This document shows, one piece after another, positions 1-64,000 of a stretch of 64,000 nucleotides of DNA. This stretch comes from an uncultured Acidimicrobiia bacterium (GTDB taxonomy: Bacteria; Acidobacteriota; Terriglobia; Versatilivoradales; Versatilivoraceae), in contig CAWBAT010000005.1 of NCBI GenBank assembly GCA_963786955.1, positions 160,001 through 224,000 on the forward strand. The letters run 5' to 3'. A program made the position numbers and the translations under genes. How positions within the stretch are numbered: the first letter of the stretch is position 1; the number at the start of each line of letters is the position of its first letter. The notes under the pieces are model-generated. The model did no database searches and was not told the origin of the DNA. It was given only the letters and a program-made list of their open reading frames with translations.

Positions 1-1
1 C

Positions 2-892
2 TCACTGAAGGCCTTTCACACCGCTGGATTCCTAGGGACTGAATACGGACCATTCTTCATACCGGATCCCAATGATTCGGTGGCCAGTACTCGCCCGCCA
101 TCTCACATGAGTGCGCTGCGCTTTCGCCAGCGCTACGAAAAATACAACCAACTGGTAGCCGACAGCCCCATCCTCCGTTATGGAAGTGACTACCAGCAAG
201 ATTCTCTCCTCCGTTCTGTAGAAAACGCTCATCGACTGCTCAATTCTCCAGCGGCCAAAGCGTTCGATCTCTCCCTGGAACCCAAAGCCATCTATGACAC
301 CTACAATACCGGCCGATTTGGGCTGGGATGCCTATTGGCGCGGCGACTCACGGAATCGGGGGCACGCTTTATCGAAGTGACCACGGAATACATCCCCTTC
401 CGGCATTGGGATACTCATGAGAACGGGCATCAACGAACCATCAAAATGAAGGAAGATATTGATGCACCGGTTTCCCAGCTCATTCTGGATCTCGAAGAGC
501 GAGGGTTGCTGGATCGAACCATTGTAGTCATCGCCAGTGAATTTGGGCGAGATATGATGGTGGAAGGGAAGCCCGGACGAACCGTGAGAGATCAAATCAA
601 ACAACCCGACATCATGACAGAACCCAAACACTACGGCATGCACCGGCACTTTACCGAAGCCTGCAGCGTATTGATTTTTGGTGGAGGTTTTAAAAAAGGC
701 TTCCTCTACGGAAAGACCGCTGACGAGCGACCCTGTAAAATTATTGAAAACCCGGTGACGATTGAAGACCTGCACGCAACTCTTTACTATGCCTTGGGAA
801 TTCCTTCCGATCTGGCATACATTGTGGAGCAGAGACCTGTTTATGTGACGAAAGATGGCAAGGGGAAACCTGTCATGGAACTCTTCGCTTAA
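2..892 (+). CDS. DUF1501 domain-containing protein, 5' partial
   Basis: Frame is open from position 2. Motifs FGLGCLLARRL..GARFIEV, WDTH, LILDLEERGLLDRTIVVIASEFGR and DLHATLY..LGI are typical of DUF1501. Confidence 0.85.
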   Translation, partial: SLKAFHTAGFLGTEYGPFFIPDPNDSVASTRPPSHMSALRFRQRYEKYNQLVADSPILRYGSDYQQDSLLRSVENAHRLLNSPAAKAFDLSLEPKAIYDTYNTGRFGLGCLLARRLTESGARFIEVTTEYIPFRHWDTHENGHQRTIKMKEDIDAPVSQLILDLEERGLLDRTIVVIASEFGRDMMVEGKPGRTVRDQIKQPDIMTEPKHYGMHRHFTEACSVLIFGGGFKKGFLYGKTADERPCKIIENPVTIEDLHATLYYALGIPSDLAYIVEQRPVYVTKDGKGKPVMELFA

Positions 893-960
893 ACCCTCTG
901 TCAACAGGGAATACGTCCGTCCCCACCAAAATTGAAATTTCTGAATCTCTTGATGCTCTG

Positions 961-1325
961 GAGGGTCGAACTCCTGCGAGACCGGAGTCCAGAGTTCGGA
1001 GTCAAAGGTCAAAGGTCCGGAGTTAGGAATCCGGAGTCCGGAGTCAAAAGGCAGAAAGCAGTGAGCAGATTCTCCTTCTTTTTGTTTTCCCACCTATATA
1101 TAAGGGGAGATTAGGGTCGTGGGGGTACACCTTATACGCTTTCTTGCGGCCATATCTACTTTACGCTTTTGCTTTAAGCTTTGACTTTCGACTTTAGACC
1201 TTGGACACTCATTCAGTTGGCTTTCCCCGTGTTCCTCGTGGTTCAGTTTGTTACTTATCTTTGCGTCCTTTGCGTTCTTTGCGAGAGCTAGCTTTTCAAT
1301 CGGCAATCGACAATTGGCGTCGTGG
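961..1325. repeat. Composite intergenic repeat block (REP-like unit, 7-bp and 9-bp periodic repeats)
   Basis: Contains GGAGTCC/GGTCAAA heptamers and the core TTGGACACTCATTCAGTTGGCTTTCCCCGT (1201), which recurs at 40834, 41788 and 58472. Confidence 0.8.
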
Positions 1326-1611
1326 AACTCCGCTCACTCCTTCTTTCCAAAAAAAGAGCTTTCAATTCCCCATCCGACTTCACTTTGGAAGAGCTAGTTT
1401 CTTTGTACGTCACCACAACTAAAAAAAAGCCAATGTTCATCGATTTTCCTTGATGAAGCTGTTTGAAGGAACGGAATGAGCTATTGTTCCTAATAAAAAC
1501 GATGACCGTGTCGGAATATGGGGAGTATTGAAAGTGGAACCCGCTCCCTGCAGGACTTCTGACTACAGGTACTCCATTTACCCCAGATTTCCGAAGTTGT
1601 GTGAGCGTCGC

Positions 1612-1692
1612 TAGGGTGGAGTGGGCACGTGGGACCGCTGTCCCCCCGCGTACGCTCAATGAACGCGCGGCGGAGCGCGCATTCCACCTGAA
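1612..1692. repeat. Dispersed palindromic repeat (GGGACCGCTGTCCC family)
   Basis: Related copies in the opposite orientation at ~22435-22508 and ~43419-43493. Confidence 0.7.
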
Positions 1693-1763
1693 TCCGCAGG
1701 TCAGTCAAAACAGCAATCAGATGGAAATTCCGCCTGCCCAACTTCGTAATTCGGGTTTAGCCG

Positions 1764-2882
1764 TTATTGAGTCTCATGCCTGAACTTGATCAATTTTCGA
1801 TAGATCCGGTTCAGCTCAACTTGATTGGCTTCTTTACTTTCGGAAGAATTGGCTGCGAAACGATACGTTCTATCCGCAAACTGTATCTTTAGTTTGTGGT
1901 CGAGTTCAATTTCAATGATGTCTGAGGGGGAATGTTTGAATGCATCTCCAGAATTTTCAAAAGGTAGGTATCTGATAGAACGACTTGAAATTTGTAACTG
2001 TCCCTTGCAGCTACCCAGGCGATGTTCATGAACGACGGGAAAGACTTCCGTTATCAGTGAATCTTCTTGAGTGCTCTCTGGGGGACTTGGTGCGTTCTGG
2101 ACAACGGGATCATGCAATTCAATGGGCGCGTCTCGAGGATCCACCTTTTTAGGCTCTGCAATCTGAAGTTCTTTCGATTCTCCCCCGGAAGACTGACTTT
2201 GATTCGATTCAACGACGGGTTGGTCGGGCAGATGGGGGGCGCGCACACGATGGGTCCAATGATTCAGCATTGCTAAAAATAACACAATACTGGCAACAAG
2301 TGCCGCTACTCTAACAACTCTTCTTAAGAGGTGGTTCACCCCATCCGTCTTCGGACCTACCCCCGAATCCTTGACTTTTGATAACTCCACCAGGCTGCTC
2401 TCTGGAGCAGAAGTGACCACAGGCAAGGGGCTGGCTTGCGTCACCCGTTCATTATCGGGGACATCCTTACGGGGTCCTCTAGGCTGCTTGAGTACTAGAT
2501 CTGCTTCATCAAAGACCTGGAAAGCACTCACGACACCTGTCTTGTCGTGGCTTGATTCCTGATCAACCAGAATTTGCCGGCTGAGTTCGAGGTAATCTCT
2601 GAAATTACGGTTCTGTGGCTCAAGCTGACAAAGAAATTGAAACGACTTTAAACAGTCGCTGTAACGCTCCTGATCAAATTGCTTGGTCGATTCATTCTTG
2701 AGGTTTTCAATTTGGATCTCGAGTTCTTCCAGTACTTTTTGGCCAGAGGGGCCGGAAGCTTGCGCCACAATCTTCATGAGCAGCCCATGGTCCCTGCTCT
2801 CGAAACAAGCCTTTACCTGTTGTATCTGTTCACTCGTTGTAGTCATAGCAAAGCAAGATGTTGCCCAAGCATTGCGTCTCAT
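1764..2882 (-). CDS. Hypothetical single-pass membrane protein (N-terminal TPR-like helices, C-terminal PH-like domain)
   Basis: 372-aa ORF with a TM segment VVRVAALVASIVLFLAML and a C-terminal HEHRLGSCKGQLQIS motif. Confidence 0.6.
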   Translation of the reverse strand: MRRNAWATSCFAMTTTSEQIQQVKACFESRDHGLLMKIVAQASGPSGQKVLEELEIQIENLKNESTKQFDQERYSDCLKSFQFLCQLEPQNRNFRDYLELSRQILVDQESSHDKTGVVSAFQVFDEADLVLKQPRGPRKDVPDNERVTQASPLPVVTSAPESSLVELSKVKDSGVGPKTDGVNHLLRRVVRVAALVASIVLFLAMLNHWTHRVRAPHLPDQPVVESNQSQSSGGESKELQIAEPKKVDPRDAPIELHDPVVQNAPSPPESTQEDSLITEVFPVVHEHRLGSCKGQLQISSRSIRYLPFENSGDAFKHSPSDIIEIELDHKLKIQFADRTYRFAANSSESKEANQVELNRIYRKLIKFRHETQ

Positions 2883-3412
2883 GCGGCGGCACAGTCTGCC
2901 CCCCCCTATCCGGGCAGAAGACCTCGAGACACAACAACCTATCTTAAATTCCTTTTTGAATAATCGTCGAGTAGAAAGGATTGAATGAGCTGTATTTTAG
3001 AGGCGTGGTTAAGTTGTTGTAAAATAAATGCCTTACCCGTCAGTTTCACATCTGCCTTAGTAGAATTTAGCCACCTGTGCAAGCTAATCTGGCCTTCATT
3101 GCTGGGAGCGCGGGCATCTTGCTCGCATTTCACCACGAGCGAACCCAATCCTCTAAAGGAAGGAAATGAAAACTCGTCCCCTCTGGAACGTTCAAAGGAA
3201 GGCGTTAACCTTCAGGCGTGGCCTTTCCCGTTTGCGACATTCCTATTTGTCATTGATCAGTTTCCATTTACCATTTTTCATTTACCCCTTTCAATTGAAA
3301 ATGAGAGATGAATATTGAACAACGGCAGATGATTCTCCATTGAAAGTCCCCTGAGAAGGTAGCGAGAAGCATTTTGGAAACCTCTGGTGTCAAGTCGAAT
3401 GGAGCTAAGAAA

Positions 3413-3580
3413 GTTATGCGTTAGTTATCGGGGGAATTTCTGGTAGGGCGCGCTCGCCGAGCGCGCCGCGGACGGCCCGGCGGTCCGTCCCTACCCGCCC
3501 AGCCGCTACAGAAGCGACAATCTCAAATCGTCACCGAAGGCCTTGCCCTTACAGATTTCCCCCCGTAACTAACGCATTAC
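3413..3580. mobile_element. MITE with ~30-bp imperfect terminal inverted repeats and an 8-bp target duplication, carrying a GTAG-type REP doublet
   Basis: Left end GTTATGCGTTAGTTATCGGGGGAA; right end (reverse complement) GTAATGCGTTAGTTACGGGGGGAA; CTAAGAAA at 3405-3412 and 3581-3588; internal GTAG...CTAC palindromes at 3443-3494. Confidence 0.7.
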
Positions 3581-3965
3581 CTAAGAAATTACTGTTCATT
3601 ATAAAACGACCATTGACTATACTGGGGTTCCCTAAATGCCAAAAAGGAAATACCTGTTTCTACCGAACGAATCCAGAACCTTTTTGGGAGGCTTTGAAAC
3701 CGCATTACCGAATGATGAAGGCGGGCGACAGCACATCGCTGAATCGTTTGCTGCGGGATTGCCGTATGACCAGAACGACGGGTAATCGAAAGACGCTTTC
3801 CCGAAGGCTCGTCGGCAAGAATGGCAGATCTGGTGGTGTCGGCAACTGATGGCGACCGTTCCGCGGAATGACCGTCGCAGGCAGAGCGCAGAAAACACGT
3901 TCACCTGTCGGTTCGGAAGCGATCCGCAGGTCGATGTCGAATGATCAACCAGAGGAGGGAAGGAA

Positions 3966-4685
3966 ATGAGGCTCAAAGGAAAAGTGGCGCTTGTGACCGG
4001 CGCATCACGCGGCATCGGTTTTACCGTGGCCGAGTTGTTCACCCGGGAGGGCGCGATTGTCTATGCCGGCAGTTCAAGCAACCCGTCCGGCATCTTTCCT
4101 GCCGGCGTGACCGGAGTAGAGTTGGACGTCTCGAAAGAAGAGCACTGGAAACGAGTGGTGGCCGACATCGTGGCGGCGCGCGGGAGGGTGGATGTTCTGG
4201 TGAACAACGCCGGCATCGCCGTATATGACGCCGTACATAACTGCAGCACCGAGAACTGGCGCAAGGTTCTGGGTGTGAACCAGGACGGTTGCTTCTTCGG
4301 AATGAGAGAAGTGATCCCGCACATGAAGGCGCATAAGGCCGGTTCGATCATCAACGTGTCCTCGGTCTGGGGGATCGCTGCAGTGCCGGGCGCGCACGCC
4401 TATCACGCGACCAAAGGCGCGTTGGTCATGATGTCGAAAAATACAGCCATCACCTATGCCAGTGATGGGATCCGCGTGAATACGATCCATCCGGGCTTTA
4501 TTGACACACCGCTGACCCGGGCACAGGACCCGGCCATCAACGCCAACATCATCGGCGTGACGCCTATGAAGCGCGCAGGCACCTCGCTTGAAATCGCTTA
4601 CGGTTGTCTTTTCCTTGCCTCCGACGAGTCGAGCTTCATGACAGGCACCGAACTCGTGATCGACGGCGGATACCTTGCTCAGTAG
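3966..4685 (+). CDS. SDR family NAD(P)-dependent oxidoreductase
   Basis: TGASRGIG, NNAG, YHATK (YxxxK) and IRVNTIHPG motifs; GGAGG-like RBS. Confidence 0.95.
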   Translation: MRLKGKVALVTGASRGIGFTVAELFTREGAIVYAGSSSNPSGIFPAGVTGVELDVSKEEHWKRVVADIVAARGRVDVLVNNAGIAVYDAVHNCSTENWRKVLGVNQDGCFFGMREVIPHMKAHKAGSIINVSSVWGIAAVPGAHAYHATKGALVMMSKNTAITYASDGIRVNTIHPGFIDTPLTRAQDPAINANIIGVTPMKRAGTSLEIAYGCLFLASDESSFMTGTELVIDGGYLAQ

Positions 4686-4972
4686 CCCGCGGCAGACGTG
4701 ACGATCCACCGCGGAGTTACCTTCCTGGTGCAGGCAGAGGACGGCAGTGGGTTCGTCAAAAGCCGAGCCAGGAAGTTCCAGCCACGGACTCCTATCTCAT
4801 TTGGTGAATTGATTCGTTCCGTAAAAGGTTTGGTGGCTTCTTCGCGATGCCTGAAACATTATGCTTTCCAGAGCTTGGTCTTCGCGAGGGCGCTGCAGCG
4901 GTCTTCCGGCGTTTGAAACTGAAGCGCCGCTGCACAGTCTCTCTTAATATTCACCTATGCAGGAATTCATGT

Positions 4973-5296
4973 TCAGGAGAGGACTGAGTTTTTGGGAGGG
5001 ATTTGCAGATTGCTGCAAGGGAAGAAGATGGAGGATCGTAATTCTTTCTCAACTAGGTCGCCAACATCGGTATAGAGTACGCCAATCATAAGGCTTCCTG
5101 TTTTGCAGTTGTGCTTCCAGGCAGAGTCTCCTTTATGGGTTTCCACAGAGTCTCTTACATTCTTTGACACTCCACAATCGATGGGGAAATAAATTGGGGA
5201 CTGATAACAAACGATCACATACACCCCTGGCTTTTCCTGCAGCGTCGAAAAGTCTTCGAAGGGGCCATCAAAAAGGTGGGCGCCCACTTTTAACAT
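4973..5296 (-). CDS. Small hypothetical protein, possibly a degenerate GIY-YIG-like domain
   Basis: PGVYVI...IDCGVSKNVR resembles the GIY-YIG hairpin, but the catalytic positions are degenerate. Confidence 0.45.
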   Translation of the reverse strand: MLKVGAHLFDGPFEDFSTLQEKPGVYVIVCYQSPIYFPIDCGVSKNVRDSVETHKGDSAWKHNCKTGSLMIGVLYTDVGDLVEKELRSSIFFPCSNLQIPPKNSVLS

Positions 5297-5560
5297 GCTT
5301 TTGACTCTCTTCCTCGGTCTGCTCTAGTTTCCAAGTAAATCAAAAGGACCCACAACGTGCCGTGTAAAGATCAACAAGTATGTGCGTATTTAGGCACTTT
5401 CATAAGACAATAGCTCGATTTTTTGGATTGTCAAGCGTGATTAACCAAGGAAGCGAATTCCCGCTGTCGCCGATTGGGCGGGTCACTTTTGCATTATGAA
5501 AATCATTTCGGGGCGACCATTTGGAATGTCCCGCCAGAACTACCCGTCACACGAGCTCCG

Positions 5561-6124
5561 CTACAGTCTGTTAGCAAATCGAATTCGCATGAGGTAAAGA
5601 CAGCTAGGCTTTGAATCGATACATCCCGACCCGACTGTTACGTGGATGTGAATGGTGTCGTGAGACAAGCTAACTTTGTTGATTGGGGACGCCGGAACCT
5701 GGAGATTAATAGTGTATTCCCCATCCGCCAAAATTCCTGTGGCGACAGTGAATCTCGTGCTTTGAATAGAGTTGTTATCTGAAATCTCGAACCCAGCAGG
5801 GAGGATAATGGAACTTGAAAGAGATCCTACGGCGTTGAAGCTTACTGAGGCAGCTTCACCACTCCTTCGATTCGTGTCGTTGAGCTGAAACTGGAGCGGG
5901 AATGTTTGATTCAGAGATCCTCCTATAGGCAAGCAGAAGGAATAAAACCATTGTCGGTAAGAATTGCCGGGCACTGTTGGCGCCACATCACCCGCACTTC
6001 CGAAGCTAGTTTGGGCTGAAACTACCAATTCATCCTTCTGAGGAGGAGCCGCCAGAATCGAATTTGAAAGGGGGGCTCCAATTACCCATAGACAGAATAC
6101 CCAGCCTATCATTGGTCTCTTCAT
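5561..6124 (-). CDS. Secreted hypothetical protein (possibly truncated)
   Basis: Signal-peptide-like N-terminus, beta-rich composition, RBS and an upstream sigma54 motif. Confidence 0.6.
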   Translation of the reverse strand: MKRPMIGWVFCLWVIGAPLSNSILAAPPQKDELVVSAQTSFGSAGDVAPTVPGNSYRQWFYSFCLPIGGSLNQTFPLQFQLNDTNRRSGEAASVSFNAVGSLSSSIILPAGFEISDNNSIQSTRFTVATGILADGEYTINLQVPASPINKVSLSHDTIHIHVTVGSGCIDSKPSCLYLMRIRFANRL

Positions 6125-6177
6125 TTGTTATTTTCCCCCTCTTTTGACCTGGGCAATTGCATGACGAGAAGGAATAG

Positions 6178-6194
6178 TGCAAGCGTCAGGCCAG
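6178..6194 (-). promoter_or_regulatory. Putative sigma54 -24/-12 promoter
   Basis: Minus strand reads CTGGCCTGACGCTTGCA (GG-N10-GC with TTGC), ~55 bp upstream of the ATG at 6124. Confidence 0.55.
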
Positions 6195-6617
6195 AACTCG
6201 AGCCATCCTCCTGCGACCCCGAATCCCTAGAAAGAACGAGGAGTTAGACAGAATTGAGTAATGGAACTTATTTTCTCTTAGCTGGACAAATGGGGAAAAC
6301 ACTTCCAAAAGTGATCATTTTATAGCCCTCTTCTTATGCCAGTCGCCCGATGGAATACTTAACATGAGAAGTGGGTCTCACAGGAGTTCGCCCCCCCATC
6401 AAGTCTATTGCTTCCAGCACACATTCTTGGGTATACTCGGCGCCTCTGTTTATGATCACCGCGCCTATGTATGAGGGTTGTGGGGATACATACTCAGATG
6501 GGTATTACATATTTTCAAAGGCAGGCGTTTAAAAGGAGCATCCGCAGTAGAACATTTTTTAAAAGCAAAAATTCCGCATTGCCTCGAATTTTTCATCATT
6601 AACGCCTTACCGCAAAA

Positions 6618-6693
<76 letters not shown>

Positions 6694-6718
6694 CTTAAAC
6701 CTCATTAATTCAATAGTT

Positions 6719-7816
6719 TCAAGCCATTTTCGCTTTTTGTTCAAGATTGGTAGTTTTGGGAGTGTCACTACCATCTGTCACTACCCTTTGCCGATCACTG
6801 AGTTTTTCAAATGCTTGCGTGATGGCTTGGGCCTGGGGGTGAATGTAACGCTGCGTGATTGTGATGGAGCTGTGCCCGGCAATAGTTTTCAAGGTGAATG
6901 TATCGCACTGCCCGGAAAGATTAGTTAGGGCAGTATGGCGGAGACAGTAGGGCGGAAAGGGTTTCAGTTTAGAGGTTTCGTTCACTTTCTCTATCGCCCT
7001 TGCGTGCTGGTTCTTGGCGCTGTTTTGTTCAAGGTGCCCGGATTTTGAGCCGGAAGGGAAAACCCATCCTTCCGCGGGGGCCCCTTGCTTTAAATGGCGG
7101 GATTGGAGAATGCTGCGAACTTCAGGAACTAAGGGCAACAAGCGGCGGGCAGCTTTTGATTTCCCTTTTGTGATTTCAATGAGCCCGGTTTCGGTTAATG
7201 TGATTTGTTCCCATCGAAGCCCGTAAATTTCAGATGGCCTCAGCCCGAGGCAAAACATCATAAGCGCACAATCTCTCCACGGCTGAGCACAAGCGGTAAT
7301 GTAGAGGCGCATTTCTTCATCGGTAAGGATTCGATCTCTTTGGCGCTCCCCCGGGGCTAGTGTTACTTTTGGAGCCCTGTCTAGTCTGTGCCATTGCTCA
7401 GCTAATCTCAAAGCCCGGCGCAATGTGCGGAGAGCCTGATTAATAGTGCTGGGTGAGTAGCGGTTCAACTTGGCTGCAAACTGCCCGGCGTGTTGGTCGG
7501 TGATTTCATCCAAGCGCAATCTGGCAAGGCTAGACGAAAGAACCCTTTTTGCCCCTTGCTTATAATAGATGGCCGATTTGGGCGAGGCTTTGAATTTTGT
7601 TTCGATGAAAGGAAGGAATTCATCCTTGAAAAAATCTTTCAAAACTGGGGCCTGGCGCGGTTGTAGGATTCCATAATTCCCTTCAGCTAATTCACTGCGG
7701 ATTTTTGATTCAATTTTGCCCGCGGTTCTCTTTGTAGTGGCCCGGGTTGGCTTGTCTATGATTTCCGCTTTCCAATGGAAGCGGGTCCAATAGTAACGGC
7801 CTCTTTTGTAAATCAT
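6719..7816 (-). CDS. int: Tyrosine recombinase / phage integrase
   Basis: GLRPSEI, KGKS, YCLRHT and AGHSSITITQRY catalytic motifs; N-terminal arm-binding region; adjacent to the tRNA. Confidence 0.95.
   Translation of the reverse strand: MIYKRGRYYWTRFHWKAEIIDKPTRATTKRTAGKIESKIRSELAEGNYGILQPRQAPVLKDFFKDEFLPFIETKFKASPKSAIYYKQGAKRVLSSSLARLRLDEITDQHAGQFAAKLNRYSPSTINQALRTLRRALRLAEQWHRLDRAPKVTLAPGERQRDRILTDEEMRLYITACAQPWRDCALMMFCLGLRPSEIYGLRWEQITLTETGLIEITKGKSKAARRLLPLVPEVRSILQSRHLKQGAPAEGWVFPSGSKSGHLEQNSAKNQHARAIEKVNETSKLKPFPPYCLRHTALTNLSGQCDTFTLKTIAGHSSITITQRYIHPQAQAITQAFEKLSDRQRVVTDGSDTPKTTNLEQKAKMA
6763..6785 (+). promoter_or_regulatory. Putative integrase arm-type sites (TGTCACTACC x2)
   Basis: Copies at 6763 and 6776; a matching pair with the same 13-bp spacing lies at 15318 and 15331 near the other att site. 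Confidence 0.7.
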
Positions 7817-8725
7817 TTTCTTTTCCTCCCGCGTTTCTTCCTTTTAGAAATCTCTTTCTCTTTCCGGGCTCGATAACTTTTCTGGTTCTTATGCCGCTCC
7901 ATACACCGGCTACTCGCAGGGCCTGAGCTCCCCTCTGTATCCCAGGGGAGCCGGGCAATATTTCATCCTTCCACTTGTCGCAATAAAAGGGCGGTGACAA
8001 TGCAGGCAACGGCGAATAGAGGCTTGTGTAGCGGAATCAGCAACAAGCCAATAAATCACATCCAACAAGCAACCCGGGTGAAAGCCTCTTTTGATTCCCC
8101 CGGCGTCAATCTTGATTATGCAGCGCATCCCCTCAAGATTTTTGGACAATACCGTTTTGATGATTTCCTGGGCGATTTCCTTATGATTGGGACCCAGTGG
8201 CCTCCAGGCCTGGTAAGGGTATAGATGAACGCGATAAGCGTATGAGTAGAGGATTTGCGGCTTTCCATGTTTAATGCTGATGAGTGAATCGAGAACCTCC
8301 TTTAGAGATGCAGGCCCGGCCTGAAGGCCTTCTATGAGGTCCATGAGAAGCTTAACTGTTTTGGCATGGGCCGAAATCCAAGTGACAGGATCTCCTTTTA
8401 AGGGGCTGTACCCCAAAAGCCCGTAGCGGCGGGCAAAATCGAGGATGGCCGATTCATCTTGATTAACGAGTTTTGCAAACTCCCCGGGCAATTCAGGGCG
8501 GGCCATTGGTAAATACCGCGCTACTTTTGGAGAATCAGCCAAGCCGAAATCTTGCTTCCCATCTGTCCCAACAAGCGACCCCTCAACAATCCGATAGTTC
8601 TCGAAAACCGGCCACAATGCAGTAACCATGCGGGTTTTCGCTTCCTCAATTTCATCATACGGAATATTCATTTCCTGACCTTCATTATTCATACTGTTTA
8701 AATACGTTGAAACAGTGTTAAACAT
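7813..8725 (-). CDS. Putative regulator with C-terminal CGNR-like zinc finger (frameshift near 7915)
   Basis: RRCLHCHRPF...KYCP; a shifted frame continues SSRCMERHKNQKSYRARK to a TGA overlapping the integrase ATG. Confidence 0.55.
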
Positions 8726-8791
8726 TCTTCTATATTCTAGTCTGTACGGTGTTGGAGTGCAACAAAATTATTCAGGAAAGGATGAAGCACT

Positions 8792-8989
8792 ATGAAGAAC
8801 TCGAAAGAAAGCGTTGAGCGGTCGGCTTTTTTCCCAAAGGAAGTTGCTGAGAAAACCGGGCTCAGTTTGGCTTTCGTTTGGAAAGACATTCGAAAGGGCG
8901 GCCTACAATCTTGCCGAGCTGGGCGCCGGATTCTGATTTCAGCCCGGGAATTAGAACGCTACTTACAAGAAGGAAGCAGGAAGAACTAA
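8792..8989 (+). CDS. Excisionase / AlpA-like HTH DNA-binding protein
   Basis: EVAEKTGLS...I..G.L...RAGRRILIS..EL..YL pattern; divergent from the regulator and integrase. Confidence 0.85.
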   Translation: MKNSKESVERSAFFPKEVAEKTGLSLAFVWKDIRKGGLQSCRAGRRILISARELERYLQEGSRKN

Positions 8990-9002
8990 AAGGGGATTAA
9001 CC

Positions 9003-9218
9003 ATGAAAACAACCAATATGCAATTGCCATTGATGTATCCAGAACCCAGGCCGGAGTGTGACGAGGAGTCAGCACTCACCCGCGGATTGCGGGCTGATTT
9101 TGAATTTCTAAAAAGACAAAGTGCTGAGATGGCAGCTTCATATAAGCGGAAAATTTCTCAGCTTGAAAAAAGCTCGCCCAGGTTAAAGCCCAGGTGTTGC
9201 CTTTTGACTAAGGGGTAG
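9003..9218 (+). CDS. Small hypothetical protein of the satellite
   Basis: RBS present; tightly packed between the excisionase and the primase. Confidence 0.55.
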   Translation: MKTTNMQLPLMYPEPRPECDEESALTRGLRADFEFLKRQSAEMAASYKRKISQLEKSSPRLKPRCCLLTKG

Positions 9219-9221
9219 CCA

Positions 9222-11447
9222 ATGGCAAAAGAAAAGCCCGCTGGAGTAAACAGCGGGCCTGGAACAAATTCCAATAAACAGAATCATTCTAGCACACCCG
9301 CGCCCTCTCTTCCTGAGTTTCTGTCTGCTTTTTTTGGTTCTGATGAACCCATACACTTCCGGGCCTTTGGGCCGAAGGGCTGCGATTCCAACAAGCTGGA
9401 ATTTAAGCCAATCAAGCGAATGGCAACACTCGAAGAACTCCCCGGGCTAAAAACAGACCTAGTGAAAATCAATCGCACCCGAGGGCTTTACTTTGTAGTA
9501 AACCCCGGAGGCGACAAAGATTCAGACATTTCCCGTTATACCGCGGCCTTTGTAGAAAGCGACACCCGGCCTATCTCAGAGCAACATTCAGTTTTAGATA
9601 AAGCCCCTCTTCCCTCTTCCATTCGAGTTGAAACAAAAAAATCCGTACATGCTTATTGGCTACTCAAGCCCGGCGGTACAGAGGCCCAATGGAGGCAAAT
9701 GCAGGCCGGGCTATTGGCCCATTTCGGCGGAGACCCGGCAATCAAGAACCCTTCCCGGGTGATGCGGCTCCCATTTTTCAAGCATGTTTCATTGAACGGC
9801 TCGGGCTTGGTTTACAAGCGGGTTGAGCTTCGGCAATTCGACCCGGAGCGGCGCTATTCGGCTGAAGAACTGTTGAAAGCTTTTCCCGCTCCCCAGGATG
9901 AGCCGGGGCCAAGGGAAGAGACAAAAGGGAAGAACCCCGGCATTTATACAACCTGGGATGAATTGAACGCGGAACTGCGGCGCCGGATTGCGGCGCATCC
10001 AAGCGCGGCTATTAGGCCGGACGGAACAATCCATTCTCAAGGCGTCTGCCATGCTGGAAAGAGTATTGGAAAGGCCGGGGCTTTGATTCTATTCCCGGGA
10101 ACCGGGGCCTTTAGCTGTACGTCGGGATGTGAGACCCCGGCCATTCTGAAGGCCTTCGGGCTTCCTGAGAAGCCGGAGGGGAGGGTTGAGGTTGACTTGA
10201 ATTCAGGCTCGGAAGAAGAAGAGGCCTCCCCACAATTGACGCTTGAGCCGGAGGCCTTTCAAGGGATTCTTGGCGACATTGTAGGGACGATTGAACCACA
10301 CACAGAGGCCGACCCCGCGGCTTTGTTGGCTCAATTCTTGGTTGCTCTCGGGAACTTGATCGGGTTCGGGCCTTATGTCAAAGCGGACGGGGGCTTGCAT
10401 GGAACTAATCTGTTTGCTGTTTTAGTTGGCAAGTCAAGCAAGGCTAGAAAAGGAACTTCCTGGGGCTGGGTTCATTCGATTATGAAAGAGGTTGATGAGA
10501 TTTGGGAATCTAAGCGCATTGCGTGCGGGCTCTCTAGTGGAGAGGGCCTGATTTACGCTGTGCGGGATCCGTTGGAAAAAAGAGAAGGGCCCCCGGGATC
10601 CCGGCGTTGATGACAAACGCTTGCTTGTTGTAGAGACCGAATTCAGCGCGGCACTCAAATCAATGAACCGGGAAGGCTGCACTCTCTCTGCAATCATTCG
10701 GCAAGCATTTGACCGGCAAACCCTCCGCACCCTAACCCGGAATTCCCCTATTAGTGCGACTGAACCGCATGTGTCAATCATTGGGCACATTACCGCGGAT
10801 GAATTAAGAAGGCTTCTCACCGAGGTTGAGTGTTGGAACGGGTTCTCCAATCGGTTTCTATGGCTTTTCACTCGCAGAAGCAAACTATTGCCCGAGGGCG
10901 GGAAACTTGATGCAGCGGCCCTTGTGCCTTTCTATGAGCCCCTGCGCAAAGCGGTCAATTTTGCGCGTACCGTTGATGAGGTAGGACGTACTGAGGAATT
11001 TAGAGGGCGATGGGCGGAAGTCTATCCGGCGTTGAGTGCTGAGCATCCGGGGCTATTGGGTGCGGTAATAAGCCGGGGGAGGCGCTTACTCTTCGGCTCT
11101 CTCTTCTCTACGCCCTGCTTGATTCTTCGCCCATCCTGAAAGAGAAGCATCTAAAAGCGGCCCTGGCTGTTTGGCAATATGCCGAGGATTCGGCCCGGCT
11201 GGTGTTTGGTAAGAAAGCGGGCGATGCCTTGGCTAACAAGATTCTCGAATTCCTGAGTCAGTCTGAAGGCGGGCGGCTGAGCAAGACTGAAATATCAAAT
11301 AAGTTAGGCCGACATCAGAAGGCGGAACGTATTGATGAAGCCCTTGACACCCTTCGAAGGCTTGGGTTGGCAGAGTGTATTCAGCAAGAAACAGAAGGCA
11401 GGCCTATTGAACTATGGAAAGTTAAGAGTGCGAAACAAGCGAATTAA
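9222..11447 (+). CDS. RepB-type primase fused to a DUF3987-like helicase/ATPase and winged helix, split by frameshifts (9222-10610, 10621-11139, 11202-11447)
   Basis: FVESD, VETKKSVHAYW and DPAIKNPSRVMRLP (RepB/AEP primase); VGKSSKARKGTS, GLSSGEGL, EFS..LK and NGFSNRFLW (DUF3987-like). Confidence 0.8.
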
Positions 11448-11502
11448 GCGAATTAAGCCCCTATTTTCGACCCTTATTTCATCAATTTCGCTTATTTCGC
11501 AC
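11428..11502. promoter_or_regulatory. Inverted 9-bp iteron array, putative replication origin of the satellite
   Basis: Left GTGCGAAACAAGCGAATTAAGCGAATTAAG; right side (reverse complement) GTGCGAAATAAGCGAAATTGATGAAATAAG; located at the helicase 3' end. Confidence 0.6.
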
Positions 11503-11525
11503 CCTGAGAGTTGAGGTTAGAAGCA

Positions 11526-11783
11526 ATGAGTTACTTGGGAATCTTAAAGAAAGCTGAGGGGCAAGGGTACGGCCCCGGAAGGCCCTCCCCTGAGAACGCG
11601 AAGCGCGGCATCGAGGAAAGAAATGCAGAGGCTAGACTACTTCTTAATGAACTCGATCGGGCTTATAACATGGCGTTCTTTGAGCTCTGCATCCGCGGAA
11701 TTGCTGAAGATGAGGGCCGCAAGAGAGCAATGCAAGAGACAACATCGAGTGAGGTTTATAGAAGATGGAGAGCATTGAGATGA
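11526..11783 (+). CDS. Hypothetical protein of the satellite
   Basis: ORF beginning MSYLGILKK, in the same orientation between the origin and terS. Confidence 0.55.
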   Translation: MSYLGILKKAEGQGYGPGRPSPENAKRGIEERNAEARLLLNELDRAYNMAFFELCIRGIAEDEGRKRAMQETTSSEVYRRWRALR

Positions 11784-11831
11784 CAACCAATTCCATTACA
11801 ATAGACAACTTGTTTGTTATCAATTGGGTAC

Positions 11832-11910
11832 GGGAGGGGAGGGGAAAATCCCTGCCCAGGCCGAGTGAGACCATGCGCCGACCCTTTCCGTAGCTGAAAT
11901 TAGGTTTTTT
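11832..11910 (+). other. Putative cos-like packaging site
   Basis: GGGAGGGGAGGGGAAAATCCCT...AGACCATGCGCCGACCC...GAAATT immediately upstream of terS resembles the HK97-type cos context as I recall it. Confidence 0.45.
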
Positions 11911-11919
11911 TAATTAGAG

Positions 11920-12282
11920 GTGATTATGAATTACCGCAGAGCCCCCGGGCATTTGTCAAAAGAGTCAAAAAGTTGGTGGAAACTCATCTTCAATTCATAC
12001 GAGATGGATGAAAGCGGCTCATTCATTCTTAGACAGGCGTTGGAATGTTACGACCGCCTATTAGAGGCACGGCAAGACATTAAAAAAAACGGGCTGACGA
12101 TTTCTGACCCCGTGACAAAGCAACTAAGACAGAACCCGGCCCTGAAAACGGAGAAGGAAGCGAGGAGCGGCTTATTGCAGGCATGGCGGCTGATGAGAAT
12201 TGATATTGAACCCCCACGGCCCACGGCGGGCAGGCCTCCACAGGGGAAGAAAGGAGCGCGGTTCTTTCATGGCAACGATTAG
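11920..12282 (+). CDS. terS: Phage terminase small subunit (P27-like family)
   Basis: APGHLSKESKSWW, L...LECYDR...AR..IKKNGLT and NPA motifs. Confidence 0.85.
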   Translation: MIMNYRRAPGHLSKESKSWWKLIFNSYEMDESGSFILRQALECYDRLLEARQDIKKNGLTISDPVTKQLRQNPALKTEKEARSGLLQAWRLMRIDIEPPRPTAGRPPQGKKGARFFHGND

Positions 12283-12715
12283 ATACAAAACCCGCAAGAG
12301 GTTGTCAGGCTCAAATGAATTCACCCAGGCCAATCGAGAGCATTTGTTGAAGGGATTTCACTTCTTCGGAAAAAGTTATCCCGCAACACCCGAAGGCAAT
12401 AATGCTATGCGAGCCGATTGGTTTAGACATCGGGCTTCGCTCATGCGGGAGCACATTTCCAAAAAACCGGGAACAAGGCCCTGGGCTTGGTGGCTGTATG
12501 AGTCCAAAGAGCCCCGGCGGCTTTTGTCTGGGAAGGCCTGGGATTGCAGCGAAAAACTGTCTATGGGCAAGCCGAGCCTTTATGAAAGAGACGAGAATGA
12601 CCTGCCCCATTGGGAGTGGCAAAGCGAATATTTGAAGCGGCTGAATCTATTGACACCCGATGAACGCCGGGCCCTTTGGTTCGCAGATGAAGAGAAGCTG
12701 AAAAAGGGAATTTAG
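12269..12715 (+). CDS. Hypothetical Trp-rich protein
   Basis: ATG at 12269 with AAGGAG upstream; overlaps the terS end; PGTRPWAWW and ..EYLKRLNLL motifs. Confidence 0.65.
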   Translation: MATIRYKTRKRLSGSNEFTQANREHLLKGFHFFGKSYPATPEGNNAMRADWFRHRASLMREHISKKPGTRPWAWWLYESKEPRRLLSGKAWDCSEKLSMGKPSLYERDENDLPHWEWQSEYLKRLNLLTPDERRALWFADEEKLKKGI

Positions 12716-12980
12716 AGCTGAACCCGAAAGAGCTTAAAGAGCAAGAAGCTTTCAGAGAAACACTTTTCAGGGAGAATTCAGAAAAAGTTGTGCGGCTTCC
12801 CAGAGGGAGAACGGTGGGGGATTTATGAGCGATGAGAATTTTGCATTTTGGCTAGCACAAGAACATAATTGAAATCCTATTCGTCGCACAGCACTTGAAT
12901 CCGAATTCCAATAGAGAGTTTATTAAAATCGGCTGTCATGGTTTAGGCGTAAGGGTGGAAATAGAATCGATCCTGAATCC

Positions 12981-14207
12981 TTGCGTTTAAGGGGGAAGGC
13001 TATGGGATTTCTATCCAAATTGTTTGGCAAAACCACTAAAAAGGATGCACCAATAGAAGTTAACGTTTCAGGAGAATTTTCAGTAAATGTAGTCGGTGAA
13101 TCGCATTACCAGGAGCACCTTGAGAGAATTTGTGGCGGCCGTAGAGAAGAAGGATCAAGAATGACAATTGCAGCTCAATTAATATATGACAACAATAATC
13201 CATACGATAATAACGCTATAAGGATAGACATCCTTGGGAAGCCGGTGGGATTTCTTTGTAAAACAGATGCCGAGAATTATCGAACTTGTATGCTTTCTAA
13301 GGGATTTGATGGAAGGACTGCCACTTGCATGGCAAAAATATCTGGAGGATGGAAACGAGAAAGCGGAGATATCGGTGCCTTTGGAGTGGTTCTATATATA
13401 CGAGAGGAATTCTTTCAGATCGTTGCAGATAATATTCCTTCTTTACATCGCAATGACGGCACTGTTGATACGGCCGAAACAACTTTTTGGGTTGAAGATG
13501 CAGTGGTCTGGGAATTACCGGAATGTCGTCTAGGCGATTTCGTTAAATTTTGGATACCGAAAGATGATCCGGATCTGGTATTCATATATCGTCGGAGATC
13601 TGTTGGAGGCACTGGCAGAATTGGAGTTGTACCCTACAGACATGCTCGGGCCATTGCCGGTCATATGTCTGACGAGTCTGGGGAACGGGGGGAATGTGAA
13701 ACCGAAATAGTTTCGCTTGACAGCAATCACTGCAAGATCAGATATCGACTCATTTCAGAGACTGAGACAGCGGCCAATAAGGCTAAGAAATTAGAGTTAC
13801 TAAGAGCCGATAAGGCTAAGAAATTAGAGTTACTAAGAGCCGAGTTGACAAAGAAATATACACCAAGTAAACCATTTACGATTTTTATTGATCCCAAGGG
13901 TGCCAAAGCCCTGAAATCCGGCGAAAAACTTAAAATTGAATTTGATGAACTCGAATTCTATGTTCGCGATCAATATAAATGGCAATTCAGGCTAATCGAC
14001 AAAAAGGGGAGAACCATTAGCCCAAAGTGGGTTGCCGGTGGCAACATGAAGAAAATTTTGAAGGCACATTTCAATGAGTATTCTTTTGATGTCGAAGTCG
14101 TATCAGCTACCAAGAAGCTTAACGAGTACTGTTATAGTGATATTGAATTGCGTGTTACTCCTTATAAAGGTGAAATCCCCTCCCGGGGACAATCACCAGT
14201 AACGTAA
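12981..14207 (+). CDS. HIRAN-domain protein (satellite cargo)
   Basis: VVGESHYQ, NNPYDNNAIRI and VGFL; AT-richer than the core module; likely start MGFLSKLFG at ~13002. Confidence 0.75.
   Translation: MRLRGKAMGFLSKLFGKTTKKDAPIEVNVSGEFSVNVVGESHYQEHLERICGGRREEGSRMTIAAQLIYDNNNPYDNNAIRIDILGKPVGFLCKTDAENYRTCMLSKGFDGRTATCMAKISGGWKRESGDIGAFGVVLYIREEFFQIVADNIPSLHRNDGTVDTAETTFWVEDAVVWELPECRLGDFVKFWIPKDDPDLVFIYRRRSVGGTGRIGVVPYRHARAIAGHMSDESGERGECETEIVSLDSNHCKIRYRLISETETAANKAKKLELLRADKAKKLELLRAELTKKYTPSKPFTIFIDPKGAKALKSGEKLKIEFDELEFYVRDQYKWQFRLIDKKGRTISPKWVAGGNMKKILKAHFNEYSFDVEVVSATKKLNEYCYSDIELRVTPYKGEIPSRGQSPVT
13777..13842 (+). repeat. 33-bp perfect in-frame tandem duplication
   Basis: ATAAGGCTAAGAAATTAGAGTTACTAAGAGCCG x2, encoding KAKKLELLRA twice. 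Confidence 0.9.
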
Positions 14208-14375
14208 TTTGGGGCGGAGCGAGCGGGATTCAAATCTTTGCGCCCGCACCCTTCTTTAATTTTAAGAACATTGTTTTATTTATAGCCCGTGACCTATGAT
14301 ATTCTGCTTTAAGGTCAGTTCTTTTCAACTAAACAATTGTGTGTGGTCGGACTCCCATCCCCGAAAGGAGACTCT

Positions 14376-15227
14376 ATGCCGATTGTACCAACCAAAGTAT
14401 CCGAGAGACTCTCGGCTGGTATCAAACGTTTTCAACCCATTCTGGCTTCCGCCAAATCGCGGGACGTAAACGAATCAGACACTGTGATCATAGTGACCGA
14501 CATGATGGCAGACATTTTCGGCTATGACAAATATTCAGAAATTACCTCGGAATTCAGTATTCGTGGAACATTTTGCGATTTAGCAATTAAGCTGGATGGC
14601 TCCCTACAGTTTCTTATCGAAGTAAAGGCAATCGGGCTTGACCTTAAGGAATCCTATATCAAACAAGCTGTTGATTATTCTGCCAACCAAGGCTCTGAAT
14701 GGGTACTTCTCACCAACGGAGAAATATGGAGAGTTTTTAAGGTGAGCTTTTCGAAACCAATAGAACAAGAACTCGTCCTTCAATTCAACTTTGCCCAGTT
14801 GAATCCCAAAAAGGCAGATGATCTTGAACTTGTCTACCACATTACACGAGAAGGTTGGCTCAGATCAGCGCTTGGTGACTTCCATGCTCAAAAACAAGCT
14901 TTAAGCCGATTCTTTCTGGCCGCTATGGTAACTGGTGATGGTGTATTGGATGTCATTAGAAAAGAAATCCGCAAACTGTCTCCAGACGTCCGAATAAGCA
15001 ACGATCAAATCCGGACCGTTTTAATGCAGGAAGTCTTAAAGCGTGAAGTTGTCGAGGGAGAGAAAGCTGAAGAGGCAAAAAAGCGGGTCCAAAAGGTCGC
15101 AGGCAAGGTGGTCAAATCTAAGCAGCCAAAAACATCAGAATCCCTCGCCACAAGAGAAGAAAAGGAGACCGCCGGTAGCAACGCAATGGAACTTAAAGCA
15201 AAAGAAAACCAACAAAGACAAAATTGA
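14376..15227 (+). CDS. Type I restriction HsdR-N-like PD-(D/E)XK nuclease domain protein
   Basis: NESDT, FGYD, CDLAI...IEVKA, QAVDY and LTNG motifs; no neighbouring methyltransferase. Confidence 0.85.
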   Translation: MPIVPTKVSERLSAGIKRFQPILASAKSRDVNESDTVIIVTDMMADIFGYDKYSEITSEFSIRGTFCDLAIKLDGSLQFLIEVKAIGLDLKESYIKQAVDYSANQGSEWVLLTNGEIWRVFKVSFSKPIEQELVLQFNFAQLNPKKADDLELVYHITREGWLRSALGDFHAQKQALSRFFLAAMVTGDGVLDVIRKEIRKLSPDVRISNDQIRTVLMQEVLKREVVEGEKAEEAKKRVQKVAGKVVKSKQPKTSESLATREEKETAGSNAMELKAKENQQRQN

Positions 15228-15468
15228 TCTACCTCATTTGCTAGAAGTCCTCATCAGGAAAAGCCTTTCTTAGAACTCCCTTCCATGCCCAGCATGACAC
15301 CTTACCCCATTTTTTATTGTCACTACCCTCTGTCACTAGGCTCTGCTTGTCTTGAATTGACTGAAAATCACACTTTCTCATTTATGTCACTCAAAACAGT
15401 AACCATATATCTCTTCGTTTAACTCCAGTTAAGTTTGTGTAAGTTATTGATTATAAGTAAGATAGCAC

Positions 15469-15513
15469 CTCTTAATCAGTAGGTTCTGGGTTCGATTCCC
15501 GGGCGGCTCACCA
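15469..15513 (+). repeat. att site (duplicated 3' part of tRNA-Lys)
   Basis: Identical to 6649-6693. Confidence 0.95.
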
Positions 15514-15700
15514 ACAAACTTCCAATTTCTTCAGTTCCAGTTTTGGTGCTCGTTGCGCTTTGGTTCAGCACGTTAACTGCGGCTTTCATATACCCGGGTG
15601 AAATATGAGCAAATCGCATAGCCACCTTCATATCTTGTTGTCCGAGCAACCGGCAAACGTTGCATAGATCAACTCCAGCCATTACAAGTACGTGGAGATT
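15514..15700 (-). pseudogene. C-terminal remnant of a second tyrosine integrase
   Basis: LVMAGVDLCNVCRLLGQQDMKVAMRFAHISP matches the LLGH..MTMRYAHL box with the catalytic His and Tyr lost. Confidence 0.75.
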
Positions 15701-15859
15701 GTTAATCACTCGGGGCAACCGAGTGACTCGCACATTTTTCCCTTGAATAGTTTCATTTCTTTTACCGGATCTTGCTCAAGCTTCCTATTACGGCCAGCCC
15801 GATGAGGTGCATGAATTGCCGATCTTAATAAGATTGTCGTTCATTGCTTCAGAGACCAA

Positions 15860-16831
15860 TTGTTGCGATGGAAAGGCATTGAAGCCACCGAAAAACTTGC
15901 TTCCTCATCCAATGCCAATGTAGTTATTATTGGAGAAGGCGCGGAAGGAAAATCTTTGGACGAAACACTCAAACTCATGTGCGTTTTGGCGCACCCAGAT
16001 GATGAATCCCTGGGCATGGGGGGAACACTGGCCCGATATGCTGCCGAGGGAATCGGGACGTATCTCATTACGGCAACCCGAGGAGAACGCGGACGATTCG
16101 GCCTCAGAACCAGGAACCCGGGCTTGAAGGCAGTCGGTCGACTGCGCGAAGCAGAATTGCTCTCTGCCGCCCAGGAGTTGGGGATCCGTGAAGTCAGTTT
16201 CCTGGACTATGTTGACGGGGATCTGGACCAAGCCGAACCAAACGAGGCCGTGTCCAGAATTGTCTCTCACCTGCGTCGAGTCCGGCCCCAGGTCGTCGTT
16301 ACTTTTGGCCCGGAAGGGGCTTATGGCCACCCCGATCACATTGCCATCAGCCAGCTTACGACAGCGGCCACGCTGCGGGCTGCCGATCCAAGTTTCAAGA
16401 TTTCTCACACGAAAGGGAGGAGCGTCAGGCCTCATTGTGTGTCGAAGCTTTATTACATGGCCTGGACAAGGAAAAAATGGGACGCGTACCAGTCAGCTTT
16501 TCGCGATTTGAAGACGACAATAGATGGTACTGAGAGAAGGGCCAACCCTTGGCCTGACTGGGCCGTCACTACACACATTGACACGCTTCCCTATTGGACT
16601 ACCGTCTGGCGGGCTGTCCAGCAGCACCGGACTCAGCTAGCAATCTACAGTCGACTCGAGAGCCTGCCGGAGGAGCACCACAAAGCCCTTTGGGGGTCTC
16701 AAGAATACTATCGCGTTTTCAGCCTGGCCAATGGGGGTCGAAAGAAAGAGACCGATCTGTTTGAAGGGCTACGGCCGGCCACCGGCCACAATTCGTTCAA
16801 CGCCGAGACTGGCCGACAACGTCAAGCATGA
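15860..16831 (+). CDS. PIG-L/LmbE family deacetylase
   Basis: AHPDDE, TRGE and YGHPDH motifs; true start probably ~15957-15977. Confidence 0.92.
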   Translation: MLRWKGIEATEKLASSSNANVVIIGEGAEGKSLDETLKLMCVLAHPDDESLGMGGTLARYAAEGIGTYLITATRGERGRFGLRTRNPGLKAVGRLREAELLSAAQELGIREVSFLDYVDGDLDQAEPNEAVSRIVSHLRRVRPQVVVTFGPEGAYGHPDHIAISQLTTAATLRAADPSFKISHTKGRSVRPHCVSKLYYMAWTRKKWDAYQSAFRDLKTTIDGTERRANPWPDWAVTTHIDTLPYWTTVWRAVQQHRTQLAIYSRLESLPEEHHKALWGSQEYYRVFSLANGGRKKETDLFEGLRPATGHNSFNAETGRQRQA

Positions 16832-16858
16832 ACTTACCTAAACCTTGGAGGCGCACCG

Positions 16859-18400
16859 ATGATCATTCCCCCGCCAATCGAACTTAAGCAGGAACGCAAT
16901 TCCCCCATTGAGATTGCACCGGAGGAGTTCCGCCAACTAGGCTACAGTCTGGTTGATCAGATCGCTACTTTCTTGGCTACTCTCCGACAACACCCGGTAA
17001 CTCCGGGTGAAATGCCAGCCACGGTTCGTCACGCAATAGAGTCGGATAGACTGCTTCCAGACCAAGGGATGGATCCGGGAACCCTTCTCAAGGAGACCGC
17101 CGAACTCTTGTTTAAGCATTCCCTCTTCAACGGCCATCCCCGATTCTGGGGGTATGTAACCTCTTCCCCTGCCCCGATTGGCATCTTGGGAGATTTGCTG
17201 GCGTCCGCCGTCAACGCAAACGTTGGCGCGTGGAATCTTTCTCCAGCCGCCAGCGAGATTGAGGTCCAGACCGTTCGCTGGATTGCGGAGCTGATTGGAT
17301 ATCCCTCCCAGTGCGGCGGCCTATTGGTCAGTGGCGGCAATATGGCGAACTTCGTCTGCTTTCTGGCAGCACGCAACGTTAAAGCCCAGTGGGATGTTCG
17401 AAAGGTCGGTATTTCGGGACCGGGCGCCAGGCAGCTCCGTGTTTACGCCTCCAGTGAGACTCACACCTGGATTAACAAAGCCGTCGACCTGTTCGGATTG
17501 GGTGCCGATTCGATCCGGTGGATCCCCACCGACAAGCGACAGCGAGTCAATGCCACGGCCCTCCAACGACAATTGCGGGAGGATCAAGCGGCTGGGGATC
17601 TGCCTTTCCTGGTAGTGGCTTCGGCTGGCTCAGTGAGTACTGGAGCAATTGATCCTCTTTCGGAATTGGCTGCTATTTGCCAGGAGTGGGGTGTCTGGTT
17701 TCATGTGGACGGGGCCTATGGCGGCTTTGCCGCGTCGGTGCCAGAACTCTCGGTTGAATTCGATGGGCTGGGAAAGGCTGACTCCGTCGCGGTCGACCCG
17801 CACAAGTGGCTCTACGCACCCTTAGAAGCAGGGTGTGCATTGGTGCGAGACGCAGACGCGTTGCGCCGCGCATTCTCTTACCATCCGCCCTATTACCATT
17901 TTGCGGAGGAAGTTGTAAATTATTTCGATCTCGGGCCTCAGAACTCGCGGGGCTTTCGTGCTTTGAAGGTCTGGTTGGCTCTCCGCCAAGTGGGCCGGGC
18001 CGGCTACCAGCAAATGATCGGCGAGGATATTCAGCTAGCAAGAGATTTGCTTCGATACTTGGCGAACTATCCGGACCTTGAAGCCATGACACAAGGCCTT
18101 AGCATAACAACCTTCCGCTATGTACCCCTAGATCTCAAACCACACCTCGATTCCGCGTCGGTGTCGGCATACTTGAATACATTGAACCAAGAACTGCTCA
18201 CCCGGCTGGAAAAGAGCGGGGAAGCGTTTCTGTCCAATGCCTTGATCGAAGGAAAATTTGCGCTGCGGCTGTGCGTGGTAAACTTCCGTACTTCGCAGGA
18301 AGACATTAAGATTCTTCCTGGACTGATCAGTCGGCTAGGTCGGGAAGTCGATGCGCAACTCAGGCCAAGCGGGTTAGGCGCTGATTCCCTGCCGACCTAA
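16859..18400 (+). CDS. Group II PLP-dependent amino acid decarboxylase
   Basis: SGGNMAN, HVDGAYGG and DPHKW motifs. Confidence 0.93.
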   Translation: MIIPPPIELKQERNSPIEIAPEEFRQLGYSLVDQIATFLATLRQHPVTPGEMPATVRHAIESDRLLPDQGMDPGTLLKETAELLFKHSLFNGHPRFWGYVTSSPAPIGILGDLLASAVNANVGAWNLSPAASEIEVQTVRWIAELIGYPSQCGGLLVSGGNMANFVCFLAARNVKAQWDVRKVGISGPGARQLRVYASSETHTWINKAVDLFGLGADSIRWIPTDKRQRVNATALQRQLREDQAAGDLPFLVVASAGSVSTGAIDPLSELAAICQEWGVWFHVDGAYGGFAASVPELSVEFDGLGKADSVAVDPHKWLYAPLEAGCALVRDADALRRAFSYHPPYYHFAEEVVNYFDLGPQNSRGFRALKVWLALRQVGRAGYQQMIGEDIQLARDLLRYLANYPDLEAMTQGLSITTFRYVPLDLKPHLDSASVSAYLNTLNQELLTRLEKSGEAFLSNALIEGKFALRLCVVNFRTSQEDIKILPGLISRLGREVDAQLRPSGLGADSLPT

Positions 18401-18680
18401 ACCCGATTCCTGCCTCTTTGGGACCGTAGAGAACCATGCCGCACCGGCTAGTTGTTAAGGAGTTGTCCCTAGCGAGACCCCTGAAAAGAACGGATCCCAA
18501 GCGCCGACCCCGGGGCGTTTTCACCACCAATCTTCCGAATTCGCCAGTTCTAGTTATGTGCTTGTTGAGTTTTGGTTCATCACACTAACTGTGGCATTCA
18601 TATACCCTGGCCCAAGGCGAGCATCACGCAAAGTCATCTTAATATTTTGGGGTCCGGGCACCTGGCAAACACAATATAGG

Positions 18681-19133
18681 TCAATTGATAACATCAGACA
18701 TCATGCGCCGTTTTGAATATTGAGTGCTCATGGTCCAGGAGGTCGGATGCGGGTTACCTTTCTCACTCGTTCTATTGCCGTAAAACAGCTGTTGGCTTTC
18801 GATCGGGTTAGACAAGAACTCCTTGGCGCCAGCACGCATACATCGAAGAACTAAATCCATATCGGTCCTGTCTCCAGCCGCAAAGACATAACTGTGCTTA
18901 TAGAGCTCGATAGTTTTCTCAATCGTTTGAAACCCTTGTTCTTCAACAGGAGTGACATCGATGATAATGATGGCAGATTCCATATTCTTGATTTCGTTAA
19001 ATCTCCAACTGTCGAGTGCAGAATTGAAATCATTGAGCTCGGCTCTCACCTCGATGAGATCGGATCCCTCCAACAGCTTTCGGGTATTGTCTCGAAACTT
19101 CTCGTCCGGACTAATAATGATGGCAAACAGCAT
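18681..19133 (-). pseudogene. CpaE-like receiver domain, truncated
   Basis: LVLRCMRAGAKEFL..P is typical of the CpaE N-terminus; no ATPase domain follows. Confidence 0.55.
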
Positions 19134-19448
19134 CTAGCTCCCATTCCCTTCAAAAGCTCAATTATTCGGATTGGCCGTTCCACTGTCGGGGTTTACTTTA
19201 CTGCTTTCTTTGTCAGCTGCCCTTACTTTACCATCGAAATTCTGATCGTCCCAAAAAGCTTTCGGATGGAAGGAGAGGGTCATGTCTAAACATTAACAGA
19301 AGGGTTTTCCACTTGCACAAGGAATGGAACAAAAACTTCGGCCTTGTCAACGCCAAGCGGTGCGGACATATTACAATCCTTGACCTACTGCACAGAATCA
19401 CCTGCGCTGACGTTTTTGGGGTAGATGAGGATGTTAATGAGTGAGAGA

Positions 19449-19760
19449 TTAAGAACGCGGTGCCGGAGACGGCGCCTTGTCTTGGAGATGGTGATGCCGA
19501 AATATTTCCTCAATCTGCTCCAACGTGAACTTGTTCATTTGCACAATTTTGGTTTGAGGTCGAAGAGCAGGCGGCACAATCTGTAGCGCGTCCCTCTTAC
19601 TCTCTACTTCCACGAACATCCACGCACTATGCTGATTGTCCAAGCAGCCCCAGTCTGCATTGGTCAGGAAGTGGGAGCCACTTCTCAGAAAGACTTCAAC
19701 AACGCGGGCGCAAGCGATTACTTCAGCATCATGTGCCACTTCAATTAGGAATTTTGGCAT
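19449..19760 (-). CDS. Small conserved hypothetical protein
   Basis: GGAG RBS before MPKFLIEVAH; WGC...H.AW motif. Confidence 0.65.
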   Translation of the reverse strand: MPKFLIEVAHDAEVIACARVVEVFLRSGSHFLTNADWGCLDNQHSAWMFVEVESKRDALQIVPPALRPQTKIVQMNKFTLEQIEEIFRHHHLQDKAPSPAPRS

Positions 19761-20039
19761 GATACGCAGTCTCCTCTTAGTACTGATTGAATCTTCGCAA
19801 TGAAACTTCACGAATTACCTTCAATACTGCCAGAAGAGGCTAATCCACACAAGACTGATGAACGTCAGGCTCAAAACAAAAACACTCACAAAGAGATGGT
19901 CATTCAGTTCTTCTTTCATCGCTTCCTCCGCTCGAATGGCTCTGTTGTTTCGGCTGGTTGAAAGAGCGTCGACGGCGCGGGTTGAACCAACCCGAGGTTG
20001 CTTCCCGCGCCGTCACGCTCTCAAAGCATCTGAAGATCC

Positions 20040-20936
20040 CTACTGGCTCCTGCGCCGCCCGCCCAAGAACTGGGGAACGAGCATGGGAACCGACTTCCGG
20101 TAATTCGAATAGGCCCGGCCATGAATAGTCGTGAGGTCTTTCTCTTCTAGCTGGATCGCCACCAGGATGTACGCCGTTGTAGCCAGAGCGAATAGGAGGT
20201 GGGCAGCAGTCATCGTCGGCGTGAACCAGAATGCGCACAGCCAACCGACGTAAAGTGGATGCCGCACCCACTTGTAAGGCCCTGGCGTCACGAAACCGAG
20301 AGGCTGGTACTCCTTGCCCCTCGCAAACATCCAGACCTGCCGAAGCCCGAAGAGGTCGAAGTGGTTGATCAGGAACGTCGTGAGCAATACCAGCGACCAG
20401 CCAAAGACGTACATCCCCATCAGCAACCTGCTCCCGATCGGGTTCTGTATCGACCAAACCACACCTCCCATTGGCTGCCACTGCCAGAACATGAGAAGCA
20501 AGGCTAGACTGGAGAACAAAACGTACGTGCTCCGCTCAGCGGGCTCGGGAACCATTTGCGTCCACCACTGCTTGAAACCTGGCCGGGCCATTACCGAGTG
20601 CTGAACCGCGAACAGCGCGAGCAGCAGAGTATTCACCAGGAATGCCTGCCCGATAGGTCCGCGAGGCGCCGAGTCGATCGAGACAGGCACCAAGAGATTT
20701 CCAACCCATCCGAACGCATAGCAAAAGGTCGCGAAAAAAATAACGTAGCTAATCGCGCCGTAGAGCAAAATGCTCGCTCGCTTGGTGATGCTGGCAGTCT
20801 GTTCAAGGCCAGCAGCCGGGTTGCCGGATTTCATGACACGCCGCACGTCCGTTACTGATGCAACTCTAGAGCGCATTCCATTTGCAGGAAACTTGTCCTC
20901 ATTCGTGATGATCATTTGTTCAGTTGTCTCAAGCAT
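20040..20936 (-). CDS. mddA: Methanethiol S-methyltransferase MddA-like (ICMT/NnrU family)
   Basis: LFAVQHSVMARPGFK, ERSTYVL, FLINHFDLFGLRQV and VRHPLY; AAGGAG RBS before ATG 20936. Confidence 0.8.
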   Translation of the reverse strand: MLETTEQMIITNEDKFPANGMRSRVASVTDVRRVMKSGNPAAGLEQTASITKRASILLYGAISYVIFFATFCYAFGWVGNLLVPVSIDSAPRGPIGQAFLVNTLLLALFAVQHSVMARPGFKQWWTQMVPEPAERSTYVLFSSLALLLMFWQWQPMGGVVWSIQNPIGSRLLMGMYVFGWSLVLLTTFLINHFDLFGLRQVWMFARGKEYQPLGFVTPGPYKWVRHPLYVGWLCAFWFTPTMTAAHLLFALATTAYILVAIQLEEKDLTTIHGRAYSNYRKSVPMLVPQFLGGRRRSQ

Positions 20937-21113
20937 GTTGTCTTTTTCTCCTTGTCTGTTGATAGCTTGATTCACGAAGACCCGGTCAGCGTGGCGGCAA
21001 ACTTCCAACCAGAGTTCTGACTGTGCAATTGATTGTTGTGGGCCTGATTGGTCTGACTGGGTTCTTGTCATTGGATCTTTCCATTTCCTTGTTAACACGC
21101 GCACCACTCCTTT

Positions 21114-21130
21114 TGCAGGAGATCTGCCAA
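21114..21130 (-). promoter_or_regulatory. Putative sigma54 promoter for mddA
   Basis: Minus strand reads TTGGCAGATCTCCTGCA (GG-N10-GC). Confidence 0.6.
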
Positions 21131-21195
21131 ACCTTGGAGACTTTGAAAGGAAAGTTAAATCAGCGACTTAGCGGTCGCTCACGGTGTGGAGACCG

Positions 21196-21249
21196 TTGTG
21201 AGATTGAGCAAGTTGCGAGATCTCGCAAAAAAACTGTGAGATCCAACAA
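21196..21249. promoter_or_regulatory. Putative enhancer (UAS) sites
   Basis: Perfect palindrome TTGCGAGATCTCGCAA at 21213-21228, flanked by degenerate copies TTGTGAGATTGAGCAA and TGTGAGATCCAACAA. Confidence 0.55.
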
Positions 21250-21669
21250 CAAAGCTCGTCGCTGGACGCACTACGAGGAAAGAAAACCCTTCTCAATGTG
21301 GTGGGGCAGATCGGATTGTTAGCTTAGATCCGGGGTCAACGACCCCGGCCTGGGGTTTGGACATTTATGAAGCGGCCGGAGGCCGCTACCTCCTTCGATT
21401 GCCCCATCGCGGTATTGGATTCCAGCCCAGGGTGCCGCTCGCGGCAGGAGCCGCTGCGGCCGCCCTGGGTCAACGTTCTCACGAATTTCTACCCTCTCCC
21501 CCAACACCTTTTCCGTGTTTGGGAGAGAGAGCGAGGGTGGGGGGGGTAAAAGGTGTCGACATCGAAGACTCACGCTTCGTTCCAGACAAACACTGCAACA
21601 ACAACGAAACGCATGATTCAGGATTTGGCAACGAATACCCCCCACTCCCGTCCTCTCCCCCGAATCGCC

Positions 21670-22170
21670 GAAAGGCCCGGACGCTTTCCGAAAATTCCTG
21701 AGCCCAAAGATTCGAGCCGTCATAGAAGCAACGTTGCATAGCAAACCGCCGAATGCGACGCACTGGAGCACCCGCACGATGGCAGCGGCTCAGGGGCTTA
21801 GTGAAGCCACCATCCGGCGGGTCTGGAAACAACATAATCTGAAGCCCCACCTGAACGAAGACCTTTAAGCTCAGCCGAGACAAACGGTTTATCGAGAAAC
21901 TGCGTGACATTGTGGGCTTGTACCTGAATCCTCCCGATAAGTCGCTGGTGCTGTGCGTCGACGAGAAATCGCAGATTCAAGCCTGGATCGAACTCAGCCG
22001 GGGTTGCCTTTGAAGAAGCGGGCGTTGTGGCACCCTGACTCACGATTACAAACGCCACGGCACCACGACGCTGTATCGCCGCCTGAGCCTGCTGGACGGC
22101 CGCGTGATCGGCGATTGTATGCCGAGGCATCGCCACCAGGAGTTGATTCGGTTTTTGAAGCGGATCGAGC
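21670..22170 (+). pseudogene. IS630-family transposase fragment
   Basis: Across frameshifts it reads [49 protein letters not shown] and RHRHQE. Confidence 0.85.
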
Positions 22171-22539
22171 TGCCGATTCTAGCGATTCGGGGGGAGAGGA
22201 GATAATATTGGTTGAAATGCTGACCCAGGGCGGCGCGAGGAGCTCCTGCTCCTCGCTGGCCCTGGGCTAAAATTCTATCGCCCTTACAGGGCACTCAGGG
22301 GACGCAGCGGCATCCTGCCGCTGCAGTTCTCGAAAAATGTCCAATCGCCAGTCCGGGGTCAACGACTCCGGCTACAACAATTACCGAGAATTTGTGCAAA
22401 TTAGTATTAGCGTATCTGCAAGCTGCCAGTAGACAGGGTGGAGCGGGCGCTCCGTCGCACGCTGAACGCGCGCGCGGGGACAGCGGTCCCACGCGCGCGA
22501 TCCATCATCTGAAGGAGGGGGTAGTTGAGAAGACTTCTG

Positions 22540-24506
22540 CTAAGGTCGGGGTCGCTGGAGGCCCAAGGCCCTCATGCGGGAGTTCAAGGTAGAGGGGTTC
22601 ATTCCCAGGCGCTCAGCCGCGCCCCCCACTCCTGAGACGCGCCAACCCGCGGCGTCTAAGGCGAACTTCAGGTTACTTTTTTCGAGCTCTTCCATCTCTT
22701 GGGCGGTGCGAATCCGGATTGGATCGTCGGCTGCCTTCGCCACCGAAGCAGAGGATTTGCTAGACAGGCCTTCTGGCGCAAAGTCGGGCAGGGCTCGTGT
22801 CAAGTTCAGGTGACCATCGTGGGCGGTAATCACCGCCCGTTCGATCACATTCTCCAATTCGCGGACATTGCCAGGCCAAGGGTAAGACTTGAGCTTGTAC
22901 AGGCTCTCAGAAGACAGCGGCTGTAGCTTCTTACCTACCTTCTGAGCGAACTTCTGAGTGAACGCCGCTGCCAGCATCGGAATGTCTTCGCGGCGCTCGC
23001 GCAGCGGCGGCAAATGCAGAGGGAATACATGGAGGCGGTAGAAAAGGTCCTCACGGAAGCGTCCCTCCCGCACGGCTTGGAGCAGGTCGCAATTTGTTGC
23101 GGCGAGAACGCGCACATCGACCTTGCGGGTCAGGGAACTACCTACCGTTTCGAATTCTCCCTCCTGCAAAATCCGTAGCAGCTTGGCTTGCAGATCGACA
23201 GGCAGCTCGCCGATCTCATCGAGGAAAATGGTTCCGGTGTCAGCAAGAGCGAAGCGCCCTTCTCTTTTCAGTGTCGCACCGGTGAACGCGCCCTTTTCAT
23301 GACCGAACAGCTCGCTTTCTATCAGAGATGCAGGCAAGGCTGCGCAGTTCACTTTGACAAAAGGTTTGGAGCTACGCCCGCTGGCAGCGTGAATGGCCCG
23401 CGCGATCAGTTCCTTGCCGGTCCCCGTTTCGCCCGTAATCAATACCGTGGCATCGGTTCCTGCCACTTGTTGAACTTCGTCCAGGACCCGCGCAAGAGCT
23501 GGGCTGCGGCCCAGGATTTCCTCGAAATTGTGTTCTGCCTTGATCTCTTCCTTGAGGTACTCGGTTTCGGCCGTCAAAGCGTGGATGCGTTGTTCAGCTT
23601 CCAGCCGGTCGTTGATATTGCGGAGAATGAGTGTGTAATAGGTCTCGCTCTGCATCTCAAACCGGGACAGCGTCGCCTCAGCCGAAAATCCATGGCCGTT
23701 TGGACAAACGGCTCTCAGACCGCCAGGAATCCAGAGGTATTGCTGTCCTTCAGGCCGGGCATCGAGCTCCCGAATCAGGCGTTCAAGTTTCTCGGCTCCA
23801 TCTTCCGAGAGAAACTGGACAAAACGCTGGCCCATAATTCGCTGGTCAGAACAATTGAAAACCTTCTGTGTGGCGCGGTTGACCCGCGTCACCGTCAGGT
23901 TGTGGTCCAGCTCCATAATGGCGTCCATGGCGCTATCAACAAGTCGTCCGAGCTTCTCTTCGCGCTCGCGCACTTGCGACTCCGCCCGCATCCGCTGCAG
24001 TTCAGCCGCTGCTCGTGCCGCGAAGATGTGAAACAACGCCATATTCCGCGGACTTTCTGGCATTGGCCGCCGGTCCAATACGGCCAGGTGTCCCAGCACC
24101 TTCCCATCCAACCCCAACAACGGGACACCCAGATAACTGGCCACTCCGATGGATTGAATGCTCGGATCGTTCGGGTAAAGATCGATGACCCGATCCGGAT
24201 AATGCACAAGACGGGCGCCGGTGATCACAGCCTCGCAGGGCGTGCCGTCGATGACGTGCACTCGTATTTCTCCACCCATTGGCCGCCCAGCCAGAAAGCC
24301 AAAGCCCGCAAACGGCGCGGCCCTTCGAGGTATTCCGTGACCCAGGCGCCATAGGTGTCCAGGGCCCTGGCGAGGTTCTGGACTAGGGCCGAGAAAAATC
24401 CTTCTCCAGTCTGGATGGCAGTGCCCTCGAGGATCGTGCGCAACGCTTCGTCTTCATCAAGTCCTTTCAGGTTTGGGGATGCCGCTCTCTGATTATTAGC
24501 TTTCAT
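22540..24506 (-). CDS. Sigma54-dependent activator (GAF-PAS-AAA-HTH, FhlA-like); frameshift near 24260
   Basis: [23 protein letters not shown] and WPGNVREL motifs with a C-terminal HTH; the N-terminal GAF part lies in ORF 24225-24671. Confidence 0.9.
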
Positions 24507-25145
24507 GAGCCAATTCCTTGCGCGTACGGAATGACACCGATTATAACATCTTCTGGATTTCACGGCGGAGCGAAAATCAGGCGACGGTCCTCGAAGCCAG
24601 CTCCGCATTGCGATAAATTCGCCGCAGGCTCTTGCGAAATTGACGCATCTCCGAACCACAACCCAGCCCATTCCTTAGGGCCAACCATTGCGACAGAATC
24701 CGGAAGTAACCCCTTCTGCAGCTAGCGGCACGGCATCGCGAATCCGACAGCATACCCTTCGACACTTCTTCTAAGTCAAATTTGCAGTCCGGCACGGGCG
24801 ACGAAATCGATGAGATAACTGCCATTTTATTCATAAACAATTCTTATGCACGGTATTAGATCAATCAATTTGACAAATATTTTCCCCATCCCTAGACTCT
24901 GCGGATCAATACTCGGTTGTATTGATTCGAGCGCGCTACCGGTAGACAACAAATTCGTGGAGGGATTGCGGGGGGGGGGTATGCACGGAGGCCGCAAGTG
25001 CCAGCTGTTGCGTTACTTCCGTGCGGAAACTCCTGAAACCCGATGGGAATCTCAGGCGAATCGAATAATTCGTTTTCTGGAAGTCCGAGTCGACAAACAA
25101 AATTTCATTAGTCCAAAAGGGTTGCGCTGTCATTAGGGGCCTCAC

Positions 25146-25661
25146 ATGTCCGATTCGATCTCTGCAGGAAGGCCTGGAAAGATCCACATTCATTTATTGG
25201 ACTCATCGACGGGCCAATCCATTCAAAGCTGGAGGTTCGCAGACCGCCAGTTAATCCGCATTGGCCGCTCGGAAGAAAACCAAATTGTGATCACAGACCC
25301 GTCGGTTTCCCGCTTTCATGCCGAGTTGCAGTACCAGGGGGGACACTGGCAGGTGGTCAACTTCGGCAAGAATGGAATTCTCATCGGGGGCAAGAGCGTG
25401 TCGCAAACACGGATTGAGGATCATATGACCTTTCGTCTGGGTTCCTCGGGCCCTCTGTTCCGGTTTGGCTGGCGTGAAGTCAAATTTGAAGAGATGAATA
25501 CCATCTCGGGCGTTTCTTTCGTGCCAAGTCCGGCGATCAAGATTGATGAGGCTCAGAAGGACCTGCAAGTTAAGGAGATTGCCGAATCGGAATATTTTCA
25601 AAAGTTGCAGCGGGTCTCCCAGCAGCTTCGCAGCCAGACCAATAAGACGGAAACATCCTGA
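25146..25661 (+). CDS. FHA domain protein
   Basis: IGR...VSRFHA...NG motif. Confidence 0.88.
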   Translation: MSDSISAGRPGKIHIHLLDSSTGQSIQSWRFADRQLIRIGRSEENQIVITDPSVSRFHAELQYQGGHWQVVNFGKNGILIGGKSVSQTRIEDHMTFRLGSSGPLFRFGWREVKFEEMNTISGVSFVPSPAIKIDEAQKDLQVKEIAESEYFQKLQRVSQQLRSQTNKTETS

Positions 25662-25737
25662 TGACGATGGATTCCGTTGAACTGACTTAACCCAGTTACC
25701 CGGTGGGATTCCATCAACACTCTATTGGAGGGATCGT

Positions 25738-26508
25738 TTGGGGAAGATCATTTCGGTGCACTCATTCCGAGGAGGAACCGGAAAATCGAATCTCACTGCA
25801 AACCTGGCTGTCCGTGTAGCCTGCTTGGGCAGGCGGGTCGGCATTATTGACACGGACATCCAGTCTCCAGGCATCCATGTATTGTTCGGATTAAAGGAGC
25901 AGCAGACGAACCGCTCGCTCAACGACTACTTGTGGGGTCGATGCCCCATCGAGGAGACGGCTTACAACGTGTCTGAGTTTGTCCGCCACGAGGCACGGAC
26001 GCCCATCGAAATTCCAGAACTGTTTCTCATCCCGTCCAGTCTGAAAATTGCAGACATTGCCCGGATCCTTCAGCAGGGCTATGAGGTATCGCTCCTGAAC
26101 GATGGTTTTCGCGCCCTGATCAAGGAATTGAATCTCGATTACCTCTTCATTGACACCCATCCGGGAGTCAATGAGGAGACGCTGCTTTCGATCGCCATTT
26201 CTGACCAGTTGCTTGTCGTTCTTCGCCCCGATCACCAGGATTTTCAAGGAACGGCAGTCACGGTCGAGCTAGCCCGAAAACTTGACGTGCCGAAAATGTA
26301 CCTGTTAGTCAACAAGGTCCCGGCAGGGACCGATATCCAGGGGCTTCAGCAGCAGGTTGAATCCATTTACCGCGTTCCGATGTTGGCAGCCTTTCCTCTA
26401 AATATGGAAATGTTGCGTGTTGCCAGTAGCGGTATCTTTTGCCTCCGCTATCCCGACCATCCGTTTACTGAGGAGCTCAATCGTGTTGCCGGTCAATTGA
26501 CAGCTTGA
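25738..26508 (+). CDS. MinD/ParA family ATPase
   Basis: SFRGGTGKS, DTD and IDTHPG motifs. Confidence 0.88.
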   Translation: MGKIISVHSFRGGTGKSNLTANLAVRVACLGRRVGIIDTDIQSPGIHVLFGLKEQQTNRSLNDYLWGRCPIEETAYNVSEFVRHEARTPIEIPELFLIPSSLKIADIARILQQGYEVSLLNDGFRALIKELNLDYLFIDTHPGVNEETLLSIAISDQLLVVLRPDHQDFQGTAVTVELARKLDVPKMYLLVNKVPAGTDIQGLQQQVESIYRVPMLAAFPLNMEMLRVASSGIFCLRYPDHPFTEELNRVAGQLTA

Positions 26509-26571
26509 ACTACACCTCACAGAGGAGCCATTCATGCCGCGGCGCGGCGCCACTACGGATGAAAATAATCG

Positions 26572-26660
26572 TCCCTCCTTAGACAAGGGGGGAATTCAGG
26601 GGGGTGACGCGTGGAAGTTCGTCACCCCCCCCTAACCCCCTCCTTGTGCAAGGAGGGGGA
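26572..26660. repeat. CCCCTT...AAGGGG palindromic repeat doublet
   Basis: Related units at ~32137, 43528, 46695, 58530 and 62106. Confidence 0.7.
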
Positions 26661-26708
26661 ACGTTATTTTCAAGGGAGTTCAGGAAAACCTGAGAGGAGG
26701 CTGTCACG

Positions 26709-27719
26709 ATGACGGCGCAGAGCACTCATACGAACGAACTCGATTCCCTGCTGAAACGCATGAAATCTGCCGCCTCTCCGGCCCGCCTGGTTCTGCACGA
26801 ATTGCATACCAAATACAAGTCGGTCACAGACGGAAAAGTCGCCGACTATATTCCCGAACTTGCCAAAGCCGATCCCGAATGGTTTGGGATCAGTTTGGTC
26901 ACGGTCGACGGCAAGATCGTTGAAGTAGGCGACACCTCGCAAGCCTTCACGATTCAATCCATCGCAAAGCCTTTTGTGTATGGTCTCGCTCTCGAACACC
27001 ACGGCCGGGACCACGTTCTCACCAAAGTAGGTGTCGAGCCATCGGGGGAGGCGTTTAACTCCATTATTTTCGATGAGCGGTCGAACCGCCCTTTCAATCC
27101 GATGGTTAATGCCGGCGCAATTGCTTCGGCCGGACTGATTCCGGGCAAGGATCTAACCGAACGCATCCATCTCCTCCTCGACATGTTCCAACGTTATTCG
27201 GGTTCCAAAGTCTACGTCGACCCTGCCGTGTTTATGTCGGAACGGTCCACGGGACATCGCAATCGTGCCATCGGGCACCTCATGCTGAACTTTGGGATGA
27301 TCAGCGACCGCATCGAAGAAACCCTGGAGCTGTATTTCCAGGAGTGCTCAGTTCTAGTCAACTGCCACAACCTGGCAATGATGGCTGCAACGCTGGCGAA
27401 TTACGGAGTCAACCCTCAGACAGGCATCCGGGCGGTCGCAGAGGAGCATGTTAAAGATATCCTCGCCGTCATGTATACCTGCGGGATGTACGATTTCGCC
27501 GGCGAGTGGGCCTACAGCGTAGGTCTCCCGGCCAAAAGCGGCGTCAGCGGTGGAATTCTCGCGGTCGTGCCCGGCCGAATGGGAGTGGCGGTCTTTTCAC
27601 CCCGCCTCGACAGTAAAGGAAATAGCGTGCGCGGCATCCAGGTTTTCCAGGAGTTGTCTAGAAACTATGGATTCCACGTGTTTGGTCCCGAGTCCACGAG
27701 AAATTCCCTCGAGGTGTAG
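26709..27719 (+). CDS. glsA: Glutaminase A
   Basis: [35 protein letters not shown] and PAKSGVSG motifs. Confidence 0.95.
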
Positions 27720-27851
27720 CGGATTAGTATCTTTCCAGGGCCCTTCACCTCGGGTTACTTCTTCCAGTGATGCACCCCCTTTCTTCCCTTGGATTGATTT
27801 TCACAAAACCTGTTGTCATTCTAAGTCGTATTCAAACGGGCACAGTCTGAA

Positions 27852-28000
27852 ATCCCCTCAGCTGGAGGGGCTAGGGGTGGGTTCGTCAGTGACGACAAGC
27901 GGGCAGGATGTCCGCGCTCCCAGGGATAATCATACCCACCCCTGAGGTCTATTGACGCGTGAAGGCTTCTCAAGCCCTCACTCCCCTCCCGAGAGGGGAC
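27852..28000. repeat. Copy of the DUF559-flanking palindromic repeat
   Basis: 27935-28000 is the near reverse complement of 35068-35134. Confidence 0.8.
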
Positions 28001-28063
28001 TTGTTTCGATTCGCCTCCACTGGAGGGAAGAATTACTGGGAAACAGCATGTACTGCGTTGGGA

Positions 28064-29098
28064 TTAGTATCCGGAGGTGTGGTTGTTTAAGCCGAGGTTG
28101 ATGATTTTCTTGAGCAAGCATTCGTATTTAACCCCGGAGTGTTCGGCAGCCTGGGAAAAATCTTCGCCACAAGAAATATCAGGATTGGGATTGGCCTCCA
28201 GCAAATAGATTTGGCCATCTTCGGTCAAGCGATAGTCGAGCCGGGCATAGCCACTCAGGCTCAAGATTCGATAAATCCGCTTCGAAATATGAACGAATTT
28301 TTTCTGCAGCTCTGGAGTGAGTTCTGCCGCCCTGGTGATTACTCCGAGCTTCTCCTGATAAGCGTTGTCCCATTTGAGTTTGCTGGTCGCGATATAAGGG
28401 GCGCCCTCTGGAAGCTTGGTGATGATGAGCTCCCAGGGTGTATAGGTTTGCAAGTGCTGGTTGCCGATGACAGCCACATAGATTTCCCGTCCATCAATGT
28501 ATTGTTCGGCAATGGCGGGCGTGTTCGTTTGTCTGTGGACCAGCTTGACGCGTTCTTCTAACTTCTCGTCATCGTGCACCAGAGAGGCTTGGGAGATGCA
28601 AGCCGAACCTTCTTCGCTCAGTGATTTTACTAGGATGGGAAATTTGAGGCTCTTAGGCCGGCGTACTTTCCGATTGACTGGAAAAACGGCAAAGCTCGGA
28701 ACTTGAATACGGTGATAGGCCAGAATTTTTTTGGATAGGGCTTTGTCATGAGCCAGGGTCAACCCGCGTGGGTTACAGCCGGTATAAGATTGCTTCACCA
28801 GCTCCAGGAAACTAACGACGTGCTGATCATAGACCGCGTAGCCGTTGAATTCTTCCAGCAGGTTAAAGATGACGTGAGGCTTCTTCTCTTCCAATCCCTT
28901 TCGAATGGTGCCCAAATCGTCGTAGATGCCGATTGGTACTGCCTCGTGGCCCATTTTTCGAAGTGTAGAGATTACGTCAAATTCAGTCTTCCAAGGCTGG
29001 ATCTGGGCTTCCGTCAAACCTTCAATGGAGTCCGGGGGAACCAGCCCTTCTCGCACCATCACCAGGACTCGGAGTCCTTTTTTAACCTTGTCACTCAT
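28064..29098 (-). CDS. D-Ala-D-Ala ligase-like ATP-grasp protein
   Basis: DKALSK, EQYIDGRE, YARLD and LEANPNP motifs. Confidence 0.88.
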   Translation of the reverse strand: MSDKVKKGLRVLVMVREGLVPPDSIEGLTEAQIQPWKTEFDVISTLRKMGHEAVPIGIYDDLGTIRKGLEEKKPHVIFNLLEEFNGYAVYDQHVVSFLELVKQSYTGCNPRGLTLAHDKALSKKILAYHRIQVPSFAVFPVNRKVRRPKSLKFPILVKSLSEEGSACISQASLVHDDEKLEERVKLVHRQTNTPAIAEQYIDGREIYVAVIGNQHLQTYTPWELIITKLPEGAPYIATSKLKWDNAYQEKLGVITRAAELTPELQKKFVHISKRIYRILSLSGYARLDYRLTEDGQIYLLEANPNPDISCGEDFSQAAEHSGVKYECLLKKIINLGLNNHTSGY

Positions 29099-30189
29099 AC
29101 GGCAATTCTAAAATAGCCCGATTGGATGACGTTCATCGTCTGTACTTTCAATAGCGCCATCGTCTTGGCCTTGGCCTGACTCTCTGGTATGGCCACTCTT
29201 AGCTGCAGTTTCCGGGAACGATCAATCATGTCCTGAAGAAGTTGGTTGATCGTATAGGGGTGGACCCCAGTCCGCTCAGACACGCCTTCACAAATCTCGC
29301 GATTCACCGTGCGCAAGAATGCGGCTGCGCTCGGGCGCGCCGCGTGAAACGGCGCAGAGGAAAAAATACGATAAAGCCCTCGATCGTAGGACGTCGGCCA
29401 TTCAAAAGCATAATGCTGACACTTTTGCTGGTAATGTTCTCGCAAGGTTCGCTTAATCTCCGCCAAGGGCTCCACCCGGTGTCGGCGTCTGTTCTTTGGA
29501 GCAGTCTCCACAATTTCAGCCATCAGTTGTTCGATATACTCGAGCTTCCGCAGCGCCGGCCAGCCTTGGTAACGACGACGCCACCGTGATCGTGGGGTTA
29601 ACCAAACGGCAAAAGTTTCGGCGAAGTCCTCCGCCGGATGAACCTGAGCGTACCAAGCATTCAAGTGCAAGACATGGCGACGGCTGCTCGCCTTGGGTTT
29701 ATAAGAATCAGGATAAGGCTGGGTAAATGAACCGAAATGTTCGCGCCATTGACGTCTGTAATGAAGACGAAAAGCGTTGTCAAGGACGTGCCCGGCCTCA
29801 TGGCGCAAGATCCGCATACATTCTGTATCGGTACCTCCTTCGACTTGATGCATTTTTTTCCGTTCCAATTTCATCAAGCGGGGATGAGCTAGATAAAATG
29901 GGATCGCAATGCCGGGGACTCCATCCGGGGAAAACCACTCTTCCGAAAACCAGGTGTGGGGCTTTAAACGGATCCCGCGCTCAGCCAGTTCACCATACAA
30001 CCGGTTGACTCGTTCCTCCATCACGCTGCCTTCAATCTTTAAAGGCAAATCACACAGGCGAACTTCGAGCAACTCCTCATCTCCTAAATCTTCCCACCCA
30101 AGTTTGCGGTTCACGTTTTTGAATTCCCTTCGTGTTTGATTTTTGAAGATCCACATGATTAGAAAAACGGCGTCGCGGAAATCCGTCAT
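29095..30189 (-). CDS. Putative zinc-binding metallopeptidase
   Basis: HEAGH and YAQVHPAEDFAETFAVW; overlaps the ligase start by 4 nt. Confidence 0.85.
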   Translation of the reverse strand: MTDFRDAVFLIMWIFKNQTRREFKNVNRKLGWEDLGDEELLEVRLCDLPLKIEGSVMEERVNRLYGELAERGIRLKPHTWFSEEWFSPDGVPGIAIPFYLAHPRLMKLERKKMHQVEGGTDTECMRILRHEAGHVLDNAFRLHYRRQWREHFGSFTQPYPDSYKPKASSRRHVLHLNAWYAQVHPAEDFAETFAVWLTPRSRWRRRYQGWPALRKLEYIEQLMAEIVETAPKNRRRHRVEPLAEIKRTLREHYQQKCQHYAFEWPTSYDRGLYRIFSSAPFHAARPSAAAFLRTVNREICEGVSERTGVHPYTINQLLQDMIDRSRKLQLRVAIPESQAKAKTMALLKVQTMNVIQSGYFRIAV

Positions 30190-30459
30190 CCAAAAATTAT
30201 TCTCATGGACGGTCGAGCTCTCGCGAGACCGGATTCTCTACAGACCTGGAGGCCTGTCACTACTAAGCAGCGTCGCAAAGTTCCGCCCTCCAGATACGAT
30301 ATCACTTCGGAGGATCGAATTCACTTTCACCAGCCTACCTCGTTCCCTGCCCATTGTAACCCACAAGTTCTTCGGCAGAAACCGGCTGGCAGACCGTGAA
30401 TGGAGCAACCCCTTACACTACTTAGTGTTAACCCGTGCAAATAAAGAGAATCCCGTTGT

Positions 30460-31785
30460 TCAAGCCTGCTCCTGAGGCATCCGAAGCCCACAAACCAATG
30501 CAGCGCTCATAAAGAAGCAGCAGGAGAGAAAGATGACTGTTGTCCTGTAAGAATAGCCCTGCGATAAGAGGTTGCCGACAATATAGGGGCCCAAGAAAGA
30601 GCCCAGGGCGCTAAATATGTTGATTAATCCCGTGGCGGCCGCAGCGGACTGGCCAAGAATCAGACTCGGCAAAATCCAAAACGTAACGCCCCAGGACATC
30701 GACATGCCGCCGGTAAGGCATAGAAATAGAAATACGATCGGAAAGGGCAACCCCGGGAGAGCGCTGATCATGAAAAATATCCCTGCCATCACAAAGGGAA
30801 TCATCGTATGCAATTTGCGTTTTCCGGTACGATCCGAAGATTTCGCAAATAATGTAAGGGAGACCATCGCGCAGGCAAAAGGTAAGGCAGAAAGCACGGT
30901 GGAGGAAAATATCGATAGTCCCGACTGATTCTTGATGGTCGTGGGGAGCCAGAGGACAAATGCAAAAATTCCAATATTTCCAAAGAAAGTCGTAAACGCC
31001 ATCAAGATAACATTCCGTTGGCTCAGGCCTTTCCAGATCGACAAGTGACCCGATTTCTTCTTGTGTCTTTTTTCTTCTTCGAGGAGAGACGCCATCCACT
31101 CCCGTTCCTCGAGAGTGAGCCATTTGGCCTGCTTGGGATGGTCCGTCATATAAAACAAAGTTATGATGCCGCAGAGGATCGCCGGGAGACCTTCGAGAAT
31201 GAAGACCCACCGCCAGCCTGGAAGATCAAACCAATTGAGTCGCATGATGTAGGCTGATAGGGGAGCTCCAAAGACCAGGGAGGCAGGAGCTGCCATTGTA
31301 AAACCGGCCATCGCTTTGGCCCGGTCGCTGGTGTAGAACCAATGACTCAAATAAACCACGATGCCTGGAAAAAACCCCCCTTCGGCGACGCCCAGAAGAG
31401 TTCGGGTAATGTAAAACTGTGAACTGGTATGGACAAATCCGACGAGAATCGTGCAGAGCCCCCAGGTAATGAGGATCCTGGCCATCCACAGCCTGGCACT
31501 CCAGCGTTCCACAATGATGGCCCCTGGAATTTCCATCAGCAGATAACCGATAAAAAAGATACCCGCGCCAAGGCCATAGACGGCCTCAGAAAATCCCAGG
31601 TCCGATGCCATCGTCAGCTTGGCAAATGCGACGTTGGCCCGGTCGAGGTACGCAACGACATAGAGGATAAAAACAAAGGGCACGATCCGTCGAAAGATCT
31701 TCCTTCGAGTGCGATTGGCGACAACGTCTTCCGGGTCGCTCGTGCCGTTTGGAGACAAAGGACTCACTTGATTTCTCACTCTCAA
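30460..31785 (-). CDS. MFS transporter (ACS/tartrate-type)
   Basis: YLDRAN, FFIGY..MEIP, AEGGFFPG and GWRWVFILEG motifs. Confidence 0.93.
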   Translation of the reverse strand: MRVRNQVSPLSPNGTSDPEDVVANRTRRKIFRRIVPFVFILYVVAYLDRANVAFAKLTMASDLGFSEAVYGLGAGIFFIGYLLMEIPGAIIVERWSARLWMARILITWGLCTILVGFVHTSSQFYITRTLLGVAEGGFFPGIVVYLSHWFYTSDRAKAMAGFTMAAPASLVFGAPLSAYIMRLNWFDLPGWRWVFILEGLPAILCGIITLFYMTDHPKQAKWLTLEEREWMASLLEEEKRHKKKSGHLSIWKGLSQRNVILMAFTTFFGNIGIFAFVLWLPTTIKNQSGLSIFSSTVLSALPFACAMVSLTLFAKSSDRTGKRKLHTMIPFVMAGIFFMISALPGLPFPIVFLFLCLTGGMSMSWGVTFWILPSLILGQSAAAATGLINIFSALGSFLGPYIVGNLLSQGYSYRTTVIFLSCCFFMSAALVCGLRMPQEQA

Positions 31786-32206
31786 GACCTGTTGTTTGAA
31801 ACTGTTCTCTTCGATTCAGAGCAACTGAGCACCGTTACAAACGAAACAAATAATGCTATGAAGCCGGCAACGCCCCCACTCCCCTTCCCCTCTCCCCCGC
31901 TTTGGGAGGACGTTTCGCCGAATCCGAGGACTCTGAGGCGGGGGAGAGGGAGGTCATTCGGATGTTCATTCACCCCAGGGCGGCGCGCTCAGGCGCTTGC
32001 CCTGGGCTACAATCCGCGGCCCCTAAAGGGCCAAAAACTCGCTCGCCATCAGGCTTTCAGGTGCCCCCTTTACCCTAGCCTATTCCCACTTTGGGGAGAG
32101 GGAGAATTTAATTGTGGGAAGCAAGTACATCTTCGTCCCCCCTTGCACAAGGGGGGACTTGAGGGGGGTGAAGAATTACAGGCAAACAACCTTTAATTCG
32201 TCTGCA

Positions 32207-33943
32207 CTAATACAGCACAAAGGCTCTCCCTGGTCCTCCGTGGCAGTTTGCAATCTTGATCGGAGCAAACAGGAAATAGGCGCGTCCCGGAATTTGGCTG
32301 AGGTTCATCAAATACTCAACTCCGACCATCCCGTGCGATCCAAGAGCCCAGTATGTCATGAGTGCCTTCTTGGGGTCGGTTCCTCCCAGGGTCGGCCCAT
32401 CAGTCCCGACACAATGAATCCCCTTCTTCGCAAGATACAAGATGGCGTCAGGTCCGGGCGAAATCCAGCCTTCTGATTTACCGTTGACGGGATCCGCCAT
32501 ACAGACATTCCCCCCTGGCAGCGCCTGGTTGCATTTGTCAGTATACTGGCTGTAAAAAACAACGATTTCATTCGGCTTCAATTCCCCGTTATTCAACTCA
32601 AATGTTTGAATGTCTTCAACCGTGATCTCGGGAGATTGAGGCCAGCTCTTTCGATCCGTTTTACCCGCCAGGTACCTCACATCGATGAGCCTCACCCATC
32701 CGCACGTCTGCGAGAGAGGAACCTTCTCAGCAGTCACATTGCTTGTCCCTCGTGGACCGTACCGCTTCTCATAGGCCGCTAACCACTGCTGGACTTCCGG
32801 AGAATAGTGACGAGGATCGAACGCCTCGGAGGGCAACGCGTAAGAGGGAGGAACTAAATGGGTCCCGCTGTGGCTATCCATCATATGACTTTGCTGGTAA
32901 AGATCGGTAACGGGGTTGTGAGCAAAATTGATCGTCATGAAGGGCTGGCGGTGATTCCCACTCCCTGAACCCGGCCCCCAGACCGGAAAATTGTCCGTAA
33001 GGACCGCGGAAAGATCGATGACGTGTTTCTTTCGAGCGGAGTCAATGAGTTGCTGAGCTAACGGATTGCCGACAATTGCAAAAGCCCTCGCTTCGGCTGT
33101 AGCGACAGCGGCGTATTTAGGGCTCAGGTTACAATAAAACGCTCCAGTTGGTGGCAAAGGCCCTAAGCCAGTCGCGCCCTCTGTCCAAATCATCCCATGC
33201 TTGAGACCAGCCATATGTGTTGGCTCCGCAAATTCGGGAATCGGTCCCATGCTGGCACTATCGGTTCCCAATGTCATTACCCCGCGGCTCGCCAGATACT
33301 CCATGGCTTCTGGATGGGGATCCGGCCAGGCAGGGCTTTTTCCTTCCAAAGGATCAGCCACATATCGCCGGCCGGGCAAACCCGGTAAGTAGTATTTGTC
33401 GCTGTACCCACTATAGAAGAGCACCACGTCGCCTTGCCCGAGTCCCCGATATTTGCTCTCCCAATCGGTGATGTGCTGCTTCATGATGAGACTGCTGTAC
33501 CCTTTGGGGCTCTTATCCAATAACTCACGGACATCGATGACGCAAGCTTCTCCCATGAATTGCCAGGCAGGCACCCGATCCACAAACATGAAACCGGAAG
33601 GAAAAGCGTTGGGTTGCAATAGAGACGGGCGTGGAACCGAATGGGGCGGGACGTCCAGTTGGGTCCCGGTATTTCCGTCGATGATTAAGATGTCGCTGTT
33701 ATAGGCGCTCGATGCACCCAGACGCAGATAGTGATTAATCTGGAAATAAGGAAATCCGCCAGGCCAGGTGCAGGGGTATTCCGGTGCGACGAGGAGCGAG
33801 AGGTCGATGAATTGTGACGAGGCGTCTTGCCCTCTCAGGCGACGAGCTGGAAGAAAGCATAAAACAGCACTGAAAAGAAATATCCCAGCTACCCAAGGAG
33901 TTCGTTTCAGGACAGACCGAGAAAAATGCAAATTCATTTTCAT
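32207..33943 (-). CDS. Secreted tandem cyclase (kynurenine formamidase-like) family protein
   Basis: Signal peptide; two repeats carrying GTQLDVP/HSGTHLVP and GTD motifs. Confidence 0.8.
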   Translation of the reverse strand: MKMNLHFSRSVLKRTPWVAGIFLFSAVLCFLPARRLRGQDASSQFIDLSLLVAPEYPCTWPGGFPYFQINHYLRLGASSAYNSDILIIDGNTGTQLDVPPHSVPRPSLLQPNAFPSGFMFVDRVPAWQFMGEACVIDVRELLDKSPKGYSSLIMKQHITDWESKYRGLGQGDVVLFYSGYSDKYYLPGLPGRRYVADPLEGKSPAWPDPHPEAMEYLASRGVMTLGTDSASMGPIPEFAEPTHMAGLKHGMIWTEGATGLGPLPPTGAFYCNLSPKYAAVATAEARAFAIVGNPLAQQLIDSARKKHVIDLSAVLTDNFPVWGPGSGSGNHRQPFMTINFAHNPVTDLYQQSHMMDSHSGTHLVPPSYALPSEAFDPRHYSPEVQQWLAAYEKRYGPRGTSNVTAEKVPLSQTCGWVRLIDVRYLAGKTDRKSWPQSPEITVEDIQTFELNNGELKPNEIVVFYSQYTDKCNQALPGGNVCMADPVNGKSEGWISPGPDAILYLAKKGIHCVGTDGPTLGGTDPKKALMTYWALGSHGMVGVEYLMNLSQIPGRAYFLFAPIKIANCHGGPGRAFVLY

Positions 33944-34430
33944 TCTCCTTAACGTCAGCCATCGGAATCAAGTGGTCATCGAGCGACATTCCCCCAGAAA
34001 AATCGAGGCAGGCCCGCCAAGTTGATAGCCCACTTTGAATAGGCCGCCCCTAGAGGGGCTTGGGGTAAATGCAGGGAAAGGGTTCTATTGACAGGTCGTC
34101 CCTAACGGGACTTCAATCCATTTCCCAATCAATCCCAGAGATAATCCTGAAAACCTCAGCTCCGTCAGAAGCGACCTATTTATAGAAAAAATAGAATGCA
34201 TAATTCGAATTCTCCCTCTCCCCTTGTGGGAGGGTGGTCCGTCAGGACCGGGTGAGGGGTCCACAATTGATAACTCACTATGAATATACCACCTCTAACG
34301 GGACTTCAAATCAACACCACTAAGCCTTGGAATAGAATACCAATCAAAGCCCAATCTGCCGTAAGACTTTCTCGACAATTTTCTTCCCCACGTCCTGGAC
34401 TTCGACTGAAGCTCGCGCTATTTCAGATTT

Positions 34431-34970
34431 CTATTTCTTTACTGGAGGTGGAAACTTCTGGAACATTTTCTTCAAGGCATTCGCGAGCTTCTTTTGATTC
34501 TTTTCGGGATTATCACTCAATGTGTCCCGGGCAGTCCCGCGCCAGATGAACTTCTTTGCCTGAACGTCTCCGATGTCCACAATGAGCTCACCCGTGGGGA
34601 TATTTTGCACTGTGGTAGTCGTCGTCCCCATCCCCATCCCTCCATATCGACCCCAACCATAGCCCCACCCTCCCATGTTCGTGCTATTCAACTGAGTCTG
34701 TTGTCCTACAGCGCCGTGGTACATCACTTCAAGGTCTGCGTTACCCTCTACTTTTTGTAGCCCCTTTGCAGCCAGTTGTCCTTCAATTCCCGCAATAATC
34801 CGCTGGTTCGCCATCGGGTTGGCCACCGGCGTTCCACTTGCCCACGTGAAGGTCTTAAATTTCGAAAAATCAACCGCCTTGTCGAAGTCCACGTTCACTT
34901 TCTGAGCCTGAGCGGCGACAGGGAGAAATAAAATGATTGCAAAAGCAATCAGAGTCTTTAGTTGTTTCAT
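34431..34970 (-). CDS. DUF4136-like exported protein
   Basis: Signal peptide; DFSKFKTFTW and G.LIVDI.D...K.IWRG motifs. Confidence 0.85.
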   Translation of the reverse strand: MKQLKTLIAFAIILFLPVAAQAQKVNVDFDKAVDFSKFKTFTWASGTPVANPMANQRIIAGIEGQLAAKGLQKVEGNADLEVMYHGAVGQQTQLNSTNMGGWGYGWGRYGGMGMGTTTTTVQNIPTGELIVDIGDVQAKKFIWRGTARDTLSDNPEKNQKKLANALKKMFQKFPPPVKK

Positions 34971-35067
34971 GATCTTCTCCTTTCAGAATTAAGAATTAGT
35001 AATCAGTTTCAAACAAATGGATAAATTGAGTCTAGCTGGATCCTCCAGCGGAGGCGAATCTTAAAGA

Positions 35068-35926
35068 GTCCCCTCTTGGGAGGGGAAAGAGGGCTTGAGA
35101 AGCCTTCACGCGTCATTAGCCCTCAGGGGTGGGTTGGACTCCCACTGCGAGCGTCGCTATCTTGCCCGCTTATTGTCACTAATAAACCCACCCCTACACC
35201 CCTCCGGAGGAGGGGAATATATTCGTTCCCTGTTGGGAAATGAATGCCGCACTCCCCTCTTGGGAGGGGAAAGAGGGCTTTAGCCCTCAGAGGTGGGTCG
35301 AGGTCTTCCCACCATTGCGAGAGGCGGATCCCTCTTTATTCTCTTCAATCCACGCTTGAATGGAACTCAAAACATTTCTCATGTCGCGCTTTACCATAAT
35401 GTCGGGAAAACGCAGGAAACGAATTCCCAGCGCCTCCAAACGCGATTGTCTTTCTCGATCCTCCTCACCGATCTGCCAATGACTCTCTCCGTCGATCTCA
35501 ATGGCAAGCTTGAGTTTGGCACAAAAGAAATCGAGAATGTAGTGATCAATAGGTTTCTGTCGATCAAAGTCGTAGCCAAGCATTTGTTTTCCCTTGAGTT
35601 GTCTCCAGAGCAGAATCTCAGCCAGAGTGCTGCGCCGCCGTAATACTCTTGCAAGATTTTTCAAGTGTGGTTCGTAGATAAAGATTTCTTTTCGCACAGA
35701 AGTTCCCTGGCTTAGGTGGATGGCCTTAGACCCACCCCTACACCCCTCCGGAGGAGGGGAATATATTCGTTCCCTGTTGGGAAAAGAATGACGCACTCCC
35801 CTCTTGGGAGGGGAAAGAGGGCTTTAGCCCTCAGGGGTGGGTTGGACTCCCACTGCGAGCGTCGCTATCTTGCCCTCTCATTGTCACTAACAAACCCACC
35901 CCTACACCCATCCGGAGGAGGGGAAT
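35068..35926. repeat. Palindromic repeat array flanking the DUF559 gene
   Basis: Alternating CCCCTCTTGGGAGGGG..AGGGGTGGG and CCCACCCCTACACCCCTCCGGAGGAGGGG units on both sides of the gene, with duplicated spacers. Confidence 0.85.
35287..35697 (-). CDS. DUF559 (Vsr-like PD-(D/E)XK) endonuclease
   Basis: ARVLRR..T.AE.LLW..L, F.RQKPI..YILDFFC..KLAIEIDG..H and LRF motifs; likely GTG start at 35697. Confidence 0.88.
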   Translation of the reverse strand: MRKEIFIYEPHLKNLARVLRRRSTLAEILLWRQLKGKQMLGYDFDRQKPIDHYILDFFCAKLKLAIEIDGESHWQIGEEDRERQSRLEALGIRFLRFPDIMVKRDMRNVLSSIQAWIEENKEGSASRNGGKTSTHL

Positions 35927-36006
35927 AATTTCGTATCCCGTTTGGCGAAGAATAACACAGGCCAATAGAGGTCAGGTAATCAGTCCAACTTGTAGTTGCC
36001 CATACT

Positions 36007-38505
36007 TCACCTCCGCCGCCCGCCGCCCATTCTTGCTCCTCCGCCGCCGGCTCTTGCTCCCCCATAGCTTCCGCTTGACGCGCCGCCGCTCCGACTCATC
36101 TGCTGCTGGCGGGAGACTTGCTGATCACCGCGCTGGCGGGCGCTGGCTTCCCGATTAAGGCCATTCATGGTGTCGGGCGAGACGCTGCTGGTTTTGGAGG
36201 CAGCCTGAGATGTCCGTGCTTGTGACATCGTCTGCGACAACTGTGTCCCGGTCGACGACTGCGCCCCAGTTCCCTGCCCCGTGCCCATCTTACTTTGGGC
36301 CGACTGACTTGCCGACTCCCTCGTCACTCCCGAACTTTGGGCCTTTTGCTGGGCTTGTTGTTTCGCCCCAGAGGTATCCACCGAATTCCAGCTGCCGTTG
36401 TCGTACTTACTCCAACTGCCGCTGGAATCTTTCTTATAGACGTTTCCATCTTTACCGGCATATACGTTGTTGCCAGAGCCGCCAGCTACAAAGCCACCTC
36501 CAGCTCCACGGGCGATCGCTCCAGAACCTTGTGAAGAGTTGATGCCCGCAATAGTCCCCTGAGAGGTTGTCACGTGTCCTGTCCGCGCCCAATCGTCTCC
36601 GCGGACTGCAACTGAACTCCCCCACTGGGAATAAGCATTGTGTCCCTGGCTGGTTGCCCCATAGCCGCCAGTCCACGGATTATAGGCACTGGCAACAGTT
36701 CTGCCGCCGTAGGGAGTCTGTACGGTAGCCGAACGCCCATAGCGCCCGGTCGCCGGATTATACCAAGCCGATCCACCGGCAGCGCCATAAGGGCCGTAGA
36801 CAGCGTGTCCCACACGGTATCCCCCTGTATACGGATTGTAAACAGCGTGCACACCATAGGTGTAGGGATAAGGGCGGTAGATGGGATAGGGATAAGGCCC
36901 CCAATAATAATACGGTGGGTAGTAGTACCCTGTCCCATAGGCGACCGTCAGACCTACGGCCGTACCAATCATAAACATTCCCATGTATCCGCTGGTGTAA
37001 CTGGTCTCTACAGTCGTTGGAGTCGGATTGGAGACCGTGACGTAGGTTACATTGTACACGGGGGAACTCGGTGGAATCGTGTAGATCTCCTTGGGTATCG
37101 AGTCCGCAGTCTTCCAAGGCCCATCGGGCTGGGTGGAGATGAACCACACCCCTTGAAGGCAAAGATAATAAATGTCACCATACTTGATCACTTTGTCCGG
37201 GGTGTTCAAGGCATATTGCATCGACGTCTTCTCGATGGGCTTAAACTGCGGCTGCCCGTCATAGGAAACTTTTACTTTTGCTTCGGCTTGATCGCGATTC
37301 ACGATCGCCGTTGTCGGGATCTGAGCGAGGAGCACCGCATCCTCGGCTTCCTGTGTCCCGGGCACTGAAGGCAATACACGAGCAGGAGGACTATTCGGAG
37401 GAATCATCGCAAAATCTTTGGGGAGATTACCTTCCGCATAACTCCAGGGACCTTCCAATGACTTGGCGCGGAACCAGCGGCCCGAAGTCAAAAAGTAAAA
37501 TTGAATTTCTTGAGTATCACGAAAAATGTCACTATCCGTATTGGTTGCGTAAACCAGATTCGTGCCATATCATTTTGGAATAGACTGGATTACCCTATGA
37601 ACACGATCAGTTCGGCTGGCTTACTGCTGTAAAAGACTTCCGGTCCCTTCATGGTCGGAGACACCGTGGGAGGGAATGACTTTCTTGACGTCGTCCCAAT
37701 TCTGATTTGCTGGTAATTTGGACATGTCCGCCGGAAGCTTACCGGAAACCGCCCAGGGACCCTTCAAATCAGCCGCCGACAACCAGGTCCGATCATTCAG
37801 CAAGTAATATCGCTTGCCGGATAGATCGTAAAACAGGTCCCAATTGGTATTGACGACAAACTCCAATTTCAGTTTTTCAATCGGAGCTCGAACGGGCTCG
37901 CCATCAACCAGCAACAGAATGGCCGGATCATGACTGACGAAGATTCTGGGAGGATCCGGGTTGACGGCTACGGGCCGCTCAGAAGTTCGGCTCCTCTCAA
38001 TGTTCGCCATGAGACGATCCAACGAAATGGTGACGACACGGCTCGGAAAGAGCTGATGAAATAACAAGTCCATCTTTTTGGCAGCTTCAGCATCGAGAGA
38101 CGGGAAGCGGGTGCTGGTGATGCCGATGTCGCGGATCGTAACCGTCCGGCTGTCCGGATCCGCCATGGTTCTGGCAGTCAAGGAAGCCACGCCAGGAGTG
38201 GGCTGGCCACCGGGTGCGGTCAAAGAAAATGCCACATCCGCTGTCAAATCCCGATATTCCTTCCATTCATTAATCTGTGGCTGGTAAACAACCAGCCGCG
38301 CTCCATCCTTCTGAATCTCTCGCGGCCAGCCAGGATCCAGGGAGGCCGTTGAACTGGGCTGGGCTGCCGGTTTCAGGCTTTGCTGAGCGGAAATCGGCAT
38401 GCTTGCCGTAACCAGAGATAAGGACAATAAGAGGCAGAGTGCCGCGGAGCACTGCCTATGAAGTGTTGTAGGGACTCGATTCACAATTTTCTCCATTACG
38501 TTCAA
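36007..38505 (-). CDS. Large secreted protein with Tyr/Gly-rich and low-complexity C-terminus, split by frameshifts
   Basis: ORFs 37621-38505 (signal peptide, WPR..YQPQ, VNTNWDLF) and 36007-37491 (W....L.GPW repeats) are in tandem and share repeat motifs. Confidence 0.7.
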
Positions 38506-38564
38506 CTGAATTCGTATTTAATCGTTCGCGGGTACCTTACCCTCAGCCTCGTCGAGGGCTTTTT

Positions 38565-38749
38565 GTTCGGCGTACCCGTGGGCGCCTGAACTTCCTTAGG
38601 GAAGTCCAGCGTAGAGTCTTTGACGGTAGTCCCCATGTGGCCCTTGAATGGCGCCGCAGGACAGGGTAAGACATCCAGCGCGCTTACCGGCAGCGCAAGT
38701 GCTACCCCAGCGCGAAGCTAACAGTGATTAGGGCTGAAATGTTCTTCAT
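38565..38749 (-). pseudogene. N-terminal fragment of an arylsulfatase-like protein
   Basis: After one frameshift it reads a signal peptide then LPCPAAPFKGHMGTTVKDSTLDFPKEVQAPTGTPN, and then stops. Confidence 0.5.
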
Positions 38750-38814
38750 GATTTATCTTCCTCTCATCTTCGTCAAAGGCAAATGTGCGGTTTTCACAAA
38801 TACGGTGAGGATTA

Positions 38815-38929
38815 CTAGTACTAATGCTAAGTTGCACAAATTCACGGTAATTGCTGTAGCCGGGGACGTTGACCCCGGCCGGCCCCAGCGGGGCCAGCTA
38901 CAACACGGACCTCTGCAACTTAGTACTAG
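38815..38929. mobile_element. MITE-like unit carrying a GTAG-type REP doublet
   Basis: Ends CTAGTACTAA(TGCTAA)GTTGCA and TGCAACTTAGTACTAG; related partial copy at ~22352-22411. Confidence 0.55.
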
Positions 38930-39193
38930 GGCGGGCGTCACGTAAGGTAGAGGTCTTGATCAAGCCTCAAGCTTACAAGGATTCAAGCCTGAAGCACTCT
39001 CAATCCTCTATCCCAATTGGGGGCAGCGTTATCGAATTGATGCAGCGAAGCGCTCAACCTCAACATCAGAGACAGACGTCACAGGCAATGGAATCCTCGG
39101 ACAAAGTGCGAGTATAACATCATGAAAAAATATTGAGCAACACGGTAATTGTCAGCCCTTCAGTTATAATCCATCTACCATGGTTGTGTCACT

Positions 39194-40684
39194 TTGGTTC
39201 GACTCTTTATAATCCAGGCGGCCAAAACCAAGACTCCATATAAAATAAATCAAACCGTGAACTCACTTTTCCGCCTTTTAATTTTCACCTTTTTTGCCCT
39301 TCCCAGGGGGGACGCTGCCACCCAAAAGATGGAGGCACCTGATGCCTTTTACGTGCCAGAAAATCCGGTTTATACGGTCGTCGCCTCAGCCCGCGACTCC
39401 GCCTGCTTTACCTTGGGAAAAACTTTGAAGCAGGGTCCTTGCAAGCACTTGACGGCAATCTCCAGTTTTGTAAATCCGGAAGGCGAAGTGATGAGCTGGC
39501 ACGACTTCGGTAATTTGGAAGGACCCGGGTGGGCGGCTAACGCCGTTGGTGGGGCATGGGAGCTGTACCGGTTTGGGCGTTTTCTCGGTGAACCGGATTG
39601 GCAGAACAGCGCTCTCTCAATCGTGGATCATGTGCTGGAGTGCGGCTTCGTGAGCTCGACAGGATTCATTCGCGGCTATCGCGAGACAACAACCGGGCAA
39701 TTTTGTCTGAACTTCAAACATCAGTCAGATTGGTTTTGCCCGGGCTCGATGGCGAAGAATGGATTTCAGCTTCTCCTGTTCGCCGATGAGCTCGAGAAAG
39801 GCCCGCGCGCCGCCCGGATGCGCGAGGCCGCACGGCTCTGCGCCGAATGGATCCGCCAAAACATAAGCTCGACGCCGAATGGATGGTTTCCACGACGCAC
39901 GACCCCAGACGGCCAACTCTACCGCAAGCCGCCGGGCAGAGAAGAAGATCCTTTCTGGCAGTCGTCCGCCGACGGGCTTTATATCCTGCAGCTCCAGGCC
40001 GCCCTCACCGAGCGCAAGCTGGCGGACTATCGAAAGGAACTCCGTGCGAGCACGGAAACTTTCATGCGTGCAGGAGGGTACTTCGCGAGCATCAATCACG
40101 ACACTTACGATCCGCACGAAAACGTTGCTTACTCCGTGGCGTTTCGGACTCTACTGCTCGTGTCACGCGTCTTAGAAGACCCCGCTATTCGCGATTTCGC
40201 CTACGCGAAATGTCTGGCGGGTCTGGACCAGTTTAAGATGCGGGATGACCGAAATGGAGTGACCACGAAAGGGCTGCTGTACATGGAAACGTCATGGGAC
40301 ACGGCCTATCTTTGGGAGAACGCAGAAGCTGCCCTGGCGATGTTTGAAGCGGCGCTCGATTTGCGTGTTGAGGACCCGACACGCAGCCGGAAACTGGAAC
40401 TCGATGGGCTGACGATCCTGCGCGCTATTGCCAAACATCACTATGGGCCGTATGGGTTCCTAACGGAGGGGGTGGATTGGAACAATCATGTAGGGCAAAA
40501 ACACCACATCGACCAGGTCAAGTACGGGGCCATCCAGTACACCGAACCGTTCCTCAATAACCAGCATATCATCGAGCCGACGCTGTTTTACCTGGACCAC
40601 CTCGCCACTAAAACGAAAACCGTAGACCATAGCGAATGGCGCGACCTCGAGGGAAACTTGCTCATTCGCATGATGGTGTTCTGA
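39194..40684 (+). CDS. Hypothetical exported protein, possibly an alpha/alpha-toroid glycosidase-like fold
   Basis: 496-aa ORF with a coding-like base pattern, helical and Trp/Tyr-rich; start likely ~39258. Confidence 0.6.
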   Translation: MVRLFIIQAAKTKTPYKINQTVNSLFRLLIFTFFALPRGDAATQKMEAPDAFYVPENPVYTVVASARDSACFTLGKTLKQGPCKHLTAISSFVNPEGEVMSWHDFGNLEGPGWAANAVGGAWELYRFGRFLGEPDWQNSALSIVDHVLECGFVSSTGFIRGYRETTTGQFCLNFKHQSDWFCPGSMAKNGFQLLLFADELEKGPRAARMREAARLCAEWIRQNISSTPNGWFPRRTTPDGQLYRKPPGREEDPFWQSSADGLYILQLQAALTERKLADYRKELRASTETFMRAGGYFASINHDTYDPHENVAYSVAFRTLLLVSRVLEDPAIRDFAYAKCLAGLDQFKMRDDRNGVTTKGLLYMETSWDTAYLWENAEAALAMFEAALDLRVEDPTRSRKLELDGLTILRAIAKHHYGPYGFLTEGVDWNNHVGQKHHIDQVKYGAIQYTEPFLNNQHIIEPTLFYLDHLATKTKTVDHSEWRDLEGNLLIRMMVF

Positions 40685-41115
40685 CCTCCGACCTTAGGCT
40701 TATCTATTCGCGTTTGTCCGCGTTCATTCGCGGCCGACTTTGGAATTTCGACCTTAGACGTTGGACATTTTCTAATTTGGCATTCGTCATTCAGCATTTA
40801 CCATTTGTGACTTTTGACTTTGGACCTTCGACCTTGGACATTCATTCAGTTGGCTTTCCCCGTGTTCCCCGCGGTCCAGTTTGTTGTTTATCTTTTCGCC
40901 CTTTGCGCTATTTTGGGGATACCTTTGCATTTAGCTTTCCCCTTTTCTCTTAGACCTTTGACATCAGTCTTTGGATTTTGGACCTTAGACCTTCGACTTT
41001 GGACATTCGACCTTCGCCATTCGAATATCTATTCCCCCTTATTAAAGGGGGCGCCGGGGGATGTCCCAATTGGTGTGGATCCGCGTTTATTCGCGGCCGA
41101 CTTTGGAATTTGACT
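40685..41115. repeat. Composite heptamer/nonamer repeat block
   Basis: GACCTT(A/C/G)/GACTTT heptamers, the shared core at 40834, and TTCCCCCTTATTAAAGGGGGCGCCGGGGGATGTCC. Confidence 0.8.
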
Positions 41116-41167
41116 TTTCATTAACAGCTCCGCAAAGAGTATATATAATTGTTCGGGAGGCCCATCA

Positions 41168-41386
41168 ATGACGAATCTGCTCAAGGAAGCTTTTGCGAAG
41201 GCTGCCCTTTTGCCCGTTGAGTTGCAAGATTCATTGGCACAAACACTCCTCACCGAACTTGAGGCGGAATTTCAGTGGGATGACAATCTGGCGAAATCTC
41301 AGAGGCTACTCGATGAACTGGCGGAGCAAGCGCTGAAAGAAGACAAAGAGGGCAAGACCCGAAGCCTGGGCTTTGATGAACTGTGA
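41168..41386 (+). CDS. Putative type II antitoxin
   Basis: 72-aa acidic protein (LL.EAF...LP..QD.LA...WD); overlaps the toxin start. Confidence 0.8.
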   Translation: MTNLLKEAFAKAALLPVELQDSLAQTLLTELEAEFQWDDNLAKSQRLLDELAEQALKEDKEGKTRSLGFDEL

Positions 41387-41685
41387 ACTCGCGGCTGACT
41401 GAAGAATTCATCAGGTGCTTTCGCCACTTGCCTGCGCGTATTCAGGCCCAAAGCCGCAAGAGCTACAAGTTTTGGAGGGAGAACCCGCGACATCCAAGTC
41501 TCGATTTCAAGCGGGTGAGCCTGAAACTTCCGATATACTCGGTTCGTGTTGCCATTGGCTGGAGGGCTTTGGGGCACCTGAAGGACGAAACAATCGTTTG
41601 GTTTTGGATAGGATCGCATTCAGACTATGACGGGCTCTTGAAACGCATCAGAGAAGAAACCCCTGAGTACAGCCCTCCTCTCTGA
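41383..41685 (+). CDS. RelE/ParE-like toxin
   Basis: P.HPSL.FK, YSVRV, WRALG and WFWIGSH.DY motifs. Confidence 0.85.
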   Translation: MNSRLTEEFIRCFRHLPARIQAQSRKSYKFWRENPRHPSLDFKRVSLKLPIYSVRVAIGWRALGHLKDETIVWFWIGSHSDYDGLLKRIREETPEYSPPL

Positions 41686-42028
41686 GTATCCTCATGACGT
41701 TTTTCCTCCTCCTTTTCTTTCCCCTCGTCGCTTCATTTCCGTCTTTAGACCGTTGACCTTCGACTTTGGACTTTTTTACACTCGACTTTGGACATTCATT
41801 CAGTTGGCTTTCCCCGTCTTCCCCGTGGTCCAGTTTGTTGTTTATCTTTGCGGTTTTTGCGCTCTTTTGCATCAATCCTTGCTTTAGGCTTTTCCCTTTT
41901 CATTCGACAATCGCCATTCGGCAATTGTCAGACCTTCGACTTTGGACTTTTTTCGGCCTTCGGCCCCCCTTTCTCTTCATAGCTGCGGAAATCATTCAGG
42001 TTTATAATCCTCCGGCGGTGCATTCAGA

Positions 42029-43276
42029 ATGATCAATATCTCAATTTCGTGGCTGCGAAGAATTCTATCTCTAGGGGGAAGTCTTCTTGTCTTGTTTGCG
42101 CTGGTTCACGTCCTTTTGATCACGGTTTGGCGAGGGAATAACCGGGTTGAACGCTTTCTCTGCCGGACTTTCCTGATCTGTGACGACGAGCGGTTGCTCA
42201 AAGCGGCTCGCCAAAAACAGGAGGGACGAAATCCGAGCGATGTAGCTGCCGCAATCGAAGACTTTCAGGAAGCCGTTCGGCGCGATCCCGCTTCGGCCTA
42301 TCGCTGGTGCGACCTGGCTCAGGCCTGTCTCATCAGTGGCCAAGTCAGTCAGGCTCGCGACAGTATTGCCCATGCGCTAGAACTCGCACCGTACTTAAGC
42401 TCAATCGCAATGACAGCCGCAAACCTTTAATTTCAGCTACAAGATACCCGAGAAGGTCTGCACTGTTCACGACGCGTTTTAGCTCAGACCAACGAATTTG
42501 ATTCAAGCATCTTTGACACCTACGATCGGCTTGGTGTCGGTATAGACACCCTCCTGAACGAGGGAGTGCCTGCTGACGTGCGTCCGGCACAGGCTTTTTT
42601 CCACCATATTCTCGAGCGGGTTCAGGTTGCGGCTGTTCAAGCAACCTGGCAGTGGCTCTATGCTCGCGCTCTGACAGACGACAAATTGACAAGCCAATAC
42701 GTCGATTTCCTGCTCAAGACCCAGGAATATGAAGCGGCTCTCCAAGCCTGGACCGCGCAGCTTGGCAAGCGGGTCGGGGATTACCCGGAAGGGAATGGAC
42801 TATTTAATTCTGACTTTGAGGCTGAAACAACAGGAACTGCCTTGGATTGGAGAATCGGGCGGGTTGACGGAGTGGACGTGGAAGGAGACTCGACTGTGGC
42901 CAAGCAAGGCGGCTGGTCACTTCGGGTTCGTTTTGGCGGGAAAGTGAACCTGGCTTATAACCACATTTCGCAAAGAACGGTGATTAGGCCAGGGATATAC
43001 CGGTTTGAAGCGTGGGTTCGAACGGAAGAGATCACCACCGATCAAGGAATCGGTTGGCGGATTTTTGATGCGGAATCTCCGTCTCGATTGAACTTAGTTT
43101 TCGAGAATCGAGTCGGCACTGCGGCGTGGACAAAACTGGAAAAGACCTTTTTGATTCCTCCTGAAACCCGATTGCTGGAAGTGCAACTAGTTCGCCGGTC
43201 TTCACTCAAATTTGACAATAAAATCAGCGGCACAGTCTGGATTGATGCCGTGTCTCTGGTAGCGGTGAAGGATTGA
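42029..43276 (+). CDS. TPR protein with C-terminal CBM4/9-like domain, frameshifted
   Basis: TPR-like helices (AVRRDPASAYRWCDLA); LFNSDFE...W and GTVWIDAVSL. Confidence 0.7.
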
Positions 43277-43589
43277 TGCCTTACCGTTTTGGATCGTCGA
43301 GTTGTAGCCGGCCTCGCTGAGGCCGGCACTTAACCGGGGCCAGCGGCCCCGGCTACAACAATGGACTACTTCAGCATAACATTGGAGAGTCGAGCTCCTG
43401 CGATACCGGATGGAACCGTGGGTGGAACGCGAGCTCTGTGTGCGTTCAAGCGTGCGCCGGGGGACGGCGGTCCCACGCGCCCGCTCCACCTGAATGTGGT
43501 TTCTTGGAACTCCGCCCTTCAAAAATGTCCCTCCTGTATTTAAGGGGGGACTTCAGGGGAGTGGCTTCGTGAAGTTCCGCCCTCCAGGC

Positions 43590-44993
43590 TTATGCTGGAT
43601 TTGATTCAGCAGCCGATCGGAAGAACTCCAATCCCGCAGCAATTCCCGAGATCCAGGCTAACTGCATGGCGTTGGCAGGAATGTAAAGATTGAAATCCAC
43701 AACACTGTGGAGCAAGATCGCCGCGAGGGACCCGGTGCAGGCCAATGCCAGGCAGCAGCCATTGGCACTTTCCGGTTTAAGCGCAGCCCGTAAGACCTTA
43801 AACAAGATCACCAGCAGTAGTGTTGCCAGGATCAAAAAACCGATAACGCCCAGCTCGGCCAGAGACTGCAGGTAATCATTGTGAGCAAAGTCAACGGTGG
43901 CGTTCAGAGAAGAAGCACCATACTTCGGAAAAACGGATTCCAGACCACCAGGCCGCAGCCAAAGAGTGGATAGGCCGCGATGAGATGGATCGTATCTTTC
44001 CACATCAAAAGGCGATCATTGGCCGTAATCTCCTCGCTTGCACCCAGTTCGGCAAAACGAAGGATCAACTGGTCGGGGGGGCAGAAAAACGAATACCCAA
44101 AGAATAAGAAAGCCGACAAGCCCCACGGCTATCCACCTCTTTCTGCGTGAAATGCCTCCGCCTAATCCTGCAACACCCATAATAAACAGCGAAAAGAGTG
44201 CGGCAAGAAAATCCATCCGCGAGAGCGAGTAGATGATCCCGAGGAAGATTACGGTGGCCAGCGTCAGGGCGATACAAGCTTTGAAGACAGAAGGTCCGCG
44301 AAATCCTTCACGGGTCGCGCTTTGAAACAGAATCGCCACCGGATACATGACCGCGAAAGGCAGAGCCATTTCGAGGCAGCCGGCAAAATGATTCCGGTTG
44401 ACGAAAGTCCCATTGGCAACGGCGCCGCTTTCACCCAAAGCCGATTGTGCCAGGCCTAGTGCGGCTTCCAGACATGCGATCAATAGAATAGGGGCGGCGA
44501 GTACCCACGGCTTCTCCTGCATTTTCCGGGCGGCCTCACGGATCAGAAGAAAGATCAAGACACATCCCAATACGAGCAGCAATTTCTGGGAGGTCTCTCC
44601 CGGGTAAACGGTCAGCGGAACCAAGCGGTGTGCTGGAACAAGCTGAGCGAATCCTGCTTGTAGTTCCGCCCTTGCCGGTGACAAACTCCTCAACCAGGCA
44701 ACCGGCAGCGGAAGAAGCTGCAATGCGACATAACCGGGCAATAGCAATAAGGGGCAGGCTAGCCAGGCGTCCAGAGCGGCTCCGGAGAGGGGTGGCAGAA
44801 AGGTCAAGGCGAGGAACACGACCAGCATCCCCAATCCCAGCAGGCAGAGATTCAAGTCTTCCGACCACACTCCCCCCTGCCAAAAAACGGCGAAACCCAG
44901 GGGGAGGGTCAGAAGAACTGGCGTCCACCGAAAGCCGAAAAAAAAGAATCGAAATTCTAGGAATAATCTTAGTCGCCACTCATCGATTGTCAC
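43590..44993 (-). CDS. O-antigen ligase (Wzy_C) family membrane protein, frameshifted
   Basis: GTFVNRNHFA, SLSR, R...WKDT, AHNDYLQ..AELG and HSVVDFNL motifs. Confidence 0.85.
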
Positions 44994-44994
44994 T

Positions 44995-45410
44995 TTCTTA
45001 TTCCCCCTTACTTAAAGGGCGCCGGGGGATGTCCTGTTTTGTGAATTCTTCATTTGGCATTCGTCATTCAGCATTTATCATTTCTGACTTTAGACTCTTA
45101 ACCTTAGACCTTTGACCTATTTTCTGCTTTCTGCCTTCTGACTTTTGACCTCAGACCTCTGACTTTCGACGTTTAAGTTTGACCTTAGATCTTGGACAAA
45201 ATTTTTGCGTCCTTTGCGCTCTTTTGCGGCAATACTTGCTTTGACTTTTTCTTTAGGTTTTAGACTTTGGACTTTCGACCTTCGACCTTGGACCCTCGCT
45301 AATCTCCATTCGCCATTCGTCATTTCTGACTTTGGACTTTCAACCTTTGACTCTGAAACTCCGAACTCTTATCCCTGCCTTCTGCTTACTGCTTACTGCC
45401 TTCTGTCTTC
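44995..45410. repeat. Composite heptamer/nonamer repeat block
   Basis: Shares ~70 bp with 58375-58444; heptamer runs present. Confidence 0.8.
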
Positions 45411-45411
45411 T

Positions 45412-46605
45412 TCACCCCCGCAGTATCCCCATTCCATACTTGTTAGCCAGGCGGACTGCTCGAAGCGGGTAATAGAGAAACGAAAGCTTCGAAGGCAGCG
45501 AAAGGAGAGTCCAATCCGCCAGAGTTGGAGCCAGCGCAATGCTGAATGAATAACGTAACCCGTCACGCAGCCGCTCCCGGACGCGGAGATGAAACAAGGC
45601 AGCATTGAAGCCATCCGAGGGTTTGCCCAGGTCAGAGAATAACCAGGCGTAAACTCTTGTAGCCAGAGTTTCCACTACGGGTATCTTCTGCATCGCGATC
45701 AACATTTCGCTGGGAACCTCGGCTCCCAATAGATCGTTAGCCAGAAAGAGCCCCAGTAGCAGCATGCGCTCGCAACCCATGACTCTGGCCTGCTCCAGGA
45801 TCTTCTCCCATGCGAGATTTTTCTCGGCCGCGAGCAGACGAGCGATGTCGCAGATCCAACCCAGATTGAGCCAGAGATGCTTGGCGCCATGGACACAAAG
45901 AAGCAACAGCAAATCCTCCGAGGAGAGGGTCAAGACTTCCGTGCGGCAAAGCTGGACCGGATGCAATCGCCTACTCACATCGACCCACTCCAAAGGGAAA
46001 GCAAAGTCTTTGGGAGTGAGTTTGGAATGGAGTTCAACACAGATCTGGTTCTTCCCTTTGACAATTGGCCACTGACGAAGAGAAACAAGATAAGCCTCCT
46101 CTTGAGCTGGAGCCAAAGGGTACTGAGCTTGGTATCCCATAGTTGACAGCAGCGCTTTGGCACGCGGAAGATTTTCCTCTCCAAGAATGATGTCGAGGTC
46201 TCCGAACTGCCGAAAGGCCAGGTTTCCATAAGCCTTCACAGCTAAGGTAGGGCCTTTAAAGGGAATCGCCAGAATTCCGTGGGACTCCAGACGATTGAGG
46301 ATCTCCAGCAATTCCCCCGCTAGTAACAGGTTTGTTTTGGAAGTCTCGTGAAAACCCTTTTGTAGCTGGTCCAGAATGGCTTCAGGCACCGCTGCTCGAC
46401 AATTCGAATGGATGTGCCAATACAAGAGGGGCAGCAGACCATGGCGGGAGGCCGATTCGGTCAGCACGTCCCATTTGAGCCCTTTTTCGACGAGAGCATG
46501 TATTCGTTCGGTCCTCTCCGGATCGCTCCCAACCGAGGCAACCAGGACTAGTAGCTCATCTTCGGGCCGCAGAGCGATTCGCCTATTAGATCTGACGCTG
46601 ATCAC
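45412..46605 (-). CDS. Nucleotidyltransferase family protein (lasso-associated)
   Basis: FKGPTLA..Y....RQFGDLDI, VELH and HGAKHLW..L.WICD motifs. Confidence 0.88.
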   Translation of the reverse strand: MISVRSNRRIALRPEDELLVLVASVGSDPERTERIHALVEKGLKWDVLTESASRHGLLPLLYWHIHSNCRAAVPEAILDQLQKGFHETSKTNLLLAGELLEILNRLESHGILAIPFKGPTLAVKAYGNLAFRQFGDLDIILGEENLPRAKALLSTMGYQAQYPLAPAQEEAYLVSLRQWPIVKGKNQICVELHSKLTPKDFAFPLEWVDVSRRLHPVQLCRTEVLTLSSEDLLLLLCVHGAKHLWLNLGWICDIARLLAAEKNLAWEKILEQARVMGCERMLLLGLFLANDLLGAEVPSEMLIAMQKIPVVETLATRVYAWLFSDLGKPSDGFNAALFHLRVRERLRDGLRYSFSIALAPTLADWTLLSLPSKLSFLYYPLRAVRLANKYGMGILRG

Positions 46606-47026
46606 TTGTCACTCTTTCCTATCTTATTCCCCCTTAGTAAAGGGGGCGCCGGGGGATGTCCTGCTTTGAGGTTTTCTTCACTGGCACATGCTGTCCCCCT
46701 TTTGCACAAGGGGGGACTTCAGGGGGGATTGGCATTTATAATTTGTGACTTTTGACTTTCGACCTTGGACCTTTTGCCTCTGCTTTTGGCTTTCCCCGTG
46801 CCCCCGTGGCACGCTTCCCTGTTTATCCTCGCGCCCTTTGCGCTTTTTTGTGGCAAAAATTGTTCTTATCCTTTTCCAATCCGCGTTTATTCGCGTTCAT
46901 CCGCGGCTTATTTTTCTTTGTGTCTTTGCGTCCTTTGCGAGAGGTAGCTTTTCAATCTCAAATCGCCATTTTCCCTTTGGGACTCCGAACTCAGGACTCA
47001 AGACTCTAGACCTTTGACCGGGAACA

Positions 47027-49141
47027 TTATTTAACAACGCCCACGGCTCGCACAAAGCGCTCAACGTGGCTACCAGCTCCTGCCACTTGAAACCTCTCAC
47101 CTGCTTTATCTTCTCTCATCTGAGCCGCCCAGGATTGAGCATAATCCCCGCCTCGTGCCAGTAACTCCGCGTGACTTCCGGATTCAACAATCCGCCCGTC
47201 GGCCATCACGTGGATCACATCCGCATGCATGGCAGTGGTGAATCGATGCGTGATAATCAGCACCGTGCGCCCTTGGGCCAACCTGCTGAAGCGGTCGAGC
47301 CAGTCCGCTTCCGCCCAAGGGTCCATGGCACTGGTGGGCTCATCCAAGAGGATGATAGGCGCCTGCCGGAAGAATGCCCGTGCCAGGGCGATTCGTTGCC
47401 ACTCTCCCACGCTCAGCTCTGCACCATTCACAAACCACTTCCCGAGAGGATTGTCATATCTTTGAGGTAGGCGGTGGACAATGTCTTCTGCTCCGGCAGT
47501 TCGTGCGGCCTCTTCTATCGATTTCTGTGAGTTGACACGAGACATCTCCACCTCGACCCACTCTTCGGCTCCCCTCTCCCCAACACGGGAGAGGGGCTGG
47601 AGGGTGAGGGGGAAACCCCACGCGCTGCCTGCCTTCGCCAAATCTCCCAAAGCAATGTTTTCGGCTACGGTATTGTTAAAGTGGACAGGCTCCTGGAAAA
47701 GCACCGTGAGCTGCTTGCGTAAATCCTCAATCGGTAGATCACGCAAATCAGTCCCGTCCAATTCAATCAGGCCTTCGTCAGGATCATAAAAGCGGCAGAG
47801 TAACTTAATCAGAGTACTCTTCCCTGAACCGTTGAGCCCCACGACAGCCACTTTCTTCCCAGTAGAGATATTCAAAGAAAAATCCCATAGCGCAGGTTGC
47901 TGGCTGCCGGGATAGCGGAAAGTCACATGCCGGAAGCTGATCCCTTCTTCTTGATTACCTCCCTCTCCTCTTGGGAGAGGGTGTTCGACGAGCGGGTGAG
48001 GGGAGGAAGACCACGGATCAATAATCTTGCGCGAATCGGATTCTTGCTCAGATATGATTTGGGTAGTGGCGGTTCGTATCGGAATGGGGTGAGGTCCGTC
48101 AATTACCTTTGGCTTCAGCGCCAGGAACTCAAACAAATTGCCCAGAAACAGGCTGTTTGAATACAGGTGTCCGACGTTCTGCAAAAGCGATCGCATCAAC
48201 TGCTGTCCTTGATTGAAGGCCTGGGTGAAGAGTGCCAGGTCGCCCAGTGAAACCAGGCCTTGGACGGCTTTCCACACCATCCAACCCAGGGCTGCGCCAG
48301 TAATCAACAGTCCGAAGCTGCCGGCAGCCAGCTCAGCCAGACCCTGTTCTCCAGCCATCTGCACTCGTTCCTGCCGCAGTTTCCAGCGAAGAGCCTGGTA
48401 AGCCGCCTGAAAGCGCGGACCCATTCCAAAGAGCCGCAGCTCTGCGGCAGTCTCCCGGCTGGTGAGCAGCCAGTCATAGTACCAGCTACGGCGTTCTTCG
48501 GAAGTGCTCTTCAGTCTCCATTGGTGTTGGATCAGGGTATAGCGGAGCACAACATAAAGTGCCGGAAGAGTGCTGACGAAAACCGCCGCAGGCAGCCAGG
48601 CCCCGTAAGGAACCAGCACTGCGCCCATCGCCAGCAAAGTAATTCCGTTTTGGAGCAGACTACCGAGACTTTCGAGTAATTCGACAGGCCGGTAACTGGC
48701 TTCATCGCGGGCGCGATGCAGGTGGTCATAGAACTCGGGCAGATCATAAAAAGCCAGGTCGAGTTCCACGGATTTGGTGTGGACGAGTCCCGTGACATGA
48801 TCTTTCAGGAGGTCAGCCTGGATTGTCCTAACCCAGACCGTTGCGCTGCGCAGTAACTCTGTCAGCAAGAGCACGGCACCCATCAACCCCATGGGAACAA
48901 GCACCGGGCGGAAGGTTTGCCAATCGCCATGAGAACCGAGGACAGGGACGAGGCTATTCACCAGCCACCGGGTCAGATAAACCGTAACAACAGGCAACAG
49001 CCCCTGGAACACCAGAAGGACTGCCCAAGCTATTGTCCAGCCGCGCGTCGCTCTCCAAGCCAGGCGCAATGCTCGGGGAAGATTGGGCAGCTGGGCGGCA
49101 GCCTTTCTTAATTTGCCAATGAGGAGTGGAAGATTTTGCAA
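47027..49141 (-). CDS. ABC exporter (TMD+NBD) with two in-frame repeat insertions
   Basis: GLNGSGKS, LSVGEWQR, LLDEPTS and ITHR motifs. Confidence 0.93.
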   Translation of the reverse strand: MQNLPLLIGKLRKAAAQLPNLPRALRLAWRATRGWTIAWAVLLVFQGLLPVVTVYLTRWLVNSLVPVLGSHGDWQTFRPVLVPMGLMGAVLLLTELLRSATVWVRTIQADLLKDHVTGLVHTKSVELDLAFYDLPEFYDHLHRARDEASYRPVELLESLGSLLQNGITLLAMGAVLVPYGAWLPAAVFVSTLPALYVVLRYTLIQHQWRLKSTSEERRSWYYDWLLTSRETAAELRLFGMGPRFQAAYQALRWKLRQERVQMAGEQGLAELAAGSFGLLITGAALGWMVWKAVQGLVSLGDLALFTQAFNQGQQLMRSLLQNVGHLYSNSLFLGNLFEFLALKPKVIDGPHPIPIRTATTQIISEQESDSRKIIDPWSSSPHPLVEHPLPRGEGGNQEEGISFRHVTFRYPGSQQPALWDFSLNISTGKKVAVVGLNGSGKSTLIKLLCRFYDPDEGLIELDGTDLRDLPIEDLRKQLTVLFQEPVHFNNTVAENIALGDLAKAGSAWGFPLTLQPLSRVGERGAEEWVEVEMSRVNSQKSIEEAARTAGAEDIVHRLPQRYDNPLGKWFVNGAELSVGEWQRIALARAFFRQAPIILLDEPTSAMDPWAEADWLDRFSRLAQGRTVLIITHRFTTAMHADVIHVMADGRIVESGSHAELLARGGDYAQSWAAQMREDKAGERFQVAGAGSHVERFVRAVGVVK

Positions 49142-49205
49142 GGCAAGATTAACTTAATAGAATGCTCAGTGAAAAGGAACGAAGGACCATCGTGCATCGC
49201 CCCTC

Positions 49206-50198
49206 TCACAACCTGCAGTGAAGCGCCTTCTTGAATTTGACTTCAGAAGAAAGGTTTTCGAGGATGGCTTCTTTTACAGCGGGCAAAAGCGAAAGATCGT
49301 GTGGATAACTCAATTGATAAAAGATGGGTAAATTCACAACGCGGCTTAAACAGCTGAACTCAGTCGAAAGCATGTCCCGGTCACCAATATCCAGCTTATA
49401 AGCGTATCGCACTAGCTCCAGAAAGCTTTCTCTCGGTGAAATCGGAATGATACTGATAGGCCCATTATCTTCTGAAGGTTTAGAGGTGTTGAGGAAATAA
49501 ATCCTGCGTAAAATGACTGGATCGTCTTGAAAAAGAAGTGAATGATCTATTAAGTCAATTCTCTTCTTGCGCGTATAGTGGGCAACATCACAATATTCTG
49601 GTTCTCTATTAAAGAGGGAATCGACAATTTCCTTCCAAAGCCGCAGTCCTGGATATCCCGGAAATGCAAGAAGCTCTCCTTTGCTTTCTTCGAGCACCAG
49701 GCAGTCATCGGTAATAAAAGGGAATCCATCTTTCGCAAAACTTGCCGCCAAAGTAGATTTTCCCGCTCCTGTTTTACCGATGAATGCGATAGCACCCGTT
49801 TCACTCACTACTGAGCTGGCATGCAGCACAAGTTTTCCTCTTTTGCTGAGCGCAAGAGGGAATACTTGATCTAGAAACAAGTGTCTTATCGTCTCCAACG
49901 GGACTTCAGGGACGGGTGTACATTGAACATTCTCTCCGGTTCCGGAAATGTAAAAATCGGCTAGATCAGGGAAGCGGAGGAGGTAACGGTCCCCTAGTTT
50001 GCCAAAGTAAAGCCAAACCTCCTCTTCCGTTGGCCCCCATTGGTGAAACCATGGAACGAGGATCGAATTCTGCTCTCTTGGAGACAAAAGTTCAAAATTA
50101 AACTCCGGTTTGGTTTTGTCGGTGAGAAGCAATTCAGGCAACTGGATACTGCTCTCGATAACTGTTCCGTAAATTTTATGAAGCATCGACTCCTGCAA
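49206..50198 (-). CDS. HPr-kinase-like lasso peptide kinase
   Basis: LHAS, GKTGAGKST and TDD motifs; cluster context. Confidence 0.85.
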   Translation of the reverse strand: MQESMLHKIYGTVIESSIQLPELLLTDKTKPEFNFELLSPREQNSILVPWFHQWGPTEEEVWLYFGKLGDRYLLRFPDLADFYISGTGENVQCTPVPEVPLETIRHLFLDQVFPLALSKRGKLVLHASSVVSETGAIAFIGKTGAGKSTLAASFAKDGFPFITDDCLVLEESKGELLAFPGYPGLRLWKEIVDSLFNREPEYCDVAHYTRKKRIDLIDHSLLFQDDPVILRRIYFLNTSKPSEDNGPISIIPISPRESFLELVRYAYKLDIGDRDMLSTEFSCLSRVVNLPIFYQLSYPHDLSLLPAVKEAILENLSSEVKFKKALHCRL

Positions 50199-50346
50199 GT
50201 GTCATTCGATGTAGTGGAAATAAATGGGACTTGGGCCAATACAAAAAGAAGGGTAAAGAGCTTGCATGCAAGGTATTTCAGTGGTTTTGACAAAAAGTCA
50301 AATCACGCCCCATCGATCCCCCCGATAGGACCAAGAATGGAGTCGA

Positions 50347-51511
50347 CTATATTGTGTAACGCGTAACTACCTCCGCCACAAACGTGGCAGCTTCACTTGG
50401 TGAGCGAAAGAGCTTGGGATGATGCTCGTATGCCGCATTCTCTATTTCCGCAAGGCATCTTTTGCCATCACACAGGCTCAAGACTGTAAGCCGAGCTTCT
50501 CCCCTTGATGTAAGCTTTGGCTTGAAATCGGGCTGGGTTCTCTGGAGATCTCTCTTGCCGAGCAACATTCCTTTCCAGGTAGAGTGAGAAAACCAATCTT
50601 TTCTGAAGCCTCGCTCTTTAGTTGATTCCGATGGTTTTTCAAATACCTCTAGTTCCCATGCAACGACCGAGGCCCCAGGTAGAAAATGAATCTTGATCTC
50701 AATCAAATTCCCTTCCGTAACTTTGATGGCCCGTTCAATTGGAAAGAAAAGATGTTTTCTCTGAATGGTATCAGGTCGAAGTGGTGAATTTGTGACCGCA
50801 AAGCTTTCTGACAACTGGGCTGAGAACCAGCCTGCAATTCCGTGAAGTCTACCCGTCCTTCTGGCTGTAGCAGAAGCTTGTAGGCCGAATGGTTTGGCTG
50901 ACACTGTTGTGAGATCCAGAGAAGCCCCCATAACCGGCTCGCTTAGCAATTGTCCGGGTTGAAACGTAAAGCGGTAAGCGCAGTTGACAGCTACTGAACG
51001 TCCAGGTGAGAAATTTAAACCGGTCGACGAGTCGTTCCAGAAGTCGATCTGAGCAAAACTTTCGTCAGCATTCGACAGGCGCAAGGAACAAATCAACCCG
51101 CGCTGGAATCAGTCTTCCCCCAGTTTTCAAAAAGCGGTCGCGAGCGTCACTGAGAGAATCCAATAGGCCAAATTCAGGACCGAATCCAATCTGGTCAGCA
51201 ATGACGACATCAACCTTTTCTGGAAGGTCCACCCGCATAGAAAGGTCCTTGATGAAGACCACTCTATCCTGATACCCGTTGATCTCGAAAAGTTGGCGGG
51301 CCAGTTCAATGATTGCCCCTTCCTCAATCGAATAAATTCGTCGAGCTCCCGCCTGGCAGGCCAAAAGGCCGAGAATGCCTGTTCCCGCTCCAAGATCGAG
51401 AACAATATCTCCGGGTTTGACAACCTGAGCGATTGCTTGGCGAAAGGCCGAGACACGTACCTCATCTGCCAAGTAGTGGCGGTGCTCATGGAGAATCGCT
51501 GAGAAATCCAT
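50347..51511 (-). CDS. PRMT-fold SAM methyltransferase with a putative C-terminal PqqD-like domain; frameshift near 51070
   Basis: VLDLGAGTGIL, LPEKVDVVI, ARDRFLK.GG.LIP, G.LHG.AGWF and TNSP motifs; C-terminal LCDGKRCLAEI. Confidence 0.8.
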
Positions 51512-51546
51512 TTCTTCTAAAACAGTCCCCCCTCTTCACCCACCAC

Positions 51547-51717
51547 TCATACCATGCCCATCCCGGATAGGCCGTCGGGAACTGAGCCATTTTGCCCCCG
51601 AGTCAGCTTGGAAACGCTTCCGTAATCCAGCAATCTGGGGCTAGCATACACTTTCTTTCCCTTATTTTTTTCTTCACGTTCTTGCATCGTTGGATGGATA
51701 TCCGGTAACTGGTGCAT
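51547..51717 (-). CDS. Lasso peptide precursor (56 aa; core GQNGSVPDGLSGMGMV)
   Basis: AGGAGA RBS; hand translation MHQLPDIHPTMQEREEKNKGKKVYASPRLLDYGSVSKLTR-GQNGSVPDGLSGMGMV shows YxxPxL, Thr(-2), Gly1 and Asp8. Confidence 0.9.
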   Translation of the reverse strand: MHQLPDIHPTMQEREEKNKGKKVYASPRLLDYGSVSKLTRGQNGSVPDGLSGMGMV

Positions 51718-51743
51718 AATGATTTCTCCTTCAGAATTTGGTC

Positions 51744-53696
51744 TCAGACTGCATGAAGAGCGACAGCCGCCTTAAGCGTCTCACCCTGACGCGGCAAATC
51801 TTGCCTGTTCAAAAAAATGGTGTTGAACCAAAGTTCGATGCCAAAAATCATCCATAGTGGCCAAATGTGTCTAACATCATCCCCCTTGTTGTAGAATTGT
51901 GTCATTTCCTGATACATATGCCGCACACTGTTTTCGGCCACCCATCCCTGAGATACTAGGCTTAGCGAATCCCAGAGCTGCTCGGCGCCGAGAGTCTGGA
52001 ACGTCTCGACAAAAAGATGGGTGAAATCCGCTTTTGTGAGTCGCTGGCGTACTGTTTCAGGCAAATAACCTTGGCATGCCTGGCGAAGAACGAATTTGTT
52101 TTGGTTACATTGGAAGCGCTGGTCTTCTGGCAGTGCCAGTGCAAATTCAACAACCCGCCGATCATGAAGTGGGTGCCGCCCTTCTAATCCATGCCACGAT
52201 GCTTCGCGTTCTTCCATCTCGCTGGCGTGGACCACAAAACCATTAGTCGCTGCCAGATAGATTTCCCAGGGGGCAAATCCTAACGGTGATGGGCGCATCG
52301 CCTTTGTTTCAATTCGCTCAGCAAGTCGTGTTCGACCAGCAAAGCCTCTCTCGATCCAGCCGGGAGTAGGCCGTCTGTTCTCCTTTCCAAGCATTCGCCT
52401 AACCCTCGAGCGCGCACTCTGGGGAAGCAGTGGCCAGAGGCCGTAATGTAATAGTCGAGACAAGGTAACAGCAGCTCCTTCAGTTCGGAACACAAATCCG
52501 AGCTCTCGAACTAATTCTGGAACTTTGAGCCGCTGCAAAAGGTCGGCATAGCGGTACCGGCTGCCCCCCAACCACTCATCACCACCCACTCCACTCAGCA
52601 CGACGCGGATCCCTCTGTCCCTAACCAGTTGGTTCACCGGGTTCGCAGTGCCGCCATTAGGATAACCGGGAAAATCTTGGTATCGCTGTGTTCGCTCGGA
52701 ATATAAGCTGAGTTCGCCGACGTGATGGCGAGTCGAGTGCCACCTGAGATGCCATATCTTGATAACGTCATTTATATAGGCGCTCTCATCGCAGGGATAA
52801 CCGGGATAAATTGTAGAAAAAGCCTCTATCTCGGAGATACAAGAACTTCCTTCCTCTGCAAGGGAAGCGGCCACACCTGCAACTGACGACGAATCCAGCC
52901 CTCCACTCAGCGACACTCCCACTGGCGTGGTGCTCCGCAGACGACAGCGCACAGCCTCTCTGAAAATCTCCAGAAAGTGTTCAGCATAGTCTTCGTCCGA
53001 CTCGTAGCGAATCTCTGGGCATGGATCGATGGACCAGTAGCGTTGTTTCCGGAATGAACTGGGACTGAGTCGCAAGTAGTGGGCTGGTGGCAGCCGGAAG
53101 ACATTTTGAAAGAGCGTCTCCTCTTGATGAGTGATAGCACTCGCCAAATATTCGGCAATCATACCCTCATTCGGTTTACGTCGAACTAAGGGGTCGATAA
53201 AAAGCGGAGGCAACTCGGAGGAAAATAGAAATGCCCGGCCCGTGTTCACATAGTAGAACGGCTTTAATCCTAGAAAGTCTCGAGCGCAGAAAAACACCTG
53301 TTGCCGCTTGTCCCAAATTGCAAAAGCAAAGTCACCAATGATTCGCTTCGGGCACTCTTCTCCCCAGCAATCGTAGGCCTTCAGGACTAGTTCAGCATCT
53401 GTATCATCTCGAAGCCTGCCGCCTTTGGCTTCAATGGCAGCTTTCAACTCGTCTCGATTATCGACACGCCCGTCAAGCGTAAGACAGAGATTGCCGGTTT
53501 CATCAAGCAGGGGCTGTTTCTCGTGAAGGGCCTCAGGCGTCGTGCAAAGCATTTGATGACCAAGCCCGACCGGACCGTCAATCCAGTACCCCACCCCGTC
53601 AGGCCCGCGGTGTGAAATCGCGTCGGTCATCCGCTGCAGTAACCTGCGATCAACGGGAGCCCCATCCAAATTATAGATGCCAGCAATGCCGCTCAT
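51744..53696 (-). CDS. Lasso cyclase (asparagine synthetase-like, C protein)
   Basis: MSGIAG (no N-terminal Cys), SLSGGLDSS and SGVGGDE; adjacent to B1, B2 and the precursor. Confidence 0.9.
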   Translation of the reverse strand: MSGIAGIYNLDGAPVDRRLLQRMTDAISHRGPDGVGYWIDGPVGLGHQMLCTTPEALHEKQPLLDETGNLCLTLDGRVDNRDELKAAIEAKGGRLRDDTDAELVLKAYDCWGEECPKRIIGDFAFAIWDKRQQVFFCARDFLGLKPFYYVNTGRAFLFSSELPPLFIDPLVRRKPNEGMIAEYLASAITHQEETLFQNVFRLPPAHYLRLSPSSFRKQRYWSIDPCPEIRYESDEDYAEHFLEIFREAVRCRLRSTTPVGVSLSGGLDSSSVAGVAASLAEEGSSCISEIEAFSTIYPGYPCDESAYINDVIKIWHLRWHSTRHHVGELSLYSERTQRYQDFPGYPNGGTANPVNQLVRDRGIRVVLSGVGGDEWLGGSRYRYADLLQRLKVPELVRELGFVFRTEGAAVTLSRLLHYGLWPLLPQSARSRVRRMLGKENRRPTPGWIERGFAGRTRLAERIETKAMRPSPLGFAPWEIYLAATNGFVVHASEMEEREASWHGLEGRHPLHDRRVVEFALALPEDQRFQCNQNKFVLRQACQGYLPETVRQRLTKADFTHLFVETFQTLGAEQLWDSLSLVSQGWVAENSVRHMYQEMTQFYNKGDDVRHIWPLWMIFGIELWFNTIFLNRQDLPRQGETLKAAVALHAV

Positions 53697-54286
53697 ATCC
53701 GGTTCACTTCCTGCAAGAGGGTTGGATCAAAAGGCGAGAAGCGCTCGTGAATGTCGCTGCCCTCATTGAGAGGTTGTCCGAAGCACTCCACCCAGGCGTG
53801 GGCTTCAAGTAAAGCTGCTTCTTTACGCACACCGATTCGCAAGGTGCTCTCCATCCCATTCCGCCGCAAAAACCACCAGGTAACAAGCGACTGCTTGAGG
53901 CAGTTGGCCCGAAAGGGGCCGTGGTTAGCCGCGAGCCTCACCACTCTGGCAACGAGGGCTGCCTTGGCTTCGAGATCGGAGGGGCGAGAGCCTTTAGAGT
54001 CCACGGGAGTCAGTGGTTCGCTAGGGACACACCCCGGCACGCTCCCGCTTGCCACCCCTCTCAAGAGGGGACTTCTAGCCATGTCACCACCCCCTAGTCC
54101 TTCGAACAGTTCCTCCCCCTGTCTGTGTTCGAATGAAGGAGAAGCCCTTTGGGCTAGAAAAGAATAGATCCGCCGGAAGCCAAGGATGCGCATGGCCAAG
54201 GCCGCGAGTGGGAGCAGCAGCAAGGCCTGGAAAAAGATTTGCTTTTCTAAACGGCTCAGTTGAATAAGCTTGAAGAGTTTATTCAT
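53693..54286 (-). CDS. Lasso leader peptidase (B2)
   Basis: CLKQSL, LRIGVR and AHAWVE transglutaminase-like motifs. Confidence 0.92.
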   Translation of the reverse strand: MNKLFKLIQLSRLEKQIFFQALLLLPLAALAMRILGFRRIYSFLAQRASPSFEHRQGEELFEGLGGGDMARSPLLRGVASGSVPGCVPSEPLTPVDSKGSRPSDLEAKAALVARVVRLAANHGPFRANCLKQSLVTWWFLRRNGMESTLRIGVRKEAALLEAHAWVECFGQPLNEGSDIHERFSPFDPTLLQEVNRI

Positions 54287-54563
54287 CCTTAATCTCGACC
54301 AATTCCTGGTCCACTAGTTTTTGAAGTAAATCTTCCAGGTCTTTTCGAAGAATCTCGGGCTCCACCTCATATTCTGACAACAAGGTGTCATACGCTTCTT
54401 GCAGCGAGGGAGCTGTCGTCAAGACAGTCCACATGCGAGTACCCATTTCATCCAGTCCAAAATAGCGTTCGCTTTTAAGGCTGAGTATCACCGATTCACT
54501 ACCAAGAACATTGATGAGAGTATCCGATGGGATGGAAACGCGTGTTGTATTCGTTATGGTCAT
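54279..54563 (-). CDS. PqqD-family RRE (lasso B1)
   Basis: ESVIL...YFGLDE.G..MW and L..EYEV....L..DL..L...L pattern. Confidence 0.92.
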   Translation of the reverse strand: MTITNTTRVSIPSDTLINVLGSESVILSLKSERYFGLDEMGTRMWTVLTTAPSLQEAYDTLLSEYEVEPEILRKDLEDLLQKLVDQELVEIKDE

Positions 54564-54961
54564 AATCTTCTCCTGAAAGGACTCACTGCATAACTCGCGG
54601 AGGACATAGAAAATGGGCGGAGTGCACGCGGATAAACACGGGAACGATTAACCGCCAAGAACGCCAAGTACGCAGAGAAAAATGAGCCGCAAATGGAAGA
54701 TGGCGATTGGCGATTGAAAAGCTAACTCTCGCAAAGAACGCAGAGTGCGCAAAGAGAAATAAAAGAGTAAGTGTCGTCAATTAGACCTTGGGCCTTGTAC
54801 TACGGACTTTTGACCTCCTAACTTGCAATTGCTTTTTGCGTTTTTTGCGCCCTTATAGTTGTGCAATATTGCTTATTCTCTTGCCCCTGGCAGGGAAGGA
54901 GCCCGAAGGGCGACTGGAATGCCAGGGGCAAGAGAACTCATTTCGACAGCAGGAGCCCCTC

Positions 54962-55786
54962 TTGATCAACAACACCAGTTTGCAACGTTGGGACCGCATC
55001 AGTGCTAAATCCATTGACACTCAATTTAAGACCGCCATGCAGCGGGGGCTGAATTGTTCCCCTTTCGAAGCCCAGATCATGGTCGAAAAAGTCCATGAAC
55101 TTTATGGACCCTTGTTCGACAACTCAACCACTGTGCAGCCCGGACAGATTCAACTCATGGTAGTGGATGCCTCTGTGCCTCCCGGTGTTCCGCTGTCCCA
55201 AGCTGCTCAGAAGCTGGCCACCCTCACCCTGCTGGATAAAGAGGAAGACAACCAGATCCAGCAGCGGCAAACCATCCCGGCCCTGCGGCAACATCGTCTG
55301 ATGCGAGTTGCCGAAGAAGCCTTCCAGCAAGGGGGTCTGCTGACTTTGGAGGATCTGGCCCTGTTGTTTAATTGCGGCCTGCGCACTTTGGTTGGCGACT
55401 TGGCCGCATTGCGCCAGCAGAATCTGGTGCCGCCTCTTCGTTCCACCGTCAAAGACATCGGTCGAGCTGTAACCCATCGCCGCCTGATTGTCTCACTGTG
55501 GCTGGAAGGCAAAGAGTATTCCGACATCGCCTTGCATTCTCATCACAGCGTTTCTTCAGTGGCCAACTACGTGGAAAAATTCAAACGCTGTGCCGCCTTG
55601 CTCCAACATGGCTTTGATCTGACGACCACCGCTTTCCTGATTCGCTTGTCCGCCCCTTTGGTGGAGCAATTCCGCCAGTTGCATCAGACGGCCAAACCGG
55701 CGGTCCACCGGCAGCAGGAACTCTTGGGCTTCTTAAAAAAAAGCTCAGCCGATCTGCCGAGCCGCCCAACCCGGAGGTCCCAGTGA
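54962..55786 (+). CDS. DUF1670-like protein A
   Basis: PGQ, R..EEAFQQGGLLT.EDL, P.R..KDIG..VTHR and HS..SV.NY; AGGAG before the TTG at 54962. Confidence 0.75.
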   Translation: MINNTSLQRWDRISAKSIDTQFKTAMQRGLNCSPFEAQIMVEKVHELYGPLFDNSTTVQPGQIQLMVVDASVPPGVPLSQAAQKLATLTLLDKEEDNQIQQRQTIPALRQHRLMRVAEEAFQQGGLLTLEDLALLFNCGLRTLVGDLAALRQQNLVPPLRSTVKDIGRAVTHRRLIVSLWLEGKEYSDIALHSHHSVSSVANYVEKFKRCAALLQHGFDLTTTAFLIRLSAPLVEQFRQLHQTAKPAVHRQQELLGFLKKSSADLPSRPTRRSQ

Positions 55787-56532
55787 ATCCTCCGGCCCAA
55801 TCCATAAAACATTACCGCTCTGCTCAAAACCGCTTTCTCCGCCCTTCCATCCAGCGGTTTTTGCAAAGCCAGTGCCCCAAGCTTTTTGGCCCCTTGCTTG
55901 CCGAACGTTTGGCGGAAAAAATTGTCGAGCTAGTTGAAAAACAGTTGCCCCATAAAGATCATCTGCAGCCGGGCCAGATGGTCTGGAATGCGGTCTCTCA
56001 ACAATCCAGACCTAACAGCCCGAACCTGCAATTGCTCCCAGTCCTGTTGACGTTGGTCGATCCTTCCGATGTCGAGCAACTGGCAAAGGGCTCCTCGATG
56101 ACAACCATCGCTAAAAAGGCCATCGCCCGTATTTGCTGCGAGGCCCATCAACAAGGCGCCTTGTTGACCATGCGGGATATCGGCCTTTTTTGCTGGCGGC
56201 AAAACTCGAGGCTTTCCTCCTTGCGGGCTGCCTGGGAAAAAGAACATGACACCACTCTCCCACACAGCGGCAGTTTGCAGGACTTTGGCTCTTGTATCTC
56301 TCACAAAAAAACCATCGTCAAAAAGGCCATCCTTGACAAAAAAGACCCGAAACGGATCGCTCTCGAAACCAAACATTCACAAAAGGCCGTGGACCGCTAT
56401 CTGAAGGATTTCCATCGGGTCAAAACCTGTTTCCAACACAATCAAAGCCTCGAGTTCATCGCTCAAGTCACTGCCTTGTCACCTTTCCTGGTCAAACAAT
56501 ACGTGGAGATAATCAATGCCTCTAATCTCTAA
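55783..56532 (+). CDS. DUF1670-like protein B
   Basis: PGQMVW, RI..EA.QQGALLT.RD, G..QDFG..ISHK and HS..AVDRY; overlaps A by 4 nt. Confidence 0.8.
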   Translation: MNPPAQSIKHYRSAQNRFLRPSIQRFLQSQCPKLFGPLLAERLAEKIVELVEKQLPHKDHLQPGQMVWNAVSQQSRPNSPNLQLLPVLLTLVDPSDVEQLAKGSSMTTIAKKAIARICCEAHQQGALLTMRDIGLFCWRQNSRLSSLRAAWEKEHDTTLPHSGSLQDFGSCISHKKTIVKKAILDKKDPKRIALETKHSQKAVDRYLKDFHRVKTCFQHNQSLEFIAQVTALSPFLVKQYVEIINASNL

Positions 56533-56655
56533 AAAACAACTTGATACGCAATATTGCCTAATTTTTGCGGCGATAGCTGCTTTAGGCTTTTGACTTTCGA
56601 CCTTAGACCTTAAACCTGCCTTCTGTCTTTTGACTCCGGACTCTTGGAACTCTGA

Positions 56656-58152
56656 TCAATTCACTCTGGTAAAGGCACCGGCTGCTTTGGCGCGGACCGC
56701 CTCGCGGTTATCCCGCTCTGCCGTCTCCTCTGCTACATCACGCACAACCTCGCGAACGGATCCCTGCAATCGCTCGCGCAGGCCGCGGTGCAGCACCTCG
56801 ACAAAAGGGGCTACGATCATTGCATTATTGCCAGACTCAAACTTCCGGGTGAGATTGATATAACCAAAGCCATCCAGAGGAATCCTCAAGTGCCAGCAAT
56901 TATCCACCGTTTCCGTCCCTAGTTGTGCTTCGAAAACCTGTTCCAGCAAATGGCAGCGCACTTCGATGAAACCAAGGCTCTGGCAGGTTTCTCGAATGGC
57001 ACTCCAGAAATCTTCAACCGTTTTGGCTGCGGCCAGCGTCTCTTCAAAGCGCCGCAGGAGCAAATGCCCGCTCAGCATGCGCCGGAAAGCCCCTGCCAGT
57101 ACCAGGCGGCGGGCGACGCCGAACTCAACATAACCCAGGTGTTGCACCCCAACCCAGGTAACCGCGCAAAACAGCAGAATGATGAGCCCCTGGCCCCGGT
57201 TTTGCAGAAAACCTTGGAGTAACGAGAAGGCGGCTCCGAGCGCGCATAGCCCGTAGAGAACCAAAGCGACACGGCGGGGAGTGAATCCGCGATCAAGCAG
57301 ACGATGATGGATGTGTCCCCGGTCTGCCTTGAAAAGCGGCTCGTGGTGCAGATAGCGGCGCACCACCGAAAGGCAGACATCCAGAAGCGGAATGGCGAGG
57401 GTCATGAGGGGTGCGGTCATGCCCAGAAAGGTGGCGGACTTCTGGCTCCAGATCACCCCAAAACAGCCCAGCAGAAAACCAATCAACAGACTTCCGGAAT
57501 CCCCCAGGAAAATGGAAGCGGGATTGAAATTGTAACGCAGAAAACCCAGCAACGCACCGGCCAGAGGAATTGTGGCCAGAGCCAGCGGCACATTTTTCTG
57601 CAGTAAGGCGGCAACAAACGTCGTGACGGTGGCAAAGAGTCCCAGGCCCGAAGCTAGCCCGTCCACCCCATCAATCAGATTGAAGGCGTTCATGCAAGCT
57701 ACTAGCCAGAGAAGCGTCAGCGGCAATGTCCACCACCAGCTATCGGCGCCATGTCCTGCCACTGATAAGATGCGGACGCCGGCCCAGTAAGCGAGTAATG
57801 AAGCACTCACCTGGCCAACCAACTTTTGCCAAGGTCGCAACCCGAACAGGTCATCCGCCAGACCGACGGCGAAAATCAGGGCAGCAGCGGGCAAGAGCAA
57901 CAGAGCCTGATGAATATTTTTAGCAATGAGGTTGCCTGCGTTCAATGGGGACAGTAGCAGCAGCCCATAAGCAGCCAGATAGGCCGCTACGATTGGGACA
58001 CCCCCCATTCGCGGAATGGGATTTTGCTGCAGCTTACGCTGGCCATCGGGCTGATCCACCATACCCAGGCAACGAAAAGCGTTTCGGCACAGAGGGGTGA
58101 GGATCAACGAACAGAAAAAAGAAACAATTCCGAGTATGAGAAGTGAATACAT
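56656..58152 (-). CDS. WecA/MraY-family undecaprenyl-phosphate sugar-1-phosphate transferase
   Basis: PRMGG, DD, NAFNLIDGVDGL, FLGDSGS and DRGHIHH motifs. Confidence 0.93.
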   Translation of the reverse strand: MYSLLILGIVSFFCSLILTPLCRNAFRCLGMVDQPDGQRKLQQNPIPRMGGVPIVAAYLAAYGLLLLSPLNAGNLIAKNIHQALLLLPAAALIFAVGLADDLFGLRPWQKLVGQVSASLLAYWAGVRILSVAGHGADSWWWTLPLTLLWLVACMNAFNLIDGVDGLASGLGLFATVTTFVAALLQKNVPLALATIPLAGALLGFLRYNFNPASIFLGDSGSLLIGFLLGCFGVIWSQKSATFLGMTAPLMTLAIPLLDVCLSVVRRYLHHEPLFKADRGHIHHRLLDRGFTPRRVALVLYGLCALGAAFSLLQGFLQNRGQGLIILLFCAVTWVGVQHLGYVEFGVARRLVLAGAFRRMLSGHLLLRRFEETLAAAKTVEDFWSAIRETCQSLGFIEVRCHLLEQVFEAQLGTETVDNCWHLRIPLDGFGYINLTRKFESGNNAMIVAPFVEVLHRGLRERLQGSVREVVRDVAEETAERDNREAVRAKAAGAFTRVN

Positions 58153-58199
58153 ATTAGATCAATGGATTAATAAAATTGCCGATTGAAGAAGGGCAATAG

Positions 58200-58630
58200 T
58201 TCAGAGTCCGGAGTCAAAGGTCTAAGGTCAAATGTGCAAAATGTCGAATGTCGATTGCCAAATGTCGAATGAAACGCTGGTAGCCTCATTGAGCGTTATC
58301 GGCCTGCTGTTTTCTGCTTGCTGCCTTCTGAACTCTGACTTTTGACTTTAGACCTCAGACCTTGGATATTCATAAAGGGGGCGCCGGGGATGTCCTATTT
58401 TGTGAATTCTTCATTTGGCATTCGTCATTCAGCATTTATCATTTGTGACTTTGGACTTTCGGCCTTCGACATTGGACACTCATTCAGTTGGCTTTCCCCG
58501 TGTTCCCCGTGGTTCATACTCAATGTTTTCCCCCTTGTATTTAAGGGGGGATTACAGGGGGGTCCGCCCATAGCGTCCTTTGCGAGAATAAGTCTTTGAC
58601 CTTGGACCTTAGACTTTGGACCTTAGACTC
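58200..58630. repeat. Composite heptamer/nonamer repeat block
   Basis: Opposed heptamer runs, shared core at 58472 and a CCCCCTTGTATTTAAGGGGG unit. Confidence 0.8.
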
Positions 58631-59878
58631 TCGGTACTCACATGGCTCTCAAGACGAGATGCCACCGGGTAGTCAGCGAATGGCGATGCGCCTCTTGTCA
58701 TCAGCTCCGCCATTTGACCGCACAGCACTTCTTTCGAGAAAACACGCCTCTCTTGGGACTCTGTCCGAGGAATCCGGGTAGCTGTCAGGATGTGAGTAAC
58801 CACCAGATCCACCTGGCCGTGCGGGGCGATATAGGCGGGTCCCCCGAGCGGCCATTGCTGGACCAGATCGACAACATGGCTCTCAGTGGGGCCGACATAC
58901 AGGAAAGGGATTCCGAGGTGCAGAATGTTATAAACCTTGCACGGATGCAGAATCCCCACAAAGGGATCTCCCATCACGACCACATGCAGGTCGGCTGCGG
59001 AAAGCGAGCTGGAGAGCTGATCCAATGGTTGGTACGGCAGAGTAACGATATTATGCAGTCCATGGTGAAGTTGGAATTGCTTCACTTTTGCAAATTCGCT
59101 GCCCCCCCCCACGAAACAAAAAACGATTTCAGATTGCCCGGCCAGTCGCAAAGCTGCCTTCAGCAGGGTATCCAGGGAATGGCAAGGACTGTGATTCCCG
59201 GAATACATCACCACAAACTTCCCCGTAAGTCCGTGGCTGCTGCGAAAAGTCTTCGCGCCCGATTGAGTCATAGCCAATAACGTCGTCGTGGGACCAGGGC
59301 GGGATCACCGCGATCTTCTCTGCGGCGATACCTTTCTCAATCAGCCGCTGCTTCATGAAGCGATCTAGGACGACGAGAGTACGGGCTTCCCGGAAGCTGA
59401 AACGAGAGAAAGCTACCAGCAAGCGAGCCGCCACGGATCCCGGTTCAAGCCACCCGGCGGCCAGAGCTTCGTCAGGATTAAGATCCATCACCCAGCAGAT
59501 CAGTTGTCCTCCCCGAAGAGTGACTAGCAGCGCGGCAACAAAAGAGATTAGCGGAGGGGAGGTCATGGCTACGACCAGATCGAAGCGCGGCAACATCAGA
59601 CTACGGACTGAGCAACTCAGGATAAAACTCGCGAAGTTGAGCATTCGCCGCCAACGCGTATTTTTCCCTAGACCCAGGGACGAAATGCGAACGATCCGGA
59701 CTCCCTTCCAATTCTCCCGCTTTGGAAACATGAGGCTGGGATCATCATAGCCTCGAGCGCCGGCCAGAACTGTCACCTGATGGCCTTGTTCCGTCAAGTG
59801 GGTAGCCAGATCAGCCGCGTACTGAGCGGTGGCAACGACGTCCGGATAGAACGTCTGGTTCAAAATAAGAATTTTCAT
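58609..59878 (-). CDS. Glycosyltransferase family 4 (WcaI-like), frameshifted near 59260
   Basis: LNQTFYPD, TSPP, WVMDLNPD, YSGN and PCK.Y motifs. Confidence 0.88.
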
Positions 59879-60066
59879 TCGGAAATTTCTGATTACGCCG
59901 GTGTTATTATTTTTTAAGCGGTCGCCGGCGGATTTCCTGTTTGCTGGAGATTTTCAATCGACATTGGCATTTTCCATTTTCTGACCTCCGGACTCTAGCC
60001 TTTCGACCTTCGACCTTAGACCTTTGACTCTGGACTATTTATTTTGACCTTAGACCTTGGACCTAT

Positions 60067-61833
60067 TCATCCTTTTCCCGCCGCTGCAAACGCCTGTTTG
60101 GTTTCGCTCAGATGTATATTCTCGGCCTTTGCCAAGACAAAAGGCCCCATAACGAGCAAGTCCATCTGGGTTCGCAAAAAGCAATCCAAGGCTTCAGCAG
60201 GCGTATTGACAATAGGTTCATTCTCGTTGAAGGAGGTATTAAGCAGTACGGGCACTCCGGTGATCTCTTCGAAACGTTTGATAAGGCCCCAGTACAAAGG
60301 ATTCACATCTCGTTCAACCGTTTGCAGCCGGCCCGTACCATCGCCGTGGGTGACAGCCGCGATCCGCTCTTGCTGGTGGGGTTTGACCCGATAAGCCATC
60401 ACCATAAACGGAGAAGGATGGTCGATCTCGAAATAATCAGAAGTAGCCTCCGCCAAAATCGAAGGGCAAAACGGGCGAAACGGCTCCCGATACTTGATAC
60501 GGCGGTTCAAGATGTCCTTCATCTCCTTCCTTCGCGGGTCGGCCAAAATGCTGCGATGGCCCAAGGCGCGCGGGCCGAATTCCATCCGACCCTGGAACCA
60601 GCCTACGATCTTTCCATCGGCAATGGCGCTGGCCGTGCGATCGAGCAGTTCGCTCTCCTCAAGACGGTGATATACGGCGGCAGAGTCTTCCAGGGCACAG
60701 TCGATATCAGTCTCTCCATACGCCGGGCCATAATAGACATGCCTCATCACAAACGATCGGGGCTGCTTCAGCACTTGGTGTTGCACGTAGAGTGCGGCTC
60801 CAATCGATGTTCCCGCATCATGGGCAGCTGGCTGGATGTAAATTTCTTGGAAGGGAGTCTTCTCAAAGATCTTTCCGTTAGCCGCACAATTGAGGGCTAC
60901 GCCCCCGGCCAGGCAGAGCCGTTTGAGGCCAGTTCGTCGGTAGACTGTATTCAAAAGGGCAAAATAGTTTTCCTCCAAAACGGCCTGCACCGAAGCAGCC
61001 AGGTCGGCATGTTCGGGGAAGATTTCACTTCGGGCCAGGCGAGGCTTGCCAAAAACATCTGACATTTTCCCGGAAAAGACAGTTCCCAAGACCGGCTCCC
61101 CTGAATCCCAGGTCATATCGACGCCTTGGCTGTGATGCAAGAAATAATCCAGGTTCAGACGGCACTGTCCCTCGCGCGTCTGCACCACATCGCGCACTCG
61201 CGGAAGAAAGCGAGGCTCACCATAGACTGCCAGGCCCATCATCTTGTACTCATCGCCGTATTTGGGAAAGCCCAGGAATTGAGTGAAGGCGGTGTAAAAG
61301 AGCCCGAGCGAGTGTGGGAATCGCACCGACCCAAGAACCTTGATCTGGTTGCCTTTCCCGACGCCCCACATGACGCTGCTGAAGTCTCCAAAACCATCCA
61401 CCGACACTACGGCAGCTTCCTCGAAAGGCGAGGCAAAGAAGGCGCTGGCCAGGTGAGCGCGATGATGTTCGACATGATGCACTCGCGCCTGTGCCGGAAT
61501 ATTCAGGCCAGATTCGTGGATCTCGCGCCCCAACTGGGCAACGCGCCAGCTATTGCTGGCCCTACCCCTCACTCGGTTCCAATCGCCGGGTCGTGTGGTC
61601 ACACGCAGCAGTTTTCGCCAAAGCTGGGCGCGGGGATCGCGTGAAATGGCGACGTGTCCGAGCTCTTGAGCTTCCGTCCCTTTCAAACAGGCTTCAATGG
61701 CCAGAGCCGGGAATCCCGCCCAGTGTTTGACGCGATTGAAGCGCTCCTCCTCGACCGCGAAACTCAAGTCTCCGTCGACTAACAATGCAGCCGACGCATC
61801 CCCATGAAAAGCATTAATACCGAGAATATTCAT
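60067..61833 (-). CDS. NodU/CmcH-family O-carbamoyltransferase
   Basis: EEERF.R.KH, HH.AH, EYKMMGL, GGVALN, EFGPRALG and NTSFN motifs. Confidence 0.94.
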   Translation of the reverse strand: MNILGINAFHGDASAALLVDGDLSFAVEEERFNRVKHWAGFPALAIEACLKGTEAQELGHVAISRDPRAQLWRKLLRVTTRPGDWNRVRGRASNSWRVAQLGREIHESGLNIPAQARVHHVEHHRAHLASAFFASPFEEAAVVSVDGFGDFSSVMWGVGKGNQIKVLGSVRFPHSLGLFYTAFTQFLGFPKYGDEYKMMGLAVYGEPRFLPRVRDVVQTREGQCRLNLDYFLHHSQGVDMTWDSGEPVLGTVFSGKMSDVFGKPRLARSEIFPEHADLAASVQAVLEENYFALLNTVYRRTGLKRLCLAGGVALNCAANGKIFEKTPFQEIYIQPAAHDAGTSIGAALYVQHQVLKQPRSFVMRHVYYGPAYGETDIDCALEDSAAVYHRLEESELLDRTASAIADGKIVGWFQGRMEFGPRALGHRSILADPRRKEMKDILNRRIKYREPFRPFCPSILAEATSDYFEIDHPSPFMVMAYRVKPHQQERIAAVTHGDGTGRLQTVERDVNPLYWGLIKRFEEITGVPVLLNTSFNENEPIVNTPAEALDCFLRTQMDLLVMGPFVLAKAENIHLSETKQAFAAAGKG

Positions 61834-62226
61834 GAAATTTGTGGAGGATCGAGCTACTGCGAGACTGTTGTTATAGCCGGGCTCGTTGACCCCGGCCGGC
61901 CTCAGCGAGGCCAGCTACAGCCCAGGAGGGTCGAGTCCGCCAGATGGCGGAGGAGACTGGATTCGCCGACTGAGTGGGGACAGGCATCCTTGCCTGTCCA
62001 GTGGCTGGAAGCCACTATCAGCCACGCTACAGCGTGGCTCGACAGGCCAGGAGGCCTGTCGCTACCAAGTATCATGGCGTCGCGGAGCTCCGCCCACAAC
62101 AAATGTCCCCCTTGTATTTAAGGGGGGAATTCACGGGGGTAGCGACGTGGAGTTCCGTCCTCCAAATTCCTTGGCACTCCTGGAGAGTCGAACTCCTGCG
62201 AGACTGCCATTGTGATTTCGTCATTG

Positions 62227-62886
62227 CTAACTTACTTTGACAGTCGAACACAGCATGGACTTCCAGAGAAAAGGTAGTCTGCCTACGAAATGAATCGATG
62301 GCTCGGCAAATCCCTCGGATTTCAGCAAATTGGTTAGAGTCGTGGGAGAAAAGAATTTGACATGTCCCCCATCCCACAAGACGGTCATGTGCCGATCCAT
62401 TCTGCCCGAGACTGCCAGAGCCAGGTATTTGAGGTAGCCGTGGTAGGGCGTAGAAATGATGAGGCGTCCATCTTTTCTCAACACCTTTCTGGCTTGTCGC
62501 ACAAGCTCCCTGGGGTAGAGCAGATGCTCAATGACCTCGACAGAGATGACAAGATCAAACGGAGGCTGCAAATCGTCAAGGGGCAGGTCATAAATACTGG
62601 CCTGAAGGAATTGGCAATCAGGGAAATGACTCTTCGCGAGCCAATACCTGATTCAGATTGGTCAACCCCAACCACCCGATGACCTTTCATGGAAACGAGA
62701 TGACTCAAGACTTCCATTACCACATCCAAGGTCTAGAACATGGAGGCGCCTGCCAGTGCCGATTAACTCGAGCAATTTGGGGGCTACATACGTGTGAGCA
62801 CAGCCCAATTCCGCGATCGAGTAACCATACTCTACTAACGGAACGTTCTGTGAATCGCTAAGAGTTCTGGATATGGCTGTTGACAT
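62227..62886 (-). CDS. Class I SAM methyltransferase, frameshifted
   Basis: VLDLGCGNG, VVGVD.SESGI, FD.V.S.EVIEH and STPYHGY spread across three frames. Confidence 0.8.
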
Positions 62887-63810
62887 TATCGATGGGCGTC
62901 AGGTTGTCTAGCTTGAAATGGGTCGAGCTCCTGCGAGACCGGATTCTCTGACAATCTTGCTGTCGCGGCGTTGCCTTTCTGCTCATAGATTGATGCATCT
63001 ACCAGAAATCGAAACCAGCAACCCTGCAGAAAGTGGAAAATGAGTCCTTCCTTCCCATCGAGAAATCCCAGACGGAGGAAGTACCGATAGAACCAGTACA
63101 GAAAGGCGCGAGAAGAGAGGCAAGCGCAGATAAACTCCCTCCCGCAACCAGCGTCTTTTCTCGATTGGGTTCCCGCCCGCATCGGGCCGGACCCGATTTC
63201 CATTTTTGTGAACTCTCAAGATCTCGTCAGCTTCCAATTGGGCCCATCTTGTGTGGCGCAGAGTCCACGAACGCAGGTTGCAGGCAACAATATCGAGATA
63301 ATCATGCTTTAGTGCTTGCACTCGTCCGTTTACCAAGAAGTGTTGGTCATAGAGCCGGTCCTCGCAGGAGCCATGACTTCGGCGGAAGAGCCTAAGATGG
63401 TAAGAAGGATAGTGCCCCCCGTGGCGGACCCACCTGCCCATAAATATAGTGCGCTTGCGCAGCATGAATCCTTCGATGTCTTGGGGTGGGTTCTGAAGTA
63501 CCTGGTTAATCTCGGCAACCAGTTCAGGTGTGAGACGTTCGTCAGCATCAAGGTGCAGGACCCAATCTCCGGATAAGGGCAAATTATCCTGCGCCCAGTT
63601 CCTCTGTGCGCCGTAATGTTCAAAAGGATGGTGAAAGGTCCGGGCGCCAGCGGACTTTGCAATCTCGAGAGTTCCATCAGTGCTGCCGGAATCGACCACG
63701 AAGATTTCAGAATCCAGTCCTTTGAGGCTCTGCAGGCAACTGGGGAGATTGATCTCCTCGTTCATTGTCAACAGAATGACGGACAGTTTGGTTTCGACAG
63801 CATTCGTCAT
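62886..63810 (-). CDS. Glycosyltransferase family 2, frameshifted near the 3' end
   Basis: NEE.NL..CL, VDSGSTD and LDADE; C-terminal YFLRLGFLDG..G in a second frame. Confidence 0.88.
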
Positions 63811-63812
63811 GA

Positions 63813-64000
63813 TCAAGCGCAATGCCCTATGGCCAGGCTGGAGTTGCCTGTTGCACGGTATAAGTTGATGAGTTCCAGGGCAATGGTAGGCCAGGAGAAA
63901 CGAAGTCTGACTAGCTCTCTTCCGGCCAGCCCGCGTTGCCGCCGCTCCTCCTTGTCCTCGAGAGCAGCCCGGAACGCTTCTTTGAGGTCTTTACCATTCA
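63813..64000 (-). CDS. Glycosyltransferase family 4, C-terminal part (5' partial)
   Basis: Hand translation ...ERRQRGLAGRELVRLRFSWPTIALELINLY... Confidence 0.7.
   Translation of the reverse strand, partial: NGKDLKEAFRAALEDKEERRQRGLAGRELVRLRFSWPTIALELINLYRATGNSSLAIGHCA

Follow-up and report, generated by a model that had tools for sequence, protein, structure and literature searches.

Lasso operon and its precursor

The window, that is, the whole 64,000-nucleotide stretch of DNA analysed here, carries on its minus strand a complete lasso operon (45412-54563), which consists of B1, B2, cyclase, precursor, methyltransferase, an HPr-kinase-like gene, an ABC exporter and a nucleotidyltransferase (Table 1). 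The original prediction of a lasso cluster is in agreement with the Pfam and NCBIfam models, which recognised cyclase, B2, B1 and precursor alike, and the combination of cyclase, B2 peptidase and B1 RRE by which such clusters are defined is present in the window. The methyltransferase gene lies downstream of the precursor, as had been claimed, while the interval first assigned to the cluster (50347-51511) covers the methyltransferase and not the cluster as a whole. Against the NCBIfam models, B2 reached 86 bits (lasso_biosyn_B2, NF033537; cut-off 33), the cyclase 528 bits (lasso isopeptide bond-forming cyclase, NF033535; cut-off 525) and the precursor 22 bits (NF033521; cut-off 19), and B1 stayed under the cut-off of 80 with 53 bits (lasso_PqqD_Bac). 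The match of the HPr-kinase-like protein to Pfam Hpr_kinase_C is weak.

Table 1. Features of the lasso operon and coordinates within the window
Feature	Coordinates	Strand	Evidence or remark
B1, discrete PqqD-type RRE (94 aa)	54279..54563	-	Pfam PqqD E 4.2e-15
B2, lasso leader peptidase (197 aa)	53693..54286	-	Pfam Transglut_core3 E 3e-22
C, lasso cyclase (650 aa)	51744..53696	-	Pfam Asn_synthase + GATase_7
A, precursor (56 aa)	51547..51717	-	AGGAG 5' of ORF; NCBIfam lasso_leader_L3
Methyltransferase, first piece (Rossmann SAM-binding domain to ...APVEC, then TGA)	51065..51511	-	Pfam PrmA E 1.8e-9
Frameshift site	51063..51070	-	One surplus base, lacking in relatives that read in frame
Methyltransferase, second piece (PRMT beta-barrel, altered THW loop TIQR)	50587..51063	-	Pfam PRMT_C E 1.5e-9
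Methyltransferase C-terminal tail (79 aa from HSTW)	50350..50586	-	PqqD-like part 50356-50535
HPr-kinase-like P-loop protein (330 aa)	49206..50198	-	NCBIfam HprK_rel_A E 6.8e-11, under its cut-off
ABC exporter (704 aa)	47027..49141	-	Pfam ABC_tran E 7e-32
NTP_transf_5 nucleotidyltransferase (397 aa)	45412..46605	-	Pfam PF14907 E 1e-62

The leader of the window precursor (...KLTR / GQNGSVPDGLSGMGMV), which was aligned with 35 relatives, carries Y-x-x-P-x-L-x-x-Y-G...K-L-T(-2)-R(-1), and the junction between leader and core reads ...KKVYASPRLLDYGSVSKLTR / GQNGSVPD... in the window. All the features of a lasso precursor are present, namely a leader with YxxP and Thr at -2 and a core with a small residue in first place and an Asp or Glu at positions 7-9, and a Gly1-Asp8 ring is predicted for the core GQNGSVPDGLSGMGMV. 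The core is free of Arg, Lys and His, and the sole nearby Arg is at -1, just as previously stated.

PRMT fold and altered arginine-binding loops

The methyltransferase is spread over two ORFs of the minus strand, one of 148 aa (51065-51511) and one of 249 aa (50347-51096), in which all the strings listed in the original prediction (VLDLGAGTGIL, LPEKVDVVI, ARDRFLKTGGRLIP, GRLHGIAGWFSAQLSESFAVTNSP, ADQIGFGPE and TIQR, together with the tail string ARLTVLSLCDGKRCLAEI...FVAEVV) could be located; the PRMT_C match on the second ORF is to PF22528. Intact homologues of ~387 aa are common, and with one of them, P0002, the first piece is 85% identical over residues 1-148 and the second 73% identical over residues 150-386. 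The PRMT fold that had been predicted is supported both by a profile search of the PDB and by a structural search. The family profile matched PRMT6, PRMT8 and PRMT1 chains with E of 1e-41 to 1e-38 over profile positions 5-278 (best PRMT6, E 1.3e-41), and the AlphaFold model of the closest intact homologue (pLDDT 89) matched PRMT1 in Foldseek with E 9e-28 and a TM of 0.81 normalised to the target, PRMTs making up 50 of 50 among the matches listed. The enzyme has the PRMT architecture of a Rossmann SAM-binding domain followed by a beta-barrel and shares with the type I enzymes PRMT1, PRMT6 and PRMT8 also an N-terminal helix with a conserved Arg and the LHG..WF strand; with regard to the PIMT/PCMT fold, no PIMT family was found in the Pfam or NCBIfam matches of the window proteins.

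The double-E loop of PRMTs holds the guanidinium group by means of two glutamates. The corresponding loop is ADQIGFGPEF in the window and ADQIG.FGFEAG in the clade consensus, in which Asp-Gln replaces the first Glu of PRMT1, PRMT6 and PRMT8 and the second acidic place is occupied by E, D or N. Likewise, the THW loop is replaced by TIQR in the window and by RINRRN in the clade consensus, that is, by x-I-x-R plus extra Arg residues, and the PqqD-like tail is a further difference from these PRMTs. By contrast, the tail-less bacterial PRMT homologues (e.g., L019, L021 and L135), which have the two domains in common with the window family at 30-38% identity, possess the canonical SEWxG...E and THW, no tail and mostly no nearby lasso genes; in an alignment of 78 homologues, the tail-less relatives keep SE(T/W)xG...(D/E)E and THW, TSW or SHW. 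The alteration of the arginine-binding loops, originally described for the window copy, was thereby found to be a signature of the whole lasso-linked clade, and a single clade (SH-aLRT 99) of a quick tree takes in 49 of the 52 rows labelled tail-bearing. To judge from these sequences, the clade is descended from true PRMT-type enzymes and has since been repurposed.

Methyltransferase homologues amounted to 221 proteins at E <= 0.001, and a survey of their neighbourhoods, proposed at the outset as a check, revealed a linkage to lasso genes. The HPr-kinase-like gene is present in 50 of the 55 tail-bearing loci, the cyclase in 43/55 and any of C, B1 and B2 in 46/55, the nine loci without any of these three being contigs of 1.3-7.3 kb, while 8 of 42 tail-less loci have any lasso gene when searched by tblastn with the proteins of the window. 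The NTP_transf_5 gene occurs more sporadically (13/55 tail-bearing loci).

PqqD-like C-terminal tail

No part of the methyltransferase family is more strongly conserved than the tail, and the last ~60 residues of the enzyme relate to strand 3 of PqqD and its three helices. A tail profile search in 5.8 billion proteins of 42-139 aa yielded 118 matches, of which 113 were fragments of the family itself and five were PF05402 PqqD proteins (best E 4.8e-3), and the motif LCDG-R-x-x-x-EIE is shared between the tail and the PqqD alignment. Tail residues 18-77 were aligned by hhalign to PqqD 36-90 with 97.7% probability, a value that overstates the relationship because the PqqD set (A6) had been picked by its likeness to the tail; the Pfam PqqD model reaches 2/19 tails at E 0.014, under its cut-off. 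With VIA-align, run against 48,161 chains, the top match of the tail was PqqD 3g2b (Z 5.1, rmsd 2.0, 49 residues, 26% identity), which is weak and lies in the chance range for small helical domains, and the lasso B1 chains 6jx3 and 5v1u were matched with Z 4.2 and 4.0, respectively. Foldseek with the tail alone gave nothing at E <= 0.001 (PqqD 3g2b second, E 1.0), and the tail profile had five matches to PDB sequences at E 0.4-6.6, namely four designed helical proteins and the PqqD domain 5sxy (E 0.95). No match was obtained by hhalign between the tail profile and the B1 family of the operon itself (probability 0.13%).

An RRE has been defined as three strands followed by three helices (PMC12710340). 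In both models, the tail consists of three helices after a coil, strands 1-2 are absent and the preceding strand is owned by the barrel in the full-length model; the tail is therefore not a canonical RRE, since the first two strands are missing. Compared with PqqD and RREs including lasso B1 (3g2b, 6jx3 and 5v1u), it aligns with strand 3 and helices 1-3 and is joined to a methyltransferase as its C-terminal end. Thus, of the original description of the tail as PqqD/RRE-like, the likeness to PqqD, the family of all five outside matches, is retained, while the canonical RRE fold has to be given up. A PqqD fragment without strands 1-2 would probe what an RRE needs to work. In addition, a leader-like segment of the tail (P-x-L-x-x-W-G-x-A-R-L-T; the leader pattern was matched in six loci) was rejected as a coincidence, because its spacing is off by one residue and it corresponds in the alignment to strand 3 and helix 1 of PqqD.

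Instead of binding the peptide, the tail might be a docking or dimerisation module for the HPr-kinase-like protein or B1, like the winged-helix ends of protein methyltransferases, which is a possible reading although somewhat on the unlikely side. It would fit with the missing strands 1-2 and with the methyltransferase and kinase-like genes, which abut or overlap in many loci, and the PKMT C-terminal winged-helix family was weakly matched by Pfam (2/19 tails, E 0.097), by VIA-align (PKMT2 Z 4.3, Rv2067c Z 4.1) and in the ESM Atlas, where a PKMT winged-helix domain was the best named cluster at 0.79, under the level treated as a lead. However, PqqD accounts for all the outside sequence matches, and the kinase-like gene is also found in 13 of 18 precursor loci unlinked to the methyltransferase, so the kinase-like protein needs no partner in the tail. 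The HPr-kinase-like enzyme would rather be a general trait of the wider cluster family, and it probably phosphorylates ring Ser/Thr independently.

Broken reading frame of the window copy

The frameshift pointed out in the original prediction is present, as the first frame ends with ...APVEC-TGA (stop 51065-51067) and the second reads ...ESFAQIDFW from 51063. In P0002, which is intact, the frame runs through this site without a break (APIECPEVFAQINFW), and the sequence of a relative in run X3 is one base shorter there, which brings ...PVECAESF... into frame. Among the contigs of the same strain, none spans 51064-51068; among the sequencing runs, none has more than 18% of the sampled words of the window, and no RNA run is listed. 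Programmed +1 frameshifting at UGC-UGA-C was considered and rejected because the relatives show a plain open frame, and reading the sequence by eye revealed no slippery codon or upstream Shine-Dalgarno-like element at the site.

The gene might also be a decaying pseudogene, whose product became dispensable when the peptide lost its Cys (...GMGMV for ...CL). The window peptide indeed lacks Cys-Leu, contigs of run X1 carry the very same 3' end of its gene, stop codon included, and the stop of the enzyme gene falls in a non-repetitive stretch. Nevertheless, there is one break only in a frame that is otherwise conserved at the above identities to P0002, L094 combines a peptide ending with ...MV and an enzyme gene that has no break, and frameshifted copies (the window, L012, L015, L028, L032, L096 and L153) recur in other few-contig assemblies, while the window itself contains a second split gene (58612-59953). 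A pseudogene is accordingly rather unlikely in our estimation, and the break is probably an assembly error.

Sulfur in the core peptides and the methylation target

Methyltransferase-linked cores contain Met or Cys in 46 of 48 cases, always among the last six residues, and 37/48 of them end with Cys-Leu. A C-terminal Cys-Leu together with a Met-rich tail, which the original prediction had missed, is on the basis of these alignments the hallmark of the family, unlike which the window peptide ends with Met-Val (...GMGMV). In a second sample of cores, obtained by searching 400 genomes of the phylum for the precursor, Met or Cys is present in 7/8 enzyme-linked cores vs 1/14 unlinked ones (Fisher p 3.5e-4, with kin that are not independent). 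The link to sulfur is a correlation among related clusters. The genome of the single sulfur-bearing unlinked core has the methyltransferase on another contig. Linked cores without Met or Cys, next to an enzyme that looks intact, are those of L006 and L124 and, in the second sample, L190.

The two ORFs would together represent one ~387-aa SAM-dependent lasso tailoring methyltransferase, repurposed from a PRMT-type enzyme, with sulfur in the last residues of the peptide as the likeliest target, and we consider this reading to be the probable one. Its substrate would be either the precursor or the lasso peptide encoded in the same operon, with the tail probably contributing to the grip on the peptide or on a partner protein, and the methyl group would most likely be placed on a sulfur close to the C-terminal end of the peptide. 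For the majority of the family, this acceptor would be the penultimate Cys with its thiol, and in Cys-less members such as that of the window, a Met thioether may be methylated to a sulfonium. All family-invariant residues are retained even in enzymes whose peptides have no Cys-Leu, and Cys can therefore not be the sole target. Covariation of the enzyme with the Cys-Leu end (30 loci with and 7 without) was seen at position 111 and at the Glu of FVAEV in the last helix, two columns that are too few to interpret. When the enzyme of L003 was co-folded with SAM and the L003 precursor, the predicted complex scored 0.01 (mark 0.32), a value taken as evidence neither for nor against this reading. With regard to the targets initially suggested, Met sulfur is favoured and the C-terminus is possible, while Asn/Gln cannot be a general target because some family cores have neither residue; Arg, which had been dismissed as a target from the beginning, is absent from 27/48 linked cores and from the core of the window.

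A more far-reaching reading, which must be called doubtful, is that of a PRMT-fold peptide S-methyltransferase that caps the penultimate Cys or makes a Met sulfonium, is guided by a cut-down PqqD domain and serves Cu(I)-type metal-handling lasso peptides. Here, the many thioethers of the tails (...MGMGMCL) might serve as ligands for soft metals, Cu(I) for example, and the PqqD guide would work without the usual three-stranded sheet. The Met-rich lasso peptide family is spread over Acidobacteriota, Nitrospirota, Rokubacteria and relatives.

Alternatively, the product could be a C-terminal methyl ester, like that of lassomycin-type enzymes although formed by another fold, in which case the conserved hydrophobic Leu/Val end and the Arg-rich loop would serve carboxylate recognition; this seems quite improbable. 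The Arg-rich RINRRN in place of THW would be well matched to a negatively charged group, for instance the carboxylate at the C-terminus, the peptide end is conserved as Cys-Leu or Met-Val, and StspM and LasF methylate the C-terminus of the linear precursor (PMC8498205). However, a C-terminus is universal, and neither the conservation of the penultimate Cys nor the richness of linked cores in sulfur (46/48, vs 1/14 unlinked) would be explained by an ester, and owing to this difference S-methylation of Cys/Met is favoured. An ordinary protein arginine methyltransferase, standing in the operon by chance or methylating the leader Arg at -1, is hardly credible despite its PRMT fold, the Arg at -1 in the window and the many homologues named 'protein arginine N-methyltransferase 1' by their sources, given that both arginine-binding motifs are replaced across the clade, that -1 is Gln in most relatives, that the peptides are often Arg-free and that, unlike PRMT1, PRMT6 and PRMT8, the family sits strictly linked to lasso genes in lasso operons.

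Comparison with known systems

Enzymes of the PRMT fold are known for methylating arginine in proteins of eukaryotes. In the searched literature, no description was found of a PRMT-fold enzyme from a lasso cluster or from any other type of RiPP cluster, although supplementary tables of genome-mining studies may list the co-occurrence, and 'PRMT' does not occur in a 2024 review of RiPP methyltransferases. To our knowledge, sulfur methylation is rare in RiPPs, and the longipeptin sulfonium is the single lasso example, with an enzyme that is tentative and of another fold. In longipeptin A, a Met near the C-terminus (Met13 of 15, a plug position) is S-methylated, with a reported neutral loss of 62 Da (dimethyl sulfide), and the putative Met S-methyltransferase LopH resembles the SAM-binding regulatory domain of MTHFR, not PRMT, and belongs to an actinobacterial cluster with P450 genes (PMC10664482). 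LopH and the window enzyme would have in common that both concern sulfur near the lasso C-terminus, for the latter as a proposal.

SAM-dependent lasso tailoring is also carried out by StspM, LasF, TceM and LihM, which are of the PIMT type and act on carboxyl groups, in contrast to the PRMT fold of the window enzyme (PMC8498205, PMC10787088). Among these, the clade of the aspartyl O-methyltransferases (PAMTs: TceM and LihM) is described there as having gained a C-terminal extension on becoming RiPP-linked (PMC8498205, PMC10787088). Moreover, the phosphorylated lasso peptide clusters of paeninodin PadeK, BsfK and pseudomycoidin PsmK/PsmN share B1, B2, C, the HPr-kinase-like gene, the ABC exporter and sometimes NTP_transf_5 with the window operon, while their peptides are Ser-ended or phosphorylated at Ser3 and a PRMT-fold enzyme is not reported in the available sections of these sources (PMC8498205, PMC10368454).

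The window enzyme may represent a bacterial PRMT-fold clade that was recruited, with both substrate loops changed, to a peptide natural-product pathway, and if so, the RiPP tailoring set would gain an enzyme family and probably also a modification. The sharp signature of the precursors, with an 8-residue ring, a Met-rich tail and C-terminal Cys-Leu, would allow a simple mass-spectrometric read-out, and the family is large, with its 221 proteins and 55 tail-bearing loci. The methyltransferase family sits in hard-to-grow lineages of soil, sediment and nitrifiers.

Operon and Precursor Peptide

Assignment of ORFs with Pfam and NCBIfam models placed a complete lasso-peptide operon on the minus strand of the window. 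The precursor consists of a leader of the usual lasso type (Y-x-x-P, Thr at -2) followed by the core GQNGSVPDGLSGMGMV, which lacks Arg, Lys and His, in agreement with the original prediction. Since core position 8 stays acidic across an alignment with 35 relatives, a Gly1-Asp8 ring is predicted. The same operon backbone is described for phosphorylated lasso peptides (paeninodin, BsfK) in the accessible parts of PMC8498205 and PMC10368454.

Genes of the lasso-peptide operon in the window
Gene	Position	Strand	Remark
B1 (PqqD)	54279-54563	minus	
B2	53693-54286	minus	
Cyclase	51744-53696	minus	NCBIfam NF033535, 528 bits against a cut-off of 525
Precursor	51547-51717	minus	56 aa
Methyltransferase	51065-51511 and 50347-51096	minus	two pieces
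HPr-kinase-like P-loop protein	49206-50198	minus	
ABC exporter	47027-49141	minus	
NTP_transf_5 nucleotidyltransferase	45412-46605	minus	

A Repurposed PRMT Clade

Every motif quoted in the original prediction was recovered from the methyltransferase ORFs, and the PRMT likeness is far above chance: Pfam places PrmA on the first piece and PRMT_C on the second, a profile built from the family hits chains of PRMT6, PRMT8 and PRMT1 along positions 5-278 with E-values of 1e-41 to 1e-38, and the AlphaFold model of P0002, the closest intact homologue (387 aa, pLDDT 89), matches PRMT1 in Foldseek with E 9e-28 and TM 0.81, all 50 structural matches listed being PRMTs. The observation as a whole was confirmed. 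Known lasso methyltransferases, in contrast, are PIMT-type (accessible parts of PMC8498205 and PMC10787088), and the enzyme proposed to S-methylate longipeptin belongs to a different fold (PMC10664482, likewise in part). No description of a PRMT-fold enzyme in a RiPP pathway was found in the article texts searched; a 2024 review of RiPP methyltransferases does not mention 'PRMT', and the accessible part of a 2026 perspective describes no such enzyme. Lasso tailoring is known, and the window enzyme would be a variant of it with a PRMT fold.

The second methyltransferase piece alone retrieved 221 proteins at E <= 0.001, and most of the 120 matches listed are 370-392 aa long with PrmA and PRMT_C. 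Two collections and the genomes of relatives supplied 55 loci with a homologue bearing the C-terminal tail and 42 with a tail-less one. The tie to lasso genes held, with at least one of C, B1 and B2 in 46 of the 55 tail-bearing loci, while the remaining nine are contigs of 1.3-7.3 kb; the HPr-kinase-like gene is present in 50 and the cyclase in 43. Any lasso gene was found in 8/42 tail-less loci, a rough control, some members of this set being distant class I methyltransferases.

In the alignment, tail-less homologues carry the canonical signatures SE(T/W)xG...(D/E)E and THW, TSW or SHW (SEWMG...HET and THWQQ in one, L021), whereas tail-bearing homologues read ADQIG.FGFEAG and RINRRN. One clade (SH-aLRT 99) takes in 49 of 52 tail-bearing rows in a quick maximum-likelihood tree with midpoint root. 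Because of this motif split, the clade and the locus counts, tail gain, loss of both arginine-holding motifs and lasso-operon residence go together, and the window enzyme belongs to a repurposed PRMT clade. Since 27 of 48 linked cores (precursor cores near the enzyme gene) have no Arg, arginine, judged from these sequences, cannot be the general substrate.

Two tail-bearing copies occur in tandem in locus L009 (761-3173) and two in L111 (2-958 and 4128-5264). Moreover, three metagenome contigs (L134, L136, L118) carry a tandem precursor pair upstream of the methyltransferase gene; one of the L134 peptides terminates in Cys-Leu, its partner in ...MMERV.

The C-Terminal Tail

The tail is the best-conserved part of the family. 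In the full-length model, the barrel extends to about residue 310; beyond it come two short helices, then a coil and three further helices. Folded by itself, the tail has these three helices again (pLDDT 87). A tail profile searched against 5.8 billion proteins, limited to those of 42-139 aa, gave 118 matches, namely 113 fragments of the methyltransferase family and five PqqD proteins (PF05402, best E 4.8e-3). Tail residues 18-77 align with PqqD residues 36-90 at a profile probability of 97.7%, inflated because the PqqD set was chosen by similarity. Among 48,161 PDB representatives, PqqD 3g2b ranked first (Z 5.1, rmsd 2.0 A, 49 residues, 26% identity) and lasso B1 proteins reached Z 4.0-4.2. 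Against a working RRE, these Z values are ones that small helical domains can reach by chance, the Pfam PqqD model matches only 2/19 tails, and profile comparison gave no match between the tail and B1 of the same operon.

The tail had been read as a PqqD-like, leader-binding RRE. A PqqD origin is probable, all five matches outside the family being PqqD and 3g2b the top structure, but the RRE fold is incomplete, as an RRE comprises three strands and then three helices (PMC12710340, accessible part) and the tail models lack strands 1 and 2. Leader binding by the tail is plausible, if tentative. The original interpretation is partly supported and is sharpened to a repurposed PRMT clade with an incomplete PqqD-derived tail, a likely sulfur target and a probable frameshift artefact; a PRMT-fold lasso enzyme that is very unlikely to target Arg stands.

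A Planctomycetia assembly (L026, 8499-10966) has a related arrangement, in which a tail-less PRMT homologue whose motifs look canonical (TETLG...DEE, TSW) is adjacent to a discrete PqqD gene and an HPr-kinase-like gene. Its 10-kb flanks yielded no lasso cyclase.

Sulfur as the Likely Methylation Target

A script collected the 48 linked cores from the loci, accepting only cores with an Asp or Glu for ring closure. Met or Cys occurs in 46 of them, always among the last six residues; 37 end in Cys-Leu, and Met and Cys make up 13.3% of residues. In a second sample not picked via the enzyme (400 genomes of the phylum searched with the precursor profile, then with the enzyme), Met or Cys was present in 7/8 cores encoded within ~5 kb of the enzyme gene on one contig and in 1/14 of the others, the enzyme lying on a different contig in that one genome (Fisher p 3.5e-4, relatives not being independent). 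The kinase-like gene is present in 13 of 18 loci without the enzyme and therefore belongs to the wider family, while the methyltransferase is an add-on travelling with sulfur-rich peptide tails.

As Met and Cys track the enzyme, methylation of sulfur at the peptide's end is favoured, with the penultimate Cys thiol as the likely acceptor; Met thioethers might also be methylated, possibly giving a sulfonium as in the lasso peptide longipeptin A (PMC10664482, accessible part). Three linked cores without sulfur, and enzymes that keep every invariant residue beside Cys-less peptides, count against this target. A methyl ester at the C-terminal carboxyl, which the Arg-rich loop would suit, would not predict the link between sulfur and enzyme, as every peptide has a C-terminus.

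The Frameshift in the Window Copy

Intact homologues have no break: P0002 reads APIECPEVFAQINFW, and the window reads APVEC-stop, then ESFAQIDFW one base on. A related strain in sequencing run X3 is one base shorter at this site, with PVECAESF in frame; contigs of run X1, identical to the window, confirm the precursor end ...GMGMV-stop, and their coverage stops short of the break. With P0002 as query, frameshifted copies were found in the window and in L012, L015, L028, L032, L096 and L153, three of them from one series of metagenome-assembled genomes. The window's genome comprises 9 contigs for 5.65 Mb, and we infer that these assemblies are long-read with residual indels. The frameshift is thus probably an artefact; a real pseudogene is distinctly less probable, yet not negligible.

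In L012, L015 and L028 the break lies at a near-identical place (~10485-10520 in each, query residues 163-174), which would be consistent with systematic miscalling of a common sequence. A GT4-type glycosyltransferase (58612-59953, minus) is also in two frames, with Glyco_trans_4_4 on 59132-59953 and Glycos_transf_1 on 58612-59304 overlapping by 172 nt, likely a second indel.

Operon Surroundings

The sister genome of the same genus (L096, 5400-14500) has the same operon frame. Identity to the window is high for B1 (88-92%), B2 (78%), ABC (72%) and NTP_transf_5 (81-83%) and low in the middle, for the cyclase (33-58%), kinase-like protein (33%) and methyltransferase (26-47%), so that by sequence the divergent middle looks like a swapped cassette. 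The precursor, also in this divergent middle, contains Lys and ends ...VVKHE, and several genes of the sister locus also have frame breaks.

A 62-nt inverted repeat (85% complementary; 46924-46985 and 54684-54745) brackets the B1-to-ABC part of the operon, and short GACTTT-type repeats flank the nucleotidyltransferase gene (45000-45350 and 46620-46860). The repeat element is a dispersed one: a genome-wide comparison gave 12 matches, most on the window's own contig. In addition, the stretch 9219-12712 (plus) matches a RepB primase domain and the small subunit of a phage terminase, both weakly, which suggests mobile or prophage-like DNA.

What the first reader, a model, noticed from the sequence alone, without database searches (positions are those of the whole stretch)
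50347..51511. Lasso cluster with a PRMT-fold methyltransferase that appears to carry its own leader-binding domain, while the core has no Arg
Seen: the gene directly downstream of the precursor encodes a protein with motifs matching eukaryotic protein-arginine methyltransferases (VLDLGAGTGIL, LPEKVDVVI, ARDRFLK..G.LIP, beta-barrel G.LHG.AGWF...TNSP). The Arg-binding parts differ: the double-E loop reads ADQIGFGPE and the THW loop reads TIQR. The tail (ARLTVLSLCDGKRCLAEI...FVAEVV) resembles PqqD/RRE helices. The core has no Arg, Lys or His; the only nearby Arg is at -1. Established: the lasso methyltransferases I know act on the C-terminal carboxylate or are PIMT-like aspartimide formers, not PRMT-fold enzymes. 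Inference: a new leader-directed RiPP methylation, for example on the Asn/Gln amide, Met sulfur, backbone or C-terminus.
Basis: partly seen in the sequence, partly recalled or inferred. Interest (0 to 1): 0.85.

Follow-up and report, generated by a model that had tools for sequence, protein, structure and literature searches.

The report
PRMT-fold methyltransferase of lasso clusters
The gene is a frame-broken copy of a widespread, unstudied methyltransferase that looks like an arginine methyltransferase but has lost the arginine-binding residues and is found almost only inside lasso-peptide gene clusters that also carry a peptide kinase.

Summary
Window 50347-51511 (-) encodes, in two frames, a 387-aa SAM methyltransferase with a PRMT fold. 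It lies 35 nt downstream of a lasso precursor with core GQNGSVPDGLSGMGMV, which has no Arg, Lys or His.

The protein belongs to a large family: at least 993 homologues and 194 genome hits. In 54 of 54 classifiable loci the remodelled-pocket, tail-bearing form sits among lasso or kinase genes, usually in the order cyclase, precursor, MT, HPr-like kinase. Ten of ten tail-less relatives with canonical PRMT motifs have no lasso genes nearby.

The lasso clade replaced the arginine-binding residues: first Glu to Asp, second Glu to Ala/Phe/Tyr, THW His to Ile. Only 16 of 48 linked cores contain Arg.

The 77-aa tail is a three-helix bundle. Its best matches are PqqD, but they are weak (Z 6.4; E 0.098), and the RRE beta-sheet is missing. 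Leader binding could not be tested.

Only ring Ser/Thr (48/48), the ring Asp/Glu (47/48) and the C-terminus are universal. I therefore favour methylation of an oxygen, either the kinase-made phosphate or a carboxylate.

The frameshift is probably an assembly error, because 3 of 12 RND genes in this genome are also fragmented. I found no printed description.

The parts
54279..54563 (-). B1, a discrete PqqD-family RRE protein (94 aa)
   Evidence: Pfam PqqD, 56.3 bits against a cut-off of 23.4. NCBIfam lasso_PqqD_Bac E 2.6e-14, below its cut-off.
53693..54286 (-). B2, the lasso leader peptidase (197 aa)
   Evidence: Pfam Transglut_core3 E 3e-22. NCBIfam lasso_biosyn_B2, 86.2 bits against a cut-off of 33.
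51744..53696 (-). C, the lasso macrolactam cyclase (650 aa)
   Evidence: Pfam Asn_synthase plus GATase_7. NCBIfam lasso peptide isopeptide bond-forming cyclase, 528.3 bits against a cut-off of 525.
51547..51717 (-). Precursor A (56 aa). The leader ends ...YASPRLLDYGSVSKLTR and the core is GQNGSVPDGLSGMGMV, with a Gly1-Asp8 ring expected.
   Evidence: Sequence, with AGGAG 8 nt upstream of the ATG. Leader motif. NCBIfam lasso_leader_L3 above its cut-off. Aligns with 38 precursors from related loci.
51065..51511 (-). Methyltransferase, first frame: SAM-binding Rossmann domain up to the frame break (residues 1 to about 147)
51064..51072 (-). Site of the +1 frame break. The window has seven bases where a 90-95% identical metagenome contig has six and reads through in one frame.
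50581..51069 (-). Methyltransferase, second frame: dimerisation arm and PRMT beta-barrel (residues about 148-310)
   Evidence: Pfam PRMT_C. Model of the 77%-identical homologue and Foldseek matches to PRMT1/2/6.
50350..50580 (-). C-terminal tail (residues 311-387): conserved linker RTxPxFxPKL(T/S), then three helices carrying LxLCDGxRxLxEIE ... FVAEVVTRY
   Evidence: Weak PqqD likeness.
49206..50198 (-). HPr-kinase-like peptide kinase (330 aa). The H...GxxGxGKS...DD motif is present.
   Evidence: Pfam Hpr_kinase_C E 0.0063. NCBIfam HprK_rel_A E 6.8e-11, below its cut-off. The motif residues are as listed for BsfK in PMC10368454. A homologue lies next to the MT in 60 of 79 loci.
47027..49141 (-). 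ABC exporter (704 aa)
   Evidence: Pfam ABC_tran E 7e-32..
45412..46605 (-). NTP_transf_5 nucleotidyltransferase (397 aa), the family that decorates the phosphate in pseudomycoidin-type clusters
   Evidence: Pfam PF14907 E 1e-62. Present in 25 of 79 related loci. The role is taken from passages of PMC8498205.

Best explanation
What it is. The region is the methyltransferase gene of a kinase-type lasso-peptide cluster, arranged B1-B2-C-A-MT-K-ABC with an NTase beyond. The enzyme is about 387 aa. It has an intact SAM-binding Rossmann domain, the PRMT dimerisation arm and beta-barrel, and a 77-aa C-terminal three-helix tail.

Origin (inferred). It descends from bacterial PRMT-like enzymes. In the lasso clade the guanidinium-binding residues were replaced: first Glu of the double-E loop to Asp106; second Glu to Phe114 here and Ala or Tyr elsewhere; THW His to Ile249; the Met48 equivalent to Tyr13. 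It is therefore no longer an arginine methyltransferase.

Mechanism (inferred). It methylates the lasso precursor, working together with the adjacent kinase. This most likely happens on the linear, leader-bearing peptide before B2/C processing, as is known for the other lasso tailoring enzymes that act on precursors.

Acceptor (my odds). The acceptor should be a group present in every linked core.
- Phosphate that the kinase puts on a ring Ser/Thr: 0.30
- C-terminal carboxylate: 0.25
- Ser/Thr hydroxyl or the Asp/Glu carboxylate: 0.15
- Met or Cys sulfur: 0.10
- Nitrogen (amide, backbone, Arg/Lys): 0.15
- Not the peptide at all: 0.05

Tail. It is a degenerate PqqD-like winged-helix remnant. 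It may hold the leader or the B1-leader complex (about 0.45), or it may dock the kinase.

Frameshift. The break in this copy is more likely an assembly error (about 0.65) than a real inactivation.
For: Shown:
- Fold and family: pLDDT 93.6; PRMT2/6/1, E about 1e-28.
- Size of the family: at least 993 homologues of full length. 194 of 600 pattern hits in genomes were confirmed. The tail profile finds 1299 representative proteins at E<=1e-3 and 406 at E<=1e-10.
- Context in 79 loci: kinase in 60, cyclase in 59, B1 in 54.
- Link between motifs and context: 69 loci could be classified. Ten others were left out because they are truncated or frameshifted. All 54 with the remodelled pocket and tail have lasso or kinase genes in reach. 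All 10 tail-less loci with canonical E..EE and SHW motifs have none.
- The two groups separate at a branch with 100% support (quick tree, midpoint root).
- Linked cores (48 in 46 loci): Arg in 16, none of R/K/H in 18, Ser/Thr within the first seven residues in 48, Asp/Glu at 7-9 in 47, Met in 41, Cys in 33, Asn/Gln in 35.
- One metagenome ORF carries barrel, tail and an HPr-kinase domain on a single chain (P0211).
- BsfK, a lasso kinase, phosphorylates ring Ser3 with B1's help (passages of PMC10368454). An NTase decorates the phosphate in pseudomycoidin (passages of PMC8498205).
- The window copy keeps every column that is invariant in the other 24 aligned homologues.
- Assembly quality: 3 of 12 RND-transporter genes in this genome are split into 2, 3 and 5 pieces.
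- A 90-95% identical contig reads through the break in one frame.
Against:
- The acceptor is inferred only from what is universal in the cores and from gene order.
- The pocket keeps an invariant Asp106 and Asp16, which sit oddly with an anionic acceptor.
- The invariant Arg251 aligns with a Lys that PRMT1/6 also have after THW in the PRMT6 alignment. It is therefore not clearly a new phosphate or carboxylate hook.
- For the tail, the profile comparison with the clusters' own B1 proteins is negative (probability 0.9%). Pfam PqqD does not hit the window's tail. All structural Z-scores lie in the range that the tool calls common for helical models.
- The break is not at a homopolymer, and no run of the same strain was found. 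A real pseudogene therefore cannot be excluded.
Confidence: 0.7

Rival explanations
1. The tail is not a leader-binding RRE. Leader recognition is supplied by the separate B1 protein, as for the kinase BsfK. The tail instead serves oligomerisation or docks the kinase or B1.
For: - A discrete B1 is encoded in the window and in 54 of 79 loci.
- BsfB1 accelerates BsfK (passages of PMC10368454).
- The models show no three-stranded sheet.
- hhalign against the clusters' B1 proteins is negative.
- The tail also resembles generic winged helices: PKMT_2nd in 2 of 25 tails, a lead score of 0.80 in the Atlas, and a 2076-aa protein with 16 HxlR/PKMT_2nd-like repeats.
- One MT-kinase fused ORF exists.
Against: - PqqD is the first hit in three independent searches. 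It is also the commonest Pfam family among the tails: 4 of 25, best E 0.0028.
- The tail keeps the LxLxDG(K/R)xxxxxI turn of PqqD and a conserved PxL(T/S) stretch where PqqD has the peptide-pairing strand.
- The tail travels with lasso context.
Confidence: 0.4
2. The window's copy is a true pseudogene. This organism makes an unmethylated lasso peptide, or none at all.
For: - The frame break is in the assembled sequence and not in a homopolymer.
- The same-genus genome G002 also shows a split, more distant homologue.
- The cluster is patchy among relatives: 3 of 41 genomes, own genome included.
Against: - There is only one break, and every family-invariant residue is kept.
- All the other cluster genes are intact.
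- The assembly has many frame breaks elsewhere.
- A close relative's contig is in frame at this spot.
Confidence: 0.3
3. The enzyme is still a nitrogen methyltransferase of the PRMT or PrmA kind. It would act on Arg or Lys of the peptide where present, or on a cellular protein, for example as self-protection.
For: - The sister group keeps canonical motifs. Three of its members sit in lasso or kinase clusters. The two with an identified precursor have Arg-bearing cores (L052 and L062).
- An acidic Asp106 is retained.
Against: - 32 of 48 linked cores have no Arg, and 18 of 48 have none of Arg, Lys or His, the window's core among them.
- Both Glu of the double-E loop and the THW His are replaced throughout the 55-member clade.
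- The gene sits between precursor and kinase in most loci.
Confidence: 0.08

Closest known systems
Eukaryotic type I protein arginine methyltransferases (PRMT1, PRMT2, PRMT6)
   Same: Rossmann SAM domain, dimerisation arm and beta-barrel. Sequence E 4e-34 to PRMT6. Foldseek E about 1e-28, TM 0.62-0.69 normalised to the query. Motif I, the SAM-carboxylate Arg (Arg19) and the ribose-binding Glu (Glu63) align.
   Different: The double-E loop reads D...F (D...A in most members) instead of E...E. THW reads TIQ. An extra 77-aa C-terminal tail is present. The gene context is a RiPP cluster, and most linked substrates have no Arg.
Bacterial tail-less PRMT-like proteins (Nitrospirales, Nitrospinota and Desulfurellaceae loci L066, L068, L069, L071-L077)
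   Same: They are the nearest sequence relatives outside the lasso clade (38-40% identity over residues 3-301/338) and share the fold motifs.
   Different: They keep E..EE, SHW and the Met48 equivalent. They lack the tail and have no lasso genes within the fetched flanks.
Lasso C-terminal O-methyltransferases LasF and StspM (lassomycin type)
   Same: They are SAM-dependent tailoring enzymes of lasso precursors that act before leader removal (passages of PMC8498205 and PMC9266682). They could share the acceptor if this enzyme makes a C-terminal methyl ester.
   Different: The enzyme family is unrelated: StspM was modelled on mitomycin 7-O-methyltransferase according to PMC9266682. No such Pfam family matches here.
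PIMT-type lasso methyltransferases (LihM, TceM; aspartimide formation)
   Same: They are methyltransferases encoded in lasso clusters that act on a conserved ring residue (passages).
   Different: They belong to the PCMT family. The Pfam PCMT model gives only E 0.16 and 12.2 bits against a cut-off of 20.3 on the intact homologue. They also act on the threaded lasso, not the precursor.
Kinase-type lasso clusters (paeninodin, pseudomycoidin, Bradymonas bsf)
   Same: A, B1, B2, C, an HPr-like kinase, an NTP_transf_5 nucleotidyltransferase and an ABC exporter. BsfK phosphorylates ring Ser3 with B1's help.
   Different: The passages I read of those papers do not mention a methyltransferase in those clusters. 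Here a PRMT-fold enzyme sits between precursor and kinase. Most linked cores end in a Met-rich tail and Cys-Leu rather than Ser.
PqqD / RiPP recognition element (PF05402; PDB 3g2b, 5sxy, 5v1u, 6jx3)
   Same: Three helices superpose: Z 6.4, rmsd 2.5 A over 50 residues, 26% identity to 3g2b. The LxLxDG(K/R)...I turn is shared.
   Different: No beta-sheet is present and there is no significant sequence match. The domain sits at the C-terminus of an enzyme of a fold that did not come up as RRE-fused in the passages of PMC12710340 that I read.

Membership tests
Protein arginine methyltransferase (PRMT) | Class I SAM-binding Rossmann domain with motif I GxGxG | tested here: met
   VLDLGAGTGIL aligns with PRMT6 motif I. 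Rossmann methyltransferase Pfam models match.
Protein arginine methyltransferase (PRMT) | PRMT beta-barrel with dimerisation arm | tested here: met
   Pfam PRMT_C, 38.4 bits against a cut-off of 27. Model and Foldseek matches.
Protein arginine methyltransferase (PRMT) | Double-E loop with two Glu that hold the guanidinium | tested here: not met
   Asp106 stands for the first Glu and Phe114 for the second (Ala or Tyr in relatives)..
Protein arginine methyltransferase (PRMT) | THW loop | tested here: not met
   The loop reads T-I-Q. Ile at the His position is near-invariant in the lasso clade.
Protein arginine methyltransferase (PRMT) | Methylates arginine | not testable with these tools
   Indirect evidence only: 32 of 48 linked cores lack Arg.
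RiPP recognition element / PqqD (PF05402) | Match to the family profile above its cut-off | tested here: not met
   The window's tail has no PqqD hit at E<=10. Four of 25 tails match, best E 0.0028. The PDB profile search gives PqqD first at E 0.098.
RiPP recognition element / PqqD (PF05402) | Winged helix-turn-helix: a three-stranded sheet followed by three helices | tested here: inconclusive
   The three helices are present and superpose on PqqD (Z 6.4). No sheet appears in either model.
RiPP recognition element / PqqD (PF05402) | Binds the leader peptide | not testable with these tools
Lasso peptide biosynthetic gene cluster | Precursor with a lasso leader, B1 (RRE), B2 (peptidase) and C (cyclase) | tested here: met
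   The precursor, B2 and C pass NCBIfam cut-offs, and B1 passes the Pfam PqqD cut-off.
Lasso C-terminal O-methyltransferase (LasF/StspM type) | Homology to small-molecule O-methyltransferases of the mitomycin 7-O-MT kind | tested here: not met
   No such Pfam family appears among the matches at E<=10.
PIMT-type lasso methyltransferase | Match to the PCMT family (PF01135) | tested here: not met
   12.2 bits against a cut-off of 20.3 on the intact homologue P0002.

The most novel reading that the evidence does not exclude
The enzyme caps the phosphate that the neighbouring kinase places on a ring Ser/Thr, giving a phospho-methyl diester on a lasso peptide. To my knowledge (recalled, not searched for) this modification has no precedent in ribosomal peptides. 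It would be made by a PRMT scaffold retooled from nitrogen to oxygen methylation and tethered to its substrate by a remnant of a PqqD domain.
Probability: 0.2. Interest if true: 0.85.

Novelty: new variant of a known kind. Interest (0 to 1): 0.6.

Why it matters
Lasso peptides are a heavily mined class of natural products, and each new tailoring step widens their chemistry and the engineering toolbox. This is a large enzyme family that looks undescribed. It spans hundreds of clusters in Acidobacteriota, Nitrospirota, Rokuibacteriota, Pseudomonadota and other phyla.

The family has a familiar eukaryote-like fold whose substrate pocket has been rebuilt. It also has a ready-made comparison set: tail-less and tail-bearing relatives that keep the canonical pocket. 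That makes it a tractable case of how an arginine methyltransferase scaffold is redirected to a new acceptor.

The linked peptides, with Met-rich tails that mostly end in Cys-Leu, are themselves an unexplored group. The question can be settled with one co-expression and MS/MS experiment on an intact orthologue.

Tried and rejected
- Reading through the break with GAAT as one step shifted the frame at four places. I used TGCT instead, which occurs once in frame.
- Programmed +1 frameshifting was rejected. All aligned relatives are single ORFs, and a near relative's contig is in frame.
- Reads: no run holds more than 0.15 of the sampled words and no RNA holder is listed. The four runs I laid cover the stretch only in pieces from relatives, and none bridges the break from the same strain. 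The frameshift therefore could not be settled.
- Tail profile against the clusters' B1 alignment by hhalign: probability 0.9%.
- Pfam and NCBIfam have no family for the tail.
- A search for free-standing relatives of the tail (49-158 aa) gave 35 proteins. None carries a PqqD annotation, and they look like gene fragments on short contigs.
- The ESM Atlas gave leads only, with scores of 0.88 or less.
- Co-fold of the L001 methyltransferase, SAM and its precursor: the queue was full three times and the tool was then withdrawn. Nothing was folded.
- Earlier findings of this scan were not open.
- Three papers were not held, and their surveys of lasso co-occurring genes may bear on novelty: Zhu 2016 JBC, Tietz 2017 and Barrett & Mitchell 2024. 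I opened no supplements.
- The 62-nt inverted repeat that brackets the cluster core was considered as a mobile-cassette boundary. It belongs to a local repeat family with six matches on the same contig, so I did not pursue it.
Full report
THE OBSERVATION

On the minus strand the window holds a compact operon:
- B1, PqqD family (54279-54563)
- B2, transglutaminase-like peptidase (53693-54286)
- C, lasso cyclase (51744-53696). It scores 528.3 bits against the 525-bit cut-off of the NCBIfam cyanobacterial lasso cyclase model.
- a 56-codon precursor (51547-51717)
- the two overlapping ORFs of the finding (51065-51511 and 50347-51096)
- an HPr-kinase-like gene (49206-50198)
- an ABC exporter (47027-49141)
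- an NTP_transf_5 nucleotidyltransferase (45412-46605)

The precursor has an AGGAG 8 nt upstream of its ATG. Its leader is ...KKVYASPRLLDYGSVSKLTR, which fits YxxPxLxxxGxxxxxTx and passes NCBIfam lasso_leader_L3. Its core is GQNGSVPDGLSGMGMV.

THE FRAME BREAK

The first ORF stops at ...LAPVEC*. The second frame continues with ...ADESFAQIDFWN. Reading one four-letter step at that spot gives a 387-aa protein. It aligns without a gap to 387-aa homologues, the best at 77% identity over 100% of its length.

In a sediment metagenome, a contig 90-95% identical to the window reads ..VECAESF.. in one frame. It has six bases where the window has seven. No run of the same strain was found; the best held 0.15 of the sampled words.

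The genome is 5.65 Mb in 9 contigs. Of its twelve RND-transporter genes, nine are whole and three are broken into 2, 3 and 5 pieces. Frame breaks are therefore common in this assembly. The window copy keeps every residue that is invariant in the other 24 aligned homologues. I put an assembly error at about 0.65 and a recent real frameshift at about 0.3. Either way, the family is a single ORF.

WHAT THE PROTEIN IS

- Pfam gives Rossmann methyltransferase models for the N-terminal part and PRMT_C above its cut-off for the C-terminal part.
- The joined protein matches PRMT6 chains at E 4e-34 over residues 9-278.
- An AlphaFold2 model of the 77%-identical intact homologue P0002 is confident (mean pLDDT 93.6). 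Foldseek returns PRMT2, PRMT6 and PRMT1 at E about 1e-28.
- The SAM-binding elements align: motif I, the Arg that holds the SAM carboxylate (Arg19) and the Glu after strand 2 (Glu63).
- The arginine-binding elements do not align. In HMMER's alignment to PRMT6, the first Glu of the double-E loop is Asp106 and the second is Phe114. T-H-W is T-I-Q.

THE FAMILY AND ITS NEIGHBOURS

The word-indexed search returned 993 proteins at E<=0.001. The best 120 are 372-433 aa long, at 51-77% identity and 95-100% coverage. Sources name them, if at all, 'protein arginine N-methyltransferase 1', 'PrmA' or 'SAM-dependent methyltransferase'. NCBIfam has no model for them.

In one-genome-per-species contigs, 194 of 600 pattern hits were confirmed and 79 loci were fetched. 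Searching those loci with the window's own cluster proteins found the kinase in 60, the cyclase in 59, B1 in 54, B2 in 36, the nucleotidyltransferase in 25 and the ABC exporter in 24 of 79. Many loci are cut short by contig ends. The usual order is cyclase, precursor, methyltransferase, kinase.

The loci come from Acidobacteriota, Rokuibacteriota, Nitrospirota, Pseudomonadota, Binatota, Planctomycetota, Actinomycetota and Myxococcota. Among 41 relatives of the window's genome, itself included, only 3 have a match. The cluster is therefore patchy, as RiPP clusters usually are.

TWO KINDS OF PRMT-LIKE ENZYME

I tabulated pocket motifs for 69 loci and the window. Ten loci were left out because the gene is truncated by a contig end or frameshifted: L026, L036, L038, L048, L058, L061, L063, L064, L078 and L079.

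- Lasso clade: 54 loci and the window. The first acid is Asp (Glu in three Binataceae-type loci). The second Glu is replaced by Ala, Ser, Tyr, Phe, Gly or Thr. The THW loop reads (I/M/L/V)-x-R. Tyr or Phe stands at the Met48 position (Leu in L027). The C-terminal tail is present. All 54 loci have lasso or kinase genes in the fetched DNA.
- Tail-less canonical group: 10 loci (Nitrospirales, one Nitrospinota, one Desulfurellaceae). They keep E..EE, SHW and Met, lack the tail, and have no lasso genes.
- In-between group: 5 loci. L046 and L055 have canonical motifs and a tail but lie on short contigs. L054 has canonical motifs and a tail and sits next to a kinase and a nucleotidyltransferase. L052 has partly canonical motifs and a tail in a full lasso cluster, with the core AGKGKTRQDGPEGIPKTKV. 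L062 has canonical motifs and no tail, also in a lasso cluster, with the core GTSANVTDAGVRQAC.

A quick maximum-likelihood tree separates the 55 remodelled sequences from the 15 canonical ones at a branch with 100% support. The careful search did not finish, and the root is a midpoint only.

My reading, which is an inference: a PRMT-like enzyme with a tail was recruited to kinase-type lasso clusters while it still methylated Arg. One lineage then rebuilt its pocket for another acceptor.

WHAT THE ACCEPTOR MIGHT BE

I collected 48 precursors from 46 loci, the window included, with the leader motif. Three chance matches were dropped: L007 at 11100, L040 at 1426, and L074.

| Feature of the core | Cores with it (of 48) |
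|---|---|
| Arg | 16 |
| None of Arg, Lys, His | 18 |
| Met | 41 (within the last six residues in 37) |
| Cys | 33 |
| Asn or Gln | 35 |
| Ends in Cys-Leu | 31 |
| Ser or Thr in the first seven residues | 48 |
| Asp or Glu at positions 7-9 | 47 |

A family with a near-invariant pocket should act on something every substrate has. That leaves the ring Ser/Thr, or what the kinase makes of it, the ring Asp/Glu, the C-terminal carboxylate, or the backbone.

The ring acid is needed by the cyclase. Ring Ser3 is the site that the lasso kinase BsfK phosphorylates, with B1's help (passages of PMC10368454). In pseudomycoidin the nucleotidyltransferase goes on to decorate the phosphate (passages of PMC8498205). 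The methyltransferase and kinase genes are adjacent in most loci. One metagenome ORF, P0211, carries barrel, tail and an HPr-kinase domain on one chain, though this could be a gene-calling artefact.

Phosphate, carboxylate and thioether need no catalytic base. That fits the loss of the Glu pair.

I therefore rank the acceptors as follows: phosphate methyl ester 0.30; C-terminal methyl ester 0.25; another oxygen 0.15; nitrogen 0.15; sulfur 0.10; not the peptide 0.05. None of this is shown. The retained Asp106 and Asp16 argue somewhat against an anionic acceptor.

THE TAIL

Residues 311-387 are among the best conserved in the family...RTxPxFxPKL(T/S)xxGEARLxVLxLCDGxRxLxEIExEV...LFxSxxEAAxFVAEVVTRY. 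In the full model they form two short helices, a linker and three helices at 335-346, 353-363 and 371-385. Modelled alone, the three helices are confident and the first 36 residues are not.

PqqD comes first in three searches, never significantly:
- Profile against PDB sequences: 5sxy, E 0.098, over the LxLxDG(R/K)...I turn.
- Foldseek: 3g2b, E 1.1.
- All-against-representatives structural search: 3g2b, Z 6.4, rmsd 2.5 A, 50 residues, 26% identity. The lasso B1 proteins TbiB1 and FusB1 follow at Z 5.0 and 4.9, ranks 19 and 30. The tool warns that Z under about 8 is common, and under about 13 for helical models.

PqqD is also the commonest Pfam family among 25 tails scanned one by one (4 of 25, best E 0.0028). 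It does not hit the window's own tail.

Evidence against:
- hhalign with the clusters' own B1 proteins gives 0.9% probability.
- The three-stranded sheet that forms half of the RRE's peptide cleft is absent.
- Generic winged-helix families (PKMT_2nd, HxlR) turn up as well.

The tail profile finds 1299 representative proteins at E<=1e-3. The full-length ones listed (about 372-386 aa) carry the tail at the very C-terminus. I conclude that the tail is probably a remnant of a PqqD-like winged helix. Whether it binds the leader is open (about 0.45). The co-fold that would have tested this could not be run.

COMPARISON WITH WHAT IS KNOWN

The lasso methyltransferases in the reviews I read in passages are two kinds. 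One is the C-terminal O-methyltransferases LasF and StspM. The other is the PIMT-type enzymes that make aspartimide (PMC8498205, PMC9266682, PMC13352647). Neither family matches here.

Seven full-text searches combined 'lasso peptide' or 'lasso' with: arginine methyltransferase; PRMT; HPr kinase plus methyltransferase; Acidobacteria plus kinase plus methyltransferase; Nitrospira; RiPP recognition element plus fused; and SAM-dependent methyltransferase plus phosphorylat. None found a description of this enzyme. Of the two 'PRMT' hits, the one I opened was a file extension; the other I saw only as a listing. The single 'arginine methyltransferase' hit I also saw only as a listing.

Three relevant papers are not held and I opened no supplements. 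A mention in a co-occurrence table cannot be excluded.

VERDICT

The claimed built-in RRE is only weakly supported. The window's own copy is broken, probably by the assembly. It is a new variant of a known kind, a lasso tailoring methyltransferase from an unexpected fold with an unknown acceptor. Interest 0.6.

Noticed in passing
Related loci L002-L067 (precursor genes listed); window 51547-51717 for comparison: 31 of 48 precursors linked to this methyltransferase end in Cys-Leu, and 37 of 48 have Met within the last six residues (for example ...MMMMCL). The window's core belongs to a smaller group with the motif PDGxSGMxM and no Cys (also L001, L027, L056 and L057). A Met/Cys-rich tail could be a soft-metal (copper) ligand set, but that is only a thought.
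   Followed up: partly
Loci L052 (8845-9027 and 9971-11122) and L062 (4988-5149 and about 2096-3025): PRMT-like enzymes that keep canonical or near-canonical arginine-binding motifs sit in lasso clusters whose cores contain Arg. They are candidates for true arginine-methylated lasso peptides.
   Followed up: partly
Protein P0211 (407 aa): A single ORF holds the PRMT barrel, the tail (residues 106-192) and an HPr-kinase C-terminal domain (296-342). It is either a natural methyltransferase-kinase fusion or a gene-calling artefact.
   Followed up: no
Window 46924-46985 and 54684-54745: A 62-nt inverted repeat, 85% complementary, brackets exactly the ABC-to-B1 block. The element has six matches in the genome, all on this contig within about 85 kb.
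   Followed up: partly
Window 45051-45412, 46726-47019, 54780-54829 and 56581-56646: The intergenic regions around the cluster are filled with degenerate heptamer tandem repeats of the type GACCTTN, at 14-nt register in the repeat finder. The region 45000-45499 is also low in G+C (0.448) with strongly negative AT skew.
   Followed up: no
Window 54788-55786 and 55783-56532 (+): Two tandem, overlapping DUF1670 genes (E 8e-39 and 1e-47) are transcribed divergently from the cluster.
   Followed up: no
Own genome G000, contigs C6, C8 and C9 (places listed): Three of twelve RND transporter genes are split into 2, 3 and 5 in-order pieces. This suggests frequent indel errors in this 9-contig assembly. 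Other 'frameshifts' in this genome should be read with that in mind.
   Followed up: partly
Window 47027-49141 (-): In the ABC exporter, the ABC_tran match spans residues 420-604 for a 137-position profile, and NCBIfam models match in two stretches. There seems to be an insertion inside the nucleotide-binding domain.
   Followed up: no
Protein P0192 (2076 aa): A giant protein matches the middle of the tail profile 16 times. Pfam sees HxlR-like and PKMT_2nd winged-helix repeats in it.
   Followed up: no
G002:C20:28361-29483 (loci L084, L085): The same-genus genome carries a more distant homologue (47% and 29% identity to P0002 for its two pieces). It is also split into two pieces at about residue 121-126.
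   Followed up: no

What the first reader, a model, noticed from the sequence alone, without database searches (positions are those of the whole stretch)
54855..56561. Two-gene DUF1670-like cassette behaves like an insertion element without a recognisable transposase
Seen: two overlapping paralogous genes fill a 1.7-kb segment oriented against the host operon. It is bounded by the palindrome GCAATATTGC at 54863 and 56548 (inverted repeat GCAATATTGCTTAT / GCAATATTGCGTAT). Joining the flanks (...TTTGCGCCCTT | TTGCGGCGATA...) restores the host repeat seen intact near 45213 (TTTGCGCTCTTTTGCGGCAATA), which acts as an empty-site proxy. There is no clear target duplication and no DDE, HUH or serine motif. 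Both proteins end in H-S-x5-Y (HSVSSVANY, HSQKAVDRY) preceded by a conserved His, loosely resembling the tyrosine-recombinase GHSSITITQRY box. Inference: a poorly characterised mobile-element class using a heterodimeric, possibly Tyr-nucleophile, recombinase.
Basis: partly seen in the sequence, partly recalled or inferred. Interest (0 to 1): 0.8.

Follow-up and report, generated by a model that had tools for sequence, protein, structure and literature searches.

The report
Insertion sequence with DUF1670-only genes
This 1.7-kb segment is a real, recently active jumping gene whose only two proteins belong to an uncharacterised DNA-binding family with no recognisable transposase domain, so it may move by an undescribed enzyme.

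Summary
Window 54855-56562 is a mobile element carrying two overlapping DUF1670 paralogs (orfA, orfB). The genome has a second copy with 1 mismatch in 1717 bases, a third decayed copy (~70% identical), an excision scar and a mini-remnant. Uninterrupted host repeats give true empty sites. These show insertion after a C-rich run, usually in the loop of a short GC hairpin, with a 2-nt repeat (TT, TT, CG here; CT in most relatives). Joining the right and left ends would create a sigma-70 promoter (TTGATA-17-TATAGT) reading into the genes, which points to a circular intermediate. A covarying hairpin with invariant purine loops lies in the left end. Relatives occur as ~1.7-kb units in several bacterial phyla. 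The proteins model as HTH and winged-helix modules, with no DDE, HUH, serine, tyrosine-integrase or IS110 domain found. D-x-G-x4-H...H-x7-Y is conserved in both paralogs and lost (Tyr to Phe/Leu) in non-mobile chromosomal homologs. My best reading (0.6) is an autonomous IS of an undescribed family that behaves like IS110 but uses a different, possibly Tyr-based, heteromeric recombinase. Catalysis is not shown.

The parts
54848..54852 (+). Host target, C-rich left half (CGCCC). It is shared by all three insertions in this genome and is part of the host repeat, not of the element.
   Evidence: uninterrupted host arms read ...cgcccTTacagggc and ...cgcccCGatggggc.
54853..54854 (+). Left copy of the 2-nt core / target duplication (TT).
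   Evidence: Empty sites hold one copy and filled sites two. The dinucleotides match in 16 of 20 insertions scripted.
54855..56562 (+). The inserted element proper (1708 bp): ATAGTTGTGC...GCAATATTGCCTAAT.
54863..54872 (.). Left-end 10-bp palindrome GCAATATTGC, 8 nt from the element tip. Presumed protein-binding site.
   Evidence: It is conserved as GC(A/C)ATAT(T/G)GC in relatives.
54876..54936 (+). Conserved hairpin in the left end: a 17-bp outer stem, invariant purine internal loops (GGAAGGAG / GACUGGAA), an inner 4-bp stem and a triloop.
   Evidence: Fold energy -53.3 kcal/mol, z -5.2. Across 15 relatives 95% of cells pair against 59% in shuffles (0 of 500 reach it), and 21 of 24 pairs change on both sides. 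No Rfam match.
54951..54955 (+). Shine-Dalgarno AGGAG for orfA.
   Evidence: Read. Copy 3 has GAGGAGG followed by GTG at the same place.
54962..55786 (+). orfA, DUF1670 paralog A (274 aa, TTG start).
55783..56532 (+). orfB, DUF1670 paralog B (249 aa). Its GTG start overlaps the orfA stop (GTGA).
56541..56546 (+). TTGATA, an outward-facing -35 hexamer in the right end. After end-joining it lies 17 nt from T+ATAGT.
   Evidence: Read. Tabulated for relatives. No such promoter is found upstream of orfA in the integrated form.
56548..56557 (.). Right-end 10-bp palindrome GCAATATTGC, 5 nt from the element tip.
56563..56564 (+). Right copy of the 2-nt core / target duplication (TT).
56565..56575 (+). 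Host target, right half (TTGCGGCGATA) of the TTTGCG-type host repeat.

Best explanation
Window 54855-56562 is an autonomous insertion sequence of a family that I could not find described.

Shown:
- It is mobile and was recently active.
- It inserts next to a C-rich run, usually in the loop of a short GC-rich hairpin inside host intergenic repeats.
- It leaves one extra copy of a dinucleotide (TT or CG here, CT in most relatives).
- It has no long terminal inverted repeats, only a 10-bp palindrome near each tip.

Inferred:
- It excises as a circle in which the right and left ends abut across one core dinucleotide.
- That junction assembles a sigma-70 promoter (-35 in the right end; -10 made of the second core base plus the first five left-end bases). 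The promoter transcribes a structured leader hairpin, then orfA and orfB.
- The two DUF1670 paralogs are multi-HTH / winged-helix proteins that work as a heteromer. They bind the end palindromes and the target and carry out a 2-nt-staggered exchange between junction and target.
- They use the conserved D-x-G-x4-H...H-x7-Y residues, with the invariant Tyr on an HTH recognition helix as the likely nucleophile.

The leader hairpin is conserved and functional. It does not behave like a programmable guide. I rate it most likely a protein-binding or regulatory RNA.
For: Mobility:
- Copy 2 at C7:144829-146545 has 1 mismatch in 1717 bases. Copy 3 at C7:146903-148620 is ~70% identical, with a TAG stop and breaks.
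- True empty sites exist in uninterrupted host repeat arms, for example C5:182259 and C4:199431.
- An empty paralogous site exists in an independent genome, G335: GCGC-CT-TCGGCGCT against the filled site in L036.
- There is an excision scar at C5:1306109 and a mini-remnant at C5:411314.
- G335 has 3 copies, 99.8-99.9% identical over 1781-1799 bases. One search finds only these three in the genome.
- Distribution is patchy: 8 of 41 relatives, and 2 of 301 phylum genomes over the cut-off, G000 included.
- 28 loci lie in records labelled as several bacterial phyla at 41-61% protein identity.
- Most homologs sit on 1-3 kb contigs.
- DNA runs X1 and X3 hold the element as 1743- and 1760-bp contigs that end at 54847 and 56564. 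Four different right flanks are seen in these two runs, and a fifth in RNA-library run X12.

Core and target:
- The dinucleotides are identical in 16 of 20 insertions.
- A flank inverted repeat of at least 5 nt occurs in 16 of 20 insertions, against 63 of 378 mismatched flank pairs.

Junction promoter:
- 14 of 24 rows read TTGnnn-17-TATnnT.
- No equivalent promoter is found upstream of orfA in the integrated copy.

Hairpin.

Proteins:
- In 119 aligned A+B sequences, G169, H174 and Y206 are 100% conserved and D167 and H198 are 99%.
- Five syntenic single-copy homologs sit between housekeeping genes. They keep R116, Q124 and P160 in 5 of 5 and A121 in 4 of 5. They have H174 to Y (5 of 5), Y206 to F or L (5 of 5), H198 to Q or L (4 of 5) and G169 replaced (5 of 5).
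- Fusions with 2 to about 4 modules exist.
- The A+B complex prediction gave weak support: score 0.48, best of 3 controls 0.00. That mark was reached by 58 of 80 solved complexes and 2 of 110 mismatched pairs, but scores of 0.60 or under by only 7 of the 80. Runs agree in at least 44% of contacts. Partner pLDDT is at least 68.
Against: No catalytic fold or domain was found.
- Pfam gave only DUF1670 and HTH families. NCBIfam gave nothing below E 0.05.
- The PDB profile search gave only a designed HTH repeat.
- Foldseek gave nothing at E <= 0.001 for the whole model or for the N-terminal model.
- VIA-align best Z was 6.2, all HTH or winged-helix, for the whole model, and 4.5 for residues 1-109.

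So catalysis by these proteins is inference only.

Other points against:
- In 4 of 20 insertions, all of the Bacteroidota-type subfamily, the two dinucleotides share only the first base.
- 5 of 24 rows (L050-L053, L055) give no sigma-70 -10, and 5 further rows were mis-registered by my script.
- IS110-like elements are present in the same genome (read from sequence, not profile-tested), so mobilisation in trans is not excluded.
- ISfinder could not be consulted.
Confidence: 0.6

Rival explanations
1. The element is mobile, but OrfA and OrfB are only DNA-binding specificity, architecture or regulatory factors. Strand cleavage and joining are done by an enzyme encoded elsewhere, such as a co-resident IS110-type recombinase, a Xer-type recombinase or another host enzyme.
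For: - The models consist of HTH and winged-helix modules plus a small helical / beta-hairpin N-terminal part with only a faint HU/IHF-like hint (Foldseek E 0.47). No catalytic fold was found.
- IS110-like sequences are present in the genome and have hit the same host repeat unit.
- The behaviour (CT core, promoter rebuilt across the core, repeat-element targets, left-end RNA) matches what PMC11208160 reports for IS110 (passages read).
Against: - The two genes fill the whole 1.7-kb unit. They are conserved with invariant polar residues across 119 sequences and across records labelled as several phyla.
- Those residues are specifically lost in the non-mobile homologs. That fits catalysis better than binding.
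- The co-resident IS110-like copy sits at a different position in the repeat unit.
- Xer-type exchange, as I recall it, needs a 6-8 bp shared overlap, and here only 2 nt are shared.
- No partner gene recurs in the flanks read. This was not systematically tested.
Confidence: 0.25
2. One reading: OrfA and OrfB are divergent members of the tyrosine recombinase (integrase) superfamily, with HS-x-Y as the box II equivalent.
For: - An invariant Tyr lies 8 residues after a 99%-conserved His, and an invariant His lies 24 residues further upstream. From memory, this spacing resembles box II.
- R116 and K/R175 are conserved.
Against: - No PF00589 match at E <= 1.
- No integrase appears among the listed fold matches.
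- The region is a sigma-region-4-like HTH, Z 6.2 over residues 172-220.
- There is no H-x-x-R. The sequence reads T-H-K-K/T-H-R-R.
- The core is 2 nt.
Confidence: 0.04
3. An RNA-guided element like IS110: the left-end hairpin is a guide or bridge RNA that pairs with target and donor.
For: - The hairpin is strongly conserved and covaries.
- It lies downstream of the predicted junction promoter.
- In the window copy the apical part contains AAGGGCG, complementary to the target CGCCCTT (read).
Against: - The unpaired loops are invariant while targets and cores vary. The same GAA-type hairpin goes with a TT core (window), a CG core (copy 3) and a CT core (L040).
- The complementary bases are inside the inner stem, whose strands swap (GCCC/GGGC to GGGC/GCCC) between subfamilies with no matching change in targets.
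- Several subfamilies (L038, L042-L048) lack the motif.
Confidence: 0.05
4. Not mobile: a duplicated host regulatory cassette that happens to lie in repeats.
For: The proteins look like transcription factors, and non-mobile homologs exist.
Against: - Identity boundaries are exact, with unrelated flanks.
- Empty sites exist.
- There is an excision scar.
- Three copies in G335 have different flanks.
- Several different flanks are seen in metagenome contigs.
- Presence is patchy.
Confidence: 0.01

Closest known systems
IS110 / IS1111 family (bridge-RNA recombinases, e.g. IS621)
   Same: - No long terminal inverted repeats.
- Exchange centred on a core dinucleotide, CT in IS621 and CT in most DUF1670 elements.
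- Targets in repetitive palindromic elements.
- A promoter rebuilt across the core when the right and left ends join.
- A structured RNA-like element in the left end upstream of the gene.
The IS110 facts come from PMC11208160, passages read.
   Different: - The proteins are unrelated. There is no PF01548 or PF02371 match, and there are two paralogous multi-HTH proteins instead of one DEDD+Ser recombinase.
- The hairpin loops are invariant and do not covary with target or core.
IS607-type and other serine recombinases
   Same: A 2-nt core shared by donor and target, and no long inverted repeats. The serine-recombinase features are recalled, not read here.
   Different: - No PF00239 match.
- No Ser is conserved at 90% or more in 119 sequences. 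The best is S233 at 85%.
- The model has only two beta strands.
IS30 family (DDE)
   Same: As I recall and did not check here: a 2-3 bp duplication, a circle or tandem junction carrying a strong promoter, a preference for palindromic hot spots, and N-terminal HTH domains.
   Different: No DDE / RNase H-like domain was found, there are no terminal inverted repeats of IS30 type, and there are two paralogous genes.
Tyrosine recombinases / integrases
   Same: Conserved His...His-x7-Tyr with conserved Arg and Lys/Arg elsewhere, so a Tyr nucleophile is possible.
   Different: The fold was not matched, there is no H-x-x-R, and the core is 2 nt rather than the 6-8 bp I recall.
IS200/IS605 (HUH) elements
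   Same: Asymmetric ends with subterminal palindromes, and insertion linked to hairpin-forming sequence. The IS200/IS605 features are recalled.
   Different: There is no HUH motif or fold, and a 2-nt duplication is present.
Pfam PF07900 (DUF1670)
   Same: Both proteins are clear members. The family also rings in Methanosarcina acetivorans (control).
   Different: The family has no assigned function. Searches of the paper library for 'DUF1670' and 'PF07900' gave 0 papers.

Membership tests
Insertion sequence (generic) | Several copies with identical ends in unrelated flanks | tested here: met
Insertion sequence (generic) | Empty sites lacking the element | tested here: met
   Paralogous uninterrupted host repeats in G000 and in G335. 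The orthologous site in G002 holds other DNA, so it gives no clean orthologous empty site.
Insertion sequence (generic) | Encodes its own transposase | not testable with these tools
   Only the two DUF1670 genes are inside the element. Their activity is inferred.
PF07900 DUF1670 | Profile match above the gathering score | tested here: met
   133.7 and 162.7 bits against a cut-off of 25.
Tyrosine recombinase | Sequence-profile match to the Phage_integrase catalytic domain | tested here: not met
   Pfam at E <= 1 gave no PF00589 match for either protein.
Tyrosine recombinase | Integrase catalytic fold | tested here: inconclusive
   No integrase appears among the listed matches. Absence from a list does not exclude the fold.
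Tyrosine recombinase | R...H-x-x-R...H/W...Y catalytic set | tested here: not met
   His, His and Tyr are present, but the H-x-x-R arginine is absent (T-H-K-K in orfB, T-H-R-R in orfA). The definition of the motif is recalled.
Tyrosine recombinase | 6-8 bp overlap shared by the recombining sites | tested here: not met
   Only 2 nt are shared or duplicated. The feature is recalled.
Serine recombinase / IS607 | Resolvase catalytic domain with an invariant Ser | tested here: not met
   No PF00239 match. No Ser reaches 90% conservation in 119 sequences.
Serine recombinase / IS607 | 2-nt crossover | tested here: met
   This fits the family's mode of action but does not establish membership.
IS110 family | DEDD RuvC-like domain (PF01548) plus Ser domain (PF02371) | tested here: not met
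   No match. The feature is taken from PMC11208160.
IS110 family | Core dinucleotide and a promoter rebuilt across the right-end/left-end junction | tested here: met
   by sequence only. No circle was observed.
IS110 family | Left-end RNA whose loops pair with target and donor | tested here: not met
   The loops are invariant while targets and cores vary.
DDE transposases | RNase H-like catalytic core | tested here: inconclusive
   The model has two beta strands only, and no DDE enzyme appears among the listed matches.
HUH (IS200/IS605, IS91) | HUH motif and fold; insertion without duplication | tested here: not met
   No conserved H-hydrophobic-H. A 2-nt duplication is present. The fold is absent from the lists, which on its own is inconclusive.

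The most novel reading that the evidence does not exclude
DUF1670 proteins are a new class of DNA strand-transferase built entirely from helix-turn-helix and winged-helix modules. The Tyr nucleophile sits on a recognition helix. The proteins work as an A/B heteromer, or as one chain in the 2-4-module fusions. They move an IS through a circle and a 2-nt core, as IS110 does, but with protein rather than RNA reading the target hairpin. The conserved purine-loop leader hairpin would be a new cis-acting RNA partner of this enzyme.
Probability: 0.4. Interest if true: 0.9.

Novelty: new variant of a known kind. Interest (0 to 1): 0.78.

Why it matters
As I recall, the known prokaryotic transposases fall into a handful of enzyme classes: DDE, HUH, serine, tyrosine, Cas1 and the IS110 type. 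Here a compact, widespread and recently active IS carries none of them. It encodes only two paralogs of a domain of unknown function.

- If these proteins catalyse the reaction, they define another route to site-specific DNA insertion. It would come with clear, testable parts: two small proteins, two 10-bp palindromes, a 2-nt core and a hairpin target.
- If they do not catalyse it, the element shows how an IS can hijack another recombinase.

Either way this gives Pfam DUF1670 a biological context. It explains why these genes break metagenome assemblies into ~1.7-kb contigs. It also flags a conserved RNA-like hairpin and a chromosomal, apparently inactivated relative.

Tried and rejected
- Rfam, window 54500-56900, E <= 10: no match.
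- Plasmid collection, tblastn with orfB: no match.
- ESM Atlas with PF07900 left out: best score 0.81, small archaeal HTH proteins, below the 0.9 lead level.
- The search for related loci with the single protein found no relative.
The closer alignment A2 worked.
- Orthologous empty site in same-genus genomes: G001 had no match. G002 keeps both flanks (83-88% identity) but holds about 1.3 kb of other DNA there, so it gives no clean empty site.
- Circle junction: read laying on X6, X12, X1 and X3 used contigs only and showed no right-end/left-end joint. This cannot show absence.
- Transcription: the RNA-library run X12 holds contigs over orfA and orfB. RNA-library contigs can come from DNA, so transcription is not shown. 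X6 covered only flank pieces. The lack of cover over 54824-54904 in the RNA runs means nothing.
- Guide-RNA idea: the apical AAGGGCG is complementary to CGCCCTT in the window copy. I rejected it as a general rule because the hairpin does not covary with cores or targets.
- Terminator role for the hairpin: no T-run follows it.
- Fold searches listed only HTH and winged-helix matches. Topo VI-A and Spo11 winged-helix rows (Z 5.7 and 5.3, residues 101-168) are common-fold level and do not cover the invariant Tyr. The HU/IHF hint for residues 1-109 is weak (E 0.47).
- Literature: 'DUF1670' 0 papers; 'PF07900' 0 papers; a five-term search for novel transposases 0 papers. 'ISNCY / Methanosarcina / insertion sequence' listed 12 titles, none on this family, and I read only the listing. 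Supplements are closed and ISfinder is not on hand, so an existing IS name cannot be excluded.
- The look-up of encoding contigs was not called, as it is stated to be closed.
Full report
WHAT IS THERE

Window 54855-56562 carries two + strand genes. orfB (55783-56532, 249 aa) starts with a GTG that overlaps the orfA stop (GTGA). The listed orfA ORF begins at 54788, outside the element. The likely start is TTG 54962, six bases after AGGAG, which gives 274 aa. Relatives are typically 272-274 aa. Copy 3 has GAGGAGG followed by GTG at the same place.

Both proteins match Pfam PF07900 DUF1670 (E 8e-39 and 1.1e-47) and nothing else above threshold. NCBIfam gives nothing better than E 0.05. They are paralogs, 28% identical (E 4e-20).

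The neighbours lie on the - strand. On the left is a lasso-peptide-type set (Asn_synthase, Transglut_core3, PqqD). On the right is a family-4 glycosyltransferase.

GCAATATTGC occurs exactly twice in the window, at 54863 and 56548. Shuffles gave a mean of 0.08, and 0 of 100 had two matches.

IT IS MOBILE

The window's genome (G000, 9 contigs) holds several traces of this element.
- A second copy lies at C7:144829-146545, with one mismatch over 1717 bases.
- A third copy lies at C7:146903-148620. It is about 70% identical and carries a TAG stop and frame breaks.
- Identity between copies 1 and 2 starts and stops abruptly at 54848 and 56564, with unrelated flanks.

Copies 2 and 3 sit in the two arms of a host repeat unit. 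Uninterrupted arms elsewhere in the genome are true empty sites.
- A-arm, empty: ...ctatcgcccTTacagggcactc...
- A-arm, filled (copy 2): ...cgcccTT[ATAG...CCTAAT]TTacagggc...
- B-arm, empty: ...caacgcccCGatggggctc...
- B-arm, filled (copy 3): ...cgcccCG[ATAG...CCTAA]CGatggggc...

The window copy reads ...tttgcgcccTT[...]TTttgcggcgata. Other copies of that host repeat read tttgcgNNcTTTTGCGGC.

One A-arm, at C5:1306109, reads ...cgcc-TAATTT-acaggg. That is left flank fused to the last bases of the right end, an imprecise-excision scar. C5:411314 holds a ~30-bp remnant inside another hairpin.

AN INDEPENDENT GENOME AGREES

A closed Acidobacteriota-labelled chromosome (G335) has exactly three copies, 99.8-99.9% identical over 1781-1799 bases. 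All are in the same orientation within about 260 kb, each with different outer flanks. A paralogous uninterrupted repeat there reads GCGC-CT-TCGGCGCT. The filled site reads GCGC-CT-[element]-CT-TCGGCGCT.

TARGET AND CORE

I scripted 20 insertions that have both flanks. L043 was missed by my pattern. Read by eye, it is CT/CT in TCCGCC...GGCGGA.
- The two nucleotides before the left end equal the two after the right end in 16 of 20: TT, TT and CG in G000, and CT elsewhere.
- The other four (L051, L053, L055, L056), all of the Bacteroidota-type subfamily, share only the first C.
- The left flank is C-rich.
- The two flanks form an inverted repeat of at least 5 nt in 16 of 20, against 63 of 378 mismatched flank pairs.

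So the usual target is the loop of a short GC hairpin, for example GCCC-TTACA-GGGC. Some sites (L038, L040) are not palindromic.

Metagenome contigs add more sites. Runs X1 and X3 hold the element as 1743- and 1760-bp contigs that stop at 54847 and 56564. Four different right flanks of the (A/T)CAG(G/A)GC type are seen in these two DNA runs, and a fifth in RNA-library run X12.

DISTRIBUTION

- DUF1670 was found in 8 of 41 relatives.
- Over the cut-off, it was found in 2 of 301 evenly drawn genomes of the phylum, G000 included.
- One search returned 28 loci at 41-61% protein identity. Their records are labelled Acidobacteriota, Syntrophobacteraceae, Thiobacillaceae, Bacteroidota, Desulfobacterales, Aminicenantia and others.
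- One of those records is a Methanomicrobiales MAG contig of only 1.9 kb, so that host call is weak.
- The family profile also rings in the Methanosarcina acetivorans control.
- Most database homologs sit on contigs of 1-3 kb, the signature of a repeat that breaks assemblies.

ENDS AND PREDICTED CIRCLE

There are no long terminal inverted repeats. Each end carries the 10-bp palindrome, GC(A/C)ATAT(T/G)GC in relatives. It lies 8 nt from the left tip and 5 nt from the right tip.

The right end carries an outward TTGACA-like hexamer, TTGATA at 56541-56546. If the right end, one core dinucleotide and the left end are joined, this hexamer lies 17 nt from T+ATAGT.

In one search, the 24 rows divide as follows.
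- 14 rows read TTGnnn-17-TATnnT. L040, for example, reads TTGACA-17-TATAAT.
- 5 rows were mis-registered by my script.
- 5 rows (L050-L053, L055) give no sigma-70 -10.
- L054 reads TATATT at the -10; with the next two left-end bases this is TATATTTG. From memory, TATATTTG fits the Bacteroidetes TAnnTTTG motif.

The integrated copy has no comparable promoter upstream of orfA.

A promoter rebuilt across the core is what PMC11208160 reports for circular IS110 forms. That paper also reports a CT core and REP-element targets (passages read). I therefore infer a circular intermediate. None was observed, because the runs available were contigs, which cannot show rare junctions.

THE HAIRPIN

Positions 54876-54936 fold into a 17-bp stem, a purine-rich internal loop, two pairs, a tandem GA/GA, a 4-bp stem and a triloop (-53.3 kcal/mol, z -5.2). 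Fifteen distinct relatives were aligned without gaps. Counting pairs on that alignment gave these figures.
- 95% of cells pair, against 59% in shuffles (0 of 500 shuffles reach the observed value).
- Slid controls give 32-47%.
- 21 of 24 pairs show changes on both sides.

The inner stem swaps strands (GCCC/GGGC to GGGC/GCCC) between subfamilies. The loop letters GGAAGGAG and GACUGGAA are invariant or nearly so. Rfam has nothing.

The hairpin's distance from the tip varies, which fits an RNA better than a recombination site. The motif is missing in L038 and L042-L048. In those, the left tip instead pairs with the ribosome-binding region, a fold-back arrangement known from other IS (recalled).

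The hairpin does not covary with core or target. I therefore reject a bridge-RNA-like guide and favour a protein-binding or regulatory leader. Its function remains unexplained.

THE PROTEINS

A library-wide search with orfB gave 702 proteins at E <= 0.001. These include natural fusions.
- Two full modules: P0230 and P0233.
- About four modules: P0144, P0146, P0160 and P0181, 930-952 aa. My profile finds two strong modules, one weaker full module and one partial module in each.

None of the fusions carries any other Pfam domain except HTH families.

The AlphaFold model of orfB (pLDDT 88.5) has an N-terminal helical part with one beta hairpin, a winged helix (about residues 103-168) and two HTH units (172-220 sigma-region-4-like; 200-249 TrpR/DeoR/resolvase-HTH-like).
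- Foldseek gave nothing at E <= 0.001.
- VIA-align best Z was 6.2, and all rows were HTH or winged helix.
- Residues 1-109, modelled alone (pLDDT 87.9), gave best Z 4.5 and Foldseek E 0.47 to HU/IHF.
- A profile search of PDB sequences found only a designed HTH repeat.

No catalytic domain is recognisable.

CONSERVED RESIDUES AND A NATURAL CONTROL

Over 119 aligned A- and B-type sequences, conservation is as follows.
- G169, H174 and Y206 (orfB numbering): 100%.
- D167 and H198: 99%.
- R116 and A121: 97%.
- Q124 and P160: 95%.
- K175 is Lys in B and Arg in A.

Five related genera carry a single, shorter DUF1670-like gene. It lies in conserved synteny between argC-like, proC and ferrochelatase genes. 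These non-mobile homologs keep R116, Q124 and P160 in 5 of 5 and A121 in 4 of 5. They differ at the other positions.
- H174 to Tyr: 5 of 5.
- Y206 to Phe (4) or Leu (1).
- H198 to Gln or Leu: 4 of 5.
- G169 replaced: 5 of 5.
- D167 replaced: 3 of 5.

Loss of exactly these residues where mobility is lost argues that they serve the reaction rather than the fold. This is the best evidence here that the IS-borne proteins are enzymes and that the Tyr is a nucleophile candidate. It remains inference.

A WITH B

The genes are translationally coupled. They are always adjacent in the elements read, and they are fused in some lineages. The complex prediction gave weak support: score 0.48 against a best of 3 controls of 0.00. 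That mark was reached by 58 of 80 solved complexes and 2 of 110 mismatched pairs, but scores of 0.60 or under by only 7 of the 80. Runs agree in at least 44% of contacts, and the partner's pLDDT is at least 68.

COMPARISON WITH KNOWN FAMILIES

The element works like IS110/IS1111: a core dinucleotide, hairpin-repeat targets, a junction promoter and a left-end structured RNA. It also resembles serine-recombinase elements in its 2-nt core. It is a member of neither, because the defining domains are not matched and no invariant Ser exists.

The integrase fold was not matched, which by itself is inconclusive.

I found no paper naming DUF1670 or PF07900, nor one on this family in two further searches (listings only). 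Supplements and ISfinder were out of reach.

VERDICT

This is a genuine, recently active IS of an apparently undescribed family. Whether DUF1670 is itself the recombinase (0.6) or a specificity module for another enzyme (0.25) needs the bench tests listed.

Noticed in passing
window 51744-54563 (- strand): A lasso-peptide-type maturation set (Asn_synthase 650 aa, Transglut_core3 197 aa, PqqD 94 aa). No convincing precursor ORF lies in the 285 bp between it and the IS. The IS sits where an upstream precursor or promoter would be expected.
   Followed up: partly
window 45000-45400, 54600-54850, 56565-56650; G000 C4:772500-774700: Dense intergenic host repeats of TTTGCG / TTTGAC(C/T)TT type. About a dozen near-identical units of ~140-200 bp are clustered on C4. 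The window IS copy lies in one of these repeats.
   Followed up: partly
G000 C7:146546-146902; C5:1306109-1306433; C6:650490-650813; C4:199431-201447: A host repeat unit with two similar inverted arms, each ending in a small GC hairpin. In C7 both arms carry a DUF1670 element, head to head and 357 bp apart. On C4 the middle of such a unit holds ~2 kb that includes an IS110-like C-terminal coding sequence, also seen at C3:350017 and C4:1074. The IS110 assignment is by eye and was not profile-tested.
   Followed up: partly
L025 (G002:C20, about 23060-24400): At the syntenic site between the PqqD-like gene and the glycosyltransferase, the same-genus genome G002 has about 1.3 kb with two small ORFs that read like a HigB/HigA-type toxin-antitoxin pair instead of the IS. 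This was read from the ORFs only, with no family search.
   Followed up: no
L017-L021 (G010, G019, G007, G008, G006): A single-copy, syntenic DUF1670-like gene (208-258 aa, lacking the N-terminal part) lies between argC-like, proC and ferrochelatase genes. The family's invariant His and Tyr are replaced. It looks like an exapted or ancestral non-mobile relative, possibly a regulator.
   Followed up: partly
P0144, P0146, P0160, P0181 (930-952 aa); P0230, P0233 (532-544 aa): Single polypeptides made of two to about four DUF1670 modules. Their genomic context was not examined.
   Followed up: partly
G335:C1:6600673-6864638: All three copies in this closed chromosome lie in the same orientation within about 264 kb, near one end of the record. 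This suggests local hopping.
   Followed up: no
window 54560-54700 and L025: One search shows one RNA-library contig (X12) that skips 116 bases (54578 to 54695) in the left flank outside the element. This is probably a repeat-length variant of the host repeats.
   Followed up: no
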